A stretch of DNA of 64,000 bases, from positions 8,389-72,388 of the forward strand of contig NZ_JBCNNP010000018.1 of assembly GCF_039594315.1 (NCBI RefSeq), read 5' to 3'. The first letter of the stretch is position 1, and the number at the start of each line of letters is the position of its first letter. Shown here in pieces: positions 1 to 64,000 of the stretch. The notes under the pieces were generated by a model that did no database searches, was not told where the DNA came from, and saw only the letters and a list, made by a program, of their open reading frames with translations. Made by a program: the position numbers and the translations under genes. The DNA comes from Pantoea sp. Lineage in GTDB: Bacteria > Pseudomonadota > Gammaproteobacteria > Enterobacterales > Enterobacteriaceae.

Positions 1-732
<732 letters not shown>

Positions 733-752
733 GGTCGCCATTCATGGTGACC
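733..752. repeat. 20-nt hairpin GGTCGCCATTCATGGTGACC (copy 1), immediately after the yhbP stop
   Basis: Near-identical hairpin recurs at 19962-19981. A variant occurs at 33967-33986. Each copy lies directly after a stop codon. Confidence 0.6.
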
Positions 753-890
753 TAAAGCCAGACGAGCCGGCAAAGGCGGTAATTTTTGGCGGCGGATCAA
801 GTTTGAGCGCATTCCATGTGGCACTTTGCAAAGCCCTGAATAACACTAAGGTCTATCCGTCGCAAATCCCCTTGCGGCATCGTTATTCAG

Positions 891-1946
891 TTGAATACGG
901 AATTCGTCATGACCCAACTTGCTTCTCACGCCCCAGCGACGCGCTTCGCCTGGTGGAAACCGCTGTTGTTCCTCGCGGTGGTACTCATCGGTTTGTGGTA
1001 CGTCAAATGGCAGCCTTACTACGGCAAAGCCTTCACCGCGGCTGAAACCCATTCCATTGGCAAATCGATTCTGGCAAATGCGGCTGATTCGCCGTGGCGC
1101 GCGGCGCTGGATTACGCCATGGTTTACTTCCTGGCGGTGTGGAAAGCGGCGGTGCTCGGCGTGATTCTGGGATCGCTGGTGCAAGTGCTGATTCCACGCA
1201 ACTGGTTGCTACGCCTGATGGGCAGCACGCGCTTTGGTTCAACCTTAATCGGCACCGGCCTGGGTTTGCCGGGCATGATGTGCAGCTGTTGTGCCGCACC
1301 AGTAACCGCCGGATTGCGTCAATCGCAGGTTTCCAGCGGCGCGGCGATGGCGTTCTGGCTGGCAAATCCACTGCTCAATCCGGCCACGTTGATTTTCATG
1401 GGCTTTGTGTTGGGCTGGAATTTTGCCGCGATTCGCTTGCTGGCGGGTTTATTCATGGTTTTGGGCATCGCCTGGCTGGTGCAACGCAGCGTGCCTGAAC
1501 CCGCGGTTAACGCGCCAACGCTGACAGCCAGCACTGATCAACAACCGTTTTTAACCCGCTGGCTGCGCGTGATGTGGCGATTGTTCTGCAACACCATTCC
1601 GCTGTATATCGTGGCGGTGTTACTGCTGGGAGCCGCGCGCGTTTGGCTGTTCCCGCATGCGGATGGCGTGGTTGGTAATACGCTGTTTTGGGTGATATTG
1701 ATGGCGATTGCCGGCTGCCTGTTTGTGATTCCGACCGCAGCAGAAATCCCGATTGTGCAAACCATGATGCTAGCGGGCATGGGCGTTGCGCCTGCGCTGG
1801 CGCTGTTGGTAACGCTTCCCGCTGTCAGTGTGCCGTCGTTATTGATGCTGCATCGCGCCTTTCCCGCGCGGGCATTGTGGCGCGCGCTGTTCGGCGTAGC
1901 ATTCAGCGGCATGTTGCTCGGCGCTATCGCTTTGTGGTTCACGTAA
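891..1946 (+). CDS. Predicted permease, YraQ/ArsP-like (DUF318) multi-pass membrane protein
   Basis: 351-aa highly hydrophobic ORF with the PGMMCSCCAAP motif typical of this permease family. Start could be 891 or the ATG at 909. Confidence 0.7.
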   Translation: MNTEFVMTQLASHAPATRFAWWKPLLFLAVVLIGLWYVKWQPYYGKAFTAAETHSIGKSILANAADSPWRAALDYAMVYFLAVWKAAVLGVILGSLVQVLIPRNWLLRLMGSTRFGSTLIGTGLGLPGMMCSCCAAPVTAGLRQSQVSSGAAMAFWLANPLLNPATLIFMGFVLGWNFAAIRLLAGLFMVLGIAWLVQRSVPEPAVNAPTLTASTDQQPFLTRWLRVMWRLFCNTIPLYIVAVLLLGAARVWLFPHADGVVGNTLFWVILMAIAGCLFVIPTAAEIPIVQTMMLAGMGVAPALALLVTLPAVSVPSLLMLHRAFPARALWRALFGVAFSGMLLGAIALWFT

Positions 1947-2405
1947 GCGCCAAATTTTCTGATTGCGGCTGCCGCGCCACAGCAGCCGCGCATCTTTCTC
2001 CGCTTCGATAAAACGTCCGTCAATCAGCACATCAATTTCATCAATCACCTCGCGCTGCGCTGCGCTCAGTTCCGCCATTTCATAGCCGGTCCATAGCCAG
2101 ATATCCTTATCGGGACATTCGCGCCGCACGCGTTTCACCAAACGACGTATGTGCGGCACGTTGTGCGGATGCAGCGGATCGCCACCGCTTAACGATAATC
2201 CCTGGCGTGGAATGCGCCGATCCTTAAGATCGGCAATCAGCTGTTCTTCCATCTCCAGCGTAAACGGCACGCCAGAATCCAGCCGCCACGTACTCTGGTT
2301 ATAGCAGCCACGGCATTGGTGTTCGCAACCCGCGACAAACAGCGTACAGCGCGTGCCGGGGCCGTTAACGATATCGACAGAATAATATTGGTGGATGTGC
2401 ATCAT
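1839..2405 (-). CDS. nrdG: Anaerobic ribonucleoside-triphosphate reductase activating protein (radical SAM)
   Basis: N-terminus HQYYSVDIVNGPGTRCTLFVAGCEHQCRGCYNQSTW is the NrdG signature with the CxxxCxxC cluster. The start overlaps the nrdD stop by 4 nt. The ORF runs about 34 aa past the usual ..WRGSxNQ..R end. Confidence 0.9.
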   Translation of the reverse strand: MMHIHQYYSVDIVNGPGTRCTLFVAGCEHQCRGCYNQSTWRLDSGVPFTLEMEEQLIADLKDRRIPRQGLSLSGGDPLHPHNVPHIRRLVKRVRRECPDKDIWLWTGYEMAELSAAQREVIDEIDVLIDGRFIEAEKDARLLWRGSRNQKIWRLREPQSDSAEQHAAECYAEQRAPQCPRGKGAMQHQ

Positions 2406-4540
2406 CCCAGTTGTCCTGTCTCCAGATGTTTCACCCGACGCTGCACTTCTTCTTGCTTACCGGCGTTGAACGGGCGCGCATCCGGGCTGCCGAGATAACC
2501 GCACACGCGGCGCGTTACCGAAACGCGAGCCGGATCGTGATTGCCGCAGCTTGGACAGGTAAAGCCTTTGCTGGTGCAGCTAAATTCGCCGCTGAAACCG
2601 CATTCATAGCATTCATCAATCGGCGTGTTGGTGCCGTAATACGGCACGCGGTGATAGCTGTAATCCCAGACATCTTCCAGTGCTTTCAGGTTGTGCTGGA
2701 TGTTGGGGTATTCGCCGTAGCAGATGAACCCGCCGTTGGCGATGGCCGGATAGGGCGCTTCGAAGTCGATCTTGTCGTACGGATTGACCTTTTTCTCCAC
2801 GTCGAGATGGAAGCTGTTGGTGTAATAGCCTTTGTCGGTGACGCCCGCAACCACGCCAAATTCGGCGGCATCGAGGCGACAGAAGCGATCACACAAATTC
2901 TCGCTCGGCGTGCTGTACAAGCTAAAGCCGTAGCCGGTTTCGGCTTTCCAGGCGTCCACCGCCTGACGCAGATGGTGAACAATCGCCACGCCTTTTTCGC
3001 GCAAATGCGCGGCATCATACGGATGAACTTCATTGCCGCTCAGCGCATTCAGGGTTTCATGCAGACCGATATAGCCAAGGGAAATTGAGGCGCGCCCATT
3101 ACGGAAAATCGCGCCGATTTCATCATCGGCTTTCAGCCGCACGCCGCAGGCCCCTTCCATATACAAAATCGGCGCCACACGCGCTTTGGTTTTTTCCAGC
3201 CGCGCGATACGCGTCATCAATGCGCGTTTCGCCAATTCCAAACGCTGATCCAGCAATTGCCAGAACAGCTCTTCATCACCTTTGGCTTCCAGCGCGATGC
3301 GCGGCAAGTTCAGGCTGATCACGCCAATGTTGTTGCGCCCTTCGTGAATCTGCTCGCCGTTCTCTTCATAAACGCCGAGGAAGCTGCGGCAACCCATTGG
3401 CGTTTTGAATGAGCCGGTGATTTCCACCACTTTTTCGTAGTTAAGGATATCGGGATACATGCGTTTGCTGGCGCACTCCAGCGCCAGCTGCTTGATATCG
3501 TAATTAAAATCACCGGGTCGACGATTCACACCTTCACGAATGGCAAATACCAGTTTCGGGAATACCGCGGTTTTATGATTTTTGCCCAAGCCGGCAATAC
3601 GATTGCGCAGGATTGATTGCTGAATCAGCCGCGCCGCCCAATCGGTGCCGAGGCCAAAACCAAAGGTCACAAACGGCGTTTGGCCGTTGGCGGTATGCAG
3701 CGTGTTGACTTCATATTCCAGCGATTGGAACGCGTCATAGCACTCTTTCTCGGTGCGCACGCGGGCATAGGCTTCGGCATCGGCAATCTGCCATTCATTT
3801 GCCACTGCACGATGTTTTTCCAGACTGAGATTCACGAAGGGAGCCAGCACTTCATCAATACGATTGATGGTGGTGCCGCCATAAATGTGGCTGGCGACCT
3901 GAGCAATGATCTGCGCCGTGACGGCGGTAGCGGTGGCGATCGATTTAGGCGGTTCGATCTCGGCGTTACCCATTTTGAAACCGTTGTTGAGCATGCCTTG
4001 CAGATCGATCAACATGCAGTTAAACATCGGGAAAAACGGTGAATAATCAAGATCGTGATAGTGGATCTCGCCGCGTTCGTGCGCCAGCACCACGTCGCGC
4101 GGCAGCAGTTGTTGCTGCGCATAATGCTTAGCGACAATGCCCGCCAGTAAATCGCGCTGAGTGGGAATCACCTTGCTGTCTTTATTGGCGTTTTCGTTGA
4201 GCAGCGCAGCATTGGTTTGCTCCACCAAACCACGAATGGCGTGATGCAGTTTGCCGCGTTGCTCACGTGCCAGATCGCGATCGTGGCGATATTCGATGTA
4301 GGCGCGCGCTAGCTGCGGCCAGCGCCCGCTCATCAACGTCTCTTCCACCGCGCACTGAATTTCGCGGATATCCACTTCACTGCGTTCGGCGAGTTGCTGG
4401 CTAACCTGCGCCGCCACCTGTTGGCACCAAAGTGCATCGTCAATCTGCGCGGCACGCGCCGCCGCCAATACTGCAACTTCAATTCGCTGCGCATCAAACG
4501 GCACTCTGCAACCGTCACGCTTAATCACCACCGTCGCCAT
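2402..4540 (-). CDS. nrdD: Anaerobic ribonucleoside-triphosphate reductase, class III
   Basis: 712-aa ORF with an N-terminal ATP-cone, a C-terminal Zn-ribbon (CxxC..CxxC) and the glycyl-radical tail RVCGYLG. Confidence 0.97.
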   Translation of the reverse strand: MATVVIKRDGCRVPFDAQRIEVAVLAAARAAQIDDALWCQQVAAQVSQQLAERSEVDIREIQCAVEETLMSGRWPQLARAYIEYRHDRDLAREQRGKLHHAIRGLVEQTNAALLNENANKDSKVIPTQRDLLAGIVAKHYAQQQLLPRDVVLAHERGEIHYHDLDYSPFFPMFNCMLIDLQGMLNNGFKMGNAEIEPPKSIATATAVTAQIIAQVASHIYGGTTINRIDEVLAPFVNLSLEKHRAVANEWQIADAEAYARVRTEKECYDAFQSLEYEVNTLHTANGQTPFVTFGFGLGTDWAARLIQQSILRNRIAGLGKNHKTAVFPKLVFAIREGVNRRPGDFNYDIKQLALECASKRMYPDILNYEKVVEITGSFKTPMGCRSFLGVYEENGEQIHEGRNNIGVISLNLPRIALEAKGDEELFWQLLDQRLELAKRALMTRIARLEKTKARVAPILYMEGACGVRLKADDEIGAIFRNGRASISLGYIGLHETLNALSGNEVHPYDAAHLREKGVAIVHHLRQAVDAWKAETGYGFSLYSTPSENLCDRFCRLDAAEFGVVAGVTDKGYYTNSFHLDVEKKVNPYDKIDFEAPYPAIANGGFICYGEYPNIQHNLKALEDVWDYSYHRVPYYGTNTPIDECYECGFSGEFSCTSKGFTCPSCGNHDPARVSVTRRVCGYLGSPDARPFNAGKQEEVQRRVKHLETGQLG

Positions 4541-4809
4541 TTCCCCTCCATGAAACTACATGTAGATATTTTTAAGGAGTGTAATCGCTATATGTGGTGC
4601 TTAGCTGAGAATTAATCGCGTTGGAATTGACCTACAGCAAAGAAGCCACAAGCAAGATTGAAAGCCGCGCAATGGTTAACTTGGCTAGAATGTAAAAGTT
4701 TTAACCCGCCTTGATTTCAGCCCCTCGCTACTTGCTTTGCAAAGCGAAACAGGTTTAATGAGCCTTTTGCCCATTTTGGTCCGTCATTTTTGTCGAAAAG
4801 GATGCCCAC

Positions 4810-7194
4810 ATGTCGTTGCAAAGAACGTTGCTTGCCTGTTGTTTATCCGTCACTTTTTCCTCTTTTGCCGCACCCGCCGGTGATCTGCCCTTAATGCCCT
4901 GGCCACAAAAAGTGGAACAGCCCAGCGCTGGCGGTTCTTACACACTGAATCCGCAATTTACGCTGCATATCAGCGGTGATCATCTGGAAGGTGCCGAAGC
5001 GCGCTGGCGGGCGCGTATTTCGCGCCAAACCGGCTGGCCGCTGCTGCCAGCTAGCCCAACCGGCAACGGGCCACGCATTCAGGTACAAATTGCTCAGGCG
5101 GTCGATCCGGTGCCGCAACCGGATAGCGATGAAAGCTATCATTTGCTGGTCAACAGCGATGGTGTGCTGCTGAAAGCCAACACCCGTTTTGGCGCGATGC
5201 GTGGCATGGAAACGGTGTTGCAGCTGATTGAAAATACGCAGAATGGCACCGAGATCCCTTACGTCACCATTGACGACAAACCGCGTTTTCCGTGGCGCGG
5301 CGTGCTGATTGATTCGGCGCGTCACTTCTTGCCGATTGAAACGGTGAAGCGCCAAATTGACGGCATCGCCGCCGCCCGTATGAACGTGTTCCATTGGCAT
5401 TTAACTGATGATCAGGGCTGGCGATTTGCCTCCAACCATTATCCGCAGTTGCAGGAAAAGGCCAGCGACGGCCTGTATTATACGCAGCAGCAGATGCGTG
5501 ATGTGGTGCGTTATGCTACCCAGCGCGGCGTGCGCGTCGTGCCGGAAATTGACGTGCCGGGCCATGCTTCGGCGATCGCTGTGGCGATGCCGGAACTGCT
5601 TAGCGCGCCGGGTCCGTATCAGATGGAGCGCGGTTGGGGCGTGTTTAAGCCGCTGCTTGATCCCAGCAACGAAGCGGTATTTCGCTTTATCGACACTTTG
5701 ATGGGTGAAGTGACGGCGATCTTCCCGGATCCTTACGTGCATATTGGCGGCGACGAGGTCGATCCGACGCAATGGAACGAATCGCCGCGCATTCAGCAAT
5801 TTATGCGCGATCACGGCTTAAAAGACACGCACGCGCTGCAAGCCTGGTTTAATCAGCGCGTGGAAAAAATTCTTGAAGCGCACCAGCGCCGCATGATCGG
5901 CTGGGACGAGGTTTATCATCCAGATCTGCCGAAAAGCATCTTGATTCAGTCATGGCAAGGTCAGGATGCGCTGGGCGATGCGGCAAAAAATGATTTCCGC
6001 GGCATTCTCTCCACCGGTTTCTATCTCGATCAACCGCAAACCGCTGCCTATCACTACCGCAACGAACCTTGGCCGCAAGGCTTGAATGGCGCGGATCAAG
6101 TGCAAGCGGGTGAGCAAACGCAAAGCTGGCAATTCACCATGCCGCGCCTGAAAGGCAGCGCATTGAAAGGCAGTTTTACCTTGATTGATGGCAAAGAGGG
6201 TTGGCGCGGCTTTATCGATTTCAGCGGCAAAGCGCGCCGCATGGTCAGCGATATTCGCTGGTTATCGCCAACGCAACTGACGTTCAACGTTGATACGTGG
6301 ATGGGGCCGTTCCAGCCGGTGGTGACGCTGACGCAAGATAAGTTGACCGGTTATATGCTGGTGGGCAACGTGCGTTATCCCACCGAAGGCAGCAAGCTAG
6401 CGCAGGTGCCGAAAGGTATTGCGCCGTCAGTGCCGACGCCGGAGCAGATGCAAAATAATCTGATTGGTGGGGAAGCCGCGTTGTGGGCGGAAAACGTTAA
6501 TAGCCGCGTTATCGATACACGTTTGTGGCCGCGCGCTTTTGTGGTGGCGGAACGTTTGTGGTCGGCGAAAGATGTCACCGACAGCGACAACATGTATCAA
6601 CGCCTCAGCGCGGTGGATCGTTGGGGCACCATTTCGGTCGGTTTGCAGCAGCACCAGCAAGCCGAAGTGCAAATGATGCGGCTGGCGAATAGCACCGACA
6701 TCACGCCGCTGCGCGTATTGGCCGAAGTGCTGGAGCCAGCGCAGTATTACACGCGGCAACACCTGAAATTCCAGGCAGGCCATTACGACTATTTCGAGCC
6801 GCTCAATCGTTTGGCGGATGTGTTACCGGCGGAAAGCAACGCGGTGCGCTTGCTGGATAAGCAGGTTGACCGGCTGATTGCCAATCGTACCGATCACGCG
6901 GCAGCCAATGCGATTCGTCAGCAATTACAAAGCTGGCAGAGCAACAGCGACGCGGTGATGCCGCTGATTTTGGCCAATTATCAGCTCAAGCCGTTGCAGC
7001 AACAAGCGCAGCAGGTGGCGCAGTTGAGCCGCATGGGGCTGGATTTGGTGGCGGCGCTGGAGCGCAATCAGGCGTATGGCGCAGGCGAAGTGGCGCAGAT
7101 GCATGCGCAGTTGGATGCGGCGGCGCAGGTGCAGGATGAAACGGTGCTGGCGCTGGTGAGGCCGTTAGAGAAGTTACTGCGTTCGTTTAAATAG
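4810..7194 (+). CDS. Secreted beta-N-acetylhexosaminidase (glycoside hydrolase family 20)
   Basis: 794-aa ORF with an N-terminal signal peptide (..SSFAAPAG). GH20 catalytic core motifs are present: RGVLIDSARHF, FHWHLTDDQGWR, HIGGDE. Confidence 0.9.
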   Translation: MSLQRTLLACCLSVTFSSFAAPAGDLPLMPWPQKVEQPSAGGSYTLNPQFTLHISGDHLEGAEARWRARISRQTGWPLLPASPTGNGPRIQVQIAQAVDPVPQPDSDESYHLLVNSDGVLLKANTRFGAMRGMETVLQLIENTQNGTEIPYVTIDDKPRFPWRGVLIDSARHFLPIETVKRQIDGIAAARMNVFHWHLTDDQGWRFASNHYPQLQEKASDGLYYTQQQMRDVVRYATQRGVRVVPEIDVPGHASAIAVAMPELLSAPGPYQMERGWGVFKPLLDPSNEAVFRFIDTLMGEVTAIFPDPYVHIGGDEVDPTQWNESPRIQQFMRDHGLKDTHALQAWFNQRVEKILEAHQRRMIGWDEVYHPDLPKSILIQSWQGQDALGDAAKNDFRGILSTGFYLDQPQTAAYHYRNEPWPQGLNGADQVQAGEQTQSWQFTMPRLKGSALKGSFTLIDGKEGWRGFIDFSGKARRMVSDIRWLSPTQLTFNVDTWMGPFQPVVTLTQDKLTGYMLVGNVRYPTEGSKLAQVPKGIAPSVPTPEQMQNNLIGGEAALWAENVNSRVIDTRLWPRAFVVAERLWSAKDVTDSDNMYQRLSAVDRWGTISVGLQQHQQAEVQMMRLANSTDITPLRVLAEVLEPAQYYTRQHLKFQAGHYDYFEPLNRLADVLPAESNAVRLLDKQVDRLIANRTDHAAANAIRQQLQSWQSNSDAVMPLILANYQLKPLQQQAQQVAQLSRMGLDLVAALERNQAYGAGEVAQMHAQLDAAAQVQDETVLALVRPLEKLLRSFK

Positions 7195-7207
7195 TTGGGA
7201 TTGTGCT

Positions 7208-7336
7208 CGCTGTCCCCCATCCCGGCCTTCCCCCGCTCGCGGGGGAAGGAGACGTTGCCACATGCAGTCTTAGAACTCGCATTTTGCATCATCTTCCTCC
7301 CCCACTTGTGGGGGAGGACCGAGGAGGGGGACAGCC
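7208..7336. repeat. Pair of inverted REP-like palindromic units (family A)
   Basis: CTGTCCCCCATCCCGGCCTTCCCCCGCTCGCGGGGGAAGGA and the inverted TCCTCCCCCACTTGTGGGGGAGGACCGAGGAGGGGGACAGC. Related units occur at 11896-12020, 15941-15985 and 27998-28042. Confidence 0.85.
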
Positions 7337-7349
7337 AGCACCGACTAAA

Positions 7350-7736
7350 TCAGCGACGTACCGCGATCGCTTCAATCTCAATCTTCACATCTTTCGGCAG
7401 ACGCGCCACTTCCACGCATGAACGTGCTGGGAAGCTGGCGTTGTGCTCGGTGAAAAACGCTTCATAAGTGGCATTCACCGTTGCGAAGTCATTCAAATCC
7501 TTCACAAATACGGTGGTTTTTACAATGTCGCCCACTTTCAGGCCGGCGGCTTCAACAATCGCCTTCACATTTTCCAAAGATTGACGCGCTTGAGCAGACA
7601 CATCATCTGCCACTGCGCCAGTGGCAGGATCAACTGGAATCTGGCCTGAAGTGATGATCATGCTGCCGAGATCCACGCCCTGCACGTAAGGGCCAATTGC
7701 GGCAGGTGCGTTAGAGGTACTGATTTCGCGAGACAT
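7350..7736 (-). CDS. ridA: RidA/YjgF family reactive enamine/imine deaminase
   Basis: 128-aa ORF starting MSREISTSNAPAAIGPYVQG and ending ..RLPKDVKIEIEAIA. Lies downstream of pyrBI as in E. coli. Confidence 0.93.
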   Translation of the reverse strand: MSREISTSNAPAAIGPYVQGVDLGSMIITSGQIPVDPATGAVADDVSAQARQSLENVKAIVEAAGLKVGDIVKTTVFVKDLNDFATVNATYEAFFTEHNASFPARSCVEVARLPKDVKIEIEAIAVRR

Positions 7737-7814
7737 TGTTTCTCCTTAGAAGTGCGCGGCCGACCGATGTCCGCCGCGATATGAATCGCCCCATTATAGG
7801 GACGCGACCGGCGA

Positions 7815-8279
7815 TTACCAGTGACCGAGCACCACGTGGCGCGCGAACTCTTTCTCGCAATATTTACACTTCAGATGTACATCATCTTCGCGTTTTTTTA
7901 CCGCAAAGCTGGTCGAAACCGGTTCATTACGGCTGATGCAGTTGGTGTTCGGGCAGGTCAACACGCGTTCGATACGATCCGGCAAGGTTGGGGCGATCTT
8001 CGCCACCACTTCGTAGTCATCAATGCGGTTCACCGTGGCGAGCGGCGCGTACACCGCCAGCTGATTGATCTGATCGTCGGTCAGGAACGTGTTCTCGATC
8101 TTGATCAGATCCTTGCGGCCCATTTCGCCCGACGGCAAGTTCAGGCCAATGGTGATGCGTTGATCGGTTTCGGTTAGACGAAACAGCGAGAGGATTTTAA
8201 AGCCAATCTGCGCCGGGATATGGTCAATCACCGTGCCGCGTTTGATCGCTTCAACCTGCAATTTATTATCGTGAGTCAT
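7815..8279 (-). CDS. pyrI: Aspartate carbamoyltransferase regulatory chain
   Basis: 154-aa ORF starting [22 protein letters not shown], with a C-terminal Zn domain (CPNxNCIS..CKYCE). Confidence 0.96.
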
Positions 8280-8290
8280 CGGTTTGCTCC

Positions 8291-9226
8291 TTACAGTGCC
8301 AGATCGCGATTCAATACCAGCGCCAGCAATGCCTGGCGCGCGAAGATGCCGTTACCAGCCTGCTGGAAATACCAGGCGTGCGGCGTGCTATCAACGTCGG
8401 TAGTGATTTCATCAATGCGTGGCAGGGGATGCAGCACTTTCATGTTGTCGCGCGCACCGGCTAAATCCGCAGCACGTAGAATAAACTGCGCTTTGACGTT
8501 GGCGTATTCAGACGGATCGAGACGCTCTTTCTGCACGCGCGTCATGTAGAGAATATCGAGTTCAGGCATCACTTCTTCGATAGTGTCGTGGCGTGACCAG
8601 GCAATGTTCTGCTCATCCAGCATATCGGTGATGTAAGCAGGCATCGCCAGTGCATCCGGTGCAATGAAGAAGAAGCGATTGCCGCTGAATTTCGCCAGCG
8701 CCTGCGTCAACGAGTGCACGGTGCGGCCATATTTCAGGTCGCCGACCATCGCCACATTGAGGTTATCGAGGCGGCTTTGCGTTTCGCGGATGGTGAACAG
8801 ATCGAGCAGCGTTTGCGTTGGATGCTGGTTGGCACCGTCGCCGGCATTCAGAATCGGAATGCCGCCGGAGAATTCCGTGGCCAGACGCGCCGCGCCTTCT
8901 TGCGGGTGACGCATCACAATGGCATCAACGTAAGTACCAATCACCGAAATGGTATCGGCCAGCGTTTCGCCCTTCTTGCCGAGCGAAGTGTTGCTGCCGT
9001 CAGCAAAACCCACCACTGATGCGCCGAGGCGATGCATCGCGGTTTCAAACGACAAACGTGTGCGTGTTGAGGCTTCAAAGAAGCAACTGGCTATCACATT
9101 ATGCTTCAGCAGTTCTGGCTGAGGATGCGCTTTCAACTGGGCGGCGGTGTGCAGCACCAGCTCCAGCTCATCGCGGCTGAGATCGTTAATGGAAATGATG
9201 TGCTTGCGATATAGCGGGTTGGCCAT
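8291..9226 (-). CDS. pyrB: Aspartate carbamoyltransferase catalytic chain
   Basis: 311-aa ORF with the STRTR and HPxQ carbamoyltransferase motifs and HPLPR near the C-terminus. Confidence 0.97.
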
Positions 9227-9258
9227 AGCGTTCTCCTCTGCGCTGCCGGATTGCGGAC

Positions 9259-9290
9259 AAAAAAAAGCCCCTGCTTAAGGGGCTTTTTTT
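9259..9290 (-). terminator. pyrBI attenuator (rho-independent hairpin plus T-run upstream of pyrB)
   Basis: Minus strand reads AAAAAAAGCCCCTTAAGCAGGGGCTTTTTTTT, about 35 nt upstream of the pyrB ATG. It overlaps the end of the leader ORF. Confidence 0.75.
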
Positions 9291-9376
9291 ACGATCGATT
9301 GATGACGGAAAGAAACACGTGCGCCGCCCGCTGTCAGGCGTCGTTGAGCGTCAAATTGTGCGCTGCGCTGTTGCAT
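9275..9376 (-). CDS. pyrL: Candidate pyrBI leader peptide (33 aa)
   Basis: Own translation from the ATG at 9376, preceded by GGAGGAAAC: MQQRSAQFDAQRRLTAGGARVSFRHQSIVKKAP. The stop lies inside the attenuator hairpin, as expected for UTP-sensitive transcription/translation coupling. The sequence is not similar to the E. coli PyrL I recall. Confidence 0.55.
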   Translation of the reverse strand: MQQRSAQFDAQRRLTAGGARVSFRHQSIVKKAP

Positions 9377-9466
9377 GTTTCCTCCGGCAAATTGGGCCGC
9401 ATTATACGCATTCACTGATTTGCATCAAGCAAATATCGCGCACGAGGTAAACGTTTGCTTGTGCTG

Positions 9467-10477
9467 TTATTGCTTGTTGCCCAGCGTCGCCACCATCACG
9501 GCTTTAATGGTGTGCATACGGTTTTCTGCCTGGTCAAACACAATACTGTGAGCCGATTCAAACACCTCATTGCTCACTTCCATGCCATCCTGCAAACCGT
9601 ACTGTTCGGCCATTTGGCGGCCTAAGGTGGTTTGGTCATCATGGAAGGCCGGTAAACAGTGCAGGAATTTCACCTGCGGATTGCCGGTCAAGGCCAGCAT
9701 CGCGCTGTTCACCTGATACGGACGCAGCAGGGCGATGCGCTCTTCCCATACCGATTTGGCTTCACCCATCGAAACCCACACATCAGTGTAGATGAAGTCG
9801 GCACCTTGCACGCCTTCAGCGATATCTTCGGTCAAGGTAATTTTGCCGCCGGTTTGCTGGGCTGCGAGGCGGCACTGTTCGACTAAATCACCTTCCGGCC
9901 AGCAGCCTTTTGGCGCCACTAAACGCAGGTCCAATCCGACCAATGCGGCGGCTTCCAGCATGCTGTTGCCCATGTTGTTACGCGCATCGCCAACATACAC
10001 CAACGTCATTTGATTCAAGGTTTTGCCTGGCAGATGTTCCTGCATCGTCAGCAGATCGGCTAACAGCTGAGTGGGATGAAACTCGGTGGTTAAGCCGTTC
10101 CACACCGGCACGCCAGCGAATTCCGCTAAGGTTTCCACTAATTCCTGGCCATAACCGCGATATTGAATGCCGTCATACATACGTCCCAACACGCGCGCGG
10201 TGTCTTTCATCGACTCTTTATGGCCGATTTGGCTACCGCTTGGGCCGAGATAGGTAACGTTAGCGCCCTGATCGTAAGCGGCAACTTCGAAAGAGCATCG
10301 AGTACGAGTCGAGTCTTTTTCGAAGATGAGCGCGATGTTTTTGCCTTTCAGGTACTGCGTCTCGGCGGCATTTTTCTTAGCGTGTTTTAATTCACCGGCC
10401 AAACTCAGCAGTGAATCGATTTCTGCGGGGGTGAAATCCAGTAATCTCAGGAAATGTCTTTGATACAGCTGACTCAT
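9467..10477 (-). CDS. argI: Ornithine carbamoyltransferase
   Basis: 336-aa ORF with the STRTR, HPTQ and HCLP motifs. Position next to pyrBI matches argI synteny. Confidence 0.95.
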
Positions 10478-10502
10478 ACAGCGCTCCAGATGCTCACATT
10501 AA

Positions 10503-10520
10503 AATGAATTAAAATTCAAT
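10503..10520. promoter_or_regulatory. ARG box (ArgR operator) upstream of argI
   Basis: AATGAATTAAAATTCAAT fits the TGAAT-N4-ATTCA core exactly. It lies 26 nt upstream of the argI start. A weaker second box (TATGAATATGCATTTTCA, 10528-10545) follows. Confidence 0.6.
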
Positions 10521-10639
10521 CTAACCGTATGAATATGCATTTTCAACCCCGTCGTTAAGAAACTTGTTGTTTTGTGTAGTGGCGCGCGAGGCAGTGTGGG
10601 AAAATAATTGTATTCAGCCGAAAATTTGAGGACACACCC

Positions 10640-11062
10640 ATGGCATATGAAGCATTGCTGGAAGAACAGCGCGAAGAGACACGCCTGATCATTGAAGAGC
10701 TGCTGGAAGACGGCAGCGATCCCGATGCGCTTTACACTATTGAGCATCATCTCTCCTGCAATAACTTCGATTCACTGGAGAAGGTCGCGGTTGAAGCCTT
10801 CAAACTGGGCTTCGAAGTGAGCGAGCCAGAAGAGCTGGAGCTGGAAGAGGGCGGCACCGTGATGTGCGTAGATATCCTGAGTGAAGGCGCATTGAAGCCT
10901 GAGCTGATTGATGCGCAAGTCGAGCAACTGGTGAATCTGGCGGGTAAATTCAACGTCGATTACGACGGTTGGGGCACCTACTTCGAAGATCCAGACGCTG
11001 AAGATGAAGATGACGACGGTGATTTCATCGACGACGAAGAAGACGATGGTGTGCGTCACTAA
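10640..11062 (+). CDS. rraB: Regulator of ribonuclease activity B
   Basis: 140-aa ORF with [31 protein letters not shown] and an acidic C-terminal tail. Divergent from argI as in E. coli/Salmonella. Confidence 0.9.
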
Positions 11063-11122
11063 GCATTAATGGGCGACGCTCGTCGCCCTGAAACGTTTCC
11101 CCGCAAGACAAAAAGATTGCCG

Positions 11123-11884
11123 ATGAATTACGCTCCGCTATTAGAACCCATTTACGCGTTCCTGCATTGCCGCACGCCGCAAGCGTGGATCGATGAAGCG
11201 CGCAAGCCAGAAAACCTCACGCTGTTGCTAACCGATCACATGGTGTGCGAGTTAAAAGCCGCGCAAACTGCCGTGTTCATCATCCGCAAATATGTGGCGG
11301 ATAAACCGAGTGGCGATGCCATTCTGGCGTGGCTCAAGCCGTACGAAGACTTTATTTATCGCGATGAGCCGGATAATAACTTCATCAACGCGCATAAGAA
11401 TCTGACCAAAAGCATCATTGTGCGCAACGAATTGCCGTGGGCGGATGATTTGGTTGAGATGATGGTGCTGCTGATTAAAGAAGAGCTGCATCATTTCTAT
11501 CAGGTTTGGGAAATCATGCAGTCGCGCGGTTTGCCGTACCGCAAAATCACCGCCAGCCGCTACGCCAAAGGCTTGATTCGTGAAATTCGCACTTACGAAC
11601 CGGAAGCGCTGGTGGATAAGTTGATCTGCGGTGCTTACATCGAAGCGCGATCCTGTGAACGTTTTGCTAGCCTGGCGCCGTATCTGGATGAGCAGTTGGA
11701 GAAATTCTACATTTCGCTGCTGCGTTCGGAAGCCCGGCATTATCAGGATTACCTGAAGCTGGCAGCACAGATTTCACCAACGGATATTGCGCCACGTGTG
11801 CGAGCCTTTGGCGAAGCCGAAGCGCGGTTGATTAGCGAAGCGGATGGTGAATTGCGTTTTCACAGCGGCGTGCCGGTTATTTAG
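11123..11884 (+). CDS. miaE: tRNA-(ms2io6A)-hydroxylase (non-heme diiron)
   Basis: ORF from MNYAPLLEPIYAFLHCRTP.. with ELKAAQ, EELHHF and EARH diiron-ligand motifs. Position near argI matches Salmonella miaE. I take the start at the ATG at 11123, not the ORF-track start at 11069. Confidence 0.85.
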   Translation: MNYAPLLEPIYAFLHCRTPQAWIDEARKPENLTLLLTDHMVCELKAAQTAVFIIRKYVADKPSGDAILAWLKPYEDFIYRDEPDNNFINAHKNLTKSIIVRNELPWADDLVEMMVLLIKEELHHFYQVWEIMQSRGLPYRKITASRYAKGLIREIRTYEPEALVDKLICGAYIEARSCERFASLAPYLDEQLEKFYISLLRSEARHYQDYLKLAAQISPTDIAPRVRAFGEAEARLISEADGELRFHSGVPVI

Positions 11885-11895
11885 ATTGGTGCGCG

Positions 11896-12020
11896 CTGTC
11901 CCTCATCCTAACCTTCTCCCGCAAGCGGGAGAAGGGATGAATAGGTGGCGTTCAGTTTTACATCTATGCTCGATCTGTCCCTTCGCCCACGCGTGGGAGA
12001 GGGCTAGGGTGAGGGGAAGC
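11896..12020. repeat. Two REP-like palindromic units (family A variants)
   Basis: CTGTCCCTCATCCTAACCTTCTCCCGCAAGCGGGAGAAGGGA and CTGTCCCTTCGCCCACGCGTGGGAGAGGGCTAGGGTGAGGGGAAGCG, in the miaE / GNAT intergenic region. Confidence 0.8.
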
Positions 12021-12031
12021 GACCTCAATCA

Positions 12032-12538
12032 TCACAACATCTTCAGCATCCGCACTTCGCAATCCACGTGTCCAGTACAACCCATCGCGCCTTCGATATG
12101 TTCAAATCCCAACGACTCATACAACTTAATCGCGCGCGTCAGGCTGCCGGTGGTTTCCAAATAGCAGCGGCGAAAGCCTTGCTGACGCGCATAATCCATC
12201 GCGCGCAGCGCCAGATCGCGTGCCAGACCTAAGCCGCGCACTTGCGGCAGGAAATACATCTTCTGCAACTCGCAAATATCCGCTGCGCTACAGGCCAGTG
12301 GCGCAACGCCGCCGCCGCCAACTACCACGCCGTCATGTTCAACAATCCAATAGGCGCTGTTGGTTTCGCTGTACAGTTCGAACAGGCGATCCAGATTGGG
12401 ATCGGAAACGGTATAGCCTTTATCCGCCGTCAGACCAAATTCGGCTGATACATCGCGGATCACTTTGGCAATCAAGGGATTATCAGCGGCTACAATCGGG
12501 CGAACTTGCAGATTAAGTGGCGTGACGGTGCTCATCAT
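12032..12538 (-). CDS. yjgM: GNAT family N-acetyltransferase (YjgM-like)
   Basis: 168-aa ORF with the acetyl-CoA binding motif ([18 protein letters not shown]). Synteny downstream of valS. Confidence 0.8.
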
Positions 12539-12550
12539 TATCTTCCGGTA

Positions 12551-12576
12551 TAAAAAAGCCGGGCAGTGCCCGGCTT
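12551..12576 (-). terminator. Rho-independent terminator after valS
   Basis: Minus strand reads AAGCCGGGCACTGCCCGGCTTTTTTA, 25 nt after the valS stop. Confidence 0.75.
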
Positions 12577-12601
12577 CGATTAAGCAGTTGGACTGAAGCG
12601 C

Positions 12602-15457
12602 TTACAATGCCGCAATCACGCCCTGCTGTTCAAACAGTTTTGCTTTTGATTGCTCAAGTTCAGCCACGCGCTCGCGCTCTTTCGCGACCACGGCTTCCGG
12701 CGCACGAGAAACAAAGCCTTCATTCGCCAGCTTGCTCTGGATCTTTTCGATTTCGACATCGAGTTTCACCAGCTCTTTCGCCAGACGCTCAAGCTCGGCT
12801 TCTTTGTTGACCAGATCCGCCATCGGGATCAGCAACTCCGCGCCTTCAACAATCTTGGTGACCGAAACCGGGCCTTTCTCGCCCGCAGGCAGAATGGTCA
12901 GGCTTTCCAGACGCGCCAGACGTGACAGGAAGGTACGGTTCTCTTCCACACGACGTTGCGCGGCCGCAGAGCAATCACGCAGCAGCACGTCGAGCGGCTT
13001 GCTTGGCGCGATATTCATTTCGGCACGAATGTTACGCACCGCGACGATCGCCTGCTTCATCCACTCGATATCAGCTTGCGCCTCGGCATCTTCTTTCGCC
13101 GCTTCATACTGCGGGAACGGTTGCAACATGATGGTATCGTGATCGATGTTTTTCAGTCCTTTCACACGCTGCCAGATGGTTTCAGTGATGTAAGGAATGA
13201 TCGGATGCGCCAAACGCAGCAATGCTTCCAGCACGGTGACCAGCGTATTACGCGTACCGCGCAGTTCCGCTTCGCTGCCGCTGTTCATTACCGGCTTGGT
13301 CAGCTCCAGATACCAGTCGCAGAACTGGTTCCAGGTGAAGTCGTACAGAATGTTGGCTGCGATATCAAAGCGATAGCTATCCAGCGCTTCACGATAGGCT
13401 TTCACACTGCGGTTGAATTCAGACAGAATCCAGCGATCTGCCAGCGACAGCTTCATCTCGCCGCCGTTCTGGCCGCAATCCTGCTCTTCGGTGTTCATCA
13501 GCACAAAGCGGCTGGCGTTCCACAGCTTGTTACAGAAGTTGCGATAACCTTCGAGGCGCTTCATATCCCAGTTGATGTCACGACCGGTGGAAGCCAGCGC
13601 GGCCAGCGTAAAGCGCAGCGCATCGGTACCCGATGGCACGATGCCGTCCGGGAATTGCTTCTCGGTACGTTTGCGGATTTTCTCTGCCAACTGCGGCTGC
13701 ATCATGTTGCCGGTACGCTTCTCCAGCAGATCTTCCAGCGAAATGCCGTCAATCATATCCAGCGGATCGATGACGTTGCCTTTCGATTTGGACATCTTCT
13801 GGCCTTCTTCATCGCGAATCAAACCGGTCATGTAGACGGTTTTGAACGGCACTTGCGGCTTGCCGTTTTCATCTTTGATGAAGTGCATGGTCAGCATGAT
13901 CATGCGCGCAATCCAGAAGAAGATGATGTCGAAGCCACTCACCAACACGCTGGTTGGATGGAAGGTACGCAGTGCTTCGGTGTTCTCTGGCCAGCCCAGC
14001 GTCGAGAAGGTCCACAGACCTGACGAGAACCAGGTGTCCAGCACGTCATCGTCCTGGCGCAATGCAACGTCAGCAGCCAGATTGTTTTCCTGGCGCACTT
14101 CGTCTTCGGTGCGGCCAACATAGACGTTGCCGTCATTGTCGTACCACGCCGGAATGCGGTGTCCCCACCACAGCTGACGTGAAATACACCAATCCTGAAT
14201 GTCACGCATCCAAGAGAAATACATGTTTTCGTACTGTTTTGGCACGAACTGGATGTCGCCGTTTTCTACCGCTTCAACCGCAACTTTCGCCAGCGGAGCG
14301 GTGCGCACATACCATTGATCGGTCAGCATTGGCTCGATCACCACGCCGCCACGATCACCGTAAGGCACGGTCAGATCGTGAGGTTTGATCTCTTCCAGCA
14401 GGCCAAGTTCGTCAACCGCTGCCACGATGGCTTTACGCGCCGCGAAACGCTCCATTTTCTGGAACTGAGCTGGGATGTCATCGGCACATTCGTCGCTGAC
14501 TTCGCCATTGGTATCGAACACTTCGGCGCGCTCGCGGATATCACCATCGAAGGTCAGGATGTTGATCATCGGCAGCTTGTGACGTCGACCAACTTCGTAG
14601 TCGTTGAAGTCATGCGCGGGGGTGATCTTCACGCAGCCGGTGCCTTTTTCCATATCGGCGTGTTCATCGCCGACGATCGGAATACGACGATTTACCAGCG
14701 GCAGAATCAGCTCTTTGCCGATCAAATCTTTGTAACGCGGATCTTCTGGATTGACCGCAACGCCGGTATCACCGAGCAGGGTTTCCGGACGCGTGGTAGC
14801 GACCACCAGATAATCTTTGCCTTCAGCGGTTTTCACGCCGTCGGCCAGCGGATAGCGGATGTGCCACATTGAGCCTTTGCTCTCGCGGTTTTCCACTTCC
14901 AAATCAGAGATAGCAGTACGCAGTTTTGGATCCCAGTTCACCAGGCGTTTGCCACGGTAAATCAGGTTCTCTTTGTACAGACGCACGAACACTTCGCGCA
15001 CCGCGTTCGACAGGCCATCGTCCATGGTGAAGCGCTCGCGCTCCCAGTCAACCGAGTTGCCGAGACGACGCATCTGGCGGGTAATGGTGCCGCCAGATTC
15101 GGCTTTCCACTGCCAGATTTTGTCGATGAAGGCATCGCGGCCGTAATCCTGACGCGTTTTGCCTTCTTCAGCAGCGATTTTGCGCTCAACAACCATTTGC
15201 GTGGCGATACCGGCGTGATCGGTACCCGCCTGCCACAAGGTGTTTTTACCCTGCATGCGCTGGTAGCGCACCATGGTGTCCATGATGGTCTGCTGGAAAG
15301 CGTGACCCATATGCAAGCTGCCGGTGACGTTCGGCGGCGGGATCATGATGCAAAAGCTTTCCTGGCTGGTGTCGCCATTCGGTTTAAAGTAGCCCTGCTG
15401 TTCCCAGTGCTCGTAGAGCGGCTGCTCGATATCTTGCGGGTTATATGTCTTTTCCAT
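12602..15457 (-). CDS. valS: Valine--tRNA ligase
   Basis: 951-aa ORF with the class I HIGH ([12 protein letters not shown]) and KMSKS motifs and a C-terminal coiled coil. Confidence 0.98.
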
Positions 15458-15459
15458 TT

Positions 15460-15921
15460 CTACACTGTCGTTTGCGGCGGAGGTGGCGGCGCCGTATTCA
15501 ATTGGAAACCAACGCTGCGATAGGCTTTATAGCGATCGCGCGCCAGTTGTTTTAGGGATTCTTCGTAAGGTACGAAGTCTATCACTTCATGGAAACCAGT
15601 AGCAAAATCTGCGAACTGTGGCAGCAGGCTGATCAGCAAATCACGCGGTGAACTGCCGCGCCGCTGCGGCCAGGCCAATTCAACCGGTGCGCCGTAGCGT
15701 GGGCCTTCGCCTGCCAGATTATGCGGCACAAAAGCATTTGCTGGACGTTGCCACAGCGCTTCATCCAGCCGATTGGCTTGTTCTTCGTTTTCACAGGCAA
15801 TCAGGATGCGTTTGCCATCACGCCAGCGTGTTTCTGCCAGATCGCACACCAACGCTTCAACAGCGGATAAGCCGTCGCTGGCGCTTTCTGACTCCATCAC
15901 ATAGAAAGTGGCGTTTTTCAT
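15460..15921 (-). CDS. holC: DNA polymerase III subunit chi
   Basis: 153-aa ORF starting [10 protein letters not shown]. Located between pepA and valS as in E. coli. Confidence 0.9.
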
Positions 15922-15940
15922 AGAAACCTACATATGGCAG

Positions 15941-15985
15941 CGTCTCCTTCCCCCGCGAGCGGGGGAAGGCCGGGATGGGGGACAG
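15941..15985. repeat. REP-like palindromic unit (family A)
   Basis: CGTCTCCTTCCCCCGCGAGCGGGGGAAGGCCGGGATGGGGGACAG is close to the reverse complement of the unit at 7208-7250. Confidence 0.85.
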
Positions 15986-15996
15986 CAAACTCAGGA

Positions 15997-17523
<1,527 letters not shown>

Positions 17524-17776
17524 TTAAAGACAACGGCCTTGGCTGTCGTTAGAATGTAGCGCGTTCGTAACCCATTAATTCGTTGCGACGCCATGACAAT
17601 TCAACGCCGGTAGTCATAATGAGTTGTGGTGACAATATGTTGTTTTTTCACCACGCTAACGCGTTCGTCATACTATTTTAGCTACGATGACGGCCATTGA
17701 TGAAGAAAAATGGCTGATAAGCGTTGAAACTAGCGATTTTCCTGCAAAAAGACAAGTTATCACAGGCGTACTAAGC

Positions 17777-18877
17777 GTGATCATCATTAGATATCTGGTT
17801 CGGGAAACGCTCAAAAGCCAGCTGGCTATCCTCTTCATCCTGCTACTGATCTTCTTTTGTCAGAAGTTAGTGCGGATATTGGGAGCTGCGGTGGATGGCG
17901 AGATCCCAACAAACTTAGTTCTGACATTGTTAGGACTTGGCGTGCCTGAAATGGCACAACTTATCCTGCCCCTAAGCCTGTTTCTGGCGATTTTAATGAC
18001 CCTTGGGCGGCTGTACACCGAAAGTGAAATCACGGTGATGCATGCCTGCGGCTTGGGTAAAAGCGTGCTGATTAAAGCCGCGATGATCCTGATGTTGCTG
18101 ACTTCAGCCGTCGCAGCCATCAACGTCATTTGGTTAGGGCCATGGTCATCGCGTTATCAAGACGAAGTAACGCAAAATGCCAAAGCCAACCCTGGCGCAG
18201 CCGCGTTGGCGGCGGGCCAATTCCAAACCTCCAGCGACGGCAATGCCGTGTTGTTTGTTGAGAATGTCAAAGGCAACACCTTCGGGCACGTGTTCCTGGC
18301 GCAGTTGCGTCCGAAAGGCAACGCACGTCCTTCGGTGGTGCTGGCCGACAGCGGTCACATGGAGCAGCGCAAAGATGGCTCACAAGTGGTGACGCTGGAT
18401 AAAGGCACACGCTTTGAAGGCACCGCGATGCTGCGTGACTTCCGCATCACCGACTTCGTTAACTATCAGGCGCTGGTGGGCTACAAAGAAGCCACGCTCG
18501 ATCCAAACGATGCCGATCAGGCCGATATCAGCACCTTGATTCAAAACAAAACGCCGCAGTTCCAGGCGGAGTTGCATTGGCGCTTAACGCTGGTGTTTGC
18601 GGTGTTGGTGATGGCGTTGATGGTGGTGCCGCTCAGCGTGGTGAATCCGCGTCAGGGTCGCGTACTATCGATGTTGCCGGCGATGTTGCTGTATCTGATC
18701 TTCTTCTTACTACAGAGTTCGTTGCGTTCCAACGCAGCGAAAGGCCGCTTTGATCCCGCCATCTGGATGTGGGTGGTGAACTTCGCCTATCTGGCGCTGG
18801 CTGTACTGCTGAACCTGTGGGATACGGTGCCGATGCGTCGCATTCGCGCGCGTTTCACCCGTGGAGGATCGGTCTGA
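17777..18877 (+). CDS. lptF: LPS export ABC transporter permease LptF
   Basis: From the GTG at 17777 the protein begins VIIIRYLVRETLKSQLAILFILLLIFFCQKLVRILG, nearly identical to the E. coli LptF N-terminus I recall. The upstream part of the ORF-track frame (from 17687) is probably not translated. Confidence 0.93.
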   Translation: MIIIRYLVRETLKSQLAILFILLLIFFCQKLVRILGAAVDGEIPTNLVLTLLGLGVPEMAQLILPLSLFLAILMTLGRLYTESEITVMHACGLGKSVLIKAAMILMLLTSAVAAINVIWLGPWSSRYQDEVTQNAKANPGAAALAAGQFQTSSDGNAVLFVENVKGNTFGHVFLAQLRPKGNARPSVVLADSGHMEQRKDGSQVVTLDKGTRFEGTAMLRDFRITDFVNYQALVGYKEATLDPNDADQADISTLIQNKTPQFQAELHWRLTLVFAVLVMALMVVPLSVVNPRQGRVLSMLPAMLLYLIFFLLQSSLRSNAAKGRFDPAIWMWVVNFAYLALAVLLNLWDTVPMRRIRARFTRGGSV

Positions 18878-19953
18878 TGTTTAAGGTTCTTGACCGCTAT
18901 ATCGGCAAAACCATCTTCAACACCATCATGCTAACGCTGTTCATGTTGGTGTCGCTATCGGGGATTATCAAATTCGTCGATCAGCTACGTAAAACCGGGC
19001 AGGGTGCGTATACCGCACTGGATGCGGGTTACTACACGCTGCTCAGCGTGCCGAAAGATATCGAAATCTTCTTCCCGATGGCGGCATTGTTGGGCGCGCT
19101 GCTCGGTTTGGGTACGCTGGCGCAACGCAGTGAATTGGTGGTGATGCAAGCCTCGGGTTTCACCCGCATGCAGGTGGCGTTTGCGGTGATGAAAACCGCG
19201 ATCCCTTTGGTGCTGCTGACCATGGCGGTGGGCGAGTTTGTTGCGCCGCAAGGTGAGCAAATGGCGCGTAACTACCGTGCGCAGCAGCTGTACGGCGGAT
19301 CGCTGGTCTCGACGCAAAACGGTTTGTGGGCGAAGGACGGCAACAGCTTCATCTACATCGAGCGCATCAAAGGCGACAACGAAATTGATGGCGTTAGCAT
19401 CTACAACTTCAATGATCAGCGACGTTTGTTGAGCGTGCGTTACGCCGCGACAGCCACGTGGAATGCGGATAAGAAGTCGTGGGCGCTGTCGCAGGTGGAT
19501 GAGTCTGACCTGCAAGACGCGAAGCAAATTACCGGTTCGCAGAGCCTGAGCGGAGAATGGAAAACCAATCTCACGCCAGACAAGCTCGGCGTGGTGGCAC
19601 TGGACCCGGATGCGTTGTCGATCAGCGGTCTGTATAACTACAGCAAATATCTCAAGCAGAGCGGCCAGGTTTCCGGGCGTTATCAGCTGAATATGTGGAG
19701 CAAAATCTTCCAGCCGCTGTCGGTGGCGGTGATGATGCTGATGGCGCTGTCGTTTATCTTTGGTCCGCTGCGTAGCGTATCAATGGGCGTGCGCGTGGTG
19801 ACGGGGATTAGTTTTGGCTTCTTGTTCTACGTGCTGGATCAGATCTTTGGCCCGCTGAGTTTGGTTTACGGCATTCCGCCGGTGCTGGGCGCGATTCTGC
19901 CAAGCGGCGCGTTTTTCGCTATCAGTTTGTTCTTGCTGCTGAAACGCCGTTAA
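18877..19953 (+). CDS. lptG: LPS export ABC transporter permease LptG
   Basis: The ATG at 18877 overlaps the lptF TGA (TGATG). The protein begins MFKVLDRYIGKTIFNTIM. Confidence 0.93.
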   Translation: MFKVLDRYIGKTIFNTIMLTLFMLVSLSGIIKFVDQLRKTGQGAYTALDAGYYTLLSVPKDIEIFFPMAALLGALLGLGTLAQRSELVVMQASGFTRMQVAFAVMKTAIPLVLLTMAVGEFVAPQGEQMARNYRAQQLYGGSLVSTQNGLWAKDGNSFIYIERIKGDNEIDGVSIYNFNDQRRLLSVRYAATATWNADKKSWALSQVDESDLQDAKQITGSQSLSGEWKTNLTPDKLGVVALDPDALSISGLYNYSKYLKQSGQVSGRYQLNMWSKIFQPLSVAVMMLMALSFIFGPLRSVSMGVRVVTGISFGFLFYVLDQIFGPLSLVYGIPPVLGAILPSGAFFAISLFLLLKRR

Positions 19954-19961
19954 TCTCTGAT

Positions 19962-19988
19962 GGTCGCCATTCATGGCGACCTTTTCAA
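19962..19988 (+). terminator. Terminator hairpin after lptG (20-nt hairpin family, copy 2)
   Basis: GGTCGCCATTCATGGCGACC followed by TTTTC. Same hairpin as 733-752. Confidence 0.65.
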
Positions 19989-20005
19989 TTTCCGCACTCC
20001 ATTAT

Positions 20006-20767
20006 TCAATCTTCTACCGTCACCAACGCAATGCCCGCCTGCTGCCAGGCTTCTGCGTCTTCCGGCAACGCATCCATCACCAACATATCCACCTGATCGC
20101 TACGTGCGAATTGTGCCAGCGAGGTGTTGCCTAACTTGCTGCTGTCGCACACCACAATCACCTGGCTAGCGTGTTCGATAATCGTGCGTTTACTTTCCGC
20201 CAGCATGATGTCAGCGACGCAGGCACCTTGCTTAAGCGAAATGCCGTTGACCGCCATAAAGGCTTTATCGACATTGAGATGATCCATCATTTGCCCGCCC
20301 GCAGCGGGAATCACGCAGTGATAGCCCTTTTTCACCATGCCGCCAAGCAGCACCAGCTGGATGCCGCTGGCTTCTTCCAATACGCGCGCAATGGCGAAAT
20401 CGTTGGTAATCACGGTGAGATTTTTACGTTCACGCAGATGATGCGCGATGTGCAGCGTGGTGGTGCCGGTATCTAAAACGATGATGTCGCCGTCTTCCAC
20501 CAACTGCGCGGCACGTTCGCCGACACGCGCTTTGGCATCAATATTGAGGCTTTGGCGCAGCTCAGAACCGATCTCAAAGCTGGCGCGGGTACGTAAAATC
20601 GCGCCGCCGTGGGTGCGCGTGAGCTGGCCGGACTCCTCCATCAAACGCAGATCGGTGCGAATGGTGGCCCCCGAAACGTTGAAGTGCTCACTCATTTCGC
20701 CAACCGAGATTTTGCGTTTCTCTTTCAGGATGGCGAGGATTTTTTCTTGTCTTTCCTCTAGATACAT
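20006..20767 (-). CDS. DeoR family transcriptional regulator
   Basis: 253-aa ORF with an N-terminal HTH (RQEKILAILKEKRKISVGEMSEHFNVSGATIRTDLRLME) and a DeoR C-terminal sensor domain. Confidence 0.9.
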   Translation of the reverse strand: MYLEERQEKILAILKEKRKISVGEMSEHFNVSGATIRTDLRLMEESGQLTRTHGGAILRTRASFEIGSELRQSLNIDAKARVGERAAQLVEDGDIIVLDTGTTTLHIAHHLRERKNLTVITNDFAIARVLEEASGIQLVLLGGMVKKGYHCVIPAAGGQMMDHLNVDKAFMAVNGISLKQGACVADIMLAESKRTIIEHASQVIVVCDSSKLGNTSLAQFARSDQVDMLVMDALPEDAEAWQQAGIALVTVED

Positions 20768-20844
20768 ATCGGCCTCGAACGGGGGGAAACTGCCACACTC
20801 TAGCGCAGCTTCCGGGCGGCGTGAACTCCGCCCGGATAATTCAC

Positions 20845-21237
20845 TTAGCGGGGAAGGGGTTGCAGAAACTCGACGCGCTCGCCATCGGGACCGGCAATCA
20901 TAAAGTAGCGGCTACCCGCAGGATGATCGCACGGGCCTTCAACCAGCGGATAACCCAGCGCGTTCACCCAACTTTCGCAGGCAACCAGATTGTCCACTTG
21001 CCACGCCAGATGATCAATGCCGCTGTCTTCAGCGAGGCGCGCATCGGTTTGCCACGGCAGTTGATACAGCTCCAGCACGATGCCTTGCTGCTGTAAAAAC
21101 TGCACCAGAATAGTTCCGCGTGGTTCTTCAATCTCCAGATGGCGCTGCGGCTCAAATCCCAAAGACTGATAAAAGTCGCGTGACGCGGCGATGTTTTGCG
21201 TGCGTAAGCCGATGTGTGCTAACGATTTAATCATCAT
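20845..21237 (-). CDS. VOC (glyoxalase/bleomycin resistance/dioxygenase) family protein
   Basis: MMIKSLAHIGLRTQNIAASRDFYQSLGF.. has a typical VOC fold N-terminus. The ATG at 21237 overlaps the TAA of the upstream transporter gene by 1 nt. Confidence 0.75.
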   Translation of the reverse strand: MMIKSLAHIGLRTQNIAASRDFYQSLGFEPQRHLEIEEPRGTILVQFLQQQGIVLELYQLPWQTDARLAEDSGIDHLAWQVDNLVACESWVNALGYPLVEGPCDHPAGSRYFMIAGPDGERVEFLQPLPR

Positions 21238-22568
21238 TACACTCCTTTGCGCTGGCACCAGAAACCGAAGAAGGCGACATAGATGAAGCACACCAGCGGG
21301 ATAACAAAGGCGAACTGCATATCGCCGCCGTTCATATCCGACATAATGCCCATCACCAACGGAATCACCGCGCCGCCGATAATTGACATCACCACGATAG
21401 AACCCGCCAACTGGGTTTCAGCGCCCATGCCTTTGATGGTTAAACCAAAGTTGGTTGGCCAGCACAGCGCCATGCAGAAGTTCACCGCCATAATCGCGAC
21501 TACCGCCGCCATACTTTTCTCGCTCACCGCAAACAACAACAGCGCGACACAGATAGAGCAGAAAATACCGAGCAGCAGCGCAGGGCTATAGCGTTTCATC
21601 AGCGCGGTGGTCACCACTTTACCGGCTGAATAGCACAGCAGCGTGGCGATCAACCACCATGTGGCGGAGTGCTCGCTGGTGCCGTGTTCAATCAGCTGCA
21701 CAAAGCGAATAGTGAAGCTCCACAGACCGACTTGTGCGCCAACGTAGAGGAACTGCGACAGCACGCCCATGCGGAAACGCGGTATCGCCCACAGTTTTTT
21801 CAGCGATTGGCCCAACGGCACTTTTGGCGCGTCGTCTTTGGCCGCCGGTTTACAGGCCGGGAATTTCACCGCGACAAACACCAGCGCCAGCACCACCAGA
21901 ATCGAACCGATAATCAAGTACGGCGTCACCACTTGCGACACCATTTGCTGGCGAATGCCATCCGCCACTTCCACTGGCAACGCCGCCAGTTGGTCATGCG
22001 TCAAATCGTCTTTGTTGAAGATCAGCTGCTGACCAATCACCACACCCATGATCACGCCGACCGAGTTGAAAATCTGCGAGAAGTTGATGCGTTGGGTTGA
22101 GGTTTCCGCGGTGCCAAGCAGGCTCGAATAGGTGTTCGCCGAAGTTTCGAGGAACGATAATCCGCTGGCGATCACGCCTAAGCAACCGAGAAACGCCGCG
22201 TAAGTCATCACGTGCGCGGCCGGGATAAACAGGAAGCAGCCCGCAGCGTATAAACACAGGCCGATGATAATCGCCACTTTGTATGAATAACGTTTGATCA
22301 CCGCAGCAGCAGGCAAGGCAACGAGGAAGTAGCCGAGGAAAAAGATCGACTGCACCAGCGCGGTTTGCGTATCGCTGAGGTTAAAGCCCTTTTTGAACTG
22401 GGCGATCAGGATGTCATTCAGGTTGCCCGCCATGCCCCACAGGGCAAACAGGCAGCACACCATCAGCAGTTGCAGCCACGGCGTGGCGGGTAAATAAGCA
22501 CTGCGATCCAGTGTTTCGCCGTGTGCACCGGCGACTTCATCCTGCTTTTTAATGGTTATTTCGCTCAT
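21237..22568 (-). CDS. MFS sugar:H+ symporter, L-fucose permease (FucP/DeoP)-like
   Basis: 443-aa ORF with about 12 TM segments. The N-terminal region (LFALWGMAGNLNDILIAQFKKGFNLSDTQTALVQSIFFLGYF) resembles the FucP family. Confidence 0.8.
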   Translation of the reverse strand: MSEITIKKQDEVAGAHGETLDRSAYLPATPWLQLLMVCCLFALWGMAGNLNDILIAQFKKGFNLSDTQTALVQSIFFLGYFLVALPAAAVIKRYSYKVAIIIGLCLYAAGCFLFIPAAHVMTYAAFLGCLGVIASGLSFLETSANTYSSLLGTAETSTQRINFSQIFNSVGVIMGVVIGQQLIFNKDDLTHDQLAALPVEVADGIRQQMVSQVVTPYLIIGSILVVLALVFVAVKFPACKPAAKDDAPKVPLGQSLKKLWAIPRFRMGVLSQFLYVGAQVGLWSFTIRFVQLIEHGTSEHSATWWLIATLLCYSAGKVVTTALMKRYSPALLLGIFCSICVALLLFAVSEKSMAAVVAIMAVNFCMALCWPTNFGLTIKGMGAETQLAGSIVVMSIIGGAVIPLVMGIMSDMNGGDMQFAFVIPLVCFIYVAFFGFWCQRKGV

Positions 22569-24082
22569 GATCCCTGCTCCTCAAAACAGGCGGATGCTGC
22601 ATCGAGACGATCCCAAAGCGGCTGTGCCTGTAGATAAAGTTGGTCGAAGATTTCGAACTGACGTTGATAGGCATCGTGCAGACGCGCATCGGGCTGGATT
22701 TCGCTGGCAATCTGCACCATGCGCTTTACGCCCTGGCCGAGATCGCTGAAGTGACCGATGCCAGTCGCGGCGAGAATGGCGCTGCCCAGCGTGCCGTTTT
22801 CCTGATTGGCGGTTTGCAGCATCGGTCGGTTATAAACCGAGGCTTTGATGCTCAGCCACAGTTCACTGCGCGAGCCGCCGCCCGAAGCGATGATGGTGTC
22901 CGGCATGGTGCAGCACTCGCTGAGCTGACGCAGATTGCGCCATGAGGCGAACGCCACACCTTCCAGCACCGCACGATACAGGTGCCCGGCTTCGTGACGG
23001 CGCTGCAAGCCAAACAGCTGACCGCGCGAGTTGCATTTCTCTGCCAAACGCTCACCGGTGAGGTAAGGCAAAAACAGCAAACCTTCTGCGCCCGGTTTCT
23101 TCTCTGCGGCGAGGCGCAACATCTCTGGATGCGAATGTTGTCCGCCACCAAAGGCTTCACGCGCCCAGCGCATCGCATCGCCACCGGCATCGAGCAAAGT
23201 AAAGCCGCCCCATGCGTCATTGCTCAGATGCAGGTTGTTGACCTGGGTGTGCAGCAACGGCGCATCACTCACCACGGTAATTAAGGTCGAGGTGCCAGTG
23301 CTGTCGGACGCCTGGCCTGGCTTGTATACGCCTGAACCCAGCAGGCTGGCGGCCATATCGGCGGTGCCTGCAACAACCGGAATGCCCATTTGCAGGCCGG
23401 TTGCGCGCGCCGCTTGCGGGCTGATGCTGCCAATCACGTCGCTGGCGGCATGAATCGCAGGTAAAAGATCGGCGCGTAGTTGGAAGCGATCAAGTGCGGC
23501 GCTGGACCATTGGCGCGTGGCGCTGTCCATCAGGTAATAGCAGGACGCTTCGCTGTAATCGGTGGCGCGCACGCCGGTGAGTTGGAAATTGATGAAATCT
23601 TTCGGCATCAGCACGCTAGCAACACGCGTCCAGATGTCAGGATGATGCTCACGAATCCATTGCAGCTTGAACGCGGGCCACGCTGGCGTGGGCGGATTAT
23701 TGAGATGCTCAAGCCAGAATAGCGCATCTTCCTGTTCGCGGAAGGCAGCAACCTGCGACCAGGCACGCTTGTCGTTCCACAGCAGGGCACGGTCTTCGAC
23801 CAGGTTGCCTGCGCTGTCCAGCAGCACCGTGCCGTGCATCTGTCCACAGGCCGCAACGGCGGCAACTTGTGTCATCTCAGCGGCAAAGCGCGTGGTTAAT
23901 TCCCGGATGCCGTCGCAAACAGAGTTCCACCACAGCGACGGGGCTTGTTCCACCCAGCCAGGCTGCGGGCTCGTCTGTGAATATTCACGTTGGGCAAAAC
24001 CGACGATATCGCCGTCGGTAGTAACAAGAGCAGCACGCGTGCTGCCCGTGCCAATGTCGAGGGTAAGAAGGTATTTTTTCAT
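22565..24082 (-). CDS. FGGY family carbohydrate kinase
   Basis: 505-aa ORF starting MKKYLLTLDIGTGSTRAALV (FGGY N-terminal ATPase motif). Translationally coupled to the transporter gene by a 4-nt overlap. Confidence 0.85.
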   Translation of the reverse strand: MKKYLLTLDIGTGSTRAALVTTDGDIVGFAQREYSQTSPQPGWVEQAPSLWWNSVCDGIRELTTRFAAEMTQVAAVAACGQMHGTVLLDSAGNLVEDRALLWNDKRAWSQVAAFREQEDALFWLEHLNNPPTPAWPAFKLQWIREHHPDIWTRVASVLMPKDFINFQLTGVRATDYSEASCYYLMDSATRQWSSAALDRFQLRADLLPAIHAASDVIGSISPQAARATGLQMGIPVVAGTADMAASLLGSGVYKPGQASDSTGTSTLITVVSDAPLLHTQVNNLHLSNDAWGGFTLLDAGGDAMRWAREAFGGGQHSHPEMLRLAAEKKPGAEGLLFLPYLTGERLAEKCNSRGQLFGLQRRHEAGHLYRAVLEGVAFASWRNLRQLSECCTMPDTIIASGGGSRSELWLSIKASVYNRPMLQTANQENGTLGSAILAATGIGHFSDLGQGVKRMVQIASEIQPDARLHDAYQRQFEIFDQLYLQAQPLWDRLDAASACFEEQGS

Positions 24083-24124
24083 TATTCACTCCATATCACG
24101 CCGGAGAGTTGCAGCGTTTTTTAC

Positions 24125-24838
24125 TTAGTTCTGTGCCAGTTCCGGGAACAGCGACGGATCTTGTTCCAGTTGCGCCAGCACTTTTTCGGTAGCGCTGGCG
24201 CTCATGCCAAAGCGGCGCACGCCCAGGCGATACAAGGTACGGATGGTGTCGAGGTCGCGGATGCCGCCCGATCCTTTAATGCGCAAGCGGCCTTTAAGTT
24301 GATCGGCGATGATCGCCACTTTCTCTTCGGTCGCGCCGGTCGGTGCCCAGCCGGTGGAGGTTTTGATCCACTTCATGCCCGCTTCAACCGCGATGTCGCA
24401 TACGCGGCGGATCTGCTCTTCATTGAGGTAATGGGTTTCGAGGATCACTTTGGCTTCGATGGGCGCTGCGGCTTCTACCACGCGTTGCAGATCCTGCTTC
24501 ACTTCATCAAAACGGCCGGATAACACATTGCCGATGTTCACCACCATGTCGACTTCACGCGCGCCGTCGCAAATCAGCTGACGCACTTCCTGCACTTTGG
24601 TGTCGGTGGCGTGACCGCCGCTTGGGAAGCCAACCGGGCCACCAATCATGATCTCACCGCGACCTTGTTCTGGCAGCAGCGTGCTGAGGAAGCGCGTCCA
24701 GCACGGCAAAACGTGGATGGCGATGATGTTGTAGCGGATCGCCAGTTCAGCACATTGACGGATGTCAGCTTCGGTGTTGGTGGCCTGCACGGCGCTGAGA
24801 TCGATCATGCGCGCCATTTGTTGGGTGATGCGATTCAT
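24125..24838 (-). CDS. Deoxyribose-phosphate aldolase (DeoC/DERA family, class I)
   Basis: 237-aa ORF with IDLSAV.., GFPSGGH, EVDMVVNIG, KVILET and the Schiff-base lysine context WIKTSTG..KGSGGIR. Confidence 0.85.
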   Translation of the reverse strand: MNRITQQMARMIDLSAVQATNTEADIRQCAELAIRYNIIAIHVLPCWTRFLSTLLPEQGRGEIMIGGPVGFPSGGHATDTKVQEVRQLICDGAREVDMVVNIGNVLSGRFDEVKQDLQRVVEAAAPIEAKVILETHYLNEEQIRRVCDIAVEAGMKWIKTSTGWAPTGATEEKVAIIADQLKGRLRIKGSGGIRDLDTIRTLYRLGVRRFGMSASATEKVLAQLEQDPSLFPELAQN

Positions 24839-24977
24839 TTTCTCTTCCTTTCAATTTAAATGACGAAGTGACAGTAAATGAAAGTAAATGTGAAAGTAAT
24901 CGCGAGTGGTGGATTTTGTGATCTGTGAAGTGAAAATAGATGAAAGTAAGTACAGGAAAGAAAGATCGCACAATTCC

Positions 24978-25054
24978 GTAGCGGCGCGATTTATCGCGCA
25001 ATGCCTGGATGGGCAAAGTGCCACATCAGGTCGCGCGATAAATCGCGCCGCTAC
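24978..25054. repeat. ~75-bp palindromic intergenic element (family B, copy 1)
   Basis: GTAGCGGCGCGATTTATCGCGCAATGCCTGGATGGGCAA...GCGCGATAAATCGCGCCGCTAC. A second copy at 34727-34799 shares both arms and the central AATGCCTGGATGGGCAA. Confidence 0.85.
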
Positions 25055-25074
25055 AAATCGCAGAATGTGGTGAA

Positions 25075-26352
25075 TTAATGCAATTGTTGAATCAATCCTG
25101 GCAATTGTGAAAGCAAATACAAAATCAGCCCAATTGTCCCGCCGACCAAGGTGCCGTTGATGCGGATAAACTGCAAATCGCGGCCAATATTCAATTCAAT
25201 CTGTTGCGACATATCGCGCGCATCCCAGCTCTTCACTGTATCGCTGATATGACGCGTCAGGAACGCTGCAAACTCCGGCGCCACGCTGCGTGCGGCATCT
25301 TCCAGATGCTGATTCATTGAGGCACGCAGCGCTTCATCGGCGGCCAGCGTCTCACCCAACCACAATGCCGCCAACCGCACGCGCTCCTGCACGCGTGAAT
25401 CTTCGCTGTTCAAATCCTCTTTCAACCAACTGCGCATGTCCTGCCACAGTTCGCCAATATAGCGATTGAACGACTCATCTTCTTTAAGCCAGTTCTTGAT
25501 GACTTCGGCACGTTCAGCCATTTCGGGATCGCTTTTCAGACGATCAATCAGCCGATGCACTGCGCGATCAAAGCCCAAACGCAGCTCATGTCCCTGATCC
25601 AGCGCCACCTGATCGAGAATCGAATCTACGGCGTTTGCCACTAAATCGGCGCTGTGCTCGCCCAGCCATTCGGTCGGCAGCATTTTGGCTTTGATCGGAT
25701 GTTCACGCTTCAGCCAGCGCACAATCTGCGTGGCGATAAACTCGCGCGTGCCGGGTTTGTGCAGCAGACGCAGCAACTGTTGCACCGCCGCATCCAGCAA
25801 CTCCTGATGGCGATTGTTTTTGGTTAAGCTGTCCAGCAACAACGCGCTGGATTGGGTGAGATCGACTTTATCCAGCGCGCGATGCACCGCGCGGCGCAGG
25901 AAACGCTGGATACGTTGATCGTCGGTGAGATCGAGAAAGCCGCGCATCACCTGCAACAAATGGCGGCCAATGCGATCGGCGTTGCCCGGCGTGTTCAGCC
26001 ACTGCGCCAGCATTTGCGACGGATCGTGGCGGCGAATCAGCGCCAGCAGCGAATCGGTATCGAGGAATTTCTCCTGCACGAAGCGGCCCAAATTCTCGCC
26101 GATGCGATCTTTATTGCGCGGGATAATGGCGGTGTGACGCGAGATAAACGGCACCGGCACACGGCGAAACAGCGCTACCACCGCGAACCAATCAGCGAGC
26201 GCTCCGACCATCGCCGCTTCGGCAATTGCCTTGACGCCGAGCACCCAGAAGTTGGGTGGCAGAAACAGAGTGATGACAAAAATCGCTGCCGCAATCAGCA
26301 GCAGCGACAGCGCTAAACGCTTACTGCGTTTGAGTTGTTGAAATTTATCCAT
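25075..26352 (-). CDS. DUF445 family membrane protein (YjiN-like)
   Basis: 425-aa ORF with N-terminal and C-terminal TM segments flanking a long helical region. The family assignment is from memory of this architecture. Confidence 0.6.
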
Positions 26353-26375
26353 AACTCCCTATCAATCCATGGGAT

Positions 26376-27878
26376 TTAACGACGACGACCGCCGAGTAAA
26401 CTGCCTAAAACACCGCGAATAATTTGATTAGTCACCTGACGTGCCGCGCTTTTTGCCACGCTCTGCACCACGCCGTCGCGCTTGCCGCCGCGCGGGCCGG
26501 TGGTGCCAAACAGAATATCCTTCAGCCCGCCAAGAATGCCGTCATCGACTTCGACATTGTTGCCTTTGGCTTCCGGCGCGTTGGCTTGCTGCGTGGTGGC
26601 CTGCACACCTTTTTGCAGCATCTCAAACGCCGATTCGCGATCCACTTCGGTGTCGTATTTACCGTACAGCGGCGAGTTGTTGATTAGGCCATTGCGCTCA
26701 TCTTGCGTCACCGGTCCCATGCGCGAGCCGGGCGCGATCACTATCGCCCGTTGCACCATTGAAGGACTGCCTTTTTCATCAAGGAACGATATCAGCGCTT
26801 CGCCAGTTCCGAGCGCCTGAATCGCCTCGACGGTATCAAACGCCGGATTAGCGCGCATAGTTTCTGCCGCGCTTTTTACCGCTTTTTGATCTTTCGGCGT
26901 GAAAGCGCGCAGCGCGTGTTGCACGCGATTACCGAGCTGGCCGAGCACGTTTTCAGGAATATCGGACGGATTCTGCGTAACAAAGTAGACGCCGACGCCT
27001 TTGGAGCGAATCAGGCGAATCACCTGTTCCACCTTTTCCAGCAACACCGGCGGCGCATCGGTAAACAGCAGATGCGCTTCATCGAAGAAGAACACCATCT
27101 TCGGCTTATCCAGATCGCCAGCTTCCGGTAAGTGTTCATACAGCTCAGCCAGCAGCCACAGCAGGCTAGTGGCGTAGAGTTTCGGCATTTGGTAGAGCTT
27201 TTCCGCCGACAGGATATTAATGAAACCTTTACCATTGCTGTCGCAGCGCATCCAATCGCGAATATCCAGCATCGGTTCGCCAAAGAAGTGCTCGGCACCT
27301 TGCTGCTCCAGCGCCAGTAAACCGCGTTGAATCGCACCAACCGACGCGCTGTTGATATTGCCGTACTGCGTCTGGAAACCTTTAGCGTTGTCGCCGATGT
27401 ATTGCGTCATGGCGCGCAGATCTTTGAAATCCAGCAGCAACAAACCTTGGTCATCGGCGATGCGGAAGATGATTTGCAGCACGCCGGATTGCACTTCATT
27501 GAGGTTGAGCAGGCGCGCTAGCAGCAGCGGACCGAGATCGGACACCGTGGCACGCACCGGATGGCCTTGCTGACCAAAAATATCCCACACCATCACCGGA
27601 TTTTTTTGCGCCTGCCAATCGGTGACGCCGATTTTAGCCAGCCGCGCCAACAGCTTTTCGGAACCTTCGCCAGCGGCGGAAACGCCGGTGAGATCGCCTT
27701 TCACATCCGCCATAAACACCGGTACGCCGATATCCGAGAAGGATTCCGCCAACTTTTGCAGCGTCACGGTTTTACCGGTGCCGGTCGCGCCGGTGATCAA
27801 ACCGTGGCGGTTGGCCATGTTGGAGAGCAGGTGCAATTGAACGTCGGGCGTTTGGGCAATCAGTAACGGGGTGCTCAT
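26376..27878 (-). CDS. yjgR: HerA-like P-loop ATPase, DUF853 (YjgR)
   Basis: 500-aa ORF with Walker A (GATGTGKT), Walker B (VFFFDEAH) and a basic C-terminal tail. Confidence 0.88.
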
Positions 27879-27997
27879 GATTTTTCACTCTCCGGCAATA
27901 GGTTATGCCAGAAAGGATAGCAAGCGACGCGCGAGGTGGGATGAAGATTGTGCCGAAAAGGGTGAGGTGGCGCGAATCTCACATTTATCGCTCGGAC

Positions 27998-28042
27998 GGC
28001 CCCTTCTCCCACTTGTGGGAGAAGGTTGGGATGAGGGGCAGC
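27998..28042. repeat. REP-like palindromic unit (family A variant)
   Basis: GGCCCCTTCTCCCACTTGTGGGAGAAGGTTGGGATGAGGGGCAGC. Confidence 0.8.
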
Positions 28043-28056
28043 CCGCACCCTCTAAA

Positions 28057-29625
28057 TCACTTTTGCACCGTATCAAAAAACAGCAAACTCACACCAATCC
28101 CTTGCTGCACATGATTGACGTTATTGCGCACTGCAACCTGCTGCGCACCTTGCAGCGTGACCACAAACGGCGAATTCTGCTGCACCGTCTTTTGCAACTC
28201 GGTATACAGCGCGCGACGTTTCACGGCATCGCTTTCACCAGCGGCGGCGCGGGTTTTGGCGCTTAATTCAGGTATATCCCAGCCGACGCGCCACGCCAAC
28301 GTTTTCGATCCGCCCGGCACGTTATAGGCAAAGGCGCTGGCGTTGGTATTGGGATCGACATAATCCGCACCCCAATAAATGAAGATCGACTGGAAATCGC
28401 GGCCGCGCATTTTGCTCCACAACTCCGATTCCGCCACTGGTTGCAACTCGATCTGTACATCCGCCTTGGCGAAACTGGCTTGCAGCGCCTGCGCCACATC
28501 AATGTAGGGCGGCTGATTAATCACCGTCAGCGAAAATTTGGTGCCTGGCTTAATGCCACCTTGCGCGAGAATTTGTTTGGCTTTGGCCACATCATAGTGG
28601 AACGGCTGATCGTCCAGCGCGCCGTCAAAGCCTTGCGGCAGGAAGCTTTGATGAATGCGGTATTGGCCTTTCAGCAAATCGTGCGATACGGTTTGGTAAT
28701 CCACCAACCAGCGTGCCGCTTGCCACAGCGCTGGATTGCCCAACGCCGGTTGCGCTTTATCTTGGGTATTGAAGCCAAGGTAATACACCAGGCTGGACGG
28801 GAAGGCTTCGATGCGCAGATTTTTGTCGCTCTTCAACGCATCAATCTGGTCCGGGCCAAGCTGATACGCCACATCCACATCGCCTTGCTGAATCAACAAA
28901 CGACGTGCCCCAGCATCCGCCACGCCTTTCAGCAGAATGCGCTGAAGTTTGGGCTGCGGACTAGCCTGTTTATTGGCGCTCAACACCAGCGCCTGCTGCG
29001 GCACATATTGCTGAATAACGAACGCGCCGCTACCGGCTGAGTTTGTGTGCAGCCAGCCGTTGCCCAGATCGTTATTCGCGACATGCTGCTGCACGGTTTT
29101 GCTATCCACTACCGAAGCCACTGGCGCAGTCAGCAAGCGCAGCGCCAGATTTTGACCAATCTGCGCTGGCCATTGAATCTCCAGTTGATGGTCATTTAGC
29201 ACCTTGAATTGGCTGGCAATGTTCTCTTTGGTCCAGCCAAATTCGGCGAGGATGAAAGAGGGCGCTTTGTTGAGCTGCACCGCACGGGTGAGCGAGAAAA
29301 TTACATCCTGCGCGGTGACCGGATTGCCGCTGGCGAAGTGCGCGTTGGGCTGGAGAGTGAAGACTAAACTGTGTGGCGTGCTGCCTGCTTGCCATGAGGT
29401 GGCGAGCAGCGGCGCCAGTTTCTGCGGCGAATTGCGATCCGCTTCTACCAACGTCTGATAGATATTGCGCTGTACGCTGTTGCTGACGGTTTCAAAACTC
29501 TCGGCAGGATCGAAGCTGATAATGCCATCCAGCGGCACGGCGACGACTAAAGTATCTTTCGGCGTCGCCGCGTGCACCACGAAACTGCTGCTCCACAAGG
29601 CGGCTAACAAAATGAGTAAACGCAT
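28057..29625 (-). CDS. ABC transporter substrate-binding protein, family 5 (peptide/nickel/opine type), orphan
   Basis: 522-aa ORF with a signal peptide (MRLLILLAALWSSSFVVHAATP) and SBP_bac_5-like length and composition. No permease or ATPase genes are adjacent. Confidence 0.8.
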   Translation of the reverse strand: MRLLILLAALWSSSFVVHAATPKDTLVVAVPLDGIISFDPAESFETVSNSVQRNIYQTLVEADRNSPQKLAPLLATSWQAGSTPHSLVFTLQPNAHFASGNPVTAQDVIFSLTRAVQLNKAPSFILAEFGWTKENIASQFKVLNDHQLEIQWPAQIGQNLALRLLTAPVASVVDSKTVQQHVANNDLGNGWLHTNSAGSGAFVIQQYVPQQALVLSANKQASPQPKLQRILLKGVADAGARRLLIQQGDVDVAYQLGPDQIDALKSDKNLRIEAFPSSLVYYLGFNTQDKAQPALGNPALWQAARWLVDYQTVSHDLLKGQYRIHQSFLPQGFDGALDDQPFHYDVAKAKQILAQGGIKPGTKFSLTVINQPPYIDVAQALQASFAKADVQIELQPVAESELWSKMRGRDFQSIFIYWGADYVDPNTNASAFAYNVPGGSKTLAWRVGWDIPELSAKTRAAAGESDAVKRRALYTELQKTVQQNSPFVVTLQGAQQVAVRNNVNHVQQGIGVSLLFFDTVQK

Positions 29626-30157
29626 TATTTTTATCCTGAATGATTGATATCCAGACTGTATCGCTGCTGATACTCAGGAAAAAATGCCGCTTTGTTCTGA
29701 GCTATGCCGGAAATAACAATTGATTACATTCGGGTATTATTGGCTTAATTTTGTGCGCCACTTGTCATTTCCCGGAAATAGATCGTTCATGGCGTAGTCA
29801 ATTAAGTAAATAAGATGTTATAAATGAGAACAGTTCTCTGGTATGGAAGTATGATTTTTTTTCATTGATTCATTTCAGCGATTATTACCTGGCGCGATAA
29901 TTCCTGGTCAATTGCCCACTAATTAATAGCTAAATCCCAACATTTGTACGGTTAAACCCGCAAATCCCGCATCGAAAGCCTTTCACCAAGCCTTAACCTA
30001 AATTCAACATGATGATTGATTTTCATCAAAACACATCCTTAATTGAATTTTTACATTCAGAAATATCTGTATCCCTAATATTGCCAGGTTCTTTACCGAT
30101 GAATAAAGCCATTAACAAAAATAATTATCTTTCTTAGCAAGTGAGAGCTGTCACGCC

Positions 30158-30889
30158 ATGCTTCTAAATAAACCGACCACCAGACGTAAGTTTTTGCTGG
30201 GTTCGCTGTTGGCTTTGCCATTAAGTGACCTGGTATTTAAGGGATTAACTGCGGCGCAAGCAGCAGAAATGGCAGCACCGGAACTCGCCGACTATAAACC
30301 GATCTTTTTCAGCGCTGATGAGTGGCAATTCATTCTCGCCGCGGCGGATCGTTTAATTCCAGCGGGCGGCAAGGGTAAAGCGCCGGGTGCACTGGAAACC
30401 AACGTGCCGATCTTTATCGATCAGCAACTGCACAGCCCGGAATTTGGCGGGGAAATCTACATGCAAGGTCCGTTCGACGTGCATGCGCCAGCCACTATGG
30501 GTTATCAAATTCCGTTCACGCCGCAAGAGATCTATCACACCGGCATCAAGCTGGTGGATCAGTGGACGCAAGCAACCTACCAGAAACCGTTCCATGAACT
30601 GTCGCTGGAAGAGAAAGATGCGGTCCTGACCAAAGTGAACAAAAACGACGGTATCGACTTCGCCGCACTGGGCGAACCGAACCTGAAAGCCTCGCAGTTC
30701 TTTAGCCAACTGCTCTCGGATACCAAACACGGTTACCTCGCCGACCCAATGTACGGCGGCAACAAAGGCATGAAAGCCTGGATCGCCATCGGCTTCCCGG
30801 GTGCACGCGCCAGTTTCACCGAATGGGTGAAGCAGCACAACGTGCCGTACCCGCTGGGACCGGTCAGCCTCTTGGGTGAACGCGCGTAA
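30158..30889 (+). CDS. Gluconate 2-dehydrogenase subunit 3 (small gamma subunit), Tat-exported
   Basis: 243-aa ORF with a twin-arginine leader (KPTTRRKFLLGS). First gene of a three-gene FAD dehydrogenase operon. Confidence 0.8.
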   Translation: MLLNKPTTRRKFLLGSLLALPLSDLVFKGLTAAQAAEMAAPELADYKPIFFSADEWQFILAAADRLIPAGGKGKAPGALETNVPIFIDQQLHSPEFGGEIYMQGPFDVHAPATMGYQIPFTPQEIYHTGIKLVDQWTQATYQKPFHELSLEEKDAVLTKVNKNDGIDFAALGEPNLKASQFFSQLLSDTKHGYLADPMYGGNKGMKAWIAIGFPGARASFTEWVKQHNVPYPLGPVSLLGERA

Positions 30890-30926
30890 GCACACCCCCG
30901 TTTTTGGTTTATGAGACAGGATTAAC

Positions 30927-32696
30927 ATGGCACAGATTACCAAGAAAGAAGTCGACGTCGTCGTATGCGGCCTCGGCTGGGCAGGCTCGCTGATGAGCAT
31001 CGAGCTGGCGATGGCCGGGCTGGAAGTGCGCGCGTTAGAGCGCGGCGGCGAGCGCGATTATCCCGACTTCGCTTATCCGAAACCGGCCGATGAATACGCT
31101 TATAACGTGCGTAACAAAGTGTTCGCGACACCGAAAGAAGTGGCGGTCACCGTGCGTTACAACAGCAACCAAACCGCGTTGCCAACCCGTAAGTGGGGCG
31201 CGTTTGCGCCAGGCACCGGCGTCGGCGGCGCAGGCATGCACTGGACGGCGGTACTGATTCGTCCAACGCCAACCGACATCAAGCTGAAAACGTACGTCGA
31301 TGAAGCTTATAAGCCGGGCATCTTGCAGGAAGATATGCGCGTGATGGACTTCCCGTTCACCTGGGAAGAGATCGAGCCGTATTACTACAAGTTTGAGCTG
31401 ATCTGCGGTCAATCCGGTAACACCGGCAACCTGCGCGGTCAGATTCTGCCAGGCGGTGATCCGTTTGAAGGCCCGCGTTCTGAACCTTATCCGTTGCCAG
31501 CGCTGGAAGACACGCTGAACAACGTGATGTTCAAAGAAGCCGCCACCAAACTCGGTTATCACCCGTTCCCGAACCCGTCTGCGTGCGTATCCCGCGCGTG
31601 GAAAAACCCGTACGGCAACCAGATCGCACCGTGTAACTACTGCGGCTACTGCTCGAAATATCCGTGCCTGAACTACTCGAAAGCCTCGCCGCAAACGGCG
31701 GTGATGGATTCACTGAAGCGCATGCCGAACTTCTCTTACGAAGTGCACGCCGAAGTGGTGAAAGTGGTACTGCACGATGATCAGAAAACCGCCAAAGGCG
31801 TAATTTACTTCGACGTTGATGGCAACGAAGTGTTCCAGCCGGCGAAAATCGTGGTGCTGTCCAGCTTCCAGCTGTACAACGTGCGCCTGATGTTGCTGTC
31901 TGGCATCGGCAAGCCGTATAACCCGATCACCGAAGAAGGTGTGGTAGGACGTAACTACGCGTTCCTGTCGAACGGCGGCGCGACCTTGTTCTTCAAAGAT
32001 AAAAACTTCAACTCTTACGCTACCGCAGGCGCCACCGGCCAGATGTTCAACGACATCTCACCAGGCAACTTCGACGGTCCAGGCCTGGGCTTCCTTGGCG
32101 GCGCGAAAATCCACAGTTCGCAAGCCACCGGTACGCCAATCGCCACTTCACTGCCGAAAGGCACGCCAAGCTGGGGCATGGGCTACAAAGAGGGTCTGGA
32201 GCAGTGGTACAACCACTCGATGAAGATCAGCATCACCACTACGTGCCAGTCGTACCGCGATATCTATCTGGATCTCGATCCACACTACACCGACCATCGC
32301 GGTCTGCCGCTGCTGCGTATGACCTTCAACTGGAAAGAGAACGAACTCAAGCTGCAACAGCACTTGAAAGGCATCGTCGGCAACATCGCGAAAGAGCTGA
32401 ACCCAGATAGCATGAGCATGAGCTTCCTGCCGATGGGCGCGGATTTCGACCTCACCAAATACGTTTCGACGCACAACGTCGGCGGCGCGGTGATGGGCGA
32501 TAACCCGAAAACCTCTGCACTGAACAAGTACCTGCAGAGCTGGGATGTTCATAACGTGTTTGTGCCAGGCGGCAACGCCTTCCCGCAAAACTTCCAGGCG
32601 AACCCGACCGATACCATCGGCGCGATCACCTTGATGGCGGCACAAGCAATCAAAGAACATTATCTGAAAAATCCCGGTCCACTGGTACAGGCATAA
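30927..32696 (+). CDS. GMC-family FAD-dependent dehydrogenase large subunit (gluconate 2-dehydrogenase flavoprotein type)
   Basis: 589-aa ORF with an N-terminal FAD-binding fold (VDVVVCGLGWAG) and a GMC C-terminal region (HNVGGAVMG). Confidence 0.85.
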   Translation: MAQITKKEVDVVVCGLGWAGSLMSIELAMAGLEVRALERGGERDYPDFAYPKPADEYAYNVRNKVFATPKEVAVTVRYNSNQTALPTRKWGAFAPGTGVGGAGMHWTAVLIRPTPTDIKLKTYVDEAYKPGILQEDMRVMDFPFTWEEIEPYYYKFELICGQSGNTGNLRGQILPGGDPFEGPRSEPYPLPALEDTLNNVMFKEAATKLGYHPFPNPSACVSRAWKNPYGNQIAPCNYCGYCSKYPCLNYSKASPQTAVMDSLKRMPNFSYEVHAEVVKVVLHDDQKTAKGVIYFDVDGNEVFQPAKIVVLSSFQLYNVRLMLLSGIGKPYNPITEEGVVGRNYAFLSNGGATLFFKDKNFNSYATAGATGQMFNDISPGNFDGPGLGFLGGAKIHSSQATGTPIATSLPKGTPSWGMGYKEGLEQWYNHSMKISITTTCQSYRDIYLDLDPHYTDHRGLPLLRMTFNWKENELKLQQHLKGIVGNIAKELNPDSMSMSFLPMGADFDLTKYVSTHNVGGAVMGDNPKTSALNKYLQSWDVHNVFVPGGNAFPQNFQANPTDTIGAITLMAAQAIKEHYLKNPGPLVQA

Positions 32697-32700
32697 GCGC

Positions 32701-33951
32701 ATGAAATTAAAATCATTGTTAATCGCCAACGCCGTGCTGCTGGGCAGCTTTGCTCTCCAGGCGCACGCGGAAGATGAAGCTCAATTGATCAAGCAGGGTG
32801 AATACCTGTCGCGTCTCGGCGACTGTATGGCATGCCATACCGTTTCTGGCAAAGGGGATTACGCGGGCGGCCTGGCGATTGAGTCGAATCTCGGCACCAT
32901 TTACTCCACCAACATCACGCCGGACAAAGAGCACGGCATCGGCAATTACAGCGAGCAGCAGTTCTCCGACGCGGTGCGCAAAGGCGTACTGCCGGACGGT
33001 TCGCGCCTGTATCCAGCGATGCCGTATCCGGATTACGCCAAGATCAGCGATGCTGATATTCATGCGCTGTACGTTTACTTCATGAAAGGTGTGAAGCCGA
33101 GCAGCGAGCAGCCGCCGAAAACCGATCTCAGCTTCCCGTTCAGCCAGCGCTGGGGCATGCGTTTCTGGAACTGGGCGTTCACCTCTGATAAGCCATTCCA
33201 GCCGATTGGTGGTGCATCGGAAGAGGTAAATCGCGGTGCCTACATCGTCGAAAGCCTTGGCCACTGCGGCAGTTGCCATACACCTCGCGGCCTTGGCATG
33301 AACGAGAAAGCGCTGGATAGCGGCGACGATCAGTTCCTTGCCGGTGGCAGCCTGAATAACTGGGATGTGCCGTCGCTGCGTGGCTTGCCGCGCTGGAGCG
33401 AGCAGGAGATCGTGGATTACCTGCAAACCGGTCGTAACGACAAAGCCGCCGTTGGCGGTGAGATGAAGTCGGTGATTGAGCACTCCAGCTCGCACATGAC
33501 CGATGCTGACCTCAAAGCGATTGCGTCGTATCTGAAGTTCATCGGCGGTAATCCGGCGTTGCAGGCGTATGACGTCACCAAGCAACAGGCAACCGAAGCG
33601 AAACTGACGGCAGCGAAGAATCTGACCGAAGGTGAGCGTCTCTACATCGACAACTGTGGCGCGTGCCACTTTGTCACCGGTAAAGGCGCGCCTGGCATCT
33701 TCCCGGAATTGGATCAGGCGACAATTGTGAATGCCAAAGATCCAAGCGGTTTGATCCACACCATTCTGGCCGGTGCGCAGCAGCCATCAACCGAGAAAGC
33801 GCCGTCAACGTTGGCGATGCCACCGTTTGCTTATCGCTTAACGGATGATGAAGTCGCCAAGCTGGCAACTTTCGTGCGTCAAGGTTGGAGCAACAATGCG
33901 CCAGCGGTGACCAAAGAGCAGGTTGCCGATGTGCGTAAAACGTTGAAGTAA
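32701..33951 (+). CDS. Membrane-bound dehydrogenase cytochrome c subunit (tri-haem)
   Basis: 416-aa ORF with a signal peptide and three CxxCH motifs (CMACH, CGSCH, CGACH). Confidence 0.9.
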   Translation: MKLKSLLIANAVLLGSFALQAHAEDEAQLIKQGEYLSRLGDCMACHTVSGKGDYAGGLAIESNLGTIYSTNITPDKEHGIGNYSEQQFSDAVRKGVLPDGSRLYPAMPYPDYAKISDADIHALYVYFMKGVKPSSEQPPKTDLSFPFSQRWGMRFWNWAFTSDKPFQPIGGASEEVNRGAYIVESLGHCGSCHTPRGLGMNEKALDSGDDQFLAGGSLNNWDVPSLRGLPRWSEQEIVDYLQTGRNDKAAVGGEMKSVIEHSSSHMTDADLKAIASYLKFIGGNPALQAYDVTKQQATEAKLTAAKNLTEGERLYIDNCGACHFVTGKGAPGIFPELDQATIVNAKDPSGLIHTILAGAQQPSTEKAPSTLAMPPFAYRLTDDEVAKLATFVRQGWSNNAPAVTKEQVADVRKTLK

Positions 33952-33956
33952 TGAGA

Positions 33957-33997
33957 TAAAAAACCAGGTTGCCATTCAAGGCGACCTGGTTTTTTTT
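33957..33997. terminator. Bidirectional rho-independent terminator
   Basis: AAAAAACCAGGTTGCCATTCAAGGCGACCTGGTTTTTTTT sits between the convergent cytochrome c and MarC-family genes. Its core is a variant of the 20-nt hairpin family. Confidence 0.85.
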
Positions 33998-34004
33998 CGA
34001 AAAC

Positions 34005-34682
34005 TTAATGAAAGGTATGAATCACTTCTAACACGCCGTTAATCACAAACTGCACGCCCATACACACCAGCAAAAAGCCCATCAAACGCGAAATCGCTTC
34101 AATCCCGCCTTTGCCGACCAATTTCATGATGGCGCCGGAACTGCGCAGCGAAATCCACAAAATCACCGCCACGGCTAAAAACGTCAGCGTTGGCGCGACT
34201 GCCACCACCCAATTGGGGAAATCGACACCAGCTTTCACCGTCGAGGCCGAACTGATGATCATCGCGATGGTGCCGGGACCTGCGGTGCTTGGCATCGCCA
34301 GCGGCACAAAGGCGATATTCACGCTTTCACGCGGGCTTTCGCTGGCATCCATTTCGTCCTGCTTATGCTCAGCCTCAACCGAATGCCCGATGGGTTTAGC
34401 GGGAAACAGCATGCGGAAACCGATGAATGCCACAATCAATCCGCCCGCCATGCGCAGGCCGGGAATTGAAATGCCGAAGGTGTGCAGCACCGCGTTGCCG
34501 GCGTACCACGCCACCATCATGATCAGGAACACGTAGATCGAGGCCTGCATTGCCTGGCGATTACGTTCCTGGAAATTCATATCACCCGCGAGGCCGAGAA
34601 ACAGCGCCACGGTGGTAAGCGGATTGGCGAGCGGCAGAATCACCACCAATCCCAGCCCGATGGCTTTAAACAGCTCTAACAT
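34005..34682 (-). CDS. MarC family inner-membrane protein
   Basis: From [31 protein letters not shown].., a typical MarC/UPF0056 N-terminus, with about 6 TM segments. The ORF-track start at 34721 is probably too far upstream. Confidence 0.8.
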
Positions 34683-34726
34683 GCAAACATCCCCAGATGA
34701 AAAACGAGTAGATAATCGCACGATGC

Positions 34727-34799
34727 GTAGCGGCGCAATTTATTGCGCAATGCCTGGATGGGCAACAAGTCAAAACAACGCGATAAATCGCGCCGCTAC
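34727..34799. repeat. ~75-bp palindromic intergenic element (family B, copy 2)
   Basis: GTAGCGGCGCAATTTATTGCGCAATGCCTGGATGGGCAA...GCGATAAATCGCGCCGCTAC. See copy 1 at 24978-25054. Confidence 0.85.
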
Positions 34800-34817
34800 G
34801 GTCAATGCGCGCTTTGA

Positions 34818-35453
34818 CTAATGCTTCGGCGTTTCCAGCGCTTCCAGCAGCTCGGGGAAGAAATCTTCCAGCAGCTCTGGCGTCATCAGTTCGGGGAAAT
34901 TGATTAAATGCTCGCGAATACGCTCATTCACATCCGGCAGCAGGCGCTGTGCCGCATCGGCGGCGCTGATTTTCTTCTGCTTCATTAAGCGCAACACATC
35001 GTCCGGCAGATTGTCTTCGTCTTCGACTTCATCCACACCTTCCAGATCGTCGAGTTCGTCCAGCAGATCCATCAACGCTTCAATTTGTGGTGTGCGAGAT
35101 TGGTATTCAGAAGGACTTTCGTTTTCCAGATAACGCAGCAGCGCGCGCACCGGCGAACCGTCCGGCTCGGCAGGCGGTTCGTTGGCAAACCAGGTCAGGA
35201 GATCGTGCTGCGTCACCTGATGGACGTGATAACCGTTATCCACTAATTCATCGGCGAGGATATCGGCGGTATCGTGCTCAATCAGGCAAATGTGGGTGCG
35301 ATTAGGCGTGAACTGCTCCAGCCACTGATAAATCTCTTCAATTACGCTGTCATCGTAAATGAAGGTTTGGCTGAGATAGCTATCATCTTGCTGGTGAACG
35401 CAGATGTGAATCTGGTCGGGATCGAAGTAAATCGCAATGTTGATGCCTTTCAT
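34818..35453 (-). CDS. Hypothetical acidic protein; N-terminal half resembles an IS110-type RuvC-like (DEDD) domain
   Basis: 211-aa ORF. By-eye alignment to IS110 transposase N-termini: NIAIYFDPDQIHICV ~ IGIDxxKxxLDV; THICLIEHDTADILADELVDNGYHVHQV ~ xHxxxEATGxYxxxLAxxLxxxGxxVxVxNP. The C-terminal half is a D/E-rich helical tail. No Transposase_20-like domain is present. Confidence 0.5.
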   Translation of the reverse strand: MKGINIAIYFDPDQIHICVHQQDDSYLSQTFIYDDSVIEEIYQWLEQFTPNRTHICLIEHDTADILADELVDNGYHVHQVTQHDLLTWFANEPPAEPDGSPVRALLRYLENESPSEYQSRTPQIEALMDLLDELDDLEGVDEVEDEDNLPDDVLRLMKQKKISAADAAQRLLPDVNERIREHLINFPELMTPELLEDFFPELLEALETPKH

Positions 35454-35548
35454 GTGCGCTGTCCTGTGTGGTGCAAAATCTCACTATAGCCTCAGGCAGC
35501 GCAGATGAACATGGTGCCGCCAGCAGCATCGGCTACTGGCGGTAAAAA

Positions 35549-36028
35549 TTAACGCAAATCAGCACGATCCAGACCGTAAGCGCTGTCCAACGCGCCCGGA
35601 TTCATCTGCGACAGCACCATCAGGCGGTTCCACGTATTAATCACGGCGATGCAGAACGTCAGTTCGCTGGTCTCGACCTCGGAAAAGTGCTCACGTACCT
35701 CGTTGTACAACACGTCATCAATGCCGTGATCGCCCAGACGCGTCAGGGCTTCGGTCAACGCCAGCGCCGCTTTCTCTTTGGCGGTAAACAGTGGCGATTC
35801 GCGCCAGATCGCCACGTGATGTAAACGTAGCTCGCGCTCGCCGTGAATTTTGGCCTCTTTGACGTGCATATCCACGCAGAACGCGCACTGGTTCAGCTGT
35901 GAAGCACGCAGATCCACCAGATGTTTGATGGTGGCATCGAGTGAACATTTCCCCAGCGCCGCCGTGGCGTCGCCCAGGGTTTTTACCAGCGCCGGAATGT
36001 TTTTAAAATGGTTAACACGTGCGGTCAT
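35549..36028 (-). CDS. Carboxymuconolactone decarboxylase / AhpD-like family protein
   Basis: 159-aa ORF with the AhpD-like CxxC motif (NQCAFCVDMH). Confidence 0.85.
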   Translation of the reverse strand: MTARVNHFKNIPALVKTLGDATAALGKCSLDATIKHLVDLRASQLNQCAFCVDMHVKEAKIHGERELRLHHVAIWRESPLFTAKEKAALALTEALTRLGDHGIDDVLYNEVREHFSEVETSELTFCIAVINTWNRLMVLSQMNPGALDSAYGLDRADLR

Positions 36029-36042
36029 GATGTTGTCCTCAT

Positions 36043-36648
36043 TCAGAATAATTGGTCGATGATTTGTAAAGCGTTTGGGAGAGCAGTGGCGCGGCTGATG
36101 GGATCGTGTGTGCCATCAACGCGGATAAATTCCACATCGGTGATGCCGATGTATTCCAGCGCCACGCGGATGTACGGCGTAAATTGGTCATCCTGTACAA
36201 ATGGGCCGTGAGCAAATACGCTGCCGCTGGCGACCACGCTATAAACTTTTTTGCCGTTCACCAGGCCGACTTTGCAGCCATCCGGCGTGAAGGCGAAGGT
36301 GCGTCCGGCGCGGGTGATATGGTCGAACCAGGCTTTCAACACCGAAGGCAAACCGAGGTTCCACATCGGCGATGAGATAACCAGCGTGTCGCAGGCAAAC
36401 AGCTGATCCACCAGTTGTTCTGAGGTCTGAATGGCGGCACGTTGCGCATCAGTGCGCTCCTCTGGACGGGTGAAGAACGCGCCAATGGTGAAGGCATCAA
36501 GGTGTGGCAGCGGATGTTGCGCCAAATCCAGCACCGTCTCCTCGAGATCGGCATGCTGAGCACGCAGTTTTTCCACCAAACGCGCTGATGCGATGCGTGA
36601 CGCCGAACCGGCTAAATCGGGGCTGACTTGGATGTGCAGCAGTTTCAT
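36043..36648 (-). CDS. FMN-dependent NADH-azoreductase-like flavoprotein (Flavodoxin_2 family)
   Basis: From MKLLHIQVSPDLAGSASR.. with SSPMWNLGLPSVLKAWFDHI, characteristic of AzoR/ACP phosphodiesterase-type proteins. I take the start at the ATG at 36648. Confidence 0.8.
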   Translation of the reverse strand: MKLLHIQVSPDLAGSASRIASARLVEKLRAQHADLEETVLDLAQHPLPHLDAFTIGAFFTRPEERTDAQRAAIQTSEQLVDQLFACDTLVISSPMWNLGLPSVLKAWFDHITRAGRTFAFTPDGCKVGLVNGKKVYSVVASGSVFAHGPFVQDDQFTPYIRVALEYIGITDVEFIRVDGTHDPISRATALPNALQIIDQLF

Positions 36649-36750
36649 TACTCTCTTCCTCAAACCGCATTGAATCGTGAATGCGTGCATCTTAAACTTC
36701 TATGTCTGAGTGAAAAGGGCCAAAAACCGTGAAAAGAGATAGGACATAGC

Positions 36751-38127
36751 GTGGGCTACAAAGAGATTTATGCGCTGTATCGTGAGCACATTGTTGCAGG
36801 CCGCTTGAAGCCGGGCGATCGCGTGCCCGCGATTCGTGCGTTGGCGAGTGAGTTGCAGGTGGCGCGCAAAACGGTGGAAACGGCGTATGAAATCCTGATC
36901 GGTGAAGGGTATTTCGTCAGCCAGGGTGCGAAGGGCACGCGGGTGAATCCCGATTTGGTATTGGCGTCGGCCGCTGAACCCGAAACTGCGACAGCGCCAC
37001 CTACCAGCGATCACAGCTTGCGTGAAACCAAAGGTGAATTGCGGCTGGGGATTCCTGCGCTGGATGCGTTCCCGCATAAAAAATGGCTGCTGATCTCGGC
37101 AAAAGCAGCGCGCACTTTGCGGCCCGATGAGATGGTATTGCCGCCGATCATGGGGCATCAACCGCTGCGCGAGGCCATCGCCAGCTATCTCAATATTTCG
37201 CGAGGGCTGAACTGCCAGCCGGAACAGATCTTTATCACCAGCGGCTATCGCGCCAATCTGCGGCTGATTCTGGCTGTGCTGGCGCAGCCCAGCGACAAGG
37301 TGATGTTTGAAGATCCCGGTTATTTCTTCGGACAAAAACTGCTGAAGCGCATCGCACCCAATCTGCATTATGTGCCGGTCGATCGTCAGGGAATGGATGT
37401 TGATTACCTGCTGCGCTATCACCCTGATGCACGCTTTGCGGTGGTTACGCCAACCCATCACAGCCCGCTGGCGGTGACCTTATCGCTGCCGCGCAAACAT
37501 CAACTGCTGGAGTGGGCGCAGCAAAATAACAGCTGGATTATCGAAGATGATTACGACGGCGAGTTTCACTACACGCGCAAGGTGATTCCGGCGCTGAAAA
37601 GCCTTGATGTGCACGATCGGGTGATTTACACCGGCACCTTCAGCAAAACCATGATGCCAGCGATGCGCGTGGGCTATTTGGTGATGCCAAAAGAGACCAT
37701 TGCGCGCTTTAGCGAACTCGGCGAGATCCTTGAAACCGGCATGTCGCTGTTGCCACAAAAAATTCTGGCGCAGTTCCTCAGCGAAGGGCACTTCTATCGT
37801 CACATCAAAAAGATGCGCATACTTTATCAGCAACGCCGCCGCATGATGCTTGAAGCATTACAAGTGTGCTTCCCGGACGTATTCGAATTTGAGCTTACCG
37901 ATGGCGGCATGCATATCGTGGCTTTTTTGCAGCGTGGCACGCAGGACAAAGAGTTGGCGGAGATTTGGCAGCGACATCAGTTACGGGTATTGCCACTTTC
38001 CGGCTGGTATATGCAGACGCAAAAACGTTATGGCTTAGTGATTGGCTACACCAATATTCGCTCGGTGGAGCAAGCCAGTGCGCTTCTTCAGCGCGCGGAG
38101 GCAGAGACGCGGGCATTGCTGCTTTAA
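36751..38127 (+). CDS. MocR/PdxR-type GntR-family regulator with PLP aminotransferase-like domain
   Basis: 458-aa ORF with a GTG start, an N-terminal wHTH (IRALASELQVARKTVETAYEILIGEGY) and a fold-type I aminotransferase-like domain (YTGTFSKTMMPAMRVGY). Divergent from the azoR-like/AhpD-like pair. Confidence 0.88.
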   Translation: MGYKEIYALYREHIVAGRLKPGDRVPAIRALASELQVARKTVETAYEILIGEGYFVSQGAKGTRVNPDLVLASAAEPETATAPPTSDHSLRETKGELRLGIPALDAFPHKKWLLISAKAARTLRPDEMVLPPIMGHQPLREAIASYLNISRGLNCQPEQIFITSGYRANLRLILAVLAQPSDKVMFEDPGYFFGQKLLKRIAPNLHYVPVDRQGMDVDYLLRYHPDARFAVVTPTHHSPLAVTLSLPRKHQLLEWAQQNNSWIIEDDYDGEFHYTRKVIPALKSLDVHDRVIYTGTFSKTMMPAMRVGYLVMPKETIARFSELGEILETGMSLLPQKILAQFLSEGHFYRHIKKMRILYQQRRRMMLEALQVCFPDVFEFELTDGGMHIVAFLQRGTQDKELAEIWQRHQLRVLPLSGWYMQTQKRYGLVIGYTNIRSVEQASALLQRAEAETRALLL

Positions 38128-38134
38128 AAAAGAA

Positions 38135-38160
38135 AAGGCGCGAGGGACAGCTCGCGCCTT
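38135..38160. terminator. Hairpin between the convergent MocR-type regulator and DUF2501 genes
   Basis: AAGGCGCGAGGGACAGCTCGCGCCTT. The T-run is on the minus-strand side, so it probably terminates the 38176-38691 gene. Confidence 0.6.
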
Positions 38161-38175
38161 GATACCGGCGCGTCC

Positions 38176-38691
38176 TTACATGCCGATATATTTTTTGCCT
38201 TGCTTCAGCACCACATCACAGGCTTTGGTTTTCAGCTTCTCACCCATTGGCGAGCTGCTCAGGCTTTGCAGATTCAGCTGCTGGCCGTTGCCGGTATTCA
38301 GCAAACCGGCCAAACCTTGCTGATAATCGGTTTTCTGCGCTTGCGCGGTTGGACTGCTTAGACCGAGCTTGCTCAACACCTGGTCTTTCACCGAACTCAC
38401 GTTATTATCCACCTCGTTGTGCTGCACGCAGTAGGACATCACGCCTGCGGCGTTGGTCATGCTATTCGAGCTCACCGCTTTATCGCCGCCATTCAGCAAG
38501 CCCGTCAGTGAGGAGAGTGACAATCCGCTGTTTGGTGCTGTATTGGTGCCGGTGTTGCTGGTGCTATTGTTCTGCTGAGACAGCTGGGATGCCGCGCTGC
38601 TCAGCTGATCCTGCCAGCTTGCCGCTGATGCACTTCCCGCTACCATGATTGCCGCGATGCCCAATCCCCAAATCTTGCCTTGTAATTTCAT
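38176..38691 (-). CDS. Secreted DUF2501 protein (YjjA-like)
   Basis: 171-aa ORF with a signal peptide (..VAGSASAASW), a Ser/Asn/Gln-rich linker and a conserved Cys pair. The family call is from memory. Confidence 0.6.
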   Translation of the reverse strand: MKLQGKIWGLGIAAIMVAGSASAASWQDQLSSAASQLSQQNNSTSNTGTNTAPNSGLSLSSLTGLLNGGDKAVSSNSMTNAAGVMSYCVQHNEVDNNVSSVKDQVLSKLGLSSPTAQAQKTDYQQGLAGLLNTGNGQQLNLQSLSSSPMGEKLKTKACDVVLKQGKKYIGM

Positions 38692-38907
38692 CTCAACCTC
38701 GTTGTCTTTTATGTTCTGACTGCGTCAGTTTTGGTTAAGAGAGGTTTGAATTAGGAAAGTTCCAGATAAATGGCGGGTTTAGGGAAGATTGGGACTGTTC
38801 TGGGTTTTGTGGCGGGCTTAAAAATAGCCATATTGACGAATTAACAAGCATTTGCGCGCAAAGTGGCGTTTTTTTCAACGCTTAGCACATATCCATCACG
38901 ATTCCTG

Positions 38908-38935
38908 TTGCGCACTCGGCTCGTAACGGTATAAT
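38908..38935 (+). promoter_or_regulatory. Candidate sigma70 promoter of leuX
   Basis: TTGCGC, 16-nt spacer, TATAAT. The -10 element ends 28 nt upstream of the tRNA 5' end. Confidence 0.5.
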
Positions 38936-38963
38936 CCCCAACGTTTTCCGCATCCTCTTCAGT

Positions 38964-39048
38964 GCCGAAGTGGCGAAATCGGTAGACGCAGTTGATTCAA
39001 AATCAACCGTAGAGATACGTGCCGGTTCGAGTCCGGCCTTCGGCACCA
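38964..39048 (+). tRNA. leuX: tRNA-Leu (anticodon CAA)
   Basis: GCCGAAGTGGCGAAATCGGTAGACGCAGTTGATTCAAAATCAACCGTAGAGATACGTGCCGGTTCGAGTCCGGCCTTCGGCACCA. Type II tRNA with a long variable arm and a CAA anticodon loop. Essentially the E. coli leuX sequence as I recall it, with encoded CCA. Confidence 0.97.
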
Positions 39049-39340
39049 TCGATTGATGCAAAAAATCAAGTCGCTTACGAGCGGCTTTTTTTTTGCCTAA
39101 ATTTCGTCACTAACCTTCACCTCAAACTAACCTGTTTGAGAAATCTTCGCTGATTACTCCTCATGTCACTTTTTAAAGCTACGTGAAGCACATGTTCACT
39201 AGAAATGCAGGTCAAACATTTCATTAAATAAAATGTGATGCAGAGTGCAAACCTCAGATCAAAACCATAAATTAACTGTGTGTTATTTGTTTTTGTGTAT
39301 ACCTTTGTCGTAAGGGATGAAAAACATAAGGACGAGTAAA

Positions 39341-39826
39341 ATGCCAATTCCAGCAAATCTCTGGCTTAAAGATGACGGTGGTGCCGATATTCGTGGCTCC
39401 GTTGATGTGCAAAATCGCGAAGGTAGTATCGAAGTCACCGGTTTTTCTCATAATGTAAGGCTGCCAACCGATCCACAAACCGGTAAGCCGACTGGCACAC
39501 GTAAGCATGCGCCGATAATTATTCAAAAAGAGTTTGATGCATCTTCTCCTTATCTTTATAAGGCTGTTTCTACTGGGCAAAATTTAACTTCAGCAGAATT
39601 CAAGTGGTATCATATTAATGATGCTGGACAGGAAGTAGAATATTTCAATATTTTAATAGAAAGCGTGAAAATCATTGGTGTTTCACCAGTAATGCACGAT
39701 ACCAAAGATCCTGAAAAAGAGAAGCACAACCATCTGGAATGCGTTGAACTCGCCTACGAAAAAATAACGTGGAAATATTGTGACGGCAATATTATGTTCT
39801 CTGATAGTTGGAATGAGAGACCATAA
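39341..39826 (+). CDS. hcp: Type VI secretion tube protein Hcp (TssD), orphan copy
   Basis: MPIPANLWLKDDGGADIRGSVDVQNREGSIEV..SSPYLYKAVSTGQNL.SAEFKWYHINDAGQEVEYFN..HNHLE.VEL.YEKITWKY.DGNI..SDSWNE is the classic enterobacterial Hcp sequence pattern. The ATG at 39341 has an AAGGA SD. Confidence 0.93.
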   Translation: MPIPANLWLKDDGGADIRGSVDVQNREGSIEVTGFSHNVRLPTDPQTGKPTGTRKHAPIIIQKEFDASSPYLYKAVSTGQNLTSAEFKWYHINDAGQEVEYFNILIESVKIIGVSPVMHDTKDPEKEKHNHLECVELAYEKITWKYCDGNIMFSDSWNERP

Positions 39827-39829
39827 TTC

Positions 39830-40246
39830 ATGCGTTATCCTACTATGGCTGCATCTCCGCAGCCTCCATTTGATATTATCTCTTTCACTCCTCCTGGTGT
39901 TTCAATCGTCAATAATATGATGTTGGCTCGTTTGCACAAAGGACCGTCTGCCATGACATATGCATGGTTTTACAGTCAGGTAAAAGGCCATGGTCCCTGG
40001 GATTATAAAAATCAAAATGGCAGGCAGTATGCTAATTTTGGTAATTTTAATTATGGCGCTGTTGGACATGCGGCTGGTATAACCGAGTCAGTGCTATTGA
40101 GGGCTGCTGGGTGGGCGCAAAGTCGCGCTGGAACAAGCAATATTGAGTTTGGAAGTTGGTATGGTTTCAGCCCTTATGGTGACGATCCTGAAGACCAATA
40201 TTGGATAAGGGCAGGGATTGATTATGCTAAGCGCGCTGGATTTTAA
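39830..40246 (+). CDS. Small standalone polymorphic-toxin-like protein (Ntox44-like); candidate Hcp-dependent T6SS effector
   Basis: 138-aa ORF starting 3 nt after the hcp stop. Motif string GPWDYK(55-60) .. FGNFNYGAVG(70-79) .. LLRAAGWAQ(89-97) .. PYGDDPEDQ(115-123) matches my memory of 'polymorphic toxin type 44' C-terminal domains. No signal peptide. Confidence 0.6.
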   Translation: MRYPTMAASPQPPFDIISFTPPGVSIVNNMMLARLHKGPSAMTYAWFYSQVKGHGPWDYKNQNGRQYANFGNFNYGAVGHAAGITESVLLRAAGWAQSRAGTSNIEFGSWYGFSPYGDDPEDQYWIRAGIDYAKRAGF

Positions 40247-40652
40247 AAGAGTTTATTTTTTTGGTATCGTTTTATTCGGATTGATCGCGTATGGTATTTA
40301 TCTATTATTGAAAGTATCTCCACTCGAGCAGACAATAGTCTATAAGGAGAAAGTGAATAATCTGGCTAATCTATATGTTACAGAAGCCAATGCTGGTGCG
40401 ACAACGGGTTTTTCGTACAGATTTTATTTATACGATGGAAGTAAAAGTGATGAGGACTTTAAACGAAGCTTGATGGATACGGCTTCGCCATTTCTCATTA
40501 CTTCTGATAGTAAAGCATTAGATAAAATAAAAAACGGAGTGATTTATTTAAATATTAAAGGGCGTATTTATTCATTTAATAACAACCCTGCATATAGATA
40601 CAATGATTCTATTTATAAAATACCTGCCGTTATTACTGCCGCACCATACTGA
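40224..40652 (+). CDS. Candidate cognate immunity protein, N-terminally membrane-anchored
   Basis: The ATG at 40224 lies inside the toxin gene 3' end, a 23-nt overlap (or the TTG at 40218). It has a K/R-flanked TM helix (VYFFGIVLFGLIAYGIYLLL) followed by a domain of about 110 aa. No family assignment. Confidence 0.55.
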   Translation: MLSALDFKRVYFFGIVLFGLIAYGIYLLLKVSPLEQTIVYKEKVNNLANLYVTEANAGATTGFSYRFYLYDGSKSDEDFKRSLMDTASPFLITSDSKALDKIKNGVIYLNIKGRIYSFNNNPAYRYNDSIYKIPAVITAAPY

Positions 40653-40742
40653 GGAAGTTTCAAGCTTGTTATTTTTATGGTCTGAAGCGATGTGTCTAGT
40701 GGGTTTTTATAATTCCTTCTTTTAGCTGTTATATATTATTCT

Positions 40743-42755
40743 TTACTGTTTTGAATAAAAGTCTGGCCAAGCATCATAATATGGATAACTAACTTTAACT
40801 TCACCCACATTAAAATCATATGTTAATTTATTGACACTTTTCCTAAATATACTTATAGATGGAAGTGACTCTAGATATCCTGTCAATTTATTTATGGTTA
40901 TTTTTCCTTCGCAAAATTTATATTTTTCCAATTCAGCTGAATTTTCCTTGCGTAAGTTTTCGTCATTAATTACTCCTTTGATGCGTTTAAAAAATCTATC
41001 TAAAGATAGTTGATCTACCACATAGCAGCCATTTGCAAAATATTTCCCACCTAAAGGTGATGTGGTGACTATTATTTTAATCACTCCTTCATGCTTCCAT
41101 GTATAGGGTAAGTTAAAGGCTTTTCTTATTTCTACAAGATGAGTGAGGTAATGAGCAGAATATCTGTTGATTTGTTCCGTGAAAGACCGTTTTTTTCTGC
41201 TAAATTCTTTGATATGAAAAGTATCACCTAAAATATCGTAAGCATTTTGATAATATTTATTGAAGAAAATTGGTTGACCATTAGATTTGAGCTCTACGAA
41301 GACTATGTAATTATCTATGATTATTACGCAATCACATTCATAATCGTTGTGAGACGATAAATTTAAAGCTGTTATTCCAGATGAATTTACAAGACTAATG
41401 AATTCATCTTCATGAAACCTTCCCTTTATTGATGTGCTAATTTTCTTAGCATTGAATAATGATAGTAATGAACGACTAGATGAGCTAGTAGAAAGAAGAG
41501 CTGGCATTATAAAAAAACCATCATTACATGGGATTAATGGACAGTCATTAATATCCAATGATTCCTTAGTGAAAGTGAAATAATCTACTAATAGTTTTGA
41601 ACATTGGTGAGATAGAGATTCTTTTTCGAAAAACAAAATCCAATCTTCCCTACTTTTTCTGATCAGCCAGTTAGATTGATTCGACAGTTTATTTTTTCTT
41701 TTTAATCTTTTTTTATGTTCTTTTATTGCAAGTGAAACCAAAGCTTCATAAGCATGCACCCAATCGAATATACTAATCCCACCATAGCTTTCAAACATAT
41801 TTTCAGGGCTTATGTTTTCAAAGCTGGTCAATAGCATTGCATGGTAAATATCATTTTTAGTTAAATATGATGGAGCCCATTTCCTTATCTCACTAATAAA
41901 GCTTGGTTTTTTAGATATGTAGTTATTTAAATATTCATAAGTTTCCATGCTTTTCATCATTACTCTTGACCTAGAAACTTCATAGTCGCGGTAAAGATTA
42001 TCTTCACAAACTTCTATTTTGAGTTCATTTTCATTTATCAACGCTAATTCTGCATTACATAGCCTGAAAAAATCAGTGGTTCTAGATAATGAATCATAGC
42101 GATTCCAACTTTCATAGACATCTAACATTTTAACGAAATCAGGCATGGAAATTTTTTCGTCAATATCCATTTTTTTCTCTGATTTTGAAAATGCTAATGA
42201 GAAAATTTTCCCAGTGTAATGAACTATTTCATCGATCGCTCTGCTTAGCGTTTTGATATCATGGTGTGTAAAGTCATCTCCTCGAGGGATATTTGATGGG
42301 TAAAAAACAAAAGGTAATATTTTTTTTAATTTTTTATGAGGGGTTCTGCCGAGTATGGCAATATAAATTGAAATAAAGTTTTCGGAAAAAAGAGATATTA
42401 TAAAAAGTTCTTTTTCTGATATTCCATTTCCCCATATATTATTTATCTTTAAATGTTCAAAGAATTGGTTATATAAATGACACATTTTTTTGTATTGATT
42501 ATTTTCTTTAAGTATTATTTCATTATCACTTGGGAATTTTTCCATTAACAATCTAAAATATGGTGTCATTTTTTCATTAAGTTTTTCAACACTGAGTGAT
42601 GAATTTCTTTTGTAATAGATGCCTGAAATTCTAATGATATTTAGTGCGTCATTTACATTTGCATTGTCATTTTTTAGATAAGAGATGAATTTATTCTTAA
42701 AAAGGATAGGGTCTTTTGCTAACTTAAGTATATATGCTGAATCATATAATTTCAT
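40743..42755 (-). CDS. Orphan 670-aa protein with C-terminal PD-(D/E)xK nuclease-like core; function unknown (candidate defence protein)
   Basis: Uninterrupted 2-kb ORF in very AT-rich DNA. Residues 445-490, GRFHEDEFISLVNSSGITALNLSSHNDYECDCVIIIDNYIVFVELK, give E449-E451, D475 and E488-x-K490 in the canonical spacing. The N-terminal ~430 aa are unrecognisable to me. Confidence 0.75.
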   Translation of the reverse strand: MKLYDSAYILKLAKDPILFKNKFISYLKNDNANVNDALNIIRISGIYYKRNSSLSVEKLNEKMTPYFRLLMEKFPSDNEIILKENNQYKKMCHLYNQFFEHLKINNIWGNGISEKELFIISLFSENFISIYIAILGRTPHKKLKKILPFVFYPSNIPRGDDFTHHDIKTLSRAIDEIVHYTGKIFSLAFSKSEKKMDIDEKISMPDFVKMLDVYESWNRYDSLSRTTDFFRLCNAELALINENELKIEVCEDNLYRDYEVSRSRVMMKSMETYEYLNNYISKKPSFISEIRKWAPSYLTKNDIYHAMLLTSFENISPENMFESYGGISIFDWVHAYEALVSLAIKEHKKRLKRKNKLSNQSNWLIRKSREDWILFFEKESLSHQCSKLLVDYFTFTKESLDINDCPLIPCNDGFFIMPALLSTSSSSRSLLSLFNAKKISTSIKGRFHEDEFISLVNSSGITALNLSSHNDYECDCVIIIDNYIVFVELKSNGQPIFFNKYYQNAYDILGDTFHIKEFSRKKRSFTEQINRYSAHYLTHLVEIRKAFNLPYTWKHEGVIKIIVTTSPLGGKYFANGCYVVDQLSLDRFFKRIKGVINDENLRKENSAELEKYKFCEGKITINKLTGYLESLPSISIFRKSVNKLTYDFNVGEVKVSYPYYDAWPDFYSKQ

Positions 42756-43344
42756 CTTTCTCTATCCTTGAGTTATTATGTTGATTTTTAATGATGGTAT
42801 ATATTTACATATTTAATAGCTAACAGCTAGAAACGCACAACCTCTACGCTTTCTTAACCAGAACCGAACCGGGATCGTTGAGCGTGCCTGTTGCCAATAA
42901 ATCGTTACGTGTGTTTAAAGTCGCAATGGATATTTCCAGAAGTCTGCGCAATGCGAGTAGTAGAAGGAAGCGAATAACAGCTTTAAACAATGACTTTCCA
43001 TTCTGCTGCCAAAACCAAGGAAAACATGTTCTTTAGCAGAAGAGGAAATTTTGCGGGGGTCTCAGCCGCTTTGCAGCGGGTCAGGACACTTTACCGTCAT
43101 GGACGAACCTGTAATCAGGAAGTGGGATGCGATTTCGTTGCCAAAATCCCTGTAACCATCCGAGCTAACAATGCTACGCGGTATATTTAGTGTTTGCAAT
43201 TAGCGGCTGCAAACGAACTAATTGTTCAAAGCTGATCCACATCAATCCAGGCGGCATTTCCCCATTAACCAAGACCTCGCCTTTAAGATCCTGTTAAGAA
43301 CTCTTCGTATAATAGCGCCCAACGATTTCAACCAAGAGTTCATC

Positions 43345-43722
43345 ATGAAAAACACCCTGATTACCCTGTCGATTCTTTTCTCGGCGTTAACCATCACTTC
43401 CGTGCAAGCAGCAACCGGATGTGAAGCTAAGAAGCAAGATATCCAACAAGAGCTGGCGATGGCGCGTGAACATGGCAATGCGGAACGTGTTGCGGGTTTG
43501 GAAAAAGCGCTGCGTGAAACCAACGAGCACTGCACCGAGAGCAGCTTGCTGAAACAGCGCCAGGAAAAAGTGGCTGAGAAGCAGTTGAAAGTACAGGAGC
43601 GCGAGCAGGATTTAGCCAAGGCGCAAGCTGAAGGTAGCAGCAAAAAGATTGAAAAACAGCAGCGTAAATTGGCTGAAGCGCGTGAAGAGTTGAAAGAAGC
43701 GCAGGATGCGTTAGCGCAGTAA
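43345..43722 (+). CDS. Secreted coiled-coil protein, DUF1090-like
   Basis: From MKNTLITLSILFSALTITSVQAATGCEAKK.. with a signal peptide, two Cys and a K/E/Q-rich helix. The ORF-track start at 43222 is probably upstream read-through. Confidence 0.65.
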   Translation: MKNTLITLSILFSALTITSVQAATGCEAKKQDIQQELAMAREHGNAERVAGLEKALRETNEHCTESSLLKQRQEKVAEKQLKVQEREQDLAKAQAEGSSKKIEKQQRKLAEAREELKEAQDALAQ

Positions 43723-43741
43723 CATCTGCGATGCAGCACAG

Positions 43742-43770
43742 AAAAACCGCGGTTATTGCCGCGGTTTTTT
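43742..43770. terminator. Bidirectional rho-independent terminator
   Basis: AAAAACCGCGGTTATTGCCGCGGTTTTTT between the convergent DUF1090-like gene and flhE. Confidence 0.85.
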
Positions 43771-43771
43771 G

Positions 43772-44182
43772 TTATTTTCGTAACCGATATTCCACGGTGA
43801 CTTGATTACTCAATAGCGTCAGCGGTGGCGATAAATTACCTCGCACCGATGAGTAATATTCAAAACGCAGCGGTCCGCCCGCCGGGAAACTCACCGGCAA
43901 CGGCATTTCGCCGCTCAATCCTGATAATGGCAGGCAGCGATTGCCGCCGCACACTTTGATCATAAAACCCATCGGCGTGGGGCCATCTGGCGAGATCTTC
44001 CACGTCAACTGTTTGGCGATTGCGCCCGCCGGGAGTGCCGAAGTAGGGTGCACCGGCTGGCTTTTGACCACTTGCTGGCCGCGCGTCATCATGCCGCCAA
44101 AGCTCTGGCTGCTCCAAGAACCGTCGCTTGCCAATGCCAGTGGCGAAATCACTAAACTCAGCAGCAGCAGGCGACGCATCAT
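43772..44182 (-). CDS. flhE: Flagellar protein FlhE
   Basis: About 136-aa secreted protein (MMRRLLLLSLVISPLALA..) directly downstream of flhA. Its start overlaps the flhA stop (ATGA). Confidence 0.8.
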   Translation of the reverse strand: MMRRLLLLSLVISPLALASDGSWSSQSFGGMMTRGQQVVKSQPVHPTSALPAGAIAKQLTWKISPDGPTPMGFMIKVCGGNRCLPLSGLSGEMPLPVSFPAGGPLRFEYYSSVRGNLSPPLTLLSNQVTVEYRLRK

Positions 44183-46272
44183 GCTTTGCCACCAATCACC
44201 CACGTCATGCGCACGTTGCGCTGGGTGTTGATTTCCTGACTGGAGAGCACCGCCATTTGCGGGAAGATGCGGCGCAAATAACGCGACAGCATCAGACGCA
44301 GTGATGGATTTACCAGCAGCACCGGCGGCGCACCCAATCCTTCCTGATGCATCAAGGCTTGTTCGGTCTGCTTCATCAAACTCTCAGCAATGCCGGGTTC
44401 GATGGCGCTACCGCTCTGGGTCGCTTGCACCAGCAACTGTTCCAGCGACAGATCCAGACCGATCACCTGCACATCCTCTTCACCGGGGAACCATTGCTGC
44501 GTGATGGCGCGTGACAAGCGTGCACGCACGCGCGCCGTTAATTCATCAGCATCACTGTTGCTGGTGGCAAACTCCGCCAACGTATCAATGATGGTGCGCA
44601 TATCGCGGATTGGCACACGTTCTGACAACAGATTTTGCAGCACCTTATGCAGCGTCGTCAGGCTGATCACCGCAGGAATCAAATCCTCAACCAGCTTCGG
44701 CGCATGCTTGGTGAGCTGATCCAGCAACTGTTGTGCTTCCTGGCGGCCAAACAGTTCTTCGGTATGCGTTGAGATCAAATGATTCAGATGCGTTGCCACC
44801 ACCGAACTCGGATCAACTACCGTGTAACCGAGTGTTTGCGCCAGTTCGCGATGCACTTCATCAATCCACAACGCAGGCAGACCAAAGGTCGGCTCAGTAC
44901 ACACCGTGCCCGGCACATCGCCTTCCGCGCAGCCAGGATTGATCGCCATCCAGCGATCCGGTTGGATCTCGCCGTGACCAATCTCCACGCCTTTCAGCAA
45001 GATGCGATAGCGTGTTGGCGGCAGATCCAGGTTGTCACGGATATGCACCGCGGGTGGCAAGAAGCCCATCTGCTGCGCGAATTTCTTACGAATGCCGCGC
45101 ACACGCGTCAGCAACTGACCGTTTTGCTCCTGATCAACCATTGGAATGAGGCGATAGCCCACTTCGAGGCCAAGCTCATCTTCCATCTGCACATCAGACC
45201 AGGTGGCTTCGTTGACCTGCGCGGTTTCCGCTTCCGGCAGCGAGATATCGCTGGTGTTCGAACCTTTGGCTTTATTTTCCGCTTCACGGCCGCGCATCCA
45301 CCAGGCCACGCCCAGCAGCACCGCAGTGAACAGCAGGAAAACAAAGTTCGGCATACCTGGAATCATGCCCAGCAGGCCGATCACCGCAGCCGCCAGCATC
45401 AGCACGCGTGGCGAGCTAAACAGCTGACCAATCATCTGCTCGCCGACATCCTGATCGTTAACCACGCGTGTCACAACCACGCCCGCGGCGGTAGAGATTA
45501 CCAGGCCGGGAATCTGCGCGACCAGACCATCACCAATGGTCAGCAAGGTGTAAGTTTCACCTGCCATGCCAACCGACATGTCGTGCTGCATTACGCCAAT
45601 AATCAAACCGCCAATCACATTGATCGCCATGATCATCAGGCCAGCGATCGCATCACCACGCACAAATTTACTGGCACCATCCATCGAACCGTAGAAATCG
45701 GCTTCCTGTGTCACCTCTTTACGACGGCGTTTGGCTTCTTCTTCGCCAATCAAACCGGCATTAAGATCGGCATCGATCGCCATCTGTTTGCCGGGCATGC
45801 CATCAAGAGTGAAGCGCGCGCCGACTTCAGCAATACGTCCCGCCCCTTTGGTGATCACCATAAAGTTGATGATAATCAGGATGATGAAGACGATGATGCC
45901 GATGGCAAAATTGCCGCCGACCAGGAAGTGGCCGAAAGCTTCAACCACCTGACCCGCAGCGGCAGAACCGGTGTGGCCGTGCATCAGGATCACACGGGTG
46001 GATGCGACGTTCAGTGCCAGACGCAATAGCGTCGAAAACAGCAACACCGTCGGGAACGCCGAGAACTCCAGCGTCTTCTGGGTGAACATCGCCACCAACA
46101 GAATCATGATCGACAGGACAATGTTGAAGGTAAAAAACAGATCCAGCACGAAGGTGGGCAGCGGCAAGATCATCATCGCAAGGATGGTCATGATCAGCAC
46201 TGGACCGGCCAGCACTTGCCATTGGGTCTCCTTCAGACCAGGTAAACGTAGTTTTGTGGCGATATTAGCCAT
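44179..46272 (-). CDS. flhA: Flagellar type III export apparatus protein FlhA
   Basis: From MANIATKLRLPGLKETQWQVLAGPVLIM.. High similarity along the whole length to the E. coli FlhA I recall (FHFLVGGNFAIG, ITKGAGRIAEVGARFTLDGMPGKQMAIDADLNAG). Confidence 0.96.
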   Translation of the reverse strand: MANIATKLRLPGLKETQWQVLAGPVLIMTILAMMILPLPTFVLDLFFTFNIVLSIMILLVAMFTQKTLEFSAFPTVLLFSTLLRLALNVASTRVILMHGHTGSAAAGQVVEAFGHFLVGGNFAIGIIVFIILIIINFMVITKGAGRIAEVGARFTLDGMPGKQMAIDADLNAGLIGEEEAKRRRKEVTQEADFYGSMDGASKFVRGDAIAGLMIMAINVIGGLIIGVMQHDMSVGMAGETYTLLTIGDGLVAQIPGLVISTAAGVVVTRVVNDQDVGEQMIGQLFSSPRVLMLAAAVIGLLGMIPGMPNFVFLLFTAVLLGVAWWMRGREAENKAKGSNTSDISLPEAETAQVNEATWSDVQMEDELGLEVGYRLIPMVDQEQNGQLLTRVRGIRKKFAQQMGFLPPAVHIRDNLDLPPTRYRILLKGVEIGHGEIQPDRWMAINPGCAEGDVPGTVCTEPTFGLPALWIDEVHRELAQTLGYTVVDPSSVVATHLNHLISTHTEELFGRQEAQQLLDQLTKHAPKLVEDLIPAVISLTTLHKVLQNLLSERVPIRDMRTIIDTLAEFATSNSDADELTARVRARLSRAITQQWFPGEEDVQVIGLDLSLEQLLVQATQSGSAIEPGIAESLMKQTEQALMHQEGLGAPPVLLVNPSLRLMLSRYLRRIFPQMAVLSSQEINTQRNVRMTWVIGGKA

Positions 46273-47416
46273 CACTCTCACTCTCTTGTGCAAAGTCCAG
46301 CGCCGCCGGAACCGGCAGATCTTTTGGTTGCTGCGGGCGAATGCCATAGCCTTTACGCCAGCGGCGCAGGCCATAAACCCAAGCTAAAACTTCAGCTACG
46401 GCGTTATACAGTTCAGTGGGTACTGGCGCGCCGGGTTCGCAATGGCGGTACAACGCACGCGCCAGTGGCGGGGCTTCCAGCATCGGAATACGGCTCTCTT
46501 CTGCCAGTTCACGGATGCGCAGGGCGATCAGACCACTGCCTTTCGCGACGACGACCGGCGCGCCCATGCTGCCTTCCTGGTATTTTAACGCCACCGAATA
46601 ATGTGTCGGGTTGTTGACCACTACGTCGGCGGTCGGTACATCGGTCATCATGCGTTGCTGCGCCATTTGACGCTGTATTTGGCGAACACGACCTTTAAGT
46701 TGTGGATCACCTTCCTGCTTCTTGAACTCGTCCTTCACTTCCTGACGCGTCATGCGCAGCTTTTTCCAGTTGCTCCACAGCTGATAAATCACATCAAACG
46801 CCACCATTGGAATCAGCGACAGGATGATGACCAGCATGCAACCAATCAGGATGCTGCTGATATCACTTAATGCCATACCCAGCGGTTCAAACATCAACCC
46901 GATAAACTTGCTCTTGTTGTGCAGCAGAAACAGGCCGCCGCCGATACCCGCCAGTGACACTTTGAGAATGGCTTTCACCATTTCCGAAAGCATCTGCGCG
47001 GAGAACAGACGTTTGATGCCGCTTATCGGGTTGAGCTTTTTCAGGTTGAGCTTGATTGCCTTGCCGCTCAGATTCAGGCCACCAATGATCAACGGTGCGC
47101 TGACGGCGGTGATATACAAACCACCCACCAGCGGTAACAACGCCAAAAAAGCGATACCGAGTAACGCTCCGGCTTGATCCAGCATATGTTGGGGATCGCG
47201 TACCAACAGGCGATCAAAGGTCAGGCCGTTGTGCAGCAGGTGCATCAATTTCCCCACCAGAAAATCACCGCCCGCCAGCATCAAGCTGCAGCCAACCAGC
47301 AACATCGCGAGGGTGGTGAGCTCACGCGATCGCGGAACCTGCCCCTCTTCCCGCGCTTTCTGTTTTCGCTGGGGTGTGGGGTCTTCCGTTTTTTCGTTAT
47401 CACTCTCTTCAGACAT
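46265..47416 (-). CDS. flhB: Flagellar type III export apparatus protein FlhB
   Basis: 383-aa ORF starting MSEESDNEKTEDPTPQRKQKAREEGQVPRSREL, with the NPTH autocleavage site. Confidence 0.96.
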   Translation of the reverse strand: MSEESDNEKTEDPTPQRKQKAREEGQVPRSRELTTLAMLLVGCSLMLAGGDFLVGKLMHLLHNGLTFDRLLVRDPQHMLDQAGALLGIAFLALLPLVGGLYITAVSAPLIIGGLNLSGKAIKLNLKKLNPISGIKRLFSAQMLSEMVKAILKVSLAGIGGGLFLLHNKSKFIGLMFEPLGMALSDISSILIGCMLVIILSLIPMVAFDVIYQLWSNWKKLRMTRQEVKDEFKKQEGDPQLKGRVRQIQRQMAQQRMMTDVPTADVVVNNPTHYSVALKYQEGSMGAPVVVAKGSGLIALRIRELAEESRIPMLEAPPLARALYRHCEPGAPVPTELYNAVAEVLAWVYGLRRWRKGYGIRPQQPKDLPVPAALDFAQESESDG

Positions 47417-47434
47417 GGCGTTCGCCTGGCATCA

Positions 47435-48073
47435 TCAGAAGCCGAGGGACTCCAGCAGGTCATCAACCTGTTCCTGAGAAGCCGCAATACCTTCCGCGGT
47501 GGCGTTGATTTGTGGGCCGTTTTTCAGCTGATCTTCACCTTCAATGGCCCGCGCTTCACGCTCACCCATGTTTTCCACCAGCACGCTAATCAGCTCAGTT
47601 TCTACTTTAGATATCACCACCATCAGGCTTTGCAGCACCTGGCCAGTGAGATCCTGGAAATCTTGCGCCATCATGATTTCAGTCAGCTGGCGATTGGTTT
47701 GCTGGGTCATCTCTGGCACCTGATGCAGGAACGCGCGCGTCTCTTTCACCAGCTCACGAGCATCTTCCAGCGGCTGGGGATTGGCAAACCACGCATCCCA
47801 GCGTTCACTGAGTGCACCGGCGTTCTCACTCATTGCGTCCTGCAAGGGGCGCGCCACTTCCACGCTGGTTAATGCGCGATCGGCGGCCTGCGAGGTTTTA
47901 CCCACTACATAGTTGAGGCGATCGCGGGTGTTAGGAAAGGCATCTGCCACTTCCATAATTGCCTGTTCAAGGCCGAGGTTAGCCATGCTGTCACGTAGCA
48001 AACGCGTCAGCTGGCCGATACGCAGAAACAGATCTTTGGGATCATCTGCCTGCAAATTTAATTCTGGATCCAT
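47435..48073 (-). CDS. cheZ: Chemotaxis phosphatase CheZ
   Basis: 212-aa ORF with MMAQDFQDLTGQV (catalytic Gln region) and the C-terminal CheY-binding peptide ..QEQVDDLLESLGF. Confidence 0.93.
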   Translation of the reverse strand: MDPELNLQADDPKDLFLRIGQLTRLLRDSMANLGLEQAIMEVADAFPNTRDRLNYVVGKTSQAADRALTSVEVARPLQDAMSENAGALSERWDAWFANPQPLEDARELVKETRAFLHQVPEMTQQTNRQLTEIMMAQDFQDLTGQVLQSLMVVISKVETELISVLVENMGEREARAIEGEDQLKNGPQINATAEGIAASQEQVDDLLESLGF

Positions 48074-48078
48074 GGCTA

Positions 48079-48465
48079 TTACCCAAGTTTTTCAAAGATT
48101 TTGCCGAGCTTCTCTTCCAACGTGGCGGCAGTAAACGGCTTGACGATGTAACCATTGGCACCCGCTTGTGCGGCCGCAATGATGTTTTCGCGTTTGGCTT
48201 CGGCGGTCACCATCAGCACCGGCAGTTTGGCCATGGCGCTGTCGGCACGAATGGTTTTCAGCAGCTCGAGGCCGTCGATGTTCGGCATATTCCAGTCGCT
48301 GACCACAAAATCGAACACATCAGCGCGCAGTTTGTTCAGGGCGTCCTGACCATCTTCAGCTTCTTCTATGTTCTTGTAGCCCAGGTCTTGCAGTAGGTTA
48401 CGGACAATGCGTCGCATGGTGGCAAAGTCATCCACCACCAGGAAACGCAAGTTTTTATCTGACAT
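48079..48465 (-). CDS. cheY: Chemotaxis response regulator CheY
   Basis: 128-aa receiver domain: [44 protein letters not shown]. Confidence 0.97.
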
Positions 48466-48495
48466 TTAAGGTGTCTCCTGAACGTTGTTAATCGA

Positions 48496-49542
48496 TTAAT
48501 GACGTAATTTGGTACAGCTAAAACTGTCCAGCAGACGCTGACTGATGTGATCGAGATCGAGCACATCACAGGCGGCGCCCAGCGCAATCGCTTCACGCGG
48601 CATGCCGAACACCACGCAGCTGGCTTCACTTTGTGCCAGCGTATAAGCGCCGGCCTGGCGTAGCGCCAGTAGTCCACGCGCACCATCGCTGCCCATTCCA
48701 GTGAGAATCGCGGCACTGGCATGTTTCCCCGCCTGCTGCGCCACCGAATCAAACAGCACGTCCACCGAAGGACGATGGCGGTTGACCGGTTCAGCATCGC
48801 TGAGTTGAACTTCATAGCCCTTAGCACGGCGGACCACGCTCATGTGCAGATCGCCCGGTGCAATCAAGGCATTGCCTGCTAATAACGGTTCGCCATCTTG
48901 CGCTTCACGCACTGAAATCTGGCACAGCGAATCCATGCGCTGGGCAAATGAACGGGTAAAGCCCGCAGGCATGTGTTGGGCGATGACAATACCAGGGCAG
49001 TTGGTTGGCATGGGTTCCAGCATGCGGCGCAGCGCTTCGGTGCCGCCGGTCGATGAGCCAATCGCAATCAGATTGGATTGATCAACTTTAATCTTGCTAA
49101 TCATCGGCTTCATCGCGGTATTAACGCCGTGACGATGTAATTTTGCTTTGGCAGCTATGCGGATTTTTTCGACCAATTGTTCGCCCCACAGCTGCATCCC
49201 ACTCGCGGCCTGGTTGCCGGGTTTTGGCAAGAAATCGACCGCGCCATGCTCCAATGCGGCTAACGTCGTGCTGGAGCCGCGTTGGGTCAGCGATGAAATC
49301 ATGATCACTGGCATCGGGCGCAGGCGCATCAGGCGTGAAAGAAACTCCAATCCATCCATGCGCGGCATATCAATATCCAGCGTCAGCACATCCGGATTGA
49401 GCTTTTTAATCAATTCACGCGCAATCAGCGGGTCCGGTGCGGTCGCTACCATCTCCATGTCCGGCTGCTGATTAACCACTACGCTGAGCAGATTGCGTAT
49501 CAACGCCGAGTCATCTACCGCCAGAACGCGTATCGGATTCAT
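48496..49542 (-). CDS. cheB: Chemotaxis methylesterase/glutaminase CheB
   Basis: 348-aa ORF with a receiver domain (IRVLAVDDS) plus a methylesterase domain ([21 protein letters not shown]). Confidence 0.96.
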
Positions 49543-50402
49543 CGCAAGTTCTCCGTCAGTTCATAAACCGATTGCCCGCGTAGGCGCAGCGGCAGGTTAG
49601 GGGAAGTGAAATGCTCCGAATGCCCAACAAATAGCAGGCCACCGGGTTTCAGCAGGCGAGCAAAGCGCTGCAACAACTTCAACTGCGTTGCGTTATCGAA
49701 ATAAATCATTACGTTGCGGCAAAAAATGGCATCAAAGGGTTCGGGTACCGGCCAGCGAGCATCCAGCAAATTAAGCTGCTGGTAATGGATGCTGCTGAGC
49801 AGTTCCCGTTTCACTTTGACCAGATTGTTGTTTTCACCCGAGCCGCGTAAAAAGTAATTACGCTTTTGCATCAGCGTTAACGCGGTGAGATCGTTCAAGC
49901 GATACACGCCAGTTTCAGCTTTACTCAGGACATCGGTATCAATGTCTGAAGCCCAAATGCGTGGGCCTGCTACCGTCGCGCCCAGAACTTCATCCAGCGT
50001 GATAGCAATCGAGCAAGGCTCTTCACCGGTAGATGCCGCAGTGCACCACACGCGATAACTATCAACCTGTTGCCGCGCCTGACGCGCATGTTCCGCCAGA
50101 ATCGGGAAATGGTACGATTCGCGGAAAAAAGAGGTCAGGTTGGTGGTCAGCGCGTTGATAAACGTCTGCCACTCTGGATGTTCCGGATGCGACTCTAAAA
50201 TCGTGGCGTATTCGCTAAAACTGCTGAGAGCCAGTTCGCGCACCCGCCGTGAAAGACGATTGAAAATCATCTCTCGTTTCTGTGCGTTAACCACAATTCC
50301 TGCACGTCGGTAAATCAATTTCCCGAAACGCTCTAATTCGTTATCCGAAAGGATTAACGTATTCTTAAATAAGCGCGCAGAAGTGAAGTTAATTTCGCTC
50401 AT
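49539..50402 (-). CDS. cheR: Chemotaxis methyltransferase CheR
   Basis: 287-aa ORF with [26 protein letters not shown] and [10 protein letters not shown]. It overlaps cheB by 4 nt. Confidence 0.95.
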
Positions 50403-50418
50403 AGAATGAAAACAGGCC

Positions 50419-50742
50419 TTATACCGGGGTGTTCATTATTTCTTGATAAGCACTGATCATTTTATTACGCGCTTGCATGCCGAAACTGAATGAAATAGAG
50501 GATTTCTGCATCGCGAGCATCACATCATTCAAGCCAATATCGCTGCTGCCAGACATCCACTGCTGCGTCATGTTTTTAGCATCAAGCTGAGTTTTATTTA
50601 TTTCGCTGATGCTGTTAAATAACGCATCGGAGAACGAGGGTGCATTTTCCTGTGCACCAGATTTGATGCGATGCTGCCCAGAGACTTGCTGTGCCTGGGT
50701 TTGGATCTGATCGAGTACGCCGCGCATTAATGTAGCTGACAT
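50419..50742 (-). CDS. fliE: Flagellar hook-basal body complex protein FliE
   Basis: 107-aa ORF with C-terminus ..ARNKMISAYQEIMNTPV, typical of FliE. Divergent from fliF. Confidence 0.9.
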   Translation of the reverse strand: MSATLMRGVLDQIQTQAQQVSGQHRIKSGAQENAPSFSDALFNSISEINKTQLDAKNMTQQWMSGSSDIGLNDVMLAMQKSSISFSFGMQARNKMISAYQEIMNTPV

Positions 50743-51007
50743 TATTCATTTCCTGGATTATCAAAGAAAAATGCGCAATTGGATTGCACATCTTTTAAAC
50801 GCCGACAGCTTAACATGCGGGTAAATAAGCGAGAAAATCCGATAAGCGAACAGAAGTTCGGGCTTATTTATGGTTAAAAATTGTCGCATTCAGCAGATAA
50901 TGGCCGCCTGAAAATTCCACTTGAATTTGCTTCGTAGATATCAGTTAGCGCAATTGCGTTGGCTGACGCGCATTATCGGTGCGTGTTATTTCTTACAGGA
51001 TAACGGC

Positions 51008-52693
51008 ATGAGTGCCACATTAAATGGTCTAAATAACAATCCGACAGAGCGAATTAAATCCGCGATGTCATCACTTCGTTCGAGTCCAAAGATAATATTG
51101 GCATTCGTCGCTGCTGCGGCATTGTCGGTGATTATCGCACTGATGTTCTGGGCTAAAGAGCCGGGCTATCGCGTGCTGTTCAGCAACATCAGCGATGAAG
51201 ATGGTGGGGCGATTGTGGCGCAGCTGACGCAGCTGAATGTGCCGTATCGCATCGAAACGCCTGGCGGCATCATTATGGTGCCAGAAGCGCAGGTACATGA
51301 AGCAAGGATGAAGCTGGCGCAACAGGGTTTGCCGAAAGGTGGATCGGTGGGCTTTGAACTGCTGGACAAGGAAAAGTTTGGTATCAGCCAGTTCAGCGAG
51401 CAGATCAATTACCAGCGTGCGCTGGAAGGTGAGCTGTCACGTACCATCGAAAATCTGGGACCGATCCAGACTGCTCGCGTGCATTTAGCGGTGCCTAAAC
51501 CGTCGATGTTTGTACGCGATCAGAAGCAGCCAACCGCTTCGGTGACGGTGAACCTGATTCAGGGACGCACGCTGGATGAAGGCCAGGTGGTGGCGATCAC
51601 CCATCTGATTTCCAGCGCGGTGACCGGCTTATCTGCTGAGAATGTCACCATTGTCGATCAACGCGGTAACTTGCTGACGCAAGGCGGCGCGCGTGGCCTG
51701 CAAACCTCACAGCTCAAGTACACCAATGAGATTGAAAGCGACTATCAGCAGCGCATTCAGCGCATTTTGGCGCCGTTGGTCGGTGACAACAATGTACGTG
51801 CTCAGGTGACAGCGCAAGTCGATTTCACTCAGCAAGAGCAGACACAAGAGCAGTACCAGCCGAATTCCGACCCACAAAAAATGGCGATTCGTAGCCGTCA
51901 GGCCAGCTCAGCGGAGCAAGGCAATTCACGTGGTGCCAGTGGCGTACCGGGCGCGTTGACCAACCAGCCACCAACGCCAGCTACGGCGCCGATCACCCAG
52001 CCACTGCAAAAGCCAGGTGAGGCCAATGCCAAAACCAGCGGCACTGGCAGCACGGCGACGCGAGACAGCGGGCAACCGTTCAACAACCGCAGCGATGAAA
52101 CCACCAACTTCGAAGTCGACCGCACGCTGACGCACACCAAATCCAACATGGGACGTATTGAGCGCCTGTCGGTGGCGGTGGTGATTAATCATCTGCCCCA
52201 GGGCGAAGAGGGCACACCTGGCCCGATGAACGACGCCGAGCTGGCGCGCATCAATACCTTAGTGAAAGAAGCGATTGGCTTCAGCGACCGCCGTGGTGAC
52301 AGCGTCAACATCCTCAACTCACCGTTTAACGGTGTGATTGAAGAGCCGCTTCCTCCTTTCTGGGAGCAAGAGAAATTCCATGCGTTGTTGATGTCGATTG
52401 CCCGATATCTGGTGATTGCCATTATCGCCTGGGTGATGTGGCGCAAGCTGGTGCAACCCGCGTGGCAGAAACATATCGAGGCTAATCTGCGCAAGCTGGA
52501 AATGGAAAAAGAAGCGCGAGAGGAAGTGTTGGCAGAGAGAAAACGTGCTGCCGAGAAGAATGCTCTTTCCCGTGCGCAATTGCGTGAGGATAGCGATCTT
52601 AACGCCCTGCAGTTGCGTGAACTCGCTGAGAAGGAACCACGCGTTATTGCCCTGGTAATCCGTCAATGGATGAATAAGGAGCTCAAATCATGA
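51008..52693 (+). CDS. fliF: Flagellar MS-ring protein FliF
   Basis: From the ATG at 51008 ([12 protein letters not shown]..). Contains [29 protein letters not shown], a Pro/Gln-rich central region and a C-terminal TM segment. Confidence 0.95.
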
Positions 52694-53676
52694 ATGCCTC
52701 TGAAAAAAGCGCCATCGTCATGTTGACGTTGGGCGATGAATTGGCCGCTGAAGTGTATAAGCATTTGAATGCCCATGAGGTGAAGCAGATCAGTAGCTCC
52801 ATGGTCAACATGGCAGGCTTTACCCATGAACAAATGGCCAATGTTTTACAGGAGTTTAGAACCGACTCCACTGAATACGCGGCGCTGAGCCTGAATACCA
52901 ATGAGTATCTGCGTAGCGTGCTGGTCAAAGCGTTGGGCGAAGAACGCGCCTCGTCGTTGCTGGAGGACTTGCTGGATAGTCATCAAGGTAACAACGGGAT
53001 TGAGACGCTCAACTTTATGGATCCACAGGCGGTATTTGATCTGATCCGTGAAGAGCATCCGCAGATCATCGCCACCATTCTGGTGCACCTGAAACGTAAC
53101 CAGGCGGCCGATGTACTGGGCAGATTTGAAGATCGTGAGCGTAACGACATCATGCTGCGTATCGCCACCTTTGGCGGTGTCCAGCCAGCCGCATTGCAAG
53201 AGTTGACCGAAGTGCTGAATAACTTGCTGCACGGTCAGAATCTCAAGCGCAGCAAAATGGGCGGTGTGCGTCCGGCGGCAGAGATTCTTAACCTGATGAA
53301 ATCGCAGCAGGAAGAATCAGCAATTGATGCAGTTCGTGAGTTCGACGGCGAACTGGCACAGAAAATCATTGATGAGATGTTCCTGTTCGAGAACCTGATC
53401 GAAGTCGAGGATCGCAGTATCCAGCGTCTGTTGCAGGAAGTGGAAACCGAGACGCTGATCGTGGCACTGAAAGGCGCCAACGAAGAGTTGCGTCAGAAGT
53501 TCTTCTTCAATATGTCTCGTCGTCAGGCGGATCTGATGGCCGAAGATTTGGCATCGCGTGGTCCGGTACGCTTGTCACAAGTGGAAGCCGAGCAGAAAAC
53601 TATCCTCAACATCGTGCGTCGTTTAGCGGAAGCAGGCGAGATGATCATCGGAGGCAGCGACGATGCCTACGTCTGA
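52690..53676 (+). CDS. fliG: Flagellar motor switch protein FliG
   Basis: 328-aa ORF with [10 protein letters not shown] and MFLFENL motifs. It overlaps fliF by 4 nt. Confidence 0.96.
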
Positions 53677-54370
53677 TAAATCCAGCGCACCACAATGGCA
53701 GAGCTGGCAGCCGGATAACTTGCTGCTCAGTGAAGCGGTGGAAGCGCCGCTACCCAGTCTCGACAGCGCGCAATCTGATGAACAGCTAAAAGCTGAACTG
53801 GCACGTTTGCGTAAGCAGGCAGAGCAGCAAGGTTTCAATCAAGGACTGACGCGCGGTGAAGAAGAAGGCCGCAAACAGGGTTTTGAGGCGGGCGTGCGTG
53901 AAGGACGCGAAGCCGGCTTAGCCAAAGGCATGCAGGATGCGCAGGCGCAGCAACAAGCACTGTTACGCCAGGCCGAGCAGTGGATCAGCAACTTTAAACT
54001 GGCGGTGGAAAATCTCGACAGTCTGATTCCAGGCCGTTTGGTGCAACTGTCGCTGACTGCCGTCCAGCAGCTGTACGGCAACATCAGCATGGCTGACAAC
54101 AGCGTGCTGGTGAAACAGATTCGCAGCCTGATGAAACAGGATGCGCTGCTGCACGGCACCATTCAGCTTTATGTTCATCCTGACGACCGTGCACAACTGG
54201 CGCAGGCGTTAGGTGACACCCTGGCGCAGGTCGGTTGGGCGTTGCACAGTGATGCGCAACTGGCGCCGGGCGGCTGTCGCGTGGTGTCGCCGGATGTCGA
54301 GTTTGATGCCAGCATGGAAACCCGCTGGCAGGCGCTGTGTCAGCTAGCACGCGAGGAGCTGTCGCAATGA
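53663..54370 (+). CDS. fliH: Flagellar assembly protein FliH
   Basis: 235-aa ORF with a QGF.QG..EG repeat-rich helical N-terminus. Lies between fliG and fliI. Confidence 0.88.
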
Positions 54371-55731
54371 GCCAGCAGTTAAAGAGCTGGTTGCAGGCGC
54401 TGGATCGGGTCGAGGAGAAACTCAGCGAAATGCCGGCGTTTCGCCAGTACGGCAAATTAACGCGCGCCACCGGCTTGGTAATGGAAGCGGTGGGCTTGAA
54501 GTTGCCGATTGGCTCGTTATGTATCGTGGAACGTCAAACAGGCAAAGGCATCGCGCAAGTCGAGAGCGAAGTGGTGGGATTCAACGGCCATACGCTGTAT
54601 CTGATGCCGTTGGAAAATGTCGATGGCATTCTGCCTGGCGCGCGTGTTTACGCGCCAGATGGCGATTGCGCCGAGGGCAAGCAGTTGCCGGTTGGGCCAC
54701 ATTTGCTGGGGCGCGTACTGGATGCACAGGGCCGTCCGCTGGATGGCCGCGCACCGCCGGGCAAACCGGCGGCTGGCCTGTTTACCCCGACCTTAAATCC
54801 GCTACATCGCGATCCGATTAAAAACGTGCTGGATGTCGGTGTGCGCGCCATCAACGGCTTGTTGACCGTTGGACGTGGGCAACGTATGGGCCTGTTTGCC
54901 GGTTCCGGCGTTGGCAAAAGTGTGCTGCTCGGCATGATGGCGCGCTTCACCACTGCGGATGTGATTGTGGTGGGTTTGATTGGTGAGCGTGGCCGTGAAG
55001 TTAAAGACTTCATCGAAAACATTCTGGGCGAAGCCGGCCGCGAACGTGCGGTGGTGATTGCCGCACCCGCTGATGTTTCACCGATTCTGCGCATGCAGGG
55101 CGCGGTGTACGCCACGCGCATTGCCGAAGACTTCCGCGATCGTGGTCTCAACGTCTTACTGATCATGGATTCACTGACGCGTTATGCGATGGCGCAACGT
55201 GAAGTGGCGCTGGCGATTGGCGAACCACCGGCCACCAAAGGCTATCCACCTTCCGTATTTGCCCGCTTACCTGCGCTGGTGGAGCGCACCGGTAACGGCA
55301 TGCCCGGCGGCGGATCGATTACCGCATTTTACACCGTGCTGACCGAAGGCGACGATCAACAAGATCCCATCGCGGATTCCGCCCGTGCGATCCTTGATGG
55401 TCACATCGTTTTATCACGCCGTTTGGCCGAATCTGGCCACTATCCGGCGATTGATATCGAAGCCTCGATCAGCCGCGCGATGACCGAACTGATCCCGCAT
55501 GCCCAGTACCGCAAGGTGCAACGCTTCAAGCAGATGCTGTCAGCTTATCAGCGTAACCGCGATTTGATTAGCGTGGGTGCCTACGTGAAAGGCAGCGATC
55601 CGTTACTCGATCAGGCGATTAATCACTTTCCGGCGCTGGAAGCGTTTCTGCATCAGGCGATCCATGAATCAGCGCCGTACGACGCTGCAATTGCCGGATT
55701 ATCTCAGCTGTTCCCGGACATAACGGAATAA
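54367..55731 (+). CDS. fliI: Flagellum-specific ATPase FliI
   Basis: The ATG at 54367 overlaps the fliH TGA. Walker A is GSGVGKS and Walker B is LLIMDSLTR. Confidence 0.96.
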
Positions 55732-55735
55732 GGCG

Positions 55736-56185
55736 ATGAAAGTAAAAAATCCCATGACCATGCTGCGCGACATGGCAGAAGAGAAACTGACCGCAACCAC
55801 ACGCACGCTTGGCAGTGTGCAGCAAACACTGCAACAAGCGGTGACGCAGCATGAACAGTTGCAGGGCTACGAGCAGGAATACCAACGATCCTTGCGACAA
55901 GGAATGATGGGGCACGGTATGTCGGTGGCGGATTTAGTTAACCATCAAGCCTTTATCGTGTCGTTGAATCAGGTAGTGAAGCAACACGAAAAGCACGTTA
56001 ATAGCTGCGAGCGTGTGGTGGATAAGACCAAAGCGAACTGGATGCAGGAGAAGCGCAAGCTTAACGCGTTTGAGACGCTCATTGTTCGTCGCGAGACGGC
56101 GCAAGCCTTGGTGGAAAGCCGTCAGGAGCAAAAGCTGATGGATGAGTTTGCCCAACGAGCCGGACAGAAAAGAGAGAGATTATGA
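55736..56185 (+). CDS. fliJ: Flagellar export chaperone/stalk protein FliJ
   Basis: 149-aa coiled-coil ORF in the conserved position after fliI. Confidence 0.85.
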   Translation: MKVKNPMTMLRDMAEEKLTATTRTLGSVQQTLQQAVTQHEQLQGYEQEYQRSLRQGMMGHGMSVADLVNHQAFIVSLNQVVKQHEKHVNSCERVVDKTKANWMQEKRKLNAFETLIVRRETAQALVESRQEQKLMDEFAQRAGQKRERL

Positions 56186-57267
56186 ATATCGATATCGCCA
56201 CGTTACTGGCGGGTAGCGCGGAGTCGTTGCCTAAACTGGGTAAGCTCAGCGACAAAAATTTTGGTTTAACGCTGGATGAGAAACTCGGCGATTTAGAGCA
56301 ACTGCTGCTGGTGCTGCACAGTGAAGTATTGCCTGCGATCGCGGAGGGTACGCCTGAAGCCGCGCCTTTAGTTCTGACTCCCTCAGCGAGCGAGCTACCG
56401 GTTGAACTGGAATTAGCAGGCGAAGTGGCACTGAGCGACGATAGCGAAATGGACGAGAAGGATTTGCCCTCAGTGTTGTTGGAGGTTTTGGCTGATGATA
56501 ATCCACAATGGCAGTTGCAACAGTGGGTAACGCAACTGTCCTCCAACGCCGACATTGCCCCGGTGATAACCGAAGCCAAAGGGCCCATGATCAATCCGCT
56601 GTTGGCATCCGTTAACCTGAAACCCACAGCGCCAGTTATTGCAGAGGCGCCATTGGTGTTAAGTCGAGGCACGGAAAAAACCAGCAGTGCGCCAGCGGCA
56701 GTGTTTACCCCAGCGATGGCGATGGAACCCGTTATGGCGGTTGAAACCCCTTCAGCCCAGCCGGTAGCGGCACCAATGCCTATCACCCTGCGGCCGGTGG
56801 CGAATACGCAGGCGATGTCCGTCGCTACGGTGACTTATCCGCCGGAAACGCCGCAGTGGAAGCAATCCGTTAGCCAGCATATTGCGGTATTTAGCCGCAA
56901 TGGCATGCACAATGCAGAAATTCGTCTGCACCCGGAAGAGTTAGGATCGCTGCATATCACGCTGCGTGTGCACCAGGATCAGGCTCAAGTGCATATTGTC
57001 AGTGAACATGCGCTGGTGCGTCAGGCGATGGAGCATGCCATGCCGCAATTGCGCACCGCGATGGCAGAAGCCGGTTTACAACTGGGGCAGGCCAGCGTAG
57101 GCGCAGATAATAATCCGTACGCGGATGCTAACGCGCAGGGTGAACAGGATGCGGATGGACAACAAGAAGCCAGCCAACCGGAAGAATTAGGGCCAGAAGA
57201 TGACATTGTTCCTACATTATTAACAACTACACCTGGAAATATTTACGGAATTAACACTTTCGCCTGA
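56182..57267 (+). CDS. fliK: Flagellar hook-length control protein FliK
   Basis: 361-aa ORF, Pro/Ala/Leu-rich, with the conserved C-terminal domain (EIRLHPEELGSLHITLRVHQDQAQVHIVSEH). Confidence 0.88.
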   Translation: MNIDIATLLAGSAESLPKLGKLSDKNFGLTLDEKLGDLEQLLLVLHSEVLPAIAEGTPEAAPLVLTPSASELPVELELAGEVALSDDSEMDEKDLPSVLLEVLADDNPQWQLQQWVTQLSSNADIAPVITEAKGPMINPLLASVNLKPTAPVIAEAPLVLSRGTEKTSSAPAAVFTPAMAMEPVMAVETPSAQPVAAPMPITLRPVANTQAMSVATVTYPPETPQWKQSVSQHIAVFSRNGMHNAEIRLHPEELGSLHITLRVHQDQAQVHIVSEHALVRQAMEHAMPQLRTAMAEAGLQLGQASVGADNNPYADANAQGEQDADGQQEASQPEELGPEDDIVPTLLTTTPGNIYGINTFA

Positions 57268-57397
57268 AGTGCTGAATAAGCAACAGGAATGAAATTTTAT
57301 CGCCTAATTATTCAGCACCCCACATGGACTACAATACTCGCCATATTATGTTCGGCTGGACAATAAGACGTCCCCTTTATTGCAGAGTTTATGAATC

Positions 57398-57907
57398 ATG
57401 GATAACGAAAAAAAGAAGGCCAAGAAAAGTGGAGGGAAACGCTCGCTCCTCACTCTTTTGCTAATGATATTTGCTATCGCTGCTTGTGCTATCAGTGGTT
57501 ATTTGCTCTGGGAGCTAAAGTTCGCTCCCGCGCGCACAGATGCCGTTGCCGCAACTGGAGAAACTGCACCTGAACCAGTAAAACCGGTTGATCCGCTGTA
57601 TGTGTCGATGAATACCTTTACCGTGAGTTTAAAACCCACGGCAAATGAGTCTGATCGCGTGCTTTTTTTGGGTTTATCAATACGACTTGCTGATAAGTCA
57701 TCGGTATCAATTCTGGAGAAATATTTACCAGAATATCGCAGCCGCCTTTTTATGTTGCTCACACAGCAAACCTATGAATCATTATCTACCGATGCCGGGA
57801 AAACTCAGCTGATTGAAAGTATCAAAAACGAACTTAGCAAACCTCTAGAGGCTAATCTGGCGATTGTTCCCTCCGATGTTCTTATTAATGAATTTATTCT
57901 GCGGTAA
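57398..57907 (+). CDS. fliL: Flagellar basal body-associated protein FliL
   Basis: 169-aa ORF with a basic N-terminus, a single TM segment and a periplasmic FliL domain. Confidence 0.88.
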   Translation: MDNEKKKAKKSGGKRSLLTLLLMIFAIAACAISGYLLWELKFAPARTDAVAATGETAPEPVKPVDPLYVSMNTFTVSLKPTANESDRVLFLGLSIRLADKSSVSILEKYLPEYRSRLFMLLTQQTYESLSTDAGKTQLIESIKNELSKPLEANLAIVPSDVLINEFILR

Positions 57908-57912
57908 ATATT

Positions 57913-58905
57913 ATGGCTGATAGCTTTTTGTCTCAGGATGAAATCGATCGTTTGCTCAATGCCGATAATGAGAGCAGCGAAGATCCGCATGGTGTCGGAA
58001 CGGACGAAGGGATTAAACCTTATGATCCGCATACCCAACGTCGGGTGATTCGCGAGCGACTTCATTCGCTGGAAATCATCAATGAACGTTTCGCACGTCA
58101 GTTTCGTATGGGGCTGTTTAACCTGTTGCGTCGTAGTCCAGATATTACCGCGGGCAACATCAACATTCAGCCATACCATGAGTTCGCGCGTAACTTACCG
58201 GTGCCGACCAACTTAAATTTAGTACATCTCAATCCGCTACGTGGCACTTCGTTGATGTCATTCTCGCCGGGTTTAGTGTTTATGGCGGTCGATAACCTGT
58301 TTGGCGGCGATGGACGTTTCCCCACTAAAGCCGACGGACGCGAATTCACGCCCACCGAACAGCGCGTGATTCATCGCATGCTGAGCATGGCGCGTGAAGC
58401 CTACGAATTTGCGTGGAGCACTATTTATAAAATCAAAACGGAATATATCCGTTCTGAAATGCAGGTGAAGTTCACCAATATTACTTCCTCGCCCAATGAT
58501 GTGGTGGTCACGACCCCCTTCTCGGTGGAGATTGGTTCACATCGTGGTGAATTTAATATTTGTATTCCATTTAGCACCATTGAGCCGCTGCGTGAACTGC
58601 TAAGCAATCCGCCGATGGATAATTCACGCTATGAGGATTCAAACTGGCGCGGTTTATTAGCCAGTCAAATGCGTGAAACACAGCTGGAAGTGGTTGCACA
58701 ATTCTCAGAATTGGATACACGACTTTCCAATGTGATGCAGATGAAAAAGGGCGATGTGCTGTCGCTGGATAAACAAGAATTTATTGAAGCCTGTGTCGGC
58801 GGTGTGCCGGTCTTTACCGCGAAATATGGCTCCGTCAACAACCAATATGCACTCAAGGTCGAACAGATGGTTCAGCCGGCATTGTCATCATTAACTAAGG
58901 AGTAA
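57913..58905 (+). CDS. fliM: Flagellar motor switch protein FliM
   Basis: 330-aa ORF with the N-terminal CheY-P binding motif LSQDEIDRLL. Confidence 0.95.
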   Translation: MADSFLSQDEIDRLLNADNESSEDPHGVGTDEGIKPYDPHTQRRVIRERLHSLEIINERFARQFRMGLFNLLRRSPDITAGNINIQPYHEFARNLPVPTNLNLVHLNPLRGTSLMSFSPGLVFMAVDNLFGGDGRFPTKADGREFTPTEQRVIHRMLSMAREAYEFAWSTIYKIKTEYIRSEMQVKFTNITSSPNDVVVTTPFSVEIGSHRGEFNICIPFSTIEPLRELLSNPPMDNSRYEDSNWRGLLASQMRETQLEVVAQFSELDTRLSNVMQMKKGDVLSLDKQEFIEACVGGVPVFTAKYGSVNNQYALKVEQMVQPALSSLTKE

Positions 58906-58912
58906 TTTCCCC

Positions 58913-59296
58913 ATGAGCGATATGAATAACTCGTCGGGTTCAGACGATCAGTCCATCGATAATCTTTGGGGTGATGCGATGAGCGAGCAACACGCTGCGG
59001 GAAATACAGATCAAATGGCTGTTCCACAATTTTCTGAAGAGATGAATCTGATCCTCGATATTCCGGTAAAAATGACCGTGGAATTGGGGCGTACCAAGAT
59101 GACCATCAAAGAGTTACTGCGTTTAAGCCAGGGTTCAGTGGTCTCGCTGGATGGATTAGCCGGTGAACCGCTGGATATTTTAATCAACGGCTACTTGATT
59201 GCGCAGGGTGAAGTGGTGGTGGTCTCCGACAAATTTGGTATCCGCATCACCGATATCATTACGCCATCTGAGCGTATGCATCGTCTGAGTCGCTAA
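58913..59296 (+). CDS. fliN: Flagellar motor switch protein FliN
   Basis: 127-aa ORF with the SpoA domain LGRTKMTIKELLRLSQGSVVSLDGLAGEPLDILINGYLIAQGEVVVV. Confidence 0.95.
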   Translation: MSDMNNSSGSDDQSIDNLWGDAMSEQHAAGNTDQMAVPQFSEEMNLILDIPVKMTVELGRTKMTIKELLRLSQGSVVSLDGLAGEPLDILINGYLIAQGEVVVVSDKFGIRITDIITPSERMHRLSR

Positions 59297-59694
59297 TGAA
59301 CAGTTCTGCTCCCCTAATGTCTGCCCGCCAGGCTGGCGAAGCGCTGCCTTCTGATTCGCTATTGATGACGGTAACCGGTGCGTTGGTACTGGTGGTGTTG
59401 TTGATGGTGACGCTGGCATGGCTGTTTCGCCGTAGCGGCCTGACACGTCGCCTCGCCGATAGCCACGGAGCCATTCATCTGGTTGCCAGCAAATCGTTAG
59501 GTGCACGCGAGCGCGTGGTGTTGGTGGATGTGGGGGAGCAACGCTTAGTGCTGGGTGTCACCGCCACGCAAATCAGTTGTTTGGCGACACTGGTGCGCCC
59601 GGCAGATGCGGTCGTTGCATCGCCGTCAGCTAACGCCAGTTTCCCGGCTGTGCTGGAAACGCTGCGGCAGAAATACCGTAAGGATGGCAAGTGA
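59296..59694 (+). CDS. fliO: Flagellar biosynthesis protein FliO
   Basis: 132-aa single-TM ORF between fliN and fliP. Its start overlaps the fliN stop (TAATG). Confidence 0.85.
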
Positions 59695-60431
59695 TGAAGA
59701 CACGTCATTTGCTTCTGATGCTGCTGCTGACATTGCTGCCCGCAGCCGGTGCGCTAGCGGCCAACAGCGACATTGTGATTGCCCGTCCGGCGGGTGAAGC
59801 CGGTTGGTCGCTGCCAGTGCAAACGCTGGTGCTGCTGAGTGGCATGACTTTTATTCCCGGCGTATTACTGATGATGACGGGCTTCACCCGCATCGTCATC
59901 GTTTTGGGCTTGCTGCGTAATGCGATGGGTACTCCCACCGCGCCACCCAATCAGGTGCTGGTTGGATTGGCACTGTTTCTCACGTTTTATGTCATGTCGC
60001 CGGTATTCAATCAGATCTACGAAAAAGCCTGGCAACCGCTGCAAAACAACAGCATCACCATGGAAACCGCGCTGGCGGAAGGTATCAAACCGTTACGTGC
60101 GTTCATGCTGGATCAAACGCGTGAAAGCGATCTGGCGATGTTCGCGCGTATCGCCAAGACCGAACCGGTGGAAGGGCCAGAAGCGGTGCCGCTCAGCATC
60201 CTGGTGCCGGCTTTTGTTACCAGCGAGCTGAAAACCGCGTTTCAGATTGGTTTCACCATCTTTATTCCTTTCCTGATTATCGATTTGGTGGTCGCCAGTA
60301 TTTTGATGGCATTGGGGATGATGATGGTGCCGCCCACCACTATCGCGCTGCCGTTCAAACTCATGCTGTTCGTGTTGGTTGATGGCTGGCAACTGCTGAT
60401 GGGCTCGTTGGCCCAAAGCTTCTACAGCTAA
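59691..60431 (+). CDS. fliP: Flagellar export apparatus protein FliP
   Basis: 246-aa ORF with a signal-like N-terminus and the conserved [17 protein letters not shown] motif. Confidence 0.96.
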
Positions 60432-60441
60432 GGAGAACGCG

Positions 60442-60711
60442 ATGACACCGGAAAGCGTAATGGTGCTGGGCATGCAGGCGATTAAAGTCGGATTAATGAT
60501 TGCTGGGCCGCTGCTGCTGGTCGCACTGGCGACAGGTCTGATTATCAGCATCTTGCAGGCCGCCACGCAAATCAATGAAATGACCATGACCTTCATCCCG
60601 AAGATCCTAATGATTGTTGGCGTTGGTGTGATTCTTGGGCCGTGGATGTTGAAAATTTTTATTGAATACACTCGTGTACTGTTTGCCAACATTCCCTATG
60701 CGATTGGCTAA
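60442..60711 (+). CDS. fliQ: Flagellar export apparatus protein FliQ
   Basis: 89-aa, two-TM ORF starting MTPESVM.. Confidence 0.95.
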   Translation: MTPESVMVLGMQAIKVGLMIAGPLLLVALATGLIISILQAATQINEMTMTFIPKILMIVGVGVILGPWMLKIFIEYTRVLFANIPYAIG

Positions 60712-61490
60712 TGGCGTTTGGCATCCCTCTTGAGCAGCTCTACGAGCAGATCAGCCACTATTTGCTGATTATGGTGCGGATTGCTGCGCTGTTATATGTC
60801 GCACCGATCTTTGGTGAGAAGGCAGTGAGTAAGCGCTTACGCGCTGCGTTAGCCATGCTGATTGCGCTGCTGGTGGGTGCCAATGTGCCAGATGCACAGA
60901 TTGGTCTCTACTCATGGACCGGCGTATGGGTGATGGCAAAGCAAGTGGTGATTGGTGCGGCGATGGGCTTAACCCTGCAATTGCTGTTCGCCGCTGTACG
61001 TCTGTCTGGCGAGATCATCGGCATGCAAATGGGCCTCTCCTTCGCCACCTTCTTTGATCCAGGCGTAGGTAACAGCCCGGTGATTTCTCGCTTCCTCAAT
61101 CTGCTGGTCACTTTGCTATTCCTGACGCTCAACGGCCACTTATGGACGTTGGCGTTGTTATCGGAAACCTTCTACGCACTGCCGGTGAATGCCGATCCCT
61201 TGCATGCCGGAGGATTCCTCTATTTAGTCAGCAGTGCCGGGCTGATATTCAGCCAGGGCTTGATGCTGGGGCTGCCGATTATAGCTTTGTTGCTGTGTAT
61301 CAACATGACGCTGGCATTGCTGAACCGCTTAACCCCGCAGTTATCGATTTTTGTCGTTGGCTTTCCGCTGACGCTCAGCGTCGGCATGCTGGCGCTGTTC
61401 CTATTGGCGCAGACGTTACCGGTATTTTTCGAACGGTTAATGGCGAGCGGCTTCGATATGATTACTCAACTGATTGCAGCATTGGCGTAG
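60711..61490 (+). CDS. fliR: Flagellar export apparatus protein FliR
   Basis: 259-aa polytopic ORF. Last gene of the fliL-R string. Confidence 0.94.
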   Translation: MAFGIPLEQLYEQISHYLLIMVRIAALLYVAPIFGEKAVSKRLRAALAMLIALLVGANVPDAQIGLYSWTGVWVMAKQVVIGAAMGLTLQLLFAAVRLSGEIIGMQMGLSFATFFDPGVGNSPVISRFLNLLVTLLFLTLNGHLWTLALLSETFYALPVNADPLHAGGFLYLVSSAGLIFSQGLMLGLPIIALLLCINMTLALLNRLTPQLSIFVVGFPLTLSVGMLALFLLAQTLPVFFERLMASGFDMITQLIAALA

Positions 61491-61518
61491 ACCCCATGGC
61501 AGGCACAGGGTCTGATGA

Positions 61519-62043
61519 TTAATTCACACAGGCCGATCGCGCCACGGTTTCCGTTCCCGCTGCCAGCACTTTACCCTCCAGCAAATAGAACGCGGAGGAG
61601 GATACGCTACCCGGATCAATATGCGGGAAAACGTAATCCTTCACTTCCTGATCGGTGCTCAGATCGCTTAAACGTCGGCTTTGACTCACCACAGTCATTT
61701 CGAATTGATTATCGTGAGCCTCGCCGGTGAAACGCAATTCGCGGTTTACTGGTGTGGGTGGCGCAATCAATCCTTGCTGATTGTAGTGGGAAATATTGCC
61801 GATAAAGGTCATATGGCCTTTGTTCAGACCGTCGCGGTAGGCGAGATAAACGCCACGTGTCATGGTGACATCCGCATCTGAACGGATGTGGAAAAAAGCT
61901 ATCGGAAATGCGCACCTATCTTTCAGCGGTGTAATGCTGTAGGTGCGAATTGCAAAGCCCCCAATAGCGACAATAAAACCACCGAGAAAAAGCAGCGTAA
62001 GCGGCGACTTAATAAACGCGAAAATAGAACGATTCACAGTCAT
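61519..62043 (-). CDS. Membrane-anchored periplasmic protein, ToxS-like partner of the upstream ToxR-like regulator (hypothetical)
   Basis: From the ATG at 62043 (MTVNRSIFAFIKSPLTLLFLGGFIVAIGGFAI..). It has an N-terminal TM helix and then a domain of about 140 aa. It overlaps the regulator gene 3' end by 35 nt. No family recognised. Confidence 0.55.
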   Translation of the reverse strand: MTVNRSIFAFIKSPLTLLFLGGFIVAIGGFAIRTYSITPLKDRCAFPIAFFHIRSDADVTMTRGVYLAYRDGLNKGHMTFIGNISHYNQQGLIAPPTPVNRELRFTGEAHDNQFEMTVVSQSRRLSDLSTDQEVKDYVFPHIDPGSVSSSAFYLLEGKVLAAGTETVARSACVN

Positions 62044-62839
62044 TCTTTGATTCCTGCAGCGGATGTTGGCAGGCAATTAGCCCTTGGTGTGCGGTGTTTT
62101 GATTGAGGCCCATCGTGATATATAACACTCTGGCCGGTTTAATATTGGGCTGTTTTTCTATTACATAGTGGGTGTAAGTTTTTAACGTTGCTTCAATAAG
62201 CGGATCCCAATCACGCTTATTTTGTGGCACCAGTACTTGCGTATTTGGGGGCGTATTAGGGCCATACCAAGGCACAAAGTCGATGCGAGTGGGCGTTAGA
62301 ATAAATAGCTTATGAACCACCAAACTGACTAGTAGGCCAACGATGACCCCCGCTAATACCGCCTGGATTGGCCGATTCCACCTTGCCGATTCTCGAACTG
62401 CAGGCGCAGGCTGAGAAGACGACGTATTAACCACTTCTTGCTGTTTGATAGGCGTAAAAGGAATGGGCGATGCTTCGTCAGGTTCGGCCTCTAAAGAGGC
62501 GGGCTGGAAGCCGCTATCACGTACAATTAGACGATAACCGCTGCGTGTAACAGCCAACAGAGTGACATCATTTTGCAATTCCAGATCGTTCAGTGCGCGA
62601 CGCAATTTGTTGATCATCACGCGCACGCTGTTGTCTGTGACTTCGACGCCCGAGCTACGCCAACCGATATCCATTAACTGCTCCTGAGATAACACTTCGC
62701 CATTTGCTTCGGCTAATGCTTGTAAACAGAGACTGGCGGAGGCGGGCAAACTGACATTTTTACCATCGCTGAGCCGGGTCAGCGTGCGTGTTTGCGTATC
62801 TAGCGTAACGGACAATCCAATCGCAATGTTGTTGAGCAT
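62009..62839 (-). CDS. ToxR/CadC-like membrane-bound transcriptional activator (OmpR/PhoB-type winged helix, no receiver)
   Basis: 276-aa ORF. N-terminal trans_reg_C pattern (LSQEQLMDIGWRSSGVEVTDNSVRVMINKLRRAL....TRSGYRLIV), a Pro/Ser linker, a TM helix (AVLAGVIVGLLVSLVVHKLFIL) and a ~90-aa periplasmic tail with 2 Cys. Confidence 0.8.
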   Translation of the reverse strand: MLNNIAIGLSVTLDTQTRTLTRLSDGKNVSLPASASLCLQALAEANGEVLSQEQLMDIGWRSSGVEVTDNSVRVMINKLRRALNDLELQNDVTLLAVTRSGYRLIVRDSGFQPASLEAEPDEASPIPFTPIKQQEVVNTSSSQPAPAVRESARWNRPIQAVLAGVIVGLLVSLVVHKLFILTPTRIDFVPWYGPNTPPNTQVLVPQNKRDWDPLIEATLKTYTHYVIEKQPNIKPARVLYITMGLNQNTAHQGLIACQHPLQESKNDCESFYFRVY

Positions 62840-63634
62840 AGATAATTGATTCTTCTAATTAATGGTGTGAAAGCACAGGTAGTAATTTTTTTTATTAATG
62901 CCTATTAATGAGCCTAATAATAGGTTGAGAAAGCGTGCCTGATTCTTAAGTGTGCCAGGATTTTTTTCAACACCCCAAGCTGGATTGGCCTGGAGGGATT
63001 AAGGTTATTAATTTTAGTGGGCTTAAAATTATCTGCTGCCAAATAGGTCTTTACTGCTCATTAATAAAGTTAACATCCAGTGCTCGCCTTGTACACTCAG
63101 CTCACTTATAGCACTGATAATTCCGGTGTTTTAACGAAAATAAGGAAGAATAATCATAATCAATAAGGAGTTAGCATCAATCAATTTCTTAAAGGTTGAA
63201 AGCTAACTGCTCATCAAACCTACAAGCATTGATTTAACACTAGCGGGTTTGGGGAGGTGATTATGAACGGTGAATGGCCGGCGAAGAGGTGTGCATTTTA
63301 ATATTTTTTAATGCGTTCGATTCAGGCTAAGCATGTAGATTTGAATGTTTAGTCTCTCACATCAAACGAAGTTTGATTTTCTCACGTCTTAATAGACCAA
63401 AAAAACCCTGTATCATTCAGGTTTTTTTATAAATTCACTGCTTGATTATTAGGTGCAAAGCTTCTCAGGCCGTGAGTTAACAAGGTTAAAAATTTAAAAT
63501 ACAGTGATTGAGCAATAATGCGCTGTTATTGGCGATTTAACCGGGGTTTTTAGCGCAGGCTTTGCCCCTTTCCCATATTAAAATAACGCTGTAGTGGCGG
63601 TGTGGTGCTGCCATGTTTTACAGGCGTTCATACA

Positions 63635-64000
63635 ATGTTGCTTACTTCTATATTGGTTGTTATTGCCATACTGCTGTTGGTGTTAATTCAGTACGGAATC
63701 ATCCCGCCAATTATCAAATCTGAAAACGCCCGCTTGCATGACCAGGTAGATGCGCTGGCGCAACAAATGCGCGCGCAACTTGATCGCGTTGAGGCTCTGC
63801 AGCGATCAATGACGGAAAACGTGGTGACACTCAAAAGTTACACGTTGGACAAAATGTTGCCCGAGAGCGGTGAAAACGAGATGGGCTTAGAGCGCAATTT
63901 CTTTAATGCGCTGGTCAAAGAACTAGGTGAGCGGATTGGCGGACGGTTGTGGCTGGTCGAAAATAACGGGCGCGTAGTGGGTGAGGCCACGGAAGGGGCA
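63635..64000 (+). CDS. N-terminal part of a membrane-anchored sensor-type protein (open at window end)
   Basis: Own translation from the ATG at 63635: MLLTSILVVIAILLLVLIQYGIIPPIIKSENARLHDQVDALAQQMRAQLDRVEALQRSMTENVVTLKSY.. The frame is open for 122 codons to the window edge. The output domain is not visible. Confidence 0.5.
   Translation, partial: MLLTSILVVIAILLLVLIQYGIIPPIIKSENARLHDQVDALAQQMRAQLDRVEALQRSMTENVVTLKSYTLDKMLPESGENEMGLERNFFNALVKELGERIGGRLWLVENNGRVVGEATEGA

Follow-up and report, generated by a model that had tools for sequence, protein, structure and literature searches.

A cassette of three genes in a 64-kb stretch of a Pantoea genome (the window, 64,000 nucleotides, to which all coordinates refer) encodes an Hcp protein, a small toxin of the Ntox44 family and a membrane-anchored protein that is its putative immunity partner. 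The cassette is a horizontally acquired, mobile orphan module, since relatives with the same gene order occupy different insertion sites and never lie near T6SS core genes. We think it rather probable that it is a T6SS cargo module in which Hcp carries the toxin, the target lies in the periplasmic envelope, and the immunity protein is tethered there. The features discussed below are these (A1 is an alignment of the toxin, A2 of the immunity protein, and A3 of 123 Ntox44 sequences):

38964..39048, plus strand: tRNA-Leu(CAA), found with ARAGORN; left border of a low-GC islet
39341..39826, plus strand: orphan hcp (tssD), 161 aa, 18.2 kDa, PF05638 and TIGR03344; presumed toxin carrier
39830..40246, plus strand: free-standing Ntox44 toxin, 138 aa, 15.3 kDa, pI 8.9, PF15607
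39830..39889, plus strand: N-terminal extension of the toxin, about the first 20 residues, with a consensus of about 18 aa, MRYPxxAxxPxPPYDIxSF
39998..40009, plus strand: WDYK, the 'DxK' motif of the toxin (D58, K60), from conservation in A1 and A3
40040..40057, plus strand: GNFNYG, the 'GNxxxG' motif of the toxin (G71-G76), from conservation in A1 and A3
40181..40195, plus strand: DDPED, the 'DxxxD' acidic cluster of the toxin (D118, D119, D122), from conservation in A1
40224..40652, plus strand: immunity gene, 142 aa, overlapping the toxin gene by 23 nt, from the family HMM
40251..40310, plus strand: signal-anchor (TM) segment of the immunity protein, residues 10-29, from hydropathy, the AF2 helix and family conservation
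40383..40424, plus strand: EANAGATTGFSYRF, residues 54-67 of the immunity protein, core motif [DE]x(A/C/G)GATTxF, from conservation in A2
40653..43282, no strand assigned: separate insertion with a GC content of about 0.30, below that of the cassette; not part of the toxin cassette

The cassette occupies positions 39341-40652 and consists of hcp, a 3-nt gap, the Ntox44 toxin gene and, after a 23-nt overlap, the gene for the anchored immunity protein. Its GC content is 0.34-0.45, against 0.54-0.55 in the flanks; the drop, from about 0.54 to 0.40, comes immediately past tRNA-Leu(CAA), and a terminator-like hairpin lies at 39068-39087. A search around the islet gave no convincing attachment-site repeats, and promoter-like matches near it were no more frequent than in shuffled sequence. 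The large ORFs of the window are housekeeping genes (nrdD, valS, pepA, flhE/A/B, cheZ/B/R, fliF/G/I). An earlier reading of this DNA, made from the sequence only, had remarked on the lack of T6SS core genes nearby, and this extends to all 64 kb, where tblastn with 11 E. coli core proteins (TssC, K, L, TagL, H, VgrG, PAAR, M, A, F and G) found none. The stretch that follows the cassette (40653..43282) is regarded as a separate insertion because it is missing from the closest Pantoea cassette, in which a DUF1090 gene comes directly after the immunity gene. It carries a 670-aa ORF (40743-42755, minus strand) that has only weak NERD-like matches (Pfam, E=0.036; PADLOC PDC-M29B, 2.5e-5).

The first gene is a canonical hcp, as the sequence-only reading had it. 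Its product matches PF05638 over residues 1-160 (E=5e-33, 114.5 bits, cut-off 23.5) and TIGR03344 (TssD) over its full length (E=1.5e-44, 151.8 bits, cut-off 58.9), both far above the curated cut-offs. Between its stop codon, whose last base is 39826, and the next ATG, at 39830, is the 3-nt gap described in that reading. Hcp is more conserved than the toxin relative to the same cassette in one Pantoea genome, its nearest relative (96% against 91% protein identity, with about 80% identity at the DNA level). Matches to E. coli were confined to Hcp genes (65-67% DNA identity, the best being an unrelated orphan hcp), and no counterpart of the toxin was among them.

The 138-aa ORF contains, as quoted, every part of the motif string from which an Ntox44 domain had been proposed (GPWDYK, FGNFNYGAVG, LLRAAGWAQ and PYGDDPEDQ), and the Pfam check bears out the call, with a match to PF15607 at E=8e-18 (65.1 bits against a gathering score of 24). 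Ntox44 is the sole domain found, and the toxin region spans nearly all 138 aa. Zhang et al. 2012 defined the family by an all-alpha fold and the motifs DxK, GNxxxG and DxxxD; the window protein has all three motifs, and its AF2 model is all-alpha, with six helices and no strands (pLDDT 88.9). In A1, K60 is invariant and D58 nearly so, and D118, D119, P120, D122 and Q123 are invariant; N72 and G76 are invariant in both A1 and A3, as are the D and K of DxK in A3. The acidic cluster DDPED is likely to be a catalytic or metal-binding site, to judge from this conservation. Foldseek gave no fold match to the model below E=0.8 in PDB or BFVD, phmmer and profile searches gave no PDB sequence match, and no experimental structure of an Ntox44 domain was found. 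A specialised effector of the TseR type was rejected because the protein is nearly all Ntox44 and has no PAAR domain, and a Tae4/Tai4-like (NlpC/P60-like) amidase because A1 has no conserved Cys or His and there is no fold match. PADLOC, a defence-system search, matched neither the toxin nor the immunity protein, and on this ground a defence-system reading of the pair was also rejected.

Is a free-standing Ntox44 protein unusual, as had been supposed? Comparison says otherwise: 115 of the best 120 homologue clusters are of 160 aa or less, and free-standing forms occur in Pantoea, Erwinia, Enterobacter, Serratia, Pseudomonas and others. The related statement that the domain is normally the tip of Rhs- or CdiA-type toxins stands for Rhs (fusions in 13 of 123 representatives) but not for CdiA, to which no fusion was seen among the Ntox44 proteins examined. 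The Ntox44 profile matches 3,181 representative clusters at 50% identity. There was no PAAR-Ntox44 fusion among the Ntox44 proteins open to gene-context comparison, and in tblastn searches of a plasmid collection for the TseR locus, Yersinia and Photobacterium plasmids were absent from the matches.

For the immunity gene the ORF call starts with TTG at 40218 (144 aa). The family alignment favours the ATG at 40224, which gives a protein of 142 aa (MLSAL...) and the 23-nt overlap with the toxin gene, and so agrees with the ORF originally proposed. Residues 10-28 (VYFFGIVLFGLIAYGIYLL) are its most hydrophobic 19-mer (Kyte-Doolittle 2.22) and are preceded by K8 and R9 and followed by K30, so that the K/R-flanked N-terminal TM helix of the sequence-only reading is also upheld. 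The AF2 model (pLDDT 84.7) has a TM helix (residues 4-30) and a beta domain, and the protein is predicted to have its N-terminus inside and its beta domain in the periplasm. The N-terminus of the family profile aligns to the signal anchor of MacA at E=0.05, a weak and compositional match. Residues G58, A59, T61, S64, Y65 and R66 are invariant in A2, and the core motif is common to the Rhs-linked, Sec-linked and DUF5412 partners of Ntox44. The protein matched no Pfam or NCBIfam family, and searches of PDB by fold and by sequence or profile were likewise empty.

In all 42 enterobacterial loci fetched, hcp is directly upstream of the toxin gene (a few hcp genes are split or partial). The order hcp-toxin-immunity in these loci spans more than 10 genera, and the suggestion that the toxin is Hcp cargo, made from the one locus, gains from this comparison. 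Between hcp and the toxin gene there is a gap of 3-4 nt or an overlap of 4 nt. Insertion sites vary (tRNA-Leu, Gly, Thr, Ser or Met, tmRNA, or none), and there are no T6SS core genes within 10 kb of any enterobacterial cassette, the only matches being to OmpA-like domains. The Pseudomonas and Burkholderia homologues have no adjacent hcp. Enterobacterial loci align to toxin residues 1-138, and in the hcp-less Pseudomonas loci the alignment mostly starts at residue 17-21 (in a few at residues 1-6); the N-terminal extension of about 18 aa, specific to Hcp-linked forms, is thus a candidate Hcp-loading segment. Of 80 loci, 79 have an ORF that overlaps the 3' end of the toxin gene and matches the immunity-family HMM; the HMM has matches in L084-L088 as well. 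The family also follows Ntox44 proteins of 330 and 490 aa in P. aeruginosa and the toxin of a P. agglomerans megaplasmid pair.

Several traits of cargo effectors are found together in the toxin: it is adjacent to hcp, is smaller than about 20 kDa, has no Sec or Tat signal (its top 19-mer has a hydropathy of just 0.98) and no PAAR, VgrG or Rhs domain, and has an adjacent immunity gene. T6SS delivery is argued solely from the hcp linkage, since no T6SS is visible in the window; T6SS loci are common in Pantoea and Erwinia genomes, according to the available part of PMC3235180. A bacteriocin-like or other T6SS-independent pair, with hcp a hitch-hiking or decaying orphan that has no role in delivery, would account for the absence of T6SS core genes here and for the hcp-less pairs in Pseudomonas, in Burkholderia and on the Pantoea megaplasmid. 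Some homologues are moreover annotated 'bacteriocin', and the gene for the 330-aa P. aeruginosa form adjoins one with a pore-forming colicin domain. It would leave unexplained why hcp has been kept 5' of the toxin in every enterobacterial locus, at varied insertion sites and in tight coupling, and why Hcp is conserved above the toxin; the toxin, furthermore, has neither a signal peptide nor a domain for receptor binding or translocation. We consider this account improbable. Still less credible, and in our estimate very improbable, is that horizontal transfer left the cassette as an inactive remnant that now serves no function. Its position in an AT-rich islet beside a tRNA gene, with a further insertion alongside, would fit such a remnant, as would the split hcp, truncated toxins and orphan immunity copies at related loci. 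Against it, the three ORFs are intact with all invariant family residues present, and Hcp and toxin protein identities to the Pantoea relative both exceed the DNA-level identity.

Where the toxin acts is the larger question. The sequence-only reading had argued for a periplasmic target from the topology of the one immunity protein, and the argument holds family-wide: an N-terminal 19-mer with a hydropathy of at least 1.6 is found in 81 of 88 immunity homologues, and the N-flank is more positive than the C-flank in 80 of the 88, as fits an N-in/C-out signal anchor. Downstream of an Rhs-Ntox44 protein (L104) comes a predicted lipoprotein of the immunity family, and downstream of an Ntox44 protein with a Sec signal (L103) an anchored immunity homologue. 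In Bacillus and Metabacillus the Ntox44 proteins themselves bear Sec signal peptides. In Clostridium the domain is fused to two to four PG_binding_1 domains; one such protein also has an Rv2525c glycoside-hydrolase-like domain, and downstream of the other lies a gene for a DUF5412 protein with a lipobox. Corals have acquired Ntox44 by horizontal transfer, with a secretion signal (PMC8162421). Because the immunity protein is predicted to face the periplasm in nearly every homologue compared and the Firmicutes proteins have Sec signals or peptidoglycan-binding domains, the comparison suggests that the target of the Ntox44 family is the cell envelope, which is in tension with its RNase label.

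That label has two sources. Ntox44 is carried in Pfam as a predicted RNase, and TseR of Yersinia pseudotuberculosis, a PAAR-Ntox44 protein, is reported to be a divalent-cation-dependent RNase acting on ssRNA (Wang et al. 2025, Cell Rep 44:116074, via PMC13577199). The earlier view that Ntox44 biochemistry is unresolved is therefore out of date. TseR, also reported as toxic in HeLa cells, is the only Ntox44 protein known to us with reported biochemistry. The window toxin might accordingly be an Hcp-carried RNase that enters the cytoplasm of the target cell and there cuts RNA. The anchor of the immunity protein would then be incidental, for instance if its domain faced the cytoplasm or intercepted the toxin in passage. 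Besides the TseR report, the Ntox44 domain and an acidic cluster that would fit a metal-dependent nuclease favour this possibility, as does the one immunity homologue without an anchor (Dokdonella, L102:4367-4756). We judge it unlikely, though the most serious of the alternatives, since the positive-inside pattern of the immunity family predicts a periplasmic domain, and lipoprotein forms of immunity occur in a Gram-positive as well as 3' of an Rhs toxin. The Sec signals and the peptidoglycan-binding and glycoside-hydrolase-like domains of Gram-positive Ntox44 proteins also weigh against an RNA target. The toxin has no likeness to any nuclease in fold or sequence (Foldseek, PDB sequence searches), and Ntox44 is unmentioned in a 2023 review of nucleic-acid-targeting toxins. 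The broader proposition, that Ntox44 is not primarily an RNase family but an envelope enzyme with a fold absent from PDB and a universal, extracytoplasmically tethered immunity partner that includes DUF5412, seems to us evenly poised between true and false.

How might an envelope-directed, Hcp-carried toxin work? In the proposed mechanism the three genes are co-transcribed and translationally coupled, as the 3-nt gap and the 23-nt overlap show. The signal-less 15-kDa toxin would be loaded into the lumen of the Hcp hexamer made from its own cassette, and a T6SS whose genes lie elsewhere in the genome would fire it. As the immunity topology and comparative genomics suggest, its site of action would be periplasmic and its target the envelope of the attacked cell; the immunity protein would protect sister cells with its beta domain, which the N-terminal signal anchor would hold on the periplasmic side of the inner membrane. 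The invariant D, K, N and Q residues and the DDPxD motif, on an all-alpha fold absent from PDB, may point to an enzyme. Speculatively, its substrate could be peptidoglycan or a lipid-linked precursor, and its chemistry that of a carboxylate-based glycosidase or of a metal-dependent phosphoesterase; neither PDB nor BFVD searches gave a fold or sequence likeness to a known enzyme by which the chemistry could be specified.

DUF5412 lies directly downstream of Ntox44 in Clostridium and Metabacillus (the Metabacillus match is at 1.2e-15), and these partners have an N-terminal anchor or lipobox and share a G(A/S)TT motif with the immunity family of the window. Direct membership of DUF5412 (PF17428) was nevertheless rejected: the Pfam scan gave no match to the window protein at E<=1, and 25 members of its family gave none at E<=10. 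The two are joined by a chain of intermediates, with E-values from tiny search spaces: the HMM of the immunity alignment A4 finds L089 (9e-20), L089 finds L104 (1.5e-9), L104 finds L103 (3.4e-10), and L103 finds a C. botulinum DUF5412 protein (3.8e-9). L103 scores 15 bits against the DUF5412 model (E=0.022), and hhalign of A4 against A5 gave the link between the two families a probability of only 5%. We propose that the immunity proteins form a broad, previously unnamed family that is continuous with DUF5412 through intermediates only, and that this continuous family partners Ntox44 in both Gram-negative and Gram-positive bacteria.

Ntox44 is among the most widespread polymorphic-toxin domains and travels by the T6SS (Rhs, PAAR and Hcp-linked forms), by Sec, probably by the T1SS and reportedly by the T7SS. 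Should the envelope prove to be its target, many annotations would have to be re-examined, as would at least one mechanistic paper, that assigning TseR, and an antibacterial enzyme fold new to science would be on hand. In Zhang et al. 2012 Ntox44 has no immunity partner listed; the pairing proposed here would name one and give DUF5412 a role. The three-gene cassette is also a convenient system for studying how Hcp chooses and carries cargo, to which the putative loading extension, about 18 residues long, offers a direct handle.

As far as the available account of TseR goes, it has PF15607 and an association with the T6SS in common with the window toxin, but it is a PAAR-fused specialised effector inside a T6SS cluster, whereas the window toxin is free-standing cargo beside an orphan hcp. 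Its reported RNase activity is at odds with the predicted periplasmic location of the window immunity protein, which would not suit a cytoplasmic target. In Pantoea, effectors are described in two sources as mostly encoded away from the main T6SS cluster, at hotspots of variable content, sometimes by an extra hcp (Pse9d) and often near defence genes (De Maayer 2011, PMC3235180; Leo et al. 2026, 10.64898/2026.08.01.741415). In the available text of the Leo et al. preprint (10.64898/2026.08.01.741415), Ntox44 is not named and an Hcp-linked Ntox44 cassette was not found. The islet of the window resembles the hotspots so described in that the cassette stands beside a candidate gene of NERD-like type.

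Closer in organization is Salmonella SPI-6, where the gene order is hcp-tae4-tai4, with a small Hcp-dependent effector and a periplasmic immunity protein. Hcp reportedly acts as chaperone and receptor of such small cargo effectors. The two loci share the gene order, a lumen-sized effector and periplasmic immunity (predicted in our case). Tae4, however, is a peptidoglycan amidase of known fold, and the window toxin has no likeness to any amidase or solved structure; the window cassette is also an orphan, far from any T6SS cluster. Colicin M with Cmi, and pesticin with Pim, are periplasm-acting bacteriocins with periplasmic immunity proteins, Cmi being anchored by an N-terminal TM helix. Although these pairs have no sequence or fold likeness to the cassette and a different delivery route, they follow the same logic, that of a soluble toxin acting on the envelope and an immunity protein anchored on the periplasmic side of the inner membrane.

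The cassette and the nearby tRNA gene are arranged as follows.

38964-39048: tRNA-Leu(CAA)
39341-39826, plus strand: hcp, 161 aa (PF05638, E=5e-33; TIGR03344/TssD, 1.5e-44; both full length)
39830-40246, plus strand: Ntox44 toxin gene, 138 aa (PF15607, 65 bits against a gathering score of 24)
40224-40652, plus strand: immunity gene, 142 aa, overlapping the toxin gene by 23 nt

The three cassette genes are tightly coupled, with 3 nt between the hcp stop codon and the toxin gene. A sequence-only reading of the locus had reported this gap, the motif string of the 138-aa protein, and a 142-aa ORF with its 23-nt overlap and K/R-flanked N-terminal hydrophobic segment; every detail was borne out. It had also proposed a resemblance to Ntox44, and a Pfam check of both ORFs agrees: judged by its sequence, the toxin is a member of this family, carrying all three motifs (DxK, GNxxxG, DxxxD) that Zhang et al. 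2012 give for it. The 142-aa protein matched no family in Pfam or NCBIfam. An ATG was taken as its start because the family alignment supports it; the top-hydropathy 19-mer is residues 10-28 (Kyte-Doolittle 2.22), preceded by K8 and R9 and followed by K30.

GC content is about 0.54 in the flanks and 0.40, 0.45 and 0.34 in the hcp, toxin and immunity genes, respectively. Otherwise the window carries chromosomal housekeeping genes (nrdD, valS, pepA, a GH20 hexosaminidase, flhE/A/B, cheZ/B/R, fliF/G/I). The earlier claim that no T6SS core genes lie nearby held: tblastn with eleven core proteins, those of one annotated E. coli cluster, found none in the 64-kb window, so the label 'orphan' is correct. 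A 670-aa ORF (40743-42755, minus strand; GC 0.30) is inserted between the immunity gene and a DUF1090 gene. The closest Pantoea cassettes (loci L095-L099) lack it; there the DUF1090 gene directly follows the immunity gene, and 40653-43282 is therefore a separate insertion. This ORF has weak NERD-like matches only (Pfam E=0.036; PADLOC PDC-M29B 2.5e-5; both at residues 466-529) and no sequence match in the PDB. By analogy with the Pantoea 'genomic armories' described by Leo et al. 2026 (10.64898/2026.08.01.741415), it may be a defence gene that shares a hotspot with the T6SS cassette. Elsewhere in the window, a HerA/mad8-like ATPase (26376-27878, minus strand; PADLOC mad8 1.9e-19), adjoined by a DUF445 protein (25075-26352, minus strand), is probably not a defence system but a yjgR-type housekeeping gene.

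Does this Hcp carry this toxin? Scanning one genome for each species gave 80 loci. Linkage to hcp is conserved: in all 42 enterobacterial loci hcp lies directly upstream of the toxin gene (split or partial in a few), and in all 42 an immunity homologue overlaps the toxin 3' end. These loci come from Pantoea, Erwinia, Enterobacter, Cedecea, Klebsiella, Raoultella, Scandinavium, Rahnella, Hafnia, Salmonella diarizonae and others, and their insertion sites vary (tRNA-Leu, Gly, Thr, Ser or Met, tmRNA, or a site with no tRNA); each is free of T6SS core genes out to 10 kb. Identity to the nearest Pantoea copy is 96% for Hcp, 91% for the toxin and 60% for the immunity protein. On these comparisons the cassette is a compact mobile unit with hcp under strong constraint, and this is our main reason for taking the Hcp to be the carrier of the toxin. 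A leaderless toxin of 15.3 kDa, with no hydrophobic leader segment, also fits Hcp-lumen cargo, whose properties Silverman et al. reportedly set out in 2013. Pseudomonas and Burkholderia loci hold the toxin-immunity pair alone, without hcp. In most hcp-less toxins the alignment to the window toxin starts only at residue 17-21, so that they lack an N-terminal extension of about 18 residues (MRYPxxAxxPxPPYDIxSF) that Hcp-linked toxins carry; we infer that this extension would aid loading onto Hcp.

Several loci depart from the basic arrangement. Extra orphan immunity copies lie near main cassettes (L009:5752-6042, L011:11031-11426, L031:8857-9267, L043:2947-3342; coordinates local to each locus), one of them beside a toxin fragment (L011:10901-11053), and these resemble the orphan-module arrays of polymorphic toxin loci. 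Salmonella enterica subsp. diarizonae (L037) has two hcp genes about 2 kb apart (9516-9998 and 11786-12277); the first heads the Ntox44 cassette and the second may head another hcp-effector module. In a metagenomic protein of 117 aa (P0310), an Hcp N-terminus (MAIPAYLWIKDDGGADIKGAVDVQNREGSIEV) is naturally fused to the C-terminal half of the Ntox44 domain, as if the sequence spanning the hcp-toxin junction of a similar cassette had been deleted. A record titled Chryseobacterium sp. 18061 (L004) contains an enterobacterial-type hcp-Ntox44-immunity cassette, 78% identical to the window toxin; this contig may be contamination or mislabelled. The Pantoea cassette of L096 occupies a different chromosomal site from that in the window, and L096:5140-5211 is 91% identical to window 39027-39101 (75 nt: tRNA-Leu 3' end plus terminator), which may be a trace left by tRNA-targeted integration.

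The immunity family is the cognate partner of the toxin family. With an HMM built from the 29 closest homologues of the 142-aa protein, a family partner overlapping the toxin gene was found in 79 of the 80 loci, and partners were also found downstream of 330-aa and 490-aa P. aeruginosa Ntox44 proteins and in a P. agglomerans megaplasmid pair. Zhang et al. 2012 give no immunity partner for Ntox44, and the identification of a cognate family here looks new. Its anchor is conserved: N-terminal 19-mer hydropathy is at least 1.6 in 81 of 88 homologues, and the N-terminal flank is more positive than the C-terminal one in 80 of 88. By the positive-inside rule these flank charges predict a signal anchor that leaves the beta domain on the extracytoplasmic side, so that the topology first proposed from the window protein, membrane-anchored with its bulk in the periplasm, is predicted in the family too. 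The AF2 model has a helix at residues 4-30 and then a beta-rich domain (pLDDT 84.7), and the profile N-terminus gives a weak alignment (E=0.05) with the MacA signal anchor, MacA being a periplasmic adaptor protein.

The Ntox44 profile matches 3,181 representatives (clustered at 50% identity). A free-standing domain, at first thought unusual, proves common, 115 of the 120 best homologue clusters being of 160 aa or less. Ntox44 also occurs at the C-terminus of longer proteins; its description as the tip of Rhs/CdiA-type toxins was right for Rhs (13 of 123 scanned representatives) but not for CdiA, to which no fusion was seen in that set. PAAR, DUF4280 and LysM fusions numbered one each, and other scanned representatives either begin with a Sec signal peptide or place Ntox44 at the N-terminus, ahead of an RTX-related tail. 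In a P. aeruginosa region with secretin/TcpQ/PilO-like genes (L088:3346-7399), a 330-aa Ntox44 protein, whose N-terminal region of 200 aa is unannotated, is paired with a 142-aa immunity gene and adjoins a pore-forming colicin-domain gene and a microcin-type immunity gene; this looks like a pyocin-style use of the domain.

Rhs-linked, Sec-signal and Gram-positive Ntox44 toxins point to the same extracytoplasmic side. Behind a 1,644-aa Rhs toxin (L089) comes a clear immunity-family member (9e-20), behind a 1,400-aa Rhs toxin (L104) a homologue with a lipoprotein-type signal, and behind a 420-aa Sec-signal Ntox44 protein (L103) an anchored homologue. Sec signal peptides begin the Bacillus and Metabacillus proteins, and a DUF5412 protein (PF17428, 1.2e-15) follows in Metabacillus. 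In two proteins from Clostridium plasmids, Ntox44 is joined to 2-4 PG_binding_1 domains; an Rv2525c glycoside-hydrolase-like domain is present in one of them, and the gene after the other encodes a DUF5412 protein bearing a lipobox (VSGC). All these partners share the motif [DE]x(A/C/G)GATTxF and are chained by pairwise matches of 3.4e-10 to 3.8e-9 (L089-L104, 1.5e-9) in very small search spaces; direct profile-profile comparison of the immunity family with DUF5412 is weak (5% probability). The Ntox44 acquired by scleractinian corals has a secretion signal (PMC8162421). A surface target accounts more readily for a secreted protein that lacks an import domain. An exception to the general pattern is a Dokdonella immunity homologue, which has no anchor. 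Just upstream of the L103 toxin-immunity genes are a SMODS/AGS-C cyclase gene and a SLATT gene (637-2599), a CBASS-like defence pair, and the region is flanked by transposases.

We propose that the toxin would be loaded into its own Hcp, which would be fired by a T6SS encoded elsewhere, and would act in the target periplasm, kin cells being protected by the tethered immunity domain. The toxin model has six helices (pLDDT 88.9) and no match in PDB or BFVD; a sequence-profile search was also empty, and no experimental Ntox44 structure exists. The invariant residues are D58, K60, N72, Q97, D118, D119, D122 and Q123, and no Cys, His or Ser is conserved in the toxin-family alignment, a pattern suggestive of chemistry based on carboxylates or a metal. 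Speculatively, the toxin may be a glycosidase or phosphoesterase whose substrate is peptidoglycan or a lipid-linked precursor.

Could the toxin instead be an RNase acting in the cytoplasm? The sole published biochemistry supports this: TseR, a PAAR-Ntox44 effector of Yersinia pseudotuberculosis, is according to a citing paper a divalent-cation-dependent RNase that prefers single-stranded RNA, which also makes the earlier view that Ntox44 biochemistry had yet to be settled outdated. The window toxin lacks a PAAR domain and is therefore not itself a specialised effector of the TseR type. The cation dependence reported for TseR fits the acidic cluster under an envelope or an RNase model alike, and Ntox44 is absent from a 2023 review of nucleic-acid-targeting toxins. 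A cytoplasmic RNase leaves the immunity topology, the lipoprotein partners and the Gram-positive architectures unexplained, and we consider it unlikely. Less probable still is a T6SS-independent, bacteriocin-like pair with hcp as a bystander, given that the hcp linkage is invariant and that no export or import domain is present. Nor is the cassette likely to be a decaying remnant, since all ORFs and all invariant residues are intact.

The sequence-only interpretation was thus largely right, and the feature is real. The locus itself is ordinary; what look new are the Hcp-linked, free-standing Ntox44 as a conserved mobile unit and the conflict between the location of the immunity family and the RNase label. 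Its interest lies in the family-level Ntox44 question, which it makes directly testable. With Hcp delivery of a periplasmic toxin, the cassette would work like the Salmonella hcp-tae4-tai4 arrangement, and it is also like the orphan hcp-effector modules and effector hotspots of Pantoea, as described in PMC3235180 and 10.64898/2026.08.01.741415.

What the first reader, a model, noticed from the sequence alone, without database searches (positions are those of the whole stretch)
40743..42755. Orphan 670-aa AT-rich ORF with a PD-(D/E)xK nuclease core: candidate undescribed single-gene defence system
Seen in sequence:
- A 2-kb uninterrupted ORF lies in the most AT-rich DNA of the window.
- It is inside the tRNA-Leu(CAA) island, convergent with the hcp module, and has its own AT-rich upstream region (42756-42835).
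- Residues 445-490 read GRFHEDEFISLVNSSGITALNLSSHNDYECDCVIIIDNYIVFVELK. This gives an acidic helix (E449/D450/E451), then D475 and E488-L-K490 on two consecutive hydrophobic strands, 13 residues apart.

That layout is the canonical PD-(D/E)xK restriction-endonuclease-fold signature, as found in NERD, Shedu/DUF4263 and Cap4-type nuclease effectors.

I cannot match the preceding ~430 residues or the ~110-aa tail to any family I know. The protein has no Walker motifs, TM segments or HTH that I can see.

Inference: a large unknown sensor-like region fused to a nuclease effector, encoded as a single gene in a tRNA-linked hotspot next to interbacterial-competition genes, is the architecture typical of anti-phage or anti-plasmid defence proteins.
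Basis: partly seen in the sequence, partly recalled or inferred. Interest (0 to 1): 0.85.

Follow-up and report, generated by a model that had tools for sequence, protein, structure and literature searches.

The report
Unnamed single-gene nuclease, likely phage defence
This is a real, horizontally acquired 670-residue protein: a restriction-enzyme-type nuclease attached to a large helical region that resembles nothing known. It is not an orphan, since it belongs to an unnamed family found in many bacteria, usually next to known anti-phage systems, so it is a good but untested candidate for a new one-gene defence system.

Summary
The ORF (40743-42755, minus strand, 670 aa) is real. Chance of no stop is about 2e-26, its GC is 29.6% against a ~55% background, and it lies beside tRNA-Leu(CAA).

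The PD-(D/E)xK call holds:
- D475, E488, K490, Q528 and D581 are invariant in 52 relatives of 14-41% identity.
- A pLDDT-90 AlphaFold model puts them on the expected alpha-beta-beta-beta-alpha-beta core.
- The only sequence and fold similarities, all weak, are to NERD, Card1/Can2, McrC, Hjc and Shedu nucleases.

"Orphan" is wrong. A profile search finds 401 clusters of mostly full-length, 600-730-aa relatives in Enterobacterales, Pseudoalteromonas, Bacillus, Brevibacillus and Clostridia. An E. coli relative is in 360 of 5,426 complete genomes, at the same leuX hotspot.

There is no conserved partner gene. In 7-9 of 16 independent loci the neighbours are known defence systems: Zorya II, Gabija, Lamassu, Type I R-M, ThsB-TIR, pPIWI, AbiE. 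Other copies sit at prophage ends, in Tn7 cargo or on plasmids.

No Pfam, NCBIfam, PADLOC or PHROG model covers the family. The N-terminal ~390 residues match nothing in PDB or BFVD.

Best reading: an undescribed single-gene sensor-nuclease defence protein (about 0.6). Its relation to the recently reported ZwsA could not be tested. No phenotype is shown.

The parts
40743..42755 (-). Complete CDS, 670 aa (78.7 kDa, pI 8.7), including the stop codon at 40743-40745
   Evidence: ORF list. Chance of an open frame this long is about 2e-26. Full-length homologues at 34-44% identity.
41577..42755 (-). Residues 1-393: all-helical N-terminal region specific to the family (two helical blocks separated by a hairpin at 236-248). 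Proposed sensor or regulatory module. E125 and R264 are near-invariant.
   Evidence: AlphaFold model, pLDDT about 90. No Pfam, NCBIfam, PADLOC or PHROG hit. No PDB or BFVD structural match at E<=1e-3. Mean pairwise identity 0.19-0.21 against 0.33 for the nuclease; E125 50/52, R264 51/52.
41427..41576 (-). Residues 394-443: conserved pre-nuclease segment with motif D401-x2-D404-C-P406 on a hairpin (407-416), plus P418 and S432
   Evidence: P406 52/52, D401 51/52, D404 50/52. With the nuclease, the most conserved region of the protein (0.33 mean pairwise identity).
40986..41426 (-). Residues 444-590: PD-(D/E)xK (NERD-like) nuclease core
   Evidence: Alpha-beta-beta-beta-alpha-alpha-beta topology. 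Pfam NERD E=0.036 at 466-529. PADLOC PDC-M29B 2.5e-5 at 468-527. Other members hit NERD (best 2e-4), Card1_endonuc (4.7e-4) and CARF_PDDEXK (1.2e-6). Foldseek: Hjc prob 0.97, R2 restriction-like endonuclease prob 0.91, McrC prob 0.60.
41286..41333 (-). Codons D475 to K490: putative catalytic D-x12-E-x-K on consecutive strands (472-480 and 483-490)
   Evidence: D475, E488 and K490 are invariant in 52/52 sequences of 14-41% identity. E449 (50/52), Q528 (52/52) and D581 (52/52) complete the conserved set.
40746..40985 (-). Residues 591-670: small alpha/beta C-terminal domain (helices 610-640, hairpin 642-661) with conserved R591, G617 and K623. Possible nucleic-acid-binding module (inference).
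   Evidence: Model; conservation; no family match.
42756..42835 (-). AT-rich upstream region with a Shine-Dalgarno-like AAGGA about 9 nt before the ATG. The promoter is not defined.
   Evidence: Sequence. The consensus scan found no sigma-70 match upstream of the ATG, and the region's total of matches was not above the shuffled expectation.
38964..39048 (+). Context: tRNA-Leu(CAA), anchor of the low-GC island (about 39.1-42.85 kb). This is the same tRNA species (leuX) that anchors the E. coli homologue.
   Evidence: ARAGORN and Rfam. E. coli loci L001 and L007.
39317..40652 (+). Context, not part of the system: Hcp / Ntox44 toxin / probable immunity cassette, convergent with the gene
   Evidence: Pfam T6SS_HCP 6e-33 and Ntox44 8e-18; TIGR03344 2e-44. 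Not conserved next to homologues elsewhere.

Best explanation
The gene encodes a stand-alone, horizontally transferred immune nuclease, that is, a one-protein anti-phage or anti-mobile-element defence system.

Proposed parts:
- Residues about 395-590 form a metal-dependent PD-(D/E)xK (NERD-like) endonuclease. The proposed active site is E449, D475, E488, K490 and Q528.
- The family-specific all-helical N-terminal 390 residues are proposed to sense infection or select the target and to gate the nuclease.
- The small C-terminal domain may help bind nucleic acid.

On infection the protein would cut nucleic acid. This could be the invader's own genome (direct immunity, as reported for the NERD protein ZwsA on ssRNA phage genomes) or nucleic acid indiscriminately (abortive infection).

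Shown here: the gene is real and intact, the nuclease fold and the invariant catalytic residues are present, the family spans phyla, the gene is acquired horizontally and alone, and it keeps company with defence systems and mobile elements.

Inferred: catalytic activity, the substrate (DNA or RNA), the trigger, the roles of the N- and C-terminal regions, and the defence phenotype itself.
For: Gene and fold:
- Intact ORF with all family-invariant residues.
- AlphaFold model with pLDDT 90.4 and pTM 0.89, showing the canonical core.
- Sequence hits to nuclease families only, and only over residues 466-529.
- Foldseek hits of appreciable probability are, apart from one protein of unknown function, PD-(D/E)xK nucleases: McrC, Can2, Hjc, R2 restriction-like endonuclease, AF1548, Shedu, HindIII.

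Accessory and mobile:
- Gene GC is 7-28 points below its flanks in every genome checked, including the window itself.
- The E. coli relative is present in only 360 of 5,426 complete genomes.
- Distribution across Gammaproteobacteria and Firmicutes is sparse.
- Relatives occur on 4 Bacillales plasmids.

Context:
- E. coli: leuX | gene | phosphorothioate-dependent restriction enzyme | Zorya II. leuX is the most occupied E. coli defence hotspot, #37 (PMC12707154).
- Enterobacter: Type I R-M and ThsB-TIR (PADLOC 4e-157) upstream of the gene, an HNH gene downstream.
- L009: the gene is followed by Type I R-M, Lamassu (LmuA 2e-121, LmuB 2e-219) and PemK.
- L016: Tn7-like cargo with Gabija (GajA 6e-181, GajB 1e-178), SLFN and WYL.
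- B. cereus: prophage end, with pPIWI (5e-178).
- Pseudoalteromonas: AbiEi/AbiEii.
- C. beijerinckii: prophage end followed by PIN, PDDEXK_4, Mrr, caspase, TIR and a DEAD/MZB helicase.
- L017: integrase element with KAP NTPase, Mrr and PIN.

Single gene: no gene is conserved next to it across loci, and the E. coli and Enterobacter HNH neighbours are unrelated.

Domain pattern: the effector is more conserved than the N-terminus (0.33 against 0.19-0.21 identity), as is typical of sensor-effector immune proteins (general knowledge).

Precedent: stand-alone NERD-domain ZwsA defends against ssRNA phages, and mutating E535, D567, E580 or K582 impaired its defence activity (bioRxiv 10.64898/2026.04.06.716636).
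Against: - No experiment of any kind.
- The window's own island holds no known defence gene, only a T6SS Hcp-toxin cassette.
- 7 of 16 loci show no recognisable defence neighbour. These include Izhakiella, Dryocola, Xenorhabdus and Priestia.
- The background rate of defence neighbours was not measured here. The binomial P of 5e-4 assumes a 10% baseline.
- All similarity to known nucleases is weak: no Foldseek hit at E<=1e-3, and the Pfam NERD score is below the gathering threshold.
- No trigger, partner or regulator is identified.
- The sampled loci were chosen partly for contig length, not at random.
Confidence: 0.6

Rival explanations
1. The nuclease serves the mobile elements that carry it rather than the host. 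For example it could be a superinfection-exclusion, anti-competitor-element or element-maintenance (addiction-like) nuclease of prophages, transposons, plasmids and islands.
For: Several copies are element cargo:
- Directly after the lysis cassette of prophages in B. cereus, R. hungatei and C. beijerinckii.
- Inside Tn7-like cargo.
- Between IS5 copies on a B. mycoides plasmid.
- Beside an integrase with an HTH_17 gene.
- At the end of a CP4-like element in E. coli strain E5.
Against: - This overlaps heavily with defence, because element-borne defence cargo sits in the same places.
- No relative was found in 50,697 phage records or on IMG/VR contigs with the queries used.
- Izhakiella, Dryocola and the window carry the gene without any element genes.
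- No antitoxin-like or methylase partner is conserved.
Confidence: 0.17
2. It is an accessory nucleic-acid repair, recombination or RNA-processing nuclease with a cellular (non-immune) role, for example a structure-specific resolvase-like enzyme.
For: - Among the highest-probability Foldseek matches are Holliday-junction resolvases (Hjc, prob 0.97).
- Some loci are embedded among ordinary metabolic genes.
Against: - Presence is patchy (6.6% of E. coli genomes).
- GC is strongly deviant in every host.
- Locations are hotspots, prophages and plasmids.
- There is no conserved linkage to repair genes.
- The resolvase matches cover only about 47 columns of the shared core fold.
Confidence: 0.1
3. 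It belongs to the interbacterial-competition module next to it, as a T6SS-linked toxin, accessory or immunity factor.
For: Toxin cassettes lie near four family members:
- Hcp-Ntox44 in the window.
- Tlde1 in Enterobacter.
- DUF4123-VasX in Xenorhabdus.
- WXG100 toxin with SMI1/KNR4 immunity on the B. mycoides plasmid.
Against: - The gene is convergent with the Hcp operon, not part of it.
- The toxin families differ at every locus, and 12 of 16 loci have none.
- No PAAR, MIX, Rhs, LXG, DUF4123 or signal sequence is present in the protein.
- At 670 aa it is far too large for an immunity protein.
- The E. coli copies have no T6SS neighbour.
Confidence: 0.05
4. The nuclease fold is retained but catalytically dead, and the protein acts only as a binding or scaffolding protein.
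For: No activity data exist, and similarity to characterised nucleases is weak.
Against: Every canonical catalytic position (D475, E488, K490) plus Q528 and D581 is invariant in 52/52 sequences at 14-41% overall identity. That is the opposite of what pseudo-enzymes show.
Confidence: 0.04

Closest known systems
ZwsA (Zowangsin) of Pseudomonas aeruginosa, a stand-alone NERD-domain RNA endonuclease that defends against ssRNA phages (bioRxiv 10.64898/2026.04.06.716636)
   Same: - Single-gene system carried in genomic islands.
- Large multidomain protein with a long, mainly helical N-terminal part, a NERD-type nuclease and a small C-terminal domain.
- Catalytic E...D-x12-E-x-K (E535/D567/E580/K582 against E449/D475/E488/K490).
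   Different: - ZwsA is 716 aa with K582, so 134 residues follow the Lys, against 180 here. The proportions therefore differ.
- Its authors annotate VHS, DUF647 and S4 domains, none of which is detected here.
Homology is therefore untested.
NERD domain (Pfam PF08378) proteins
   Same: It is one of only two Pfam hits, both sub-threshold, and it falls on the predicted catalytic strands. UniRef labels two relatives 'NERD domain-containing', and NCBI names one 'nuclease-related domain-containing protein'.
   Different: - The window protein scores 15 bits against the gathering cut-off of 22.1.
- Only 5 of 52 relatives reach E<=0.01.
- NERD covers about 110 aa, while about 560 aa of this protein lie outside it.
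Card1/Can2 CARF-nuclease effectors of type III CRISPR
   Same: The nuclease cores are similar: PADLOC CARF_PDDEXK hits in 7 relatives (best 1.2e-6), Pfam Card1_endonuc in 1, and Foldseek Can2/Cdn1 among the top matches.
   Different: There is no CARF domain, no CRISPR or cyclase neighbourhood, and the N-terminus is all-helical and unrelated.
Shedu (SduA, DUF4263) and other single-gene PD-(D/E)xK defence nucleases
   Same: The logic is the same: one protein, with a variable N-terminal sensing region fused to a PD-(D/E)xK nuclease, carried in defence islands. The Shedu nuclease domain is a weak Foldseek match.
   Different: There is no DUF4263 or PADLOC Shedu hit, and the N-terminal architecture is different.
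McrC (nuclease subunit of the Type IV restriction enzyme McrBC)
   Same: It is the top Foldseek PDB hit with the good model (7vsr_M at E 0.068; 6hz4_N at prob 0.60).
   Different: The hit is not significant. There is no McrB GTPase partner at any locus, and no sequence similarity.

Membership tests
PD-(D/E)xK nuclease superfamily | Core alpha-beta-beta-beta-alpha-beta fold | tested here: met
   AlphaFold model (pLDDT 90.4): H444-458, E463-468, E472-480, E483-490, H498-509, H525-546, E557-564.
PD-(D/E)xK nuclease superfamily | Acidic residue on strand 2 and (D/E)-x-K on strand 3, conserved in the family | tested here: met
   D475, E488 and K490 are 52/52 invariant, and E449 on the preceding helix is 50/52.
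PD-(D/E)xK nuclease superfamily | Significant structural similarity to solved members | tested here: inconclusive
   The higher-probability matches are nearly all PD-(D/E)xK nucleases (Hjc prob 0.97, R2 restriction-like endonuclease prob 0.91, McrC prob 0.60), but no hit reaches E<=1e-3, and query coordinates of the matches are not reported.
PD-(D/E)xK nuclease superfamily | Divalent-metal-dependent phosphodiester cleavage | not testable with these tools
   Needs purified protein.
NERD (Pfam PF08378) | Score at or above Pfam's gathering threshold | tested here: not met
   15 bits against a cut-off of 22.1, E=0.036, residues 466-529. 5 of 52 relatives reach E<=0.01, best 2e-4. It is NERD-like, not a demonstrable member.
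Shedu (DUF4263) | DUF4263 / SduA profile match | tested here: not met
   No Pfam or PADLOC hit in the protein or in 52 relatives.
Cap4-type CBASS effector | SAVED or other cyclic-oligonucleotide sensor domain and a CD-NTase operon | tested here: not met
   No such domain in the protein, and no cyclase among the window neighbours. The only Cap4_nuclease Pfam hit is a neighbouring Lamassu LmuA at L009.
Card1/Can2 (CARF-nuclease) | N-terminal CARF domain and a type III CRISPR context | tested here: not met
   Pfam and PADLOC report no hit outside the nuclease segment, and the N-terminus is all-helical in the model.
PADLOC candidate PDC-M29 | Full-length match to PDC-M29B together with its partner gene | tested here: not met
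   The match covers profile positions 68-123 of 164 and protein residues 468-527 only. No conserved partner gene exists.
ZwsA / Zowangsin | Sequence homology over the whole protein | not testable with these tools
   The sequence is not in the paper or its supplement. The last broad search for the long branch was unproductive.
ZwsA / Zowangsin | Stand-alone gene, NERD-type E/D/ExK site | tested here: met
   No conserved neighbour across 16 loci. The D-x12-E-x-K spacing is the same.
ZwsA / Zowangsin | Same size and domain proportions (716 aa, K582) | tested here: not met
   670 aa with K490 here. Family members held have the Lys at about 490-515.
Anti-phage defence gene (guilt-by-association criterion) | Family members enriched next to known defence systems across unrelated genomes | tested here: inconclusive
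   7 clear and 2 probable of 16 independent loci. This is suggestive, but the sample is small, not random, and no background rate was measured.
Anti-phage defence gene | Protection against phage on expression | not testable with these tools
   An experiment is required.

The most novel reading that the evidence does not exclude
This is a founding member of an undescribed single-gene defence family unrelated to ZwsA. The family spans Gammaproteobacteria and Firmicutes and includes a copy in about 7% of E. coli genomes at defence hotspot #37. Its about 390-residue all-helical N-terminal module has no sequence or structural relative, and would be a new kind of infection sensor gating a NERD-like nuclease.
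Probability: 0.4. Interest if true: 0.62.

Novelty: new variant of a known kind. Interest (0 to 1): 0.5.

Why it matters
If the gene does defend, it adds a compact one-gene immune system. That system is already sitting unannotated (as 'hypothetical protein') in hundreds of sequenced E. coli genomes, at the species' busiest defence hotspot beside Zorya II and a phosphorothioate-dependent restriction enzyme.

The helical N-terminal region has no known relative. It would be a new handle on how bacteria recognise infection.

The family is easy to test, because E. coli alleles and standard phage panels are available. It would also close a gap in the defence-annotation tools: no PADLOC, Pfam or NCBIfam model covers it.

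The ZwsA precedent makes it worth including ssRNA phages and RNA substrates, which most screens omit.

If it does not defend, it is simply one more island-borne nuclease of unknown role.

Tried and rejected
- Sequence search of the PDB with the protein and with a 52-sequence profile: nothing, even at E<=10.
- First AlphaFold run with 14 close homologues: poor (pLDDT 64), and its Foldseek hits were weak. It was superseded by the 52-sequence run.
- Foldseek with the good model against PDB and BFVD: no hit at E<=1e-3 and no full-length or N-terminal match.
- PHROGs: no family.
- The search for related loci with the 52-sequence alignment failed because no stretch was conserved enough. With an 11-sequence alignment it found 1 metagenome locus and no viral contig.
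- The genome-contig scan found only 3 species. The search is limited by its patterns, so this is not a true census.
- The second and third homologous-protein searches (alignments A2 and A5) added nothing, because close relatives or the word index saturated the candidates.
- Looking for ZwsA: its sequence, accession and locus tag are absent from the text and supplement, and a residue-number match among the held proteins was negative.
- Literature searches for PDC-M29 and for the E. coli protein accessions: no paper.
- Fe-S or Zn cluster idea from C405/C410/C476: rejected, because those Cys are not conserved outside Enterobacterales.
- Two-gene system with the adjacent HNH enzyme: rejected. The E. 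coli and Enterobacter HNH proteins are unrelated, and most loci lack one.
- att-site repeat of the tRNA 3' end at the right island border: none found, and there is no integrase in the island.
- Associated non-coding RNA: only the tRNA.
- Promoter and terminator scan: nothing above the shuffled expectation.
Full report
**Observation.**
- At the gene's own base composition the chance of 670 codons without a stop is about 2e-26, and no other frame of the stretch stays open beyond 74 codons.
- Gene GC is 0.296, and the 1-kb bins between 41 and 43 kb (0.30-0.31) are the lowest in a window that otherwise runs at about 0.55.
- tRNA-Leu(CAA) lies at 38964-39048. Between it and the ORF is an Hcp / Ntox44 / small-protein cassette on the plus strand, convergent with the ORF.
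- Residues 445-490 read exactly as quoted.
- The island has no integrase, no repeat of the tRNA end and no non-coding RNA family other than the tRNA.

**Not an orphan.** A word-indexed search found 68 proteins, nearly all aligned over 96-99% of the query at 34-44% identity. They come from E. coli (one 90% cluster holds 3,303 sequences), Izhakiella, Xenorhabdus and an Escherichia sp., and all are called 'hypothetical'.
- An exhaustive HMMER profile search of 1.84 billion representatives found 401 clusters at E<=1e-3 (226 at <=1e-10). Most are 600-730 aa and match over their whole length.
- Named sources include Bacillus cereus/thuringiensis, Brevibacillus brevis, Clostridium beijerinckii, Ruminiclostridium hungatei and Pseudoalteromonas. 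Four Bacillales plasmids also carry relatives.
- The family is sparse. Only 3 species representatives were picked up by a pattern-limited scan, with one JGI metagenome contig, no IMG/VR viral contig and no phage record for the B. cereus member.

**Nuclease domain.** Several lines agree on a PD-(D/E)xK core.
- In a 52-sequence alignment (14-41% identity to the window protein) the only invariant columns are P406, G445, D475, E488, K490, Q528 and D581. E449, D401, D404, C474, R531, R591, E125 and R264 are near-invariant.
- AlphaFold with 14 close homologues gave a poor model (pLDDT 64). With the 52-sequence alignment it gave pLDDT 90.4 and pTM 0.89.
- The model places E449 on helix 444-458, D475 on strand 472-480 and E488/K490 on strand 483-490. 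Helices 498-509 and 525-546 (carrying Q528) and strand 557-564 follow. This is the PD-(D/E)xK core.
- Sequence profiles agree weakly but consistently, and only over this segment: Pfam NERD E=0.036 (below threshold) at 466-529 and PADLOC PDC-M29B 2.5e-5 at 468-527.
- Among the 52 relatives: NERD in 5 (best 2e-4), Card1_endonuc in 1, CARF_PDDEXK in 7 (best 1.2e-6) and viperin-associated NERD in 1.
- Foldseek found nothing at E<=1e-3 in PDB or BFVD. The matches with appreciable probability are, with one exception of unknown function (3fov), PD-(D/E)xK nucleases: Hjc (0.97), R2 restriction-like endonuclease (0.91), McrC (0.60), AF1548, Can2, Shedu, HindIII and phage 'restriction endonuclease' models.
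- I therefore accept the fold assignment (about 0.9). I call the domain NERD-like rather than NERD, because the Pfam threshold is not met.

**The rest of the protein.**
- Residues 1-393 are all-helical with one small hairpin. They have no hit in Pfam, NCBIfam, PADLOC or PHROGs, no PDB sequence hit even with the profile, and no structural match.
- They are alignable across the whole family with few gaps but are less conserved than the nuclease (0.19-0.21 against 0.33 mean pairwise identity). Two near-invariant residues stand out, E125 and R264.
- The segment just before the nuclease (394-443, motif D401-x2-D404-x-P406) is as conserved as the nuclease and probably belongs to it functionally (inference).
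- The C-terminal about 75 residues form a small alpha/beta domain with conserved G617 and K623.
- There is no Walker A motif. One very hydrophobic helix (117-135) lies in a high-confidence part of the model and carries near-invariant E125, so it is probably a core helix rather than a membrane segment (inference).
- The cysteines that look like a cluster in the Enterobacterales proteins are not conserved in distant members.

**Context.** I examined 16 independent loci. No neighbour is conserved, so the gene is a single-gene unit. Its GC is 7-23 points below the flanks in every other genome checked and about 25 points below in the window itself.

| Locus | Setting |
|---|---|
| E. coli O145 | tRNA-Leu(CAA) \| gene \| phosphorothioate-dependent restriction endonuclease \| type II Zorya \| STY4851-family |
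| E. coli E5 | end of a CP4-like element (antirestriction, RadC, CbtA/CbeA) \| gene \| the same restriction enzyme \| HNH |
| Enterobacter | Type I R-M and ThsB-like TIR upstream of the gene, HNH downstream |
| L009 | gene, then Type I R-M, Lamassu and PemK |
| L016 | Tn7-like cargo with SLFN and Gabija upstream of the gene and WYL downstream |
| B. cereus | directly after a prophage holin and endolysin, followed by pPIWI |
| C. beijerinckii | prophage end, followed by PIN_8, PDDEXK_4, Mrr, caspase-like, TIR and a DEAD/MZB helicase |
| Pseudoalteromonas | AbiEi/AbiEii |
| L017 (probable) | integrase, KAP NTPase, Mrr, PIN |
| Brevibacillus (probable) | after smpB, beside an unknown 584-aa gene plus a D12 methylase |
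| R. hungatei | prophage end |
| B. mycoides plasmid | between IS5 copies |
| Window, Izhakiella, Dryocola, Xenorhabdus, Priestia plasmid | no recognisable defence neighbour |

- The E. coli site is the leuX locus, hotspot #37 of the E. coli defence-island catalogue and the most occupied of 41, with defence genes in 97% of isolates (PMC12707154; source study PMC10121019).
- The E. coli gene is in 360 of 5,426 complete genomes and is always annotated 'hypothetical protein'.
- Seven clear hits in 16 loci would have P of about 5e-4 if 10% of random genes had such neighbours. That baseline is assumed, not measured, and the loci were not sampled at random.

**Mechanism.** The best-supported reading is a one-protein sensor-effector immune nuclease.
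- The NERD-like domain cuts nucleic acid with E449/D475/E488/K490.
- The family-specific helical N-terminus senses infection or selects the target and gates the enzyme.
- The C-terminal domain may bind nucleic acid.
- Whether it attacks invader DNA or RNA directly, or kills the infected cell, cannot be told from sequence.
- The closest functional precedent I found is ZwsA of P. aeruginosa. It is a stand-alone island-borne protein with an N-terminal helical part, a NERD domain (E535/D567/E580/K582, the same D-x12-E-x-K spacing) and a small C-terminal domain. It cleaves PP7 and MS2 RNA but not lacZ mRNA, and it protects only against ssRNA phages (bioRxiv 10.64898/2026.04.06.716636).
- ZwsA is 716 aa with the Lys at 582, so its proportions differ from this family (Lys at about 490-515).

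**Rivals.**
- A role for the carrying elements rather than the host overlaps with defence and is the strongest rival.
- A housekeeping repair or processing nuclease is contradicted by the patchy, low-GC, hotspot distribution.
- Membership of the adjacent T6SS toxin cassette fails for several reasons. The gene is convergent with the cassette. Toxin families differ between loci, and 12 of 16 loci have none. The protein has no delivery domain.
- A dead enzyme is contradicted by 52/52 invariance of the catalytic residues.

**Novelty and score.**
- The effector and the overall logic (one protein, a variable N-terminus plus a PD-(D/E)xK nuclease, carried in defence islands) are a known kind. Shedu and ZwsA are examples.
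- The family itself is not modelled in Pfam, NCBIfam, PADLOC v2.0.0 or PHROGs, and I found no paper naming it. A 2026 E. coli-wide screen explicitly excluded single-gene candidates (PMC13069673).
- The N-terminal module has no detectable relative.
- I rate it a new variant of a known kind with interest 0.5. It is a solid, cheaply testable candidate, but there is no phenotype, and many such candidates exist.

Noticed in passing
window 39317-40652 (+): An orphan Hcp (TssD) gene is followed by an Ntox44 toxin-domain protein and an overlapping 144-aa hydrophobic protein with no family. It looks like an Hcp-linked T6SS effector and immunity cassette, inserted at tRNA-Leu in the same low-GC island.
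   Followed up: partly
L006 15833-16348 (Tlde1); L003 15364-20174 (DUF4123 and VasX_N); L021 11857-13554 (SMI1/KNR4 and WXG100); window 39317-40652: Four of 16 family loci have an interbacterial toxin or immunity cassette within a few kb of the gene. The toxin family differs each time. This may simply reflect shared 'conflict-system' hotspots, but the recurrence across T6SS and T7SS is notable.
   Followed up: partly
L017 17005-19475; L019 12129-16284: A PIN_8 protein (437-475 aa) and a small Mrr_cat protein recur near family members in two unrelated metagenomic or clostridial loci. They may be a co-travelling module or a separate candidate system.
   Followed up: no
L001 12660-13532; L007 11660-12532; L008 11660-12532: In all three E. 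coli loci inspected, the gene is followed about 600 bp downstream by the same convergent phosphorothioate-sensing SBD-HNH (ScoMcrA-like) restriction endonuclease. This is probably one clonal island (99% identity across genomes), because the pairing is absent elsewhere.
   Followed up: partly
window residues 117-135 of the protein (nt about 42351-42407): This is a very hydrophobic helix (Kyte-Doolittle 1.99) with a near-invariant Glu (E125, 50/52) in its middle. It lies in a high-confidence part of the model, and its role is unknown.
   Followed up: partly
L009 306-2835: Three consecutive genes with no Pfam hit lie directly upstream of a 22%-identical relative, in an island that also carries Type I R-M, Lamassu and PemK. 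They are uncharacterised island cargo.
   Followed up: no
L003 12398-13315: The gene next to the Xenorhabdus homologue is a metallo-beta-lactamase-fold protein that hits the Pfam Anti-Pycsar_Apyc1 family. It could be an ordinary cellular MBL hydrolase or a cyclic-nucleotide-degrading enzyme.
   Followed up: no
window 39061-39129 (+): A sub-threshold Rfam hit (AaHKsRNA82, 34 bits against a gathering score of 51.4) lies just after the tRNA. It coincides with a hairpin-plus-T-run just after the tRNA (apparently its terminator, by eye) and is probably not a separate RNA.
   Followed up: partly
L020 5573-9474: In Brevibacillus the relative sits just downstream of smpB, where the tmRNA integration hotspot would be expected. 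With it are an unannotated 584-aa gene and a D12-class adenine methylase, possibly a Type II R-M pair.
   Followed up: no
window 43222-48073: The right flank of the island is core genome: a DUF1090 protein, then flagellar export and chemotaxis genes (FlhA-like 44179-46374, FlhB-like 46265-47416, CheZ-like 47435-48073, judged from their translations). The tRNA flank is only 89-91% identical to E. coli, so the host is another member of the Enterobacterales.
   Followed up: no
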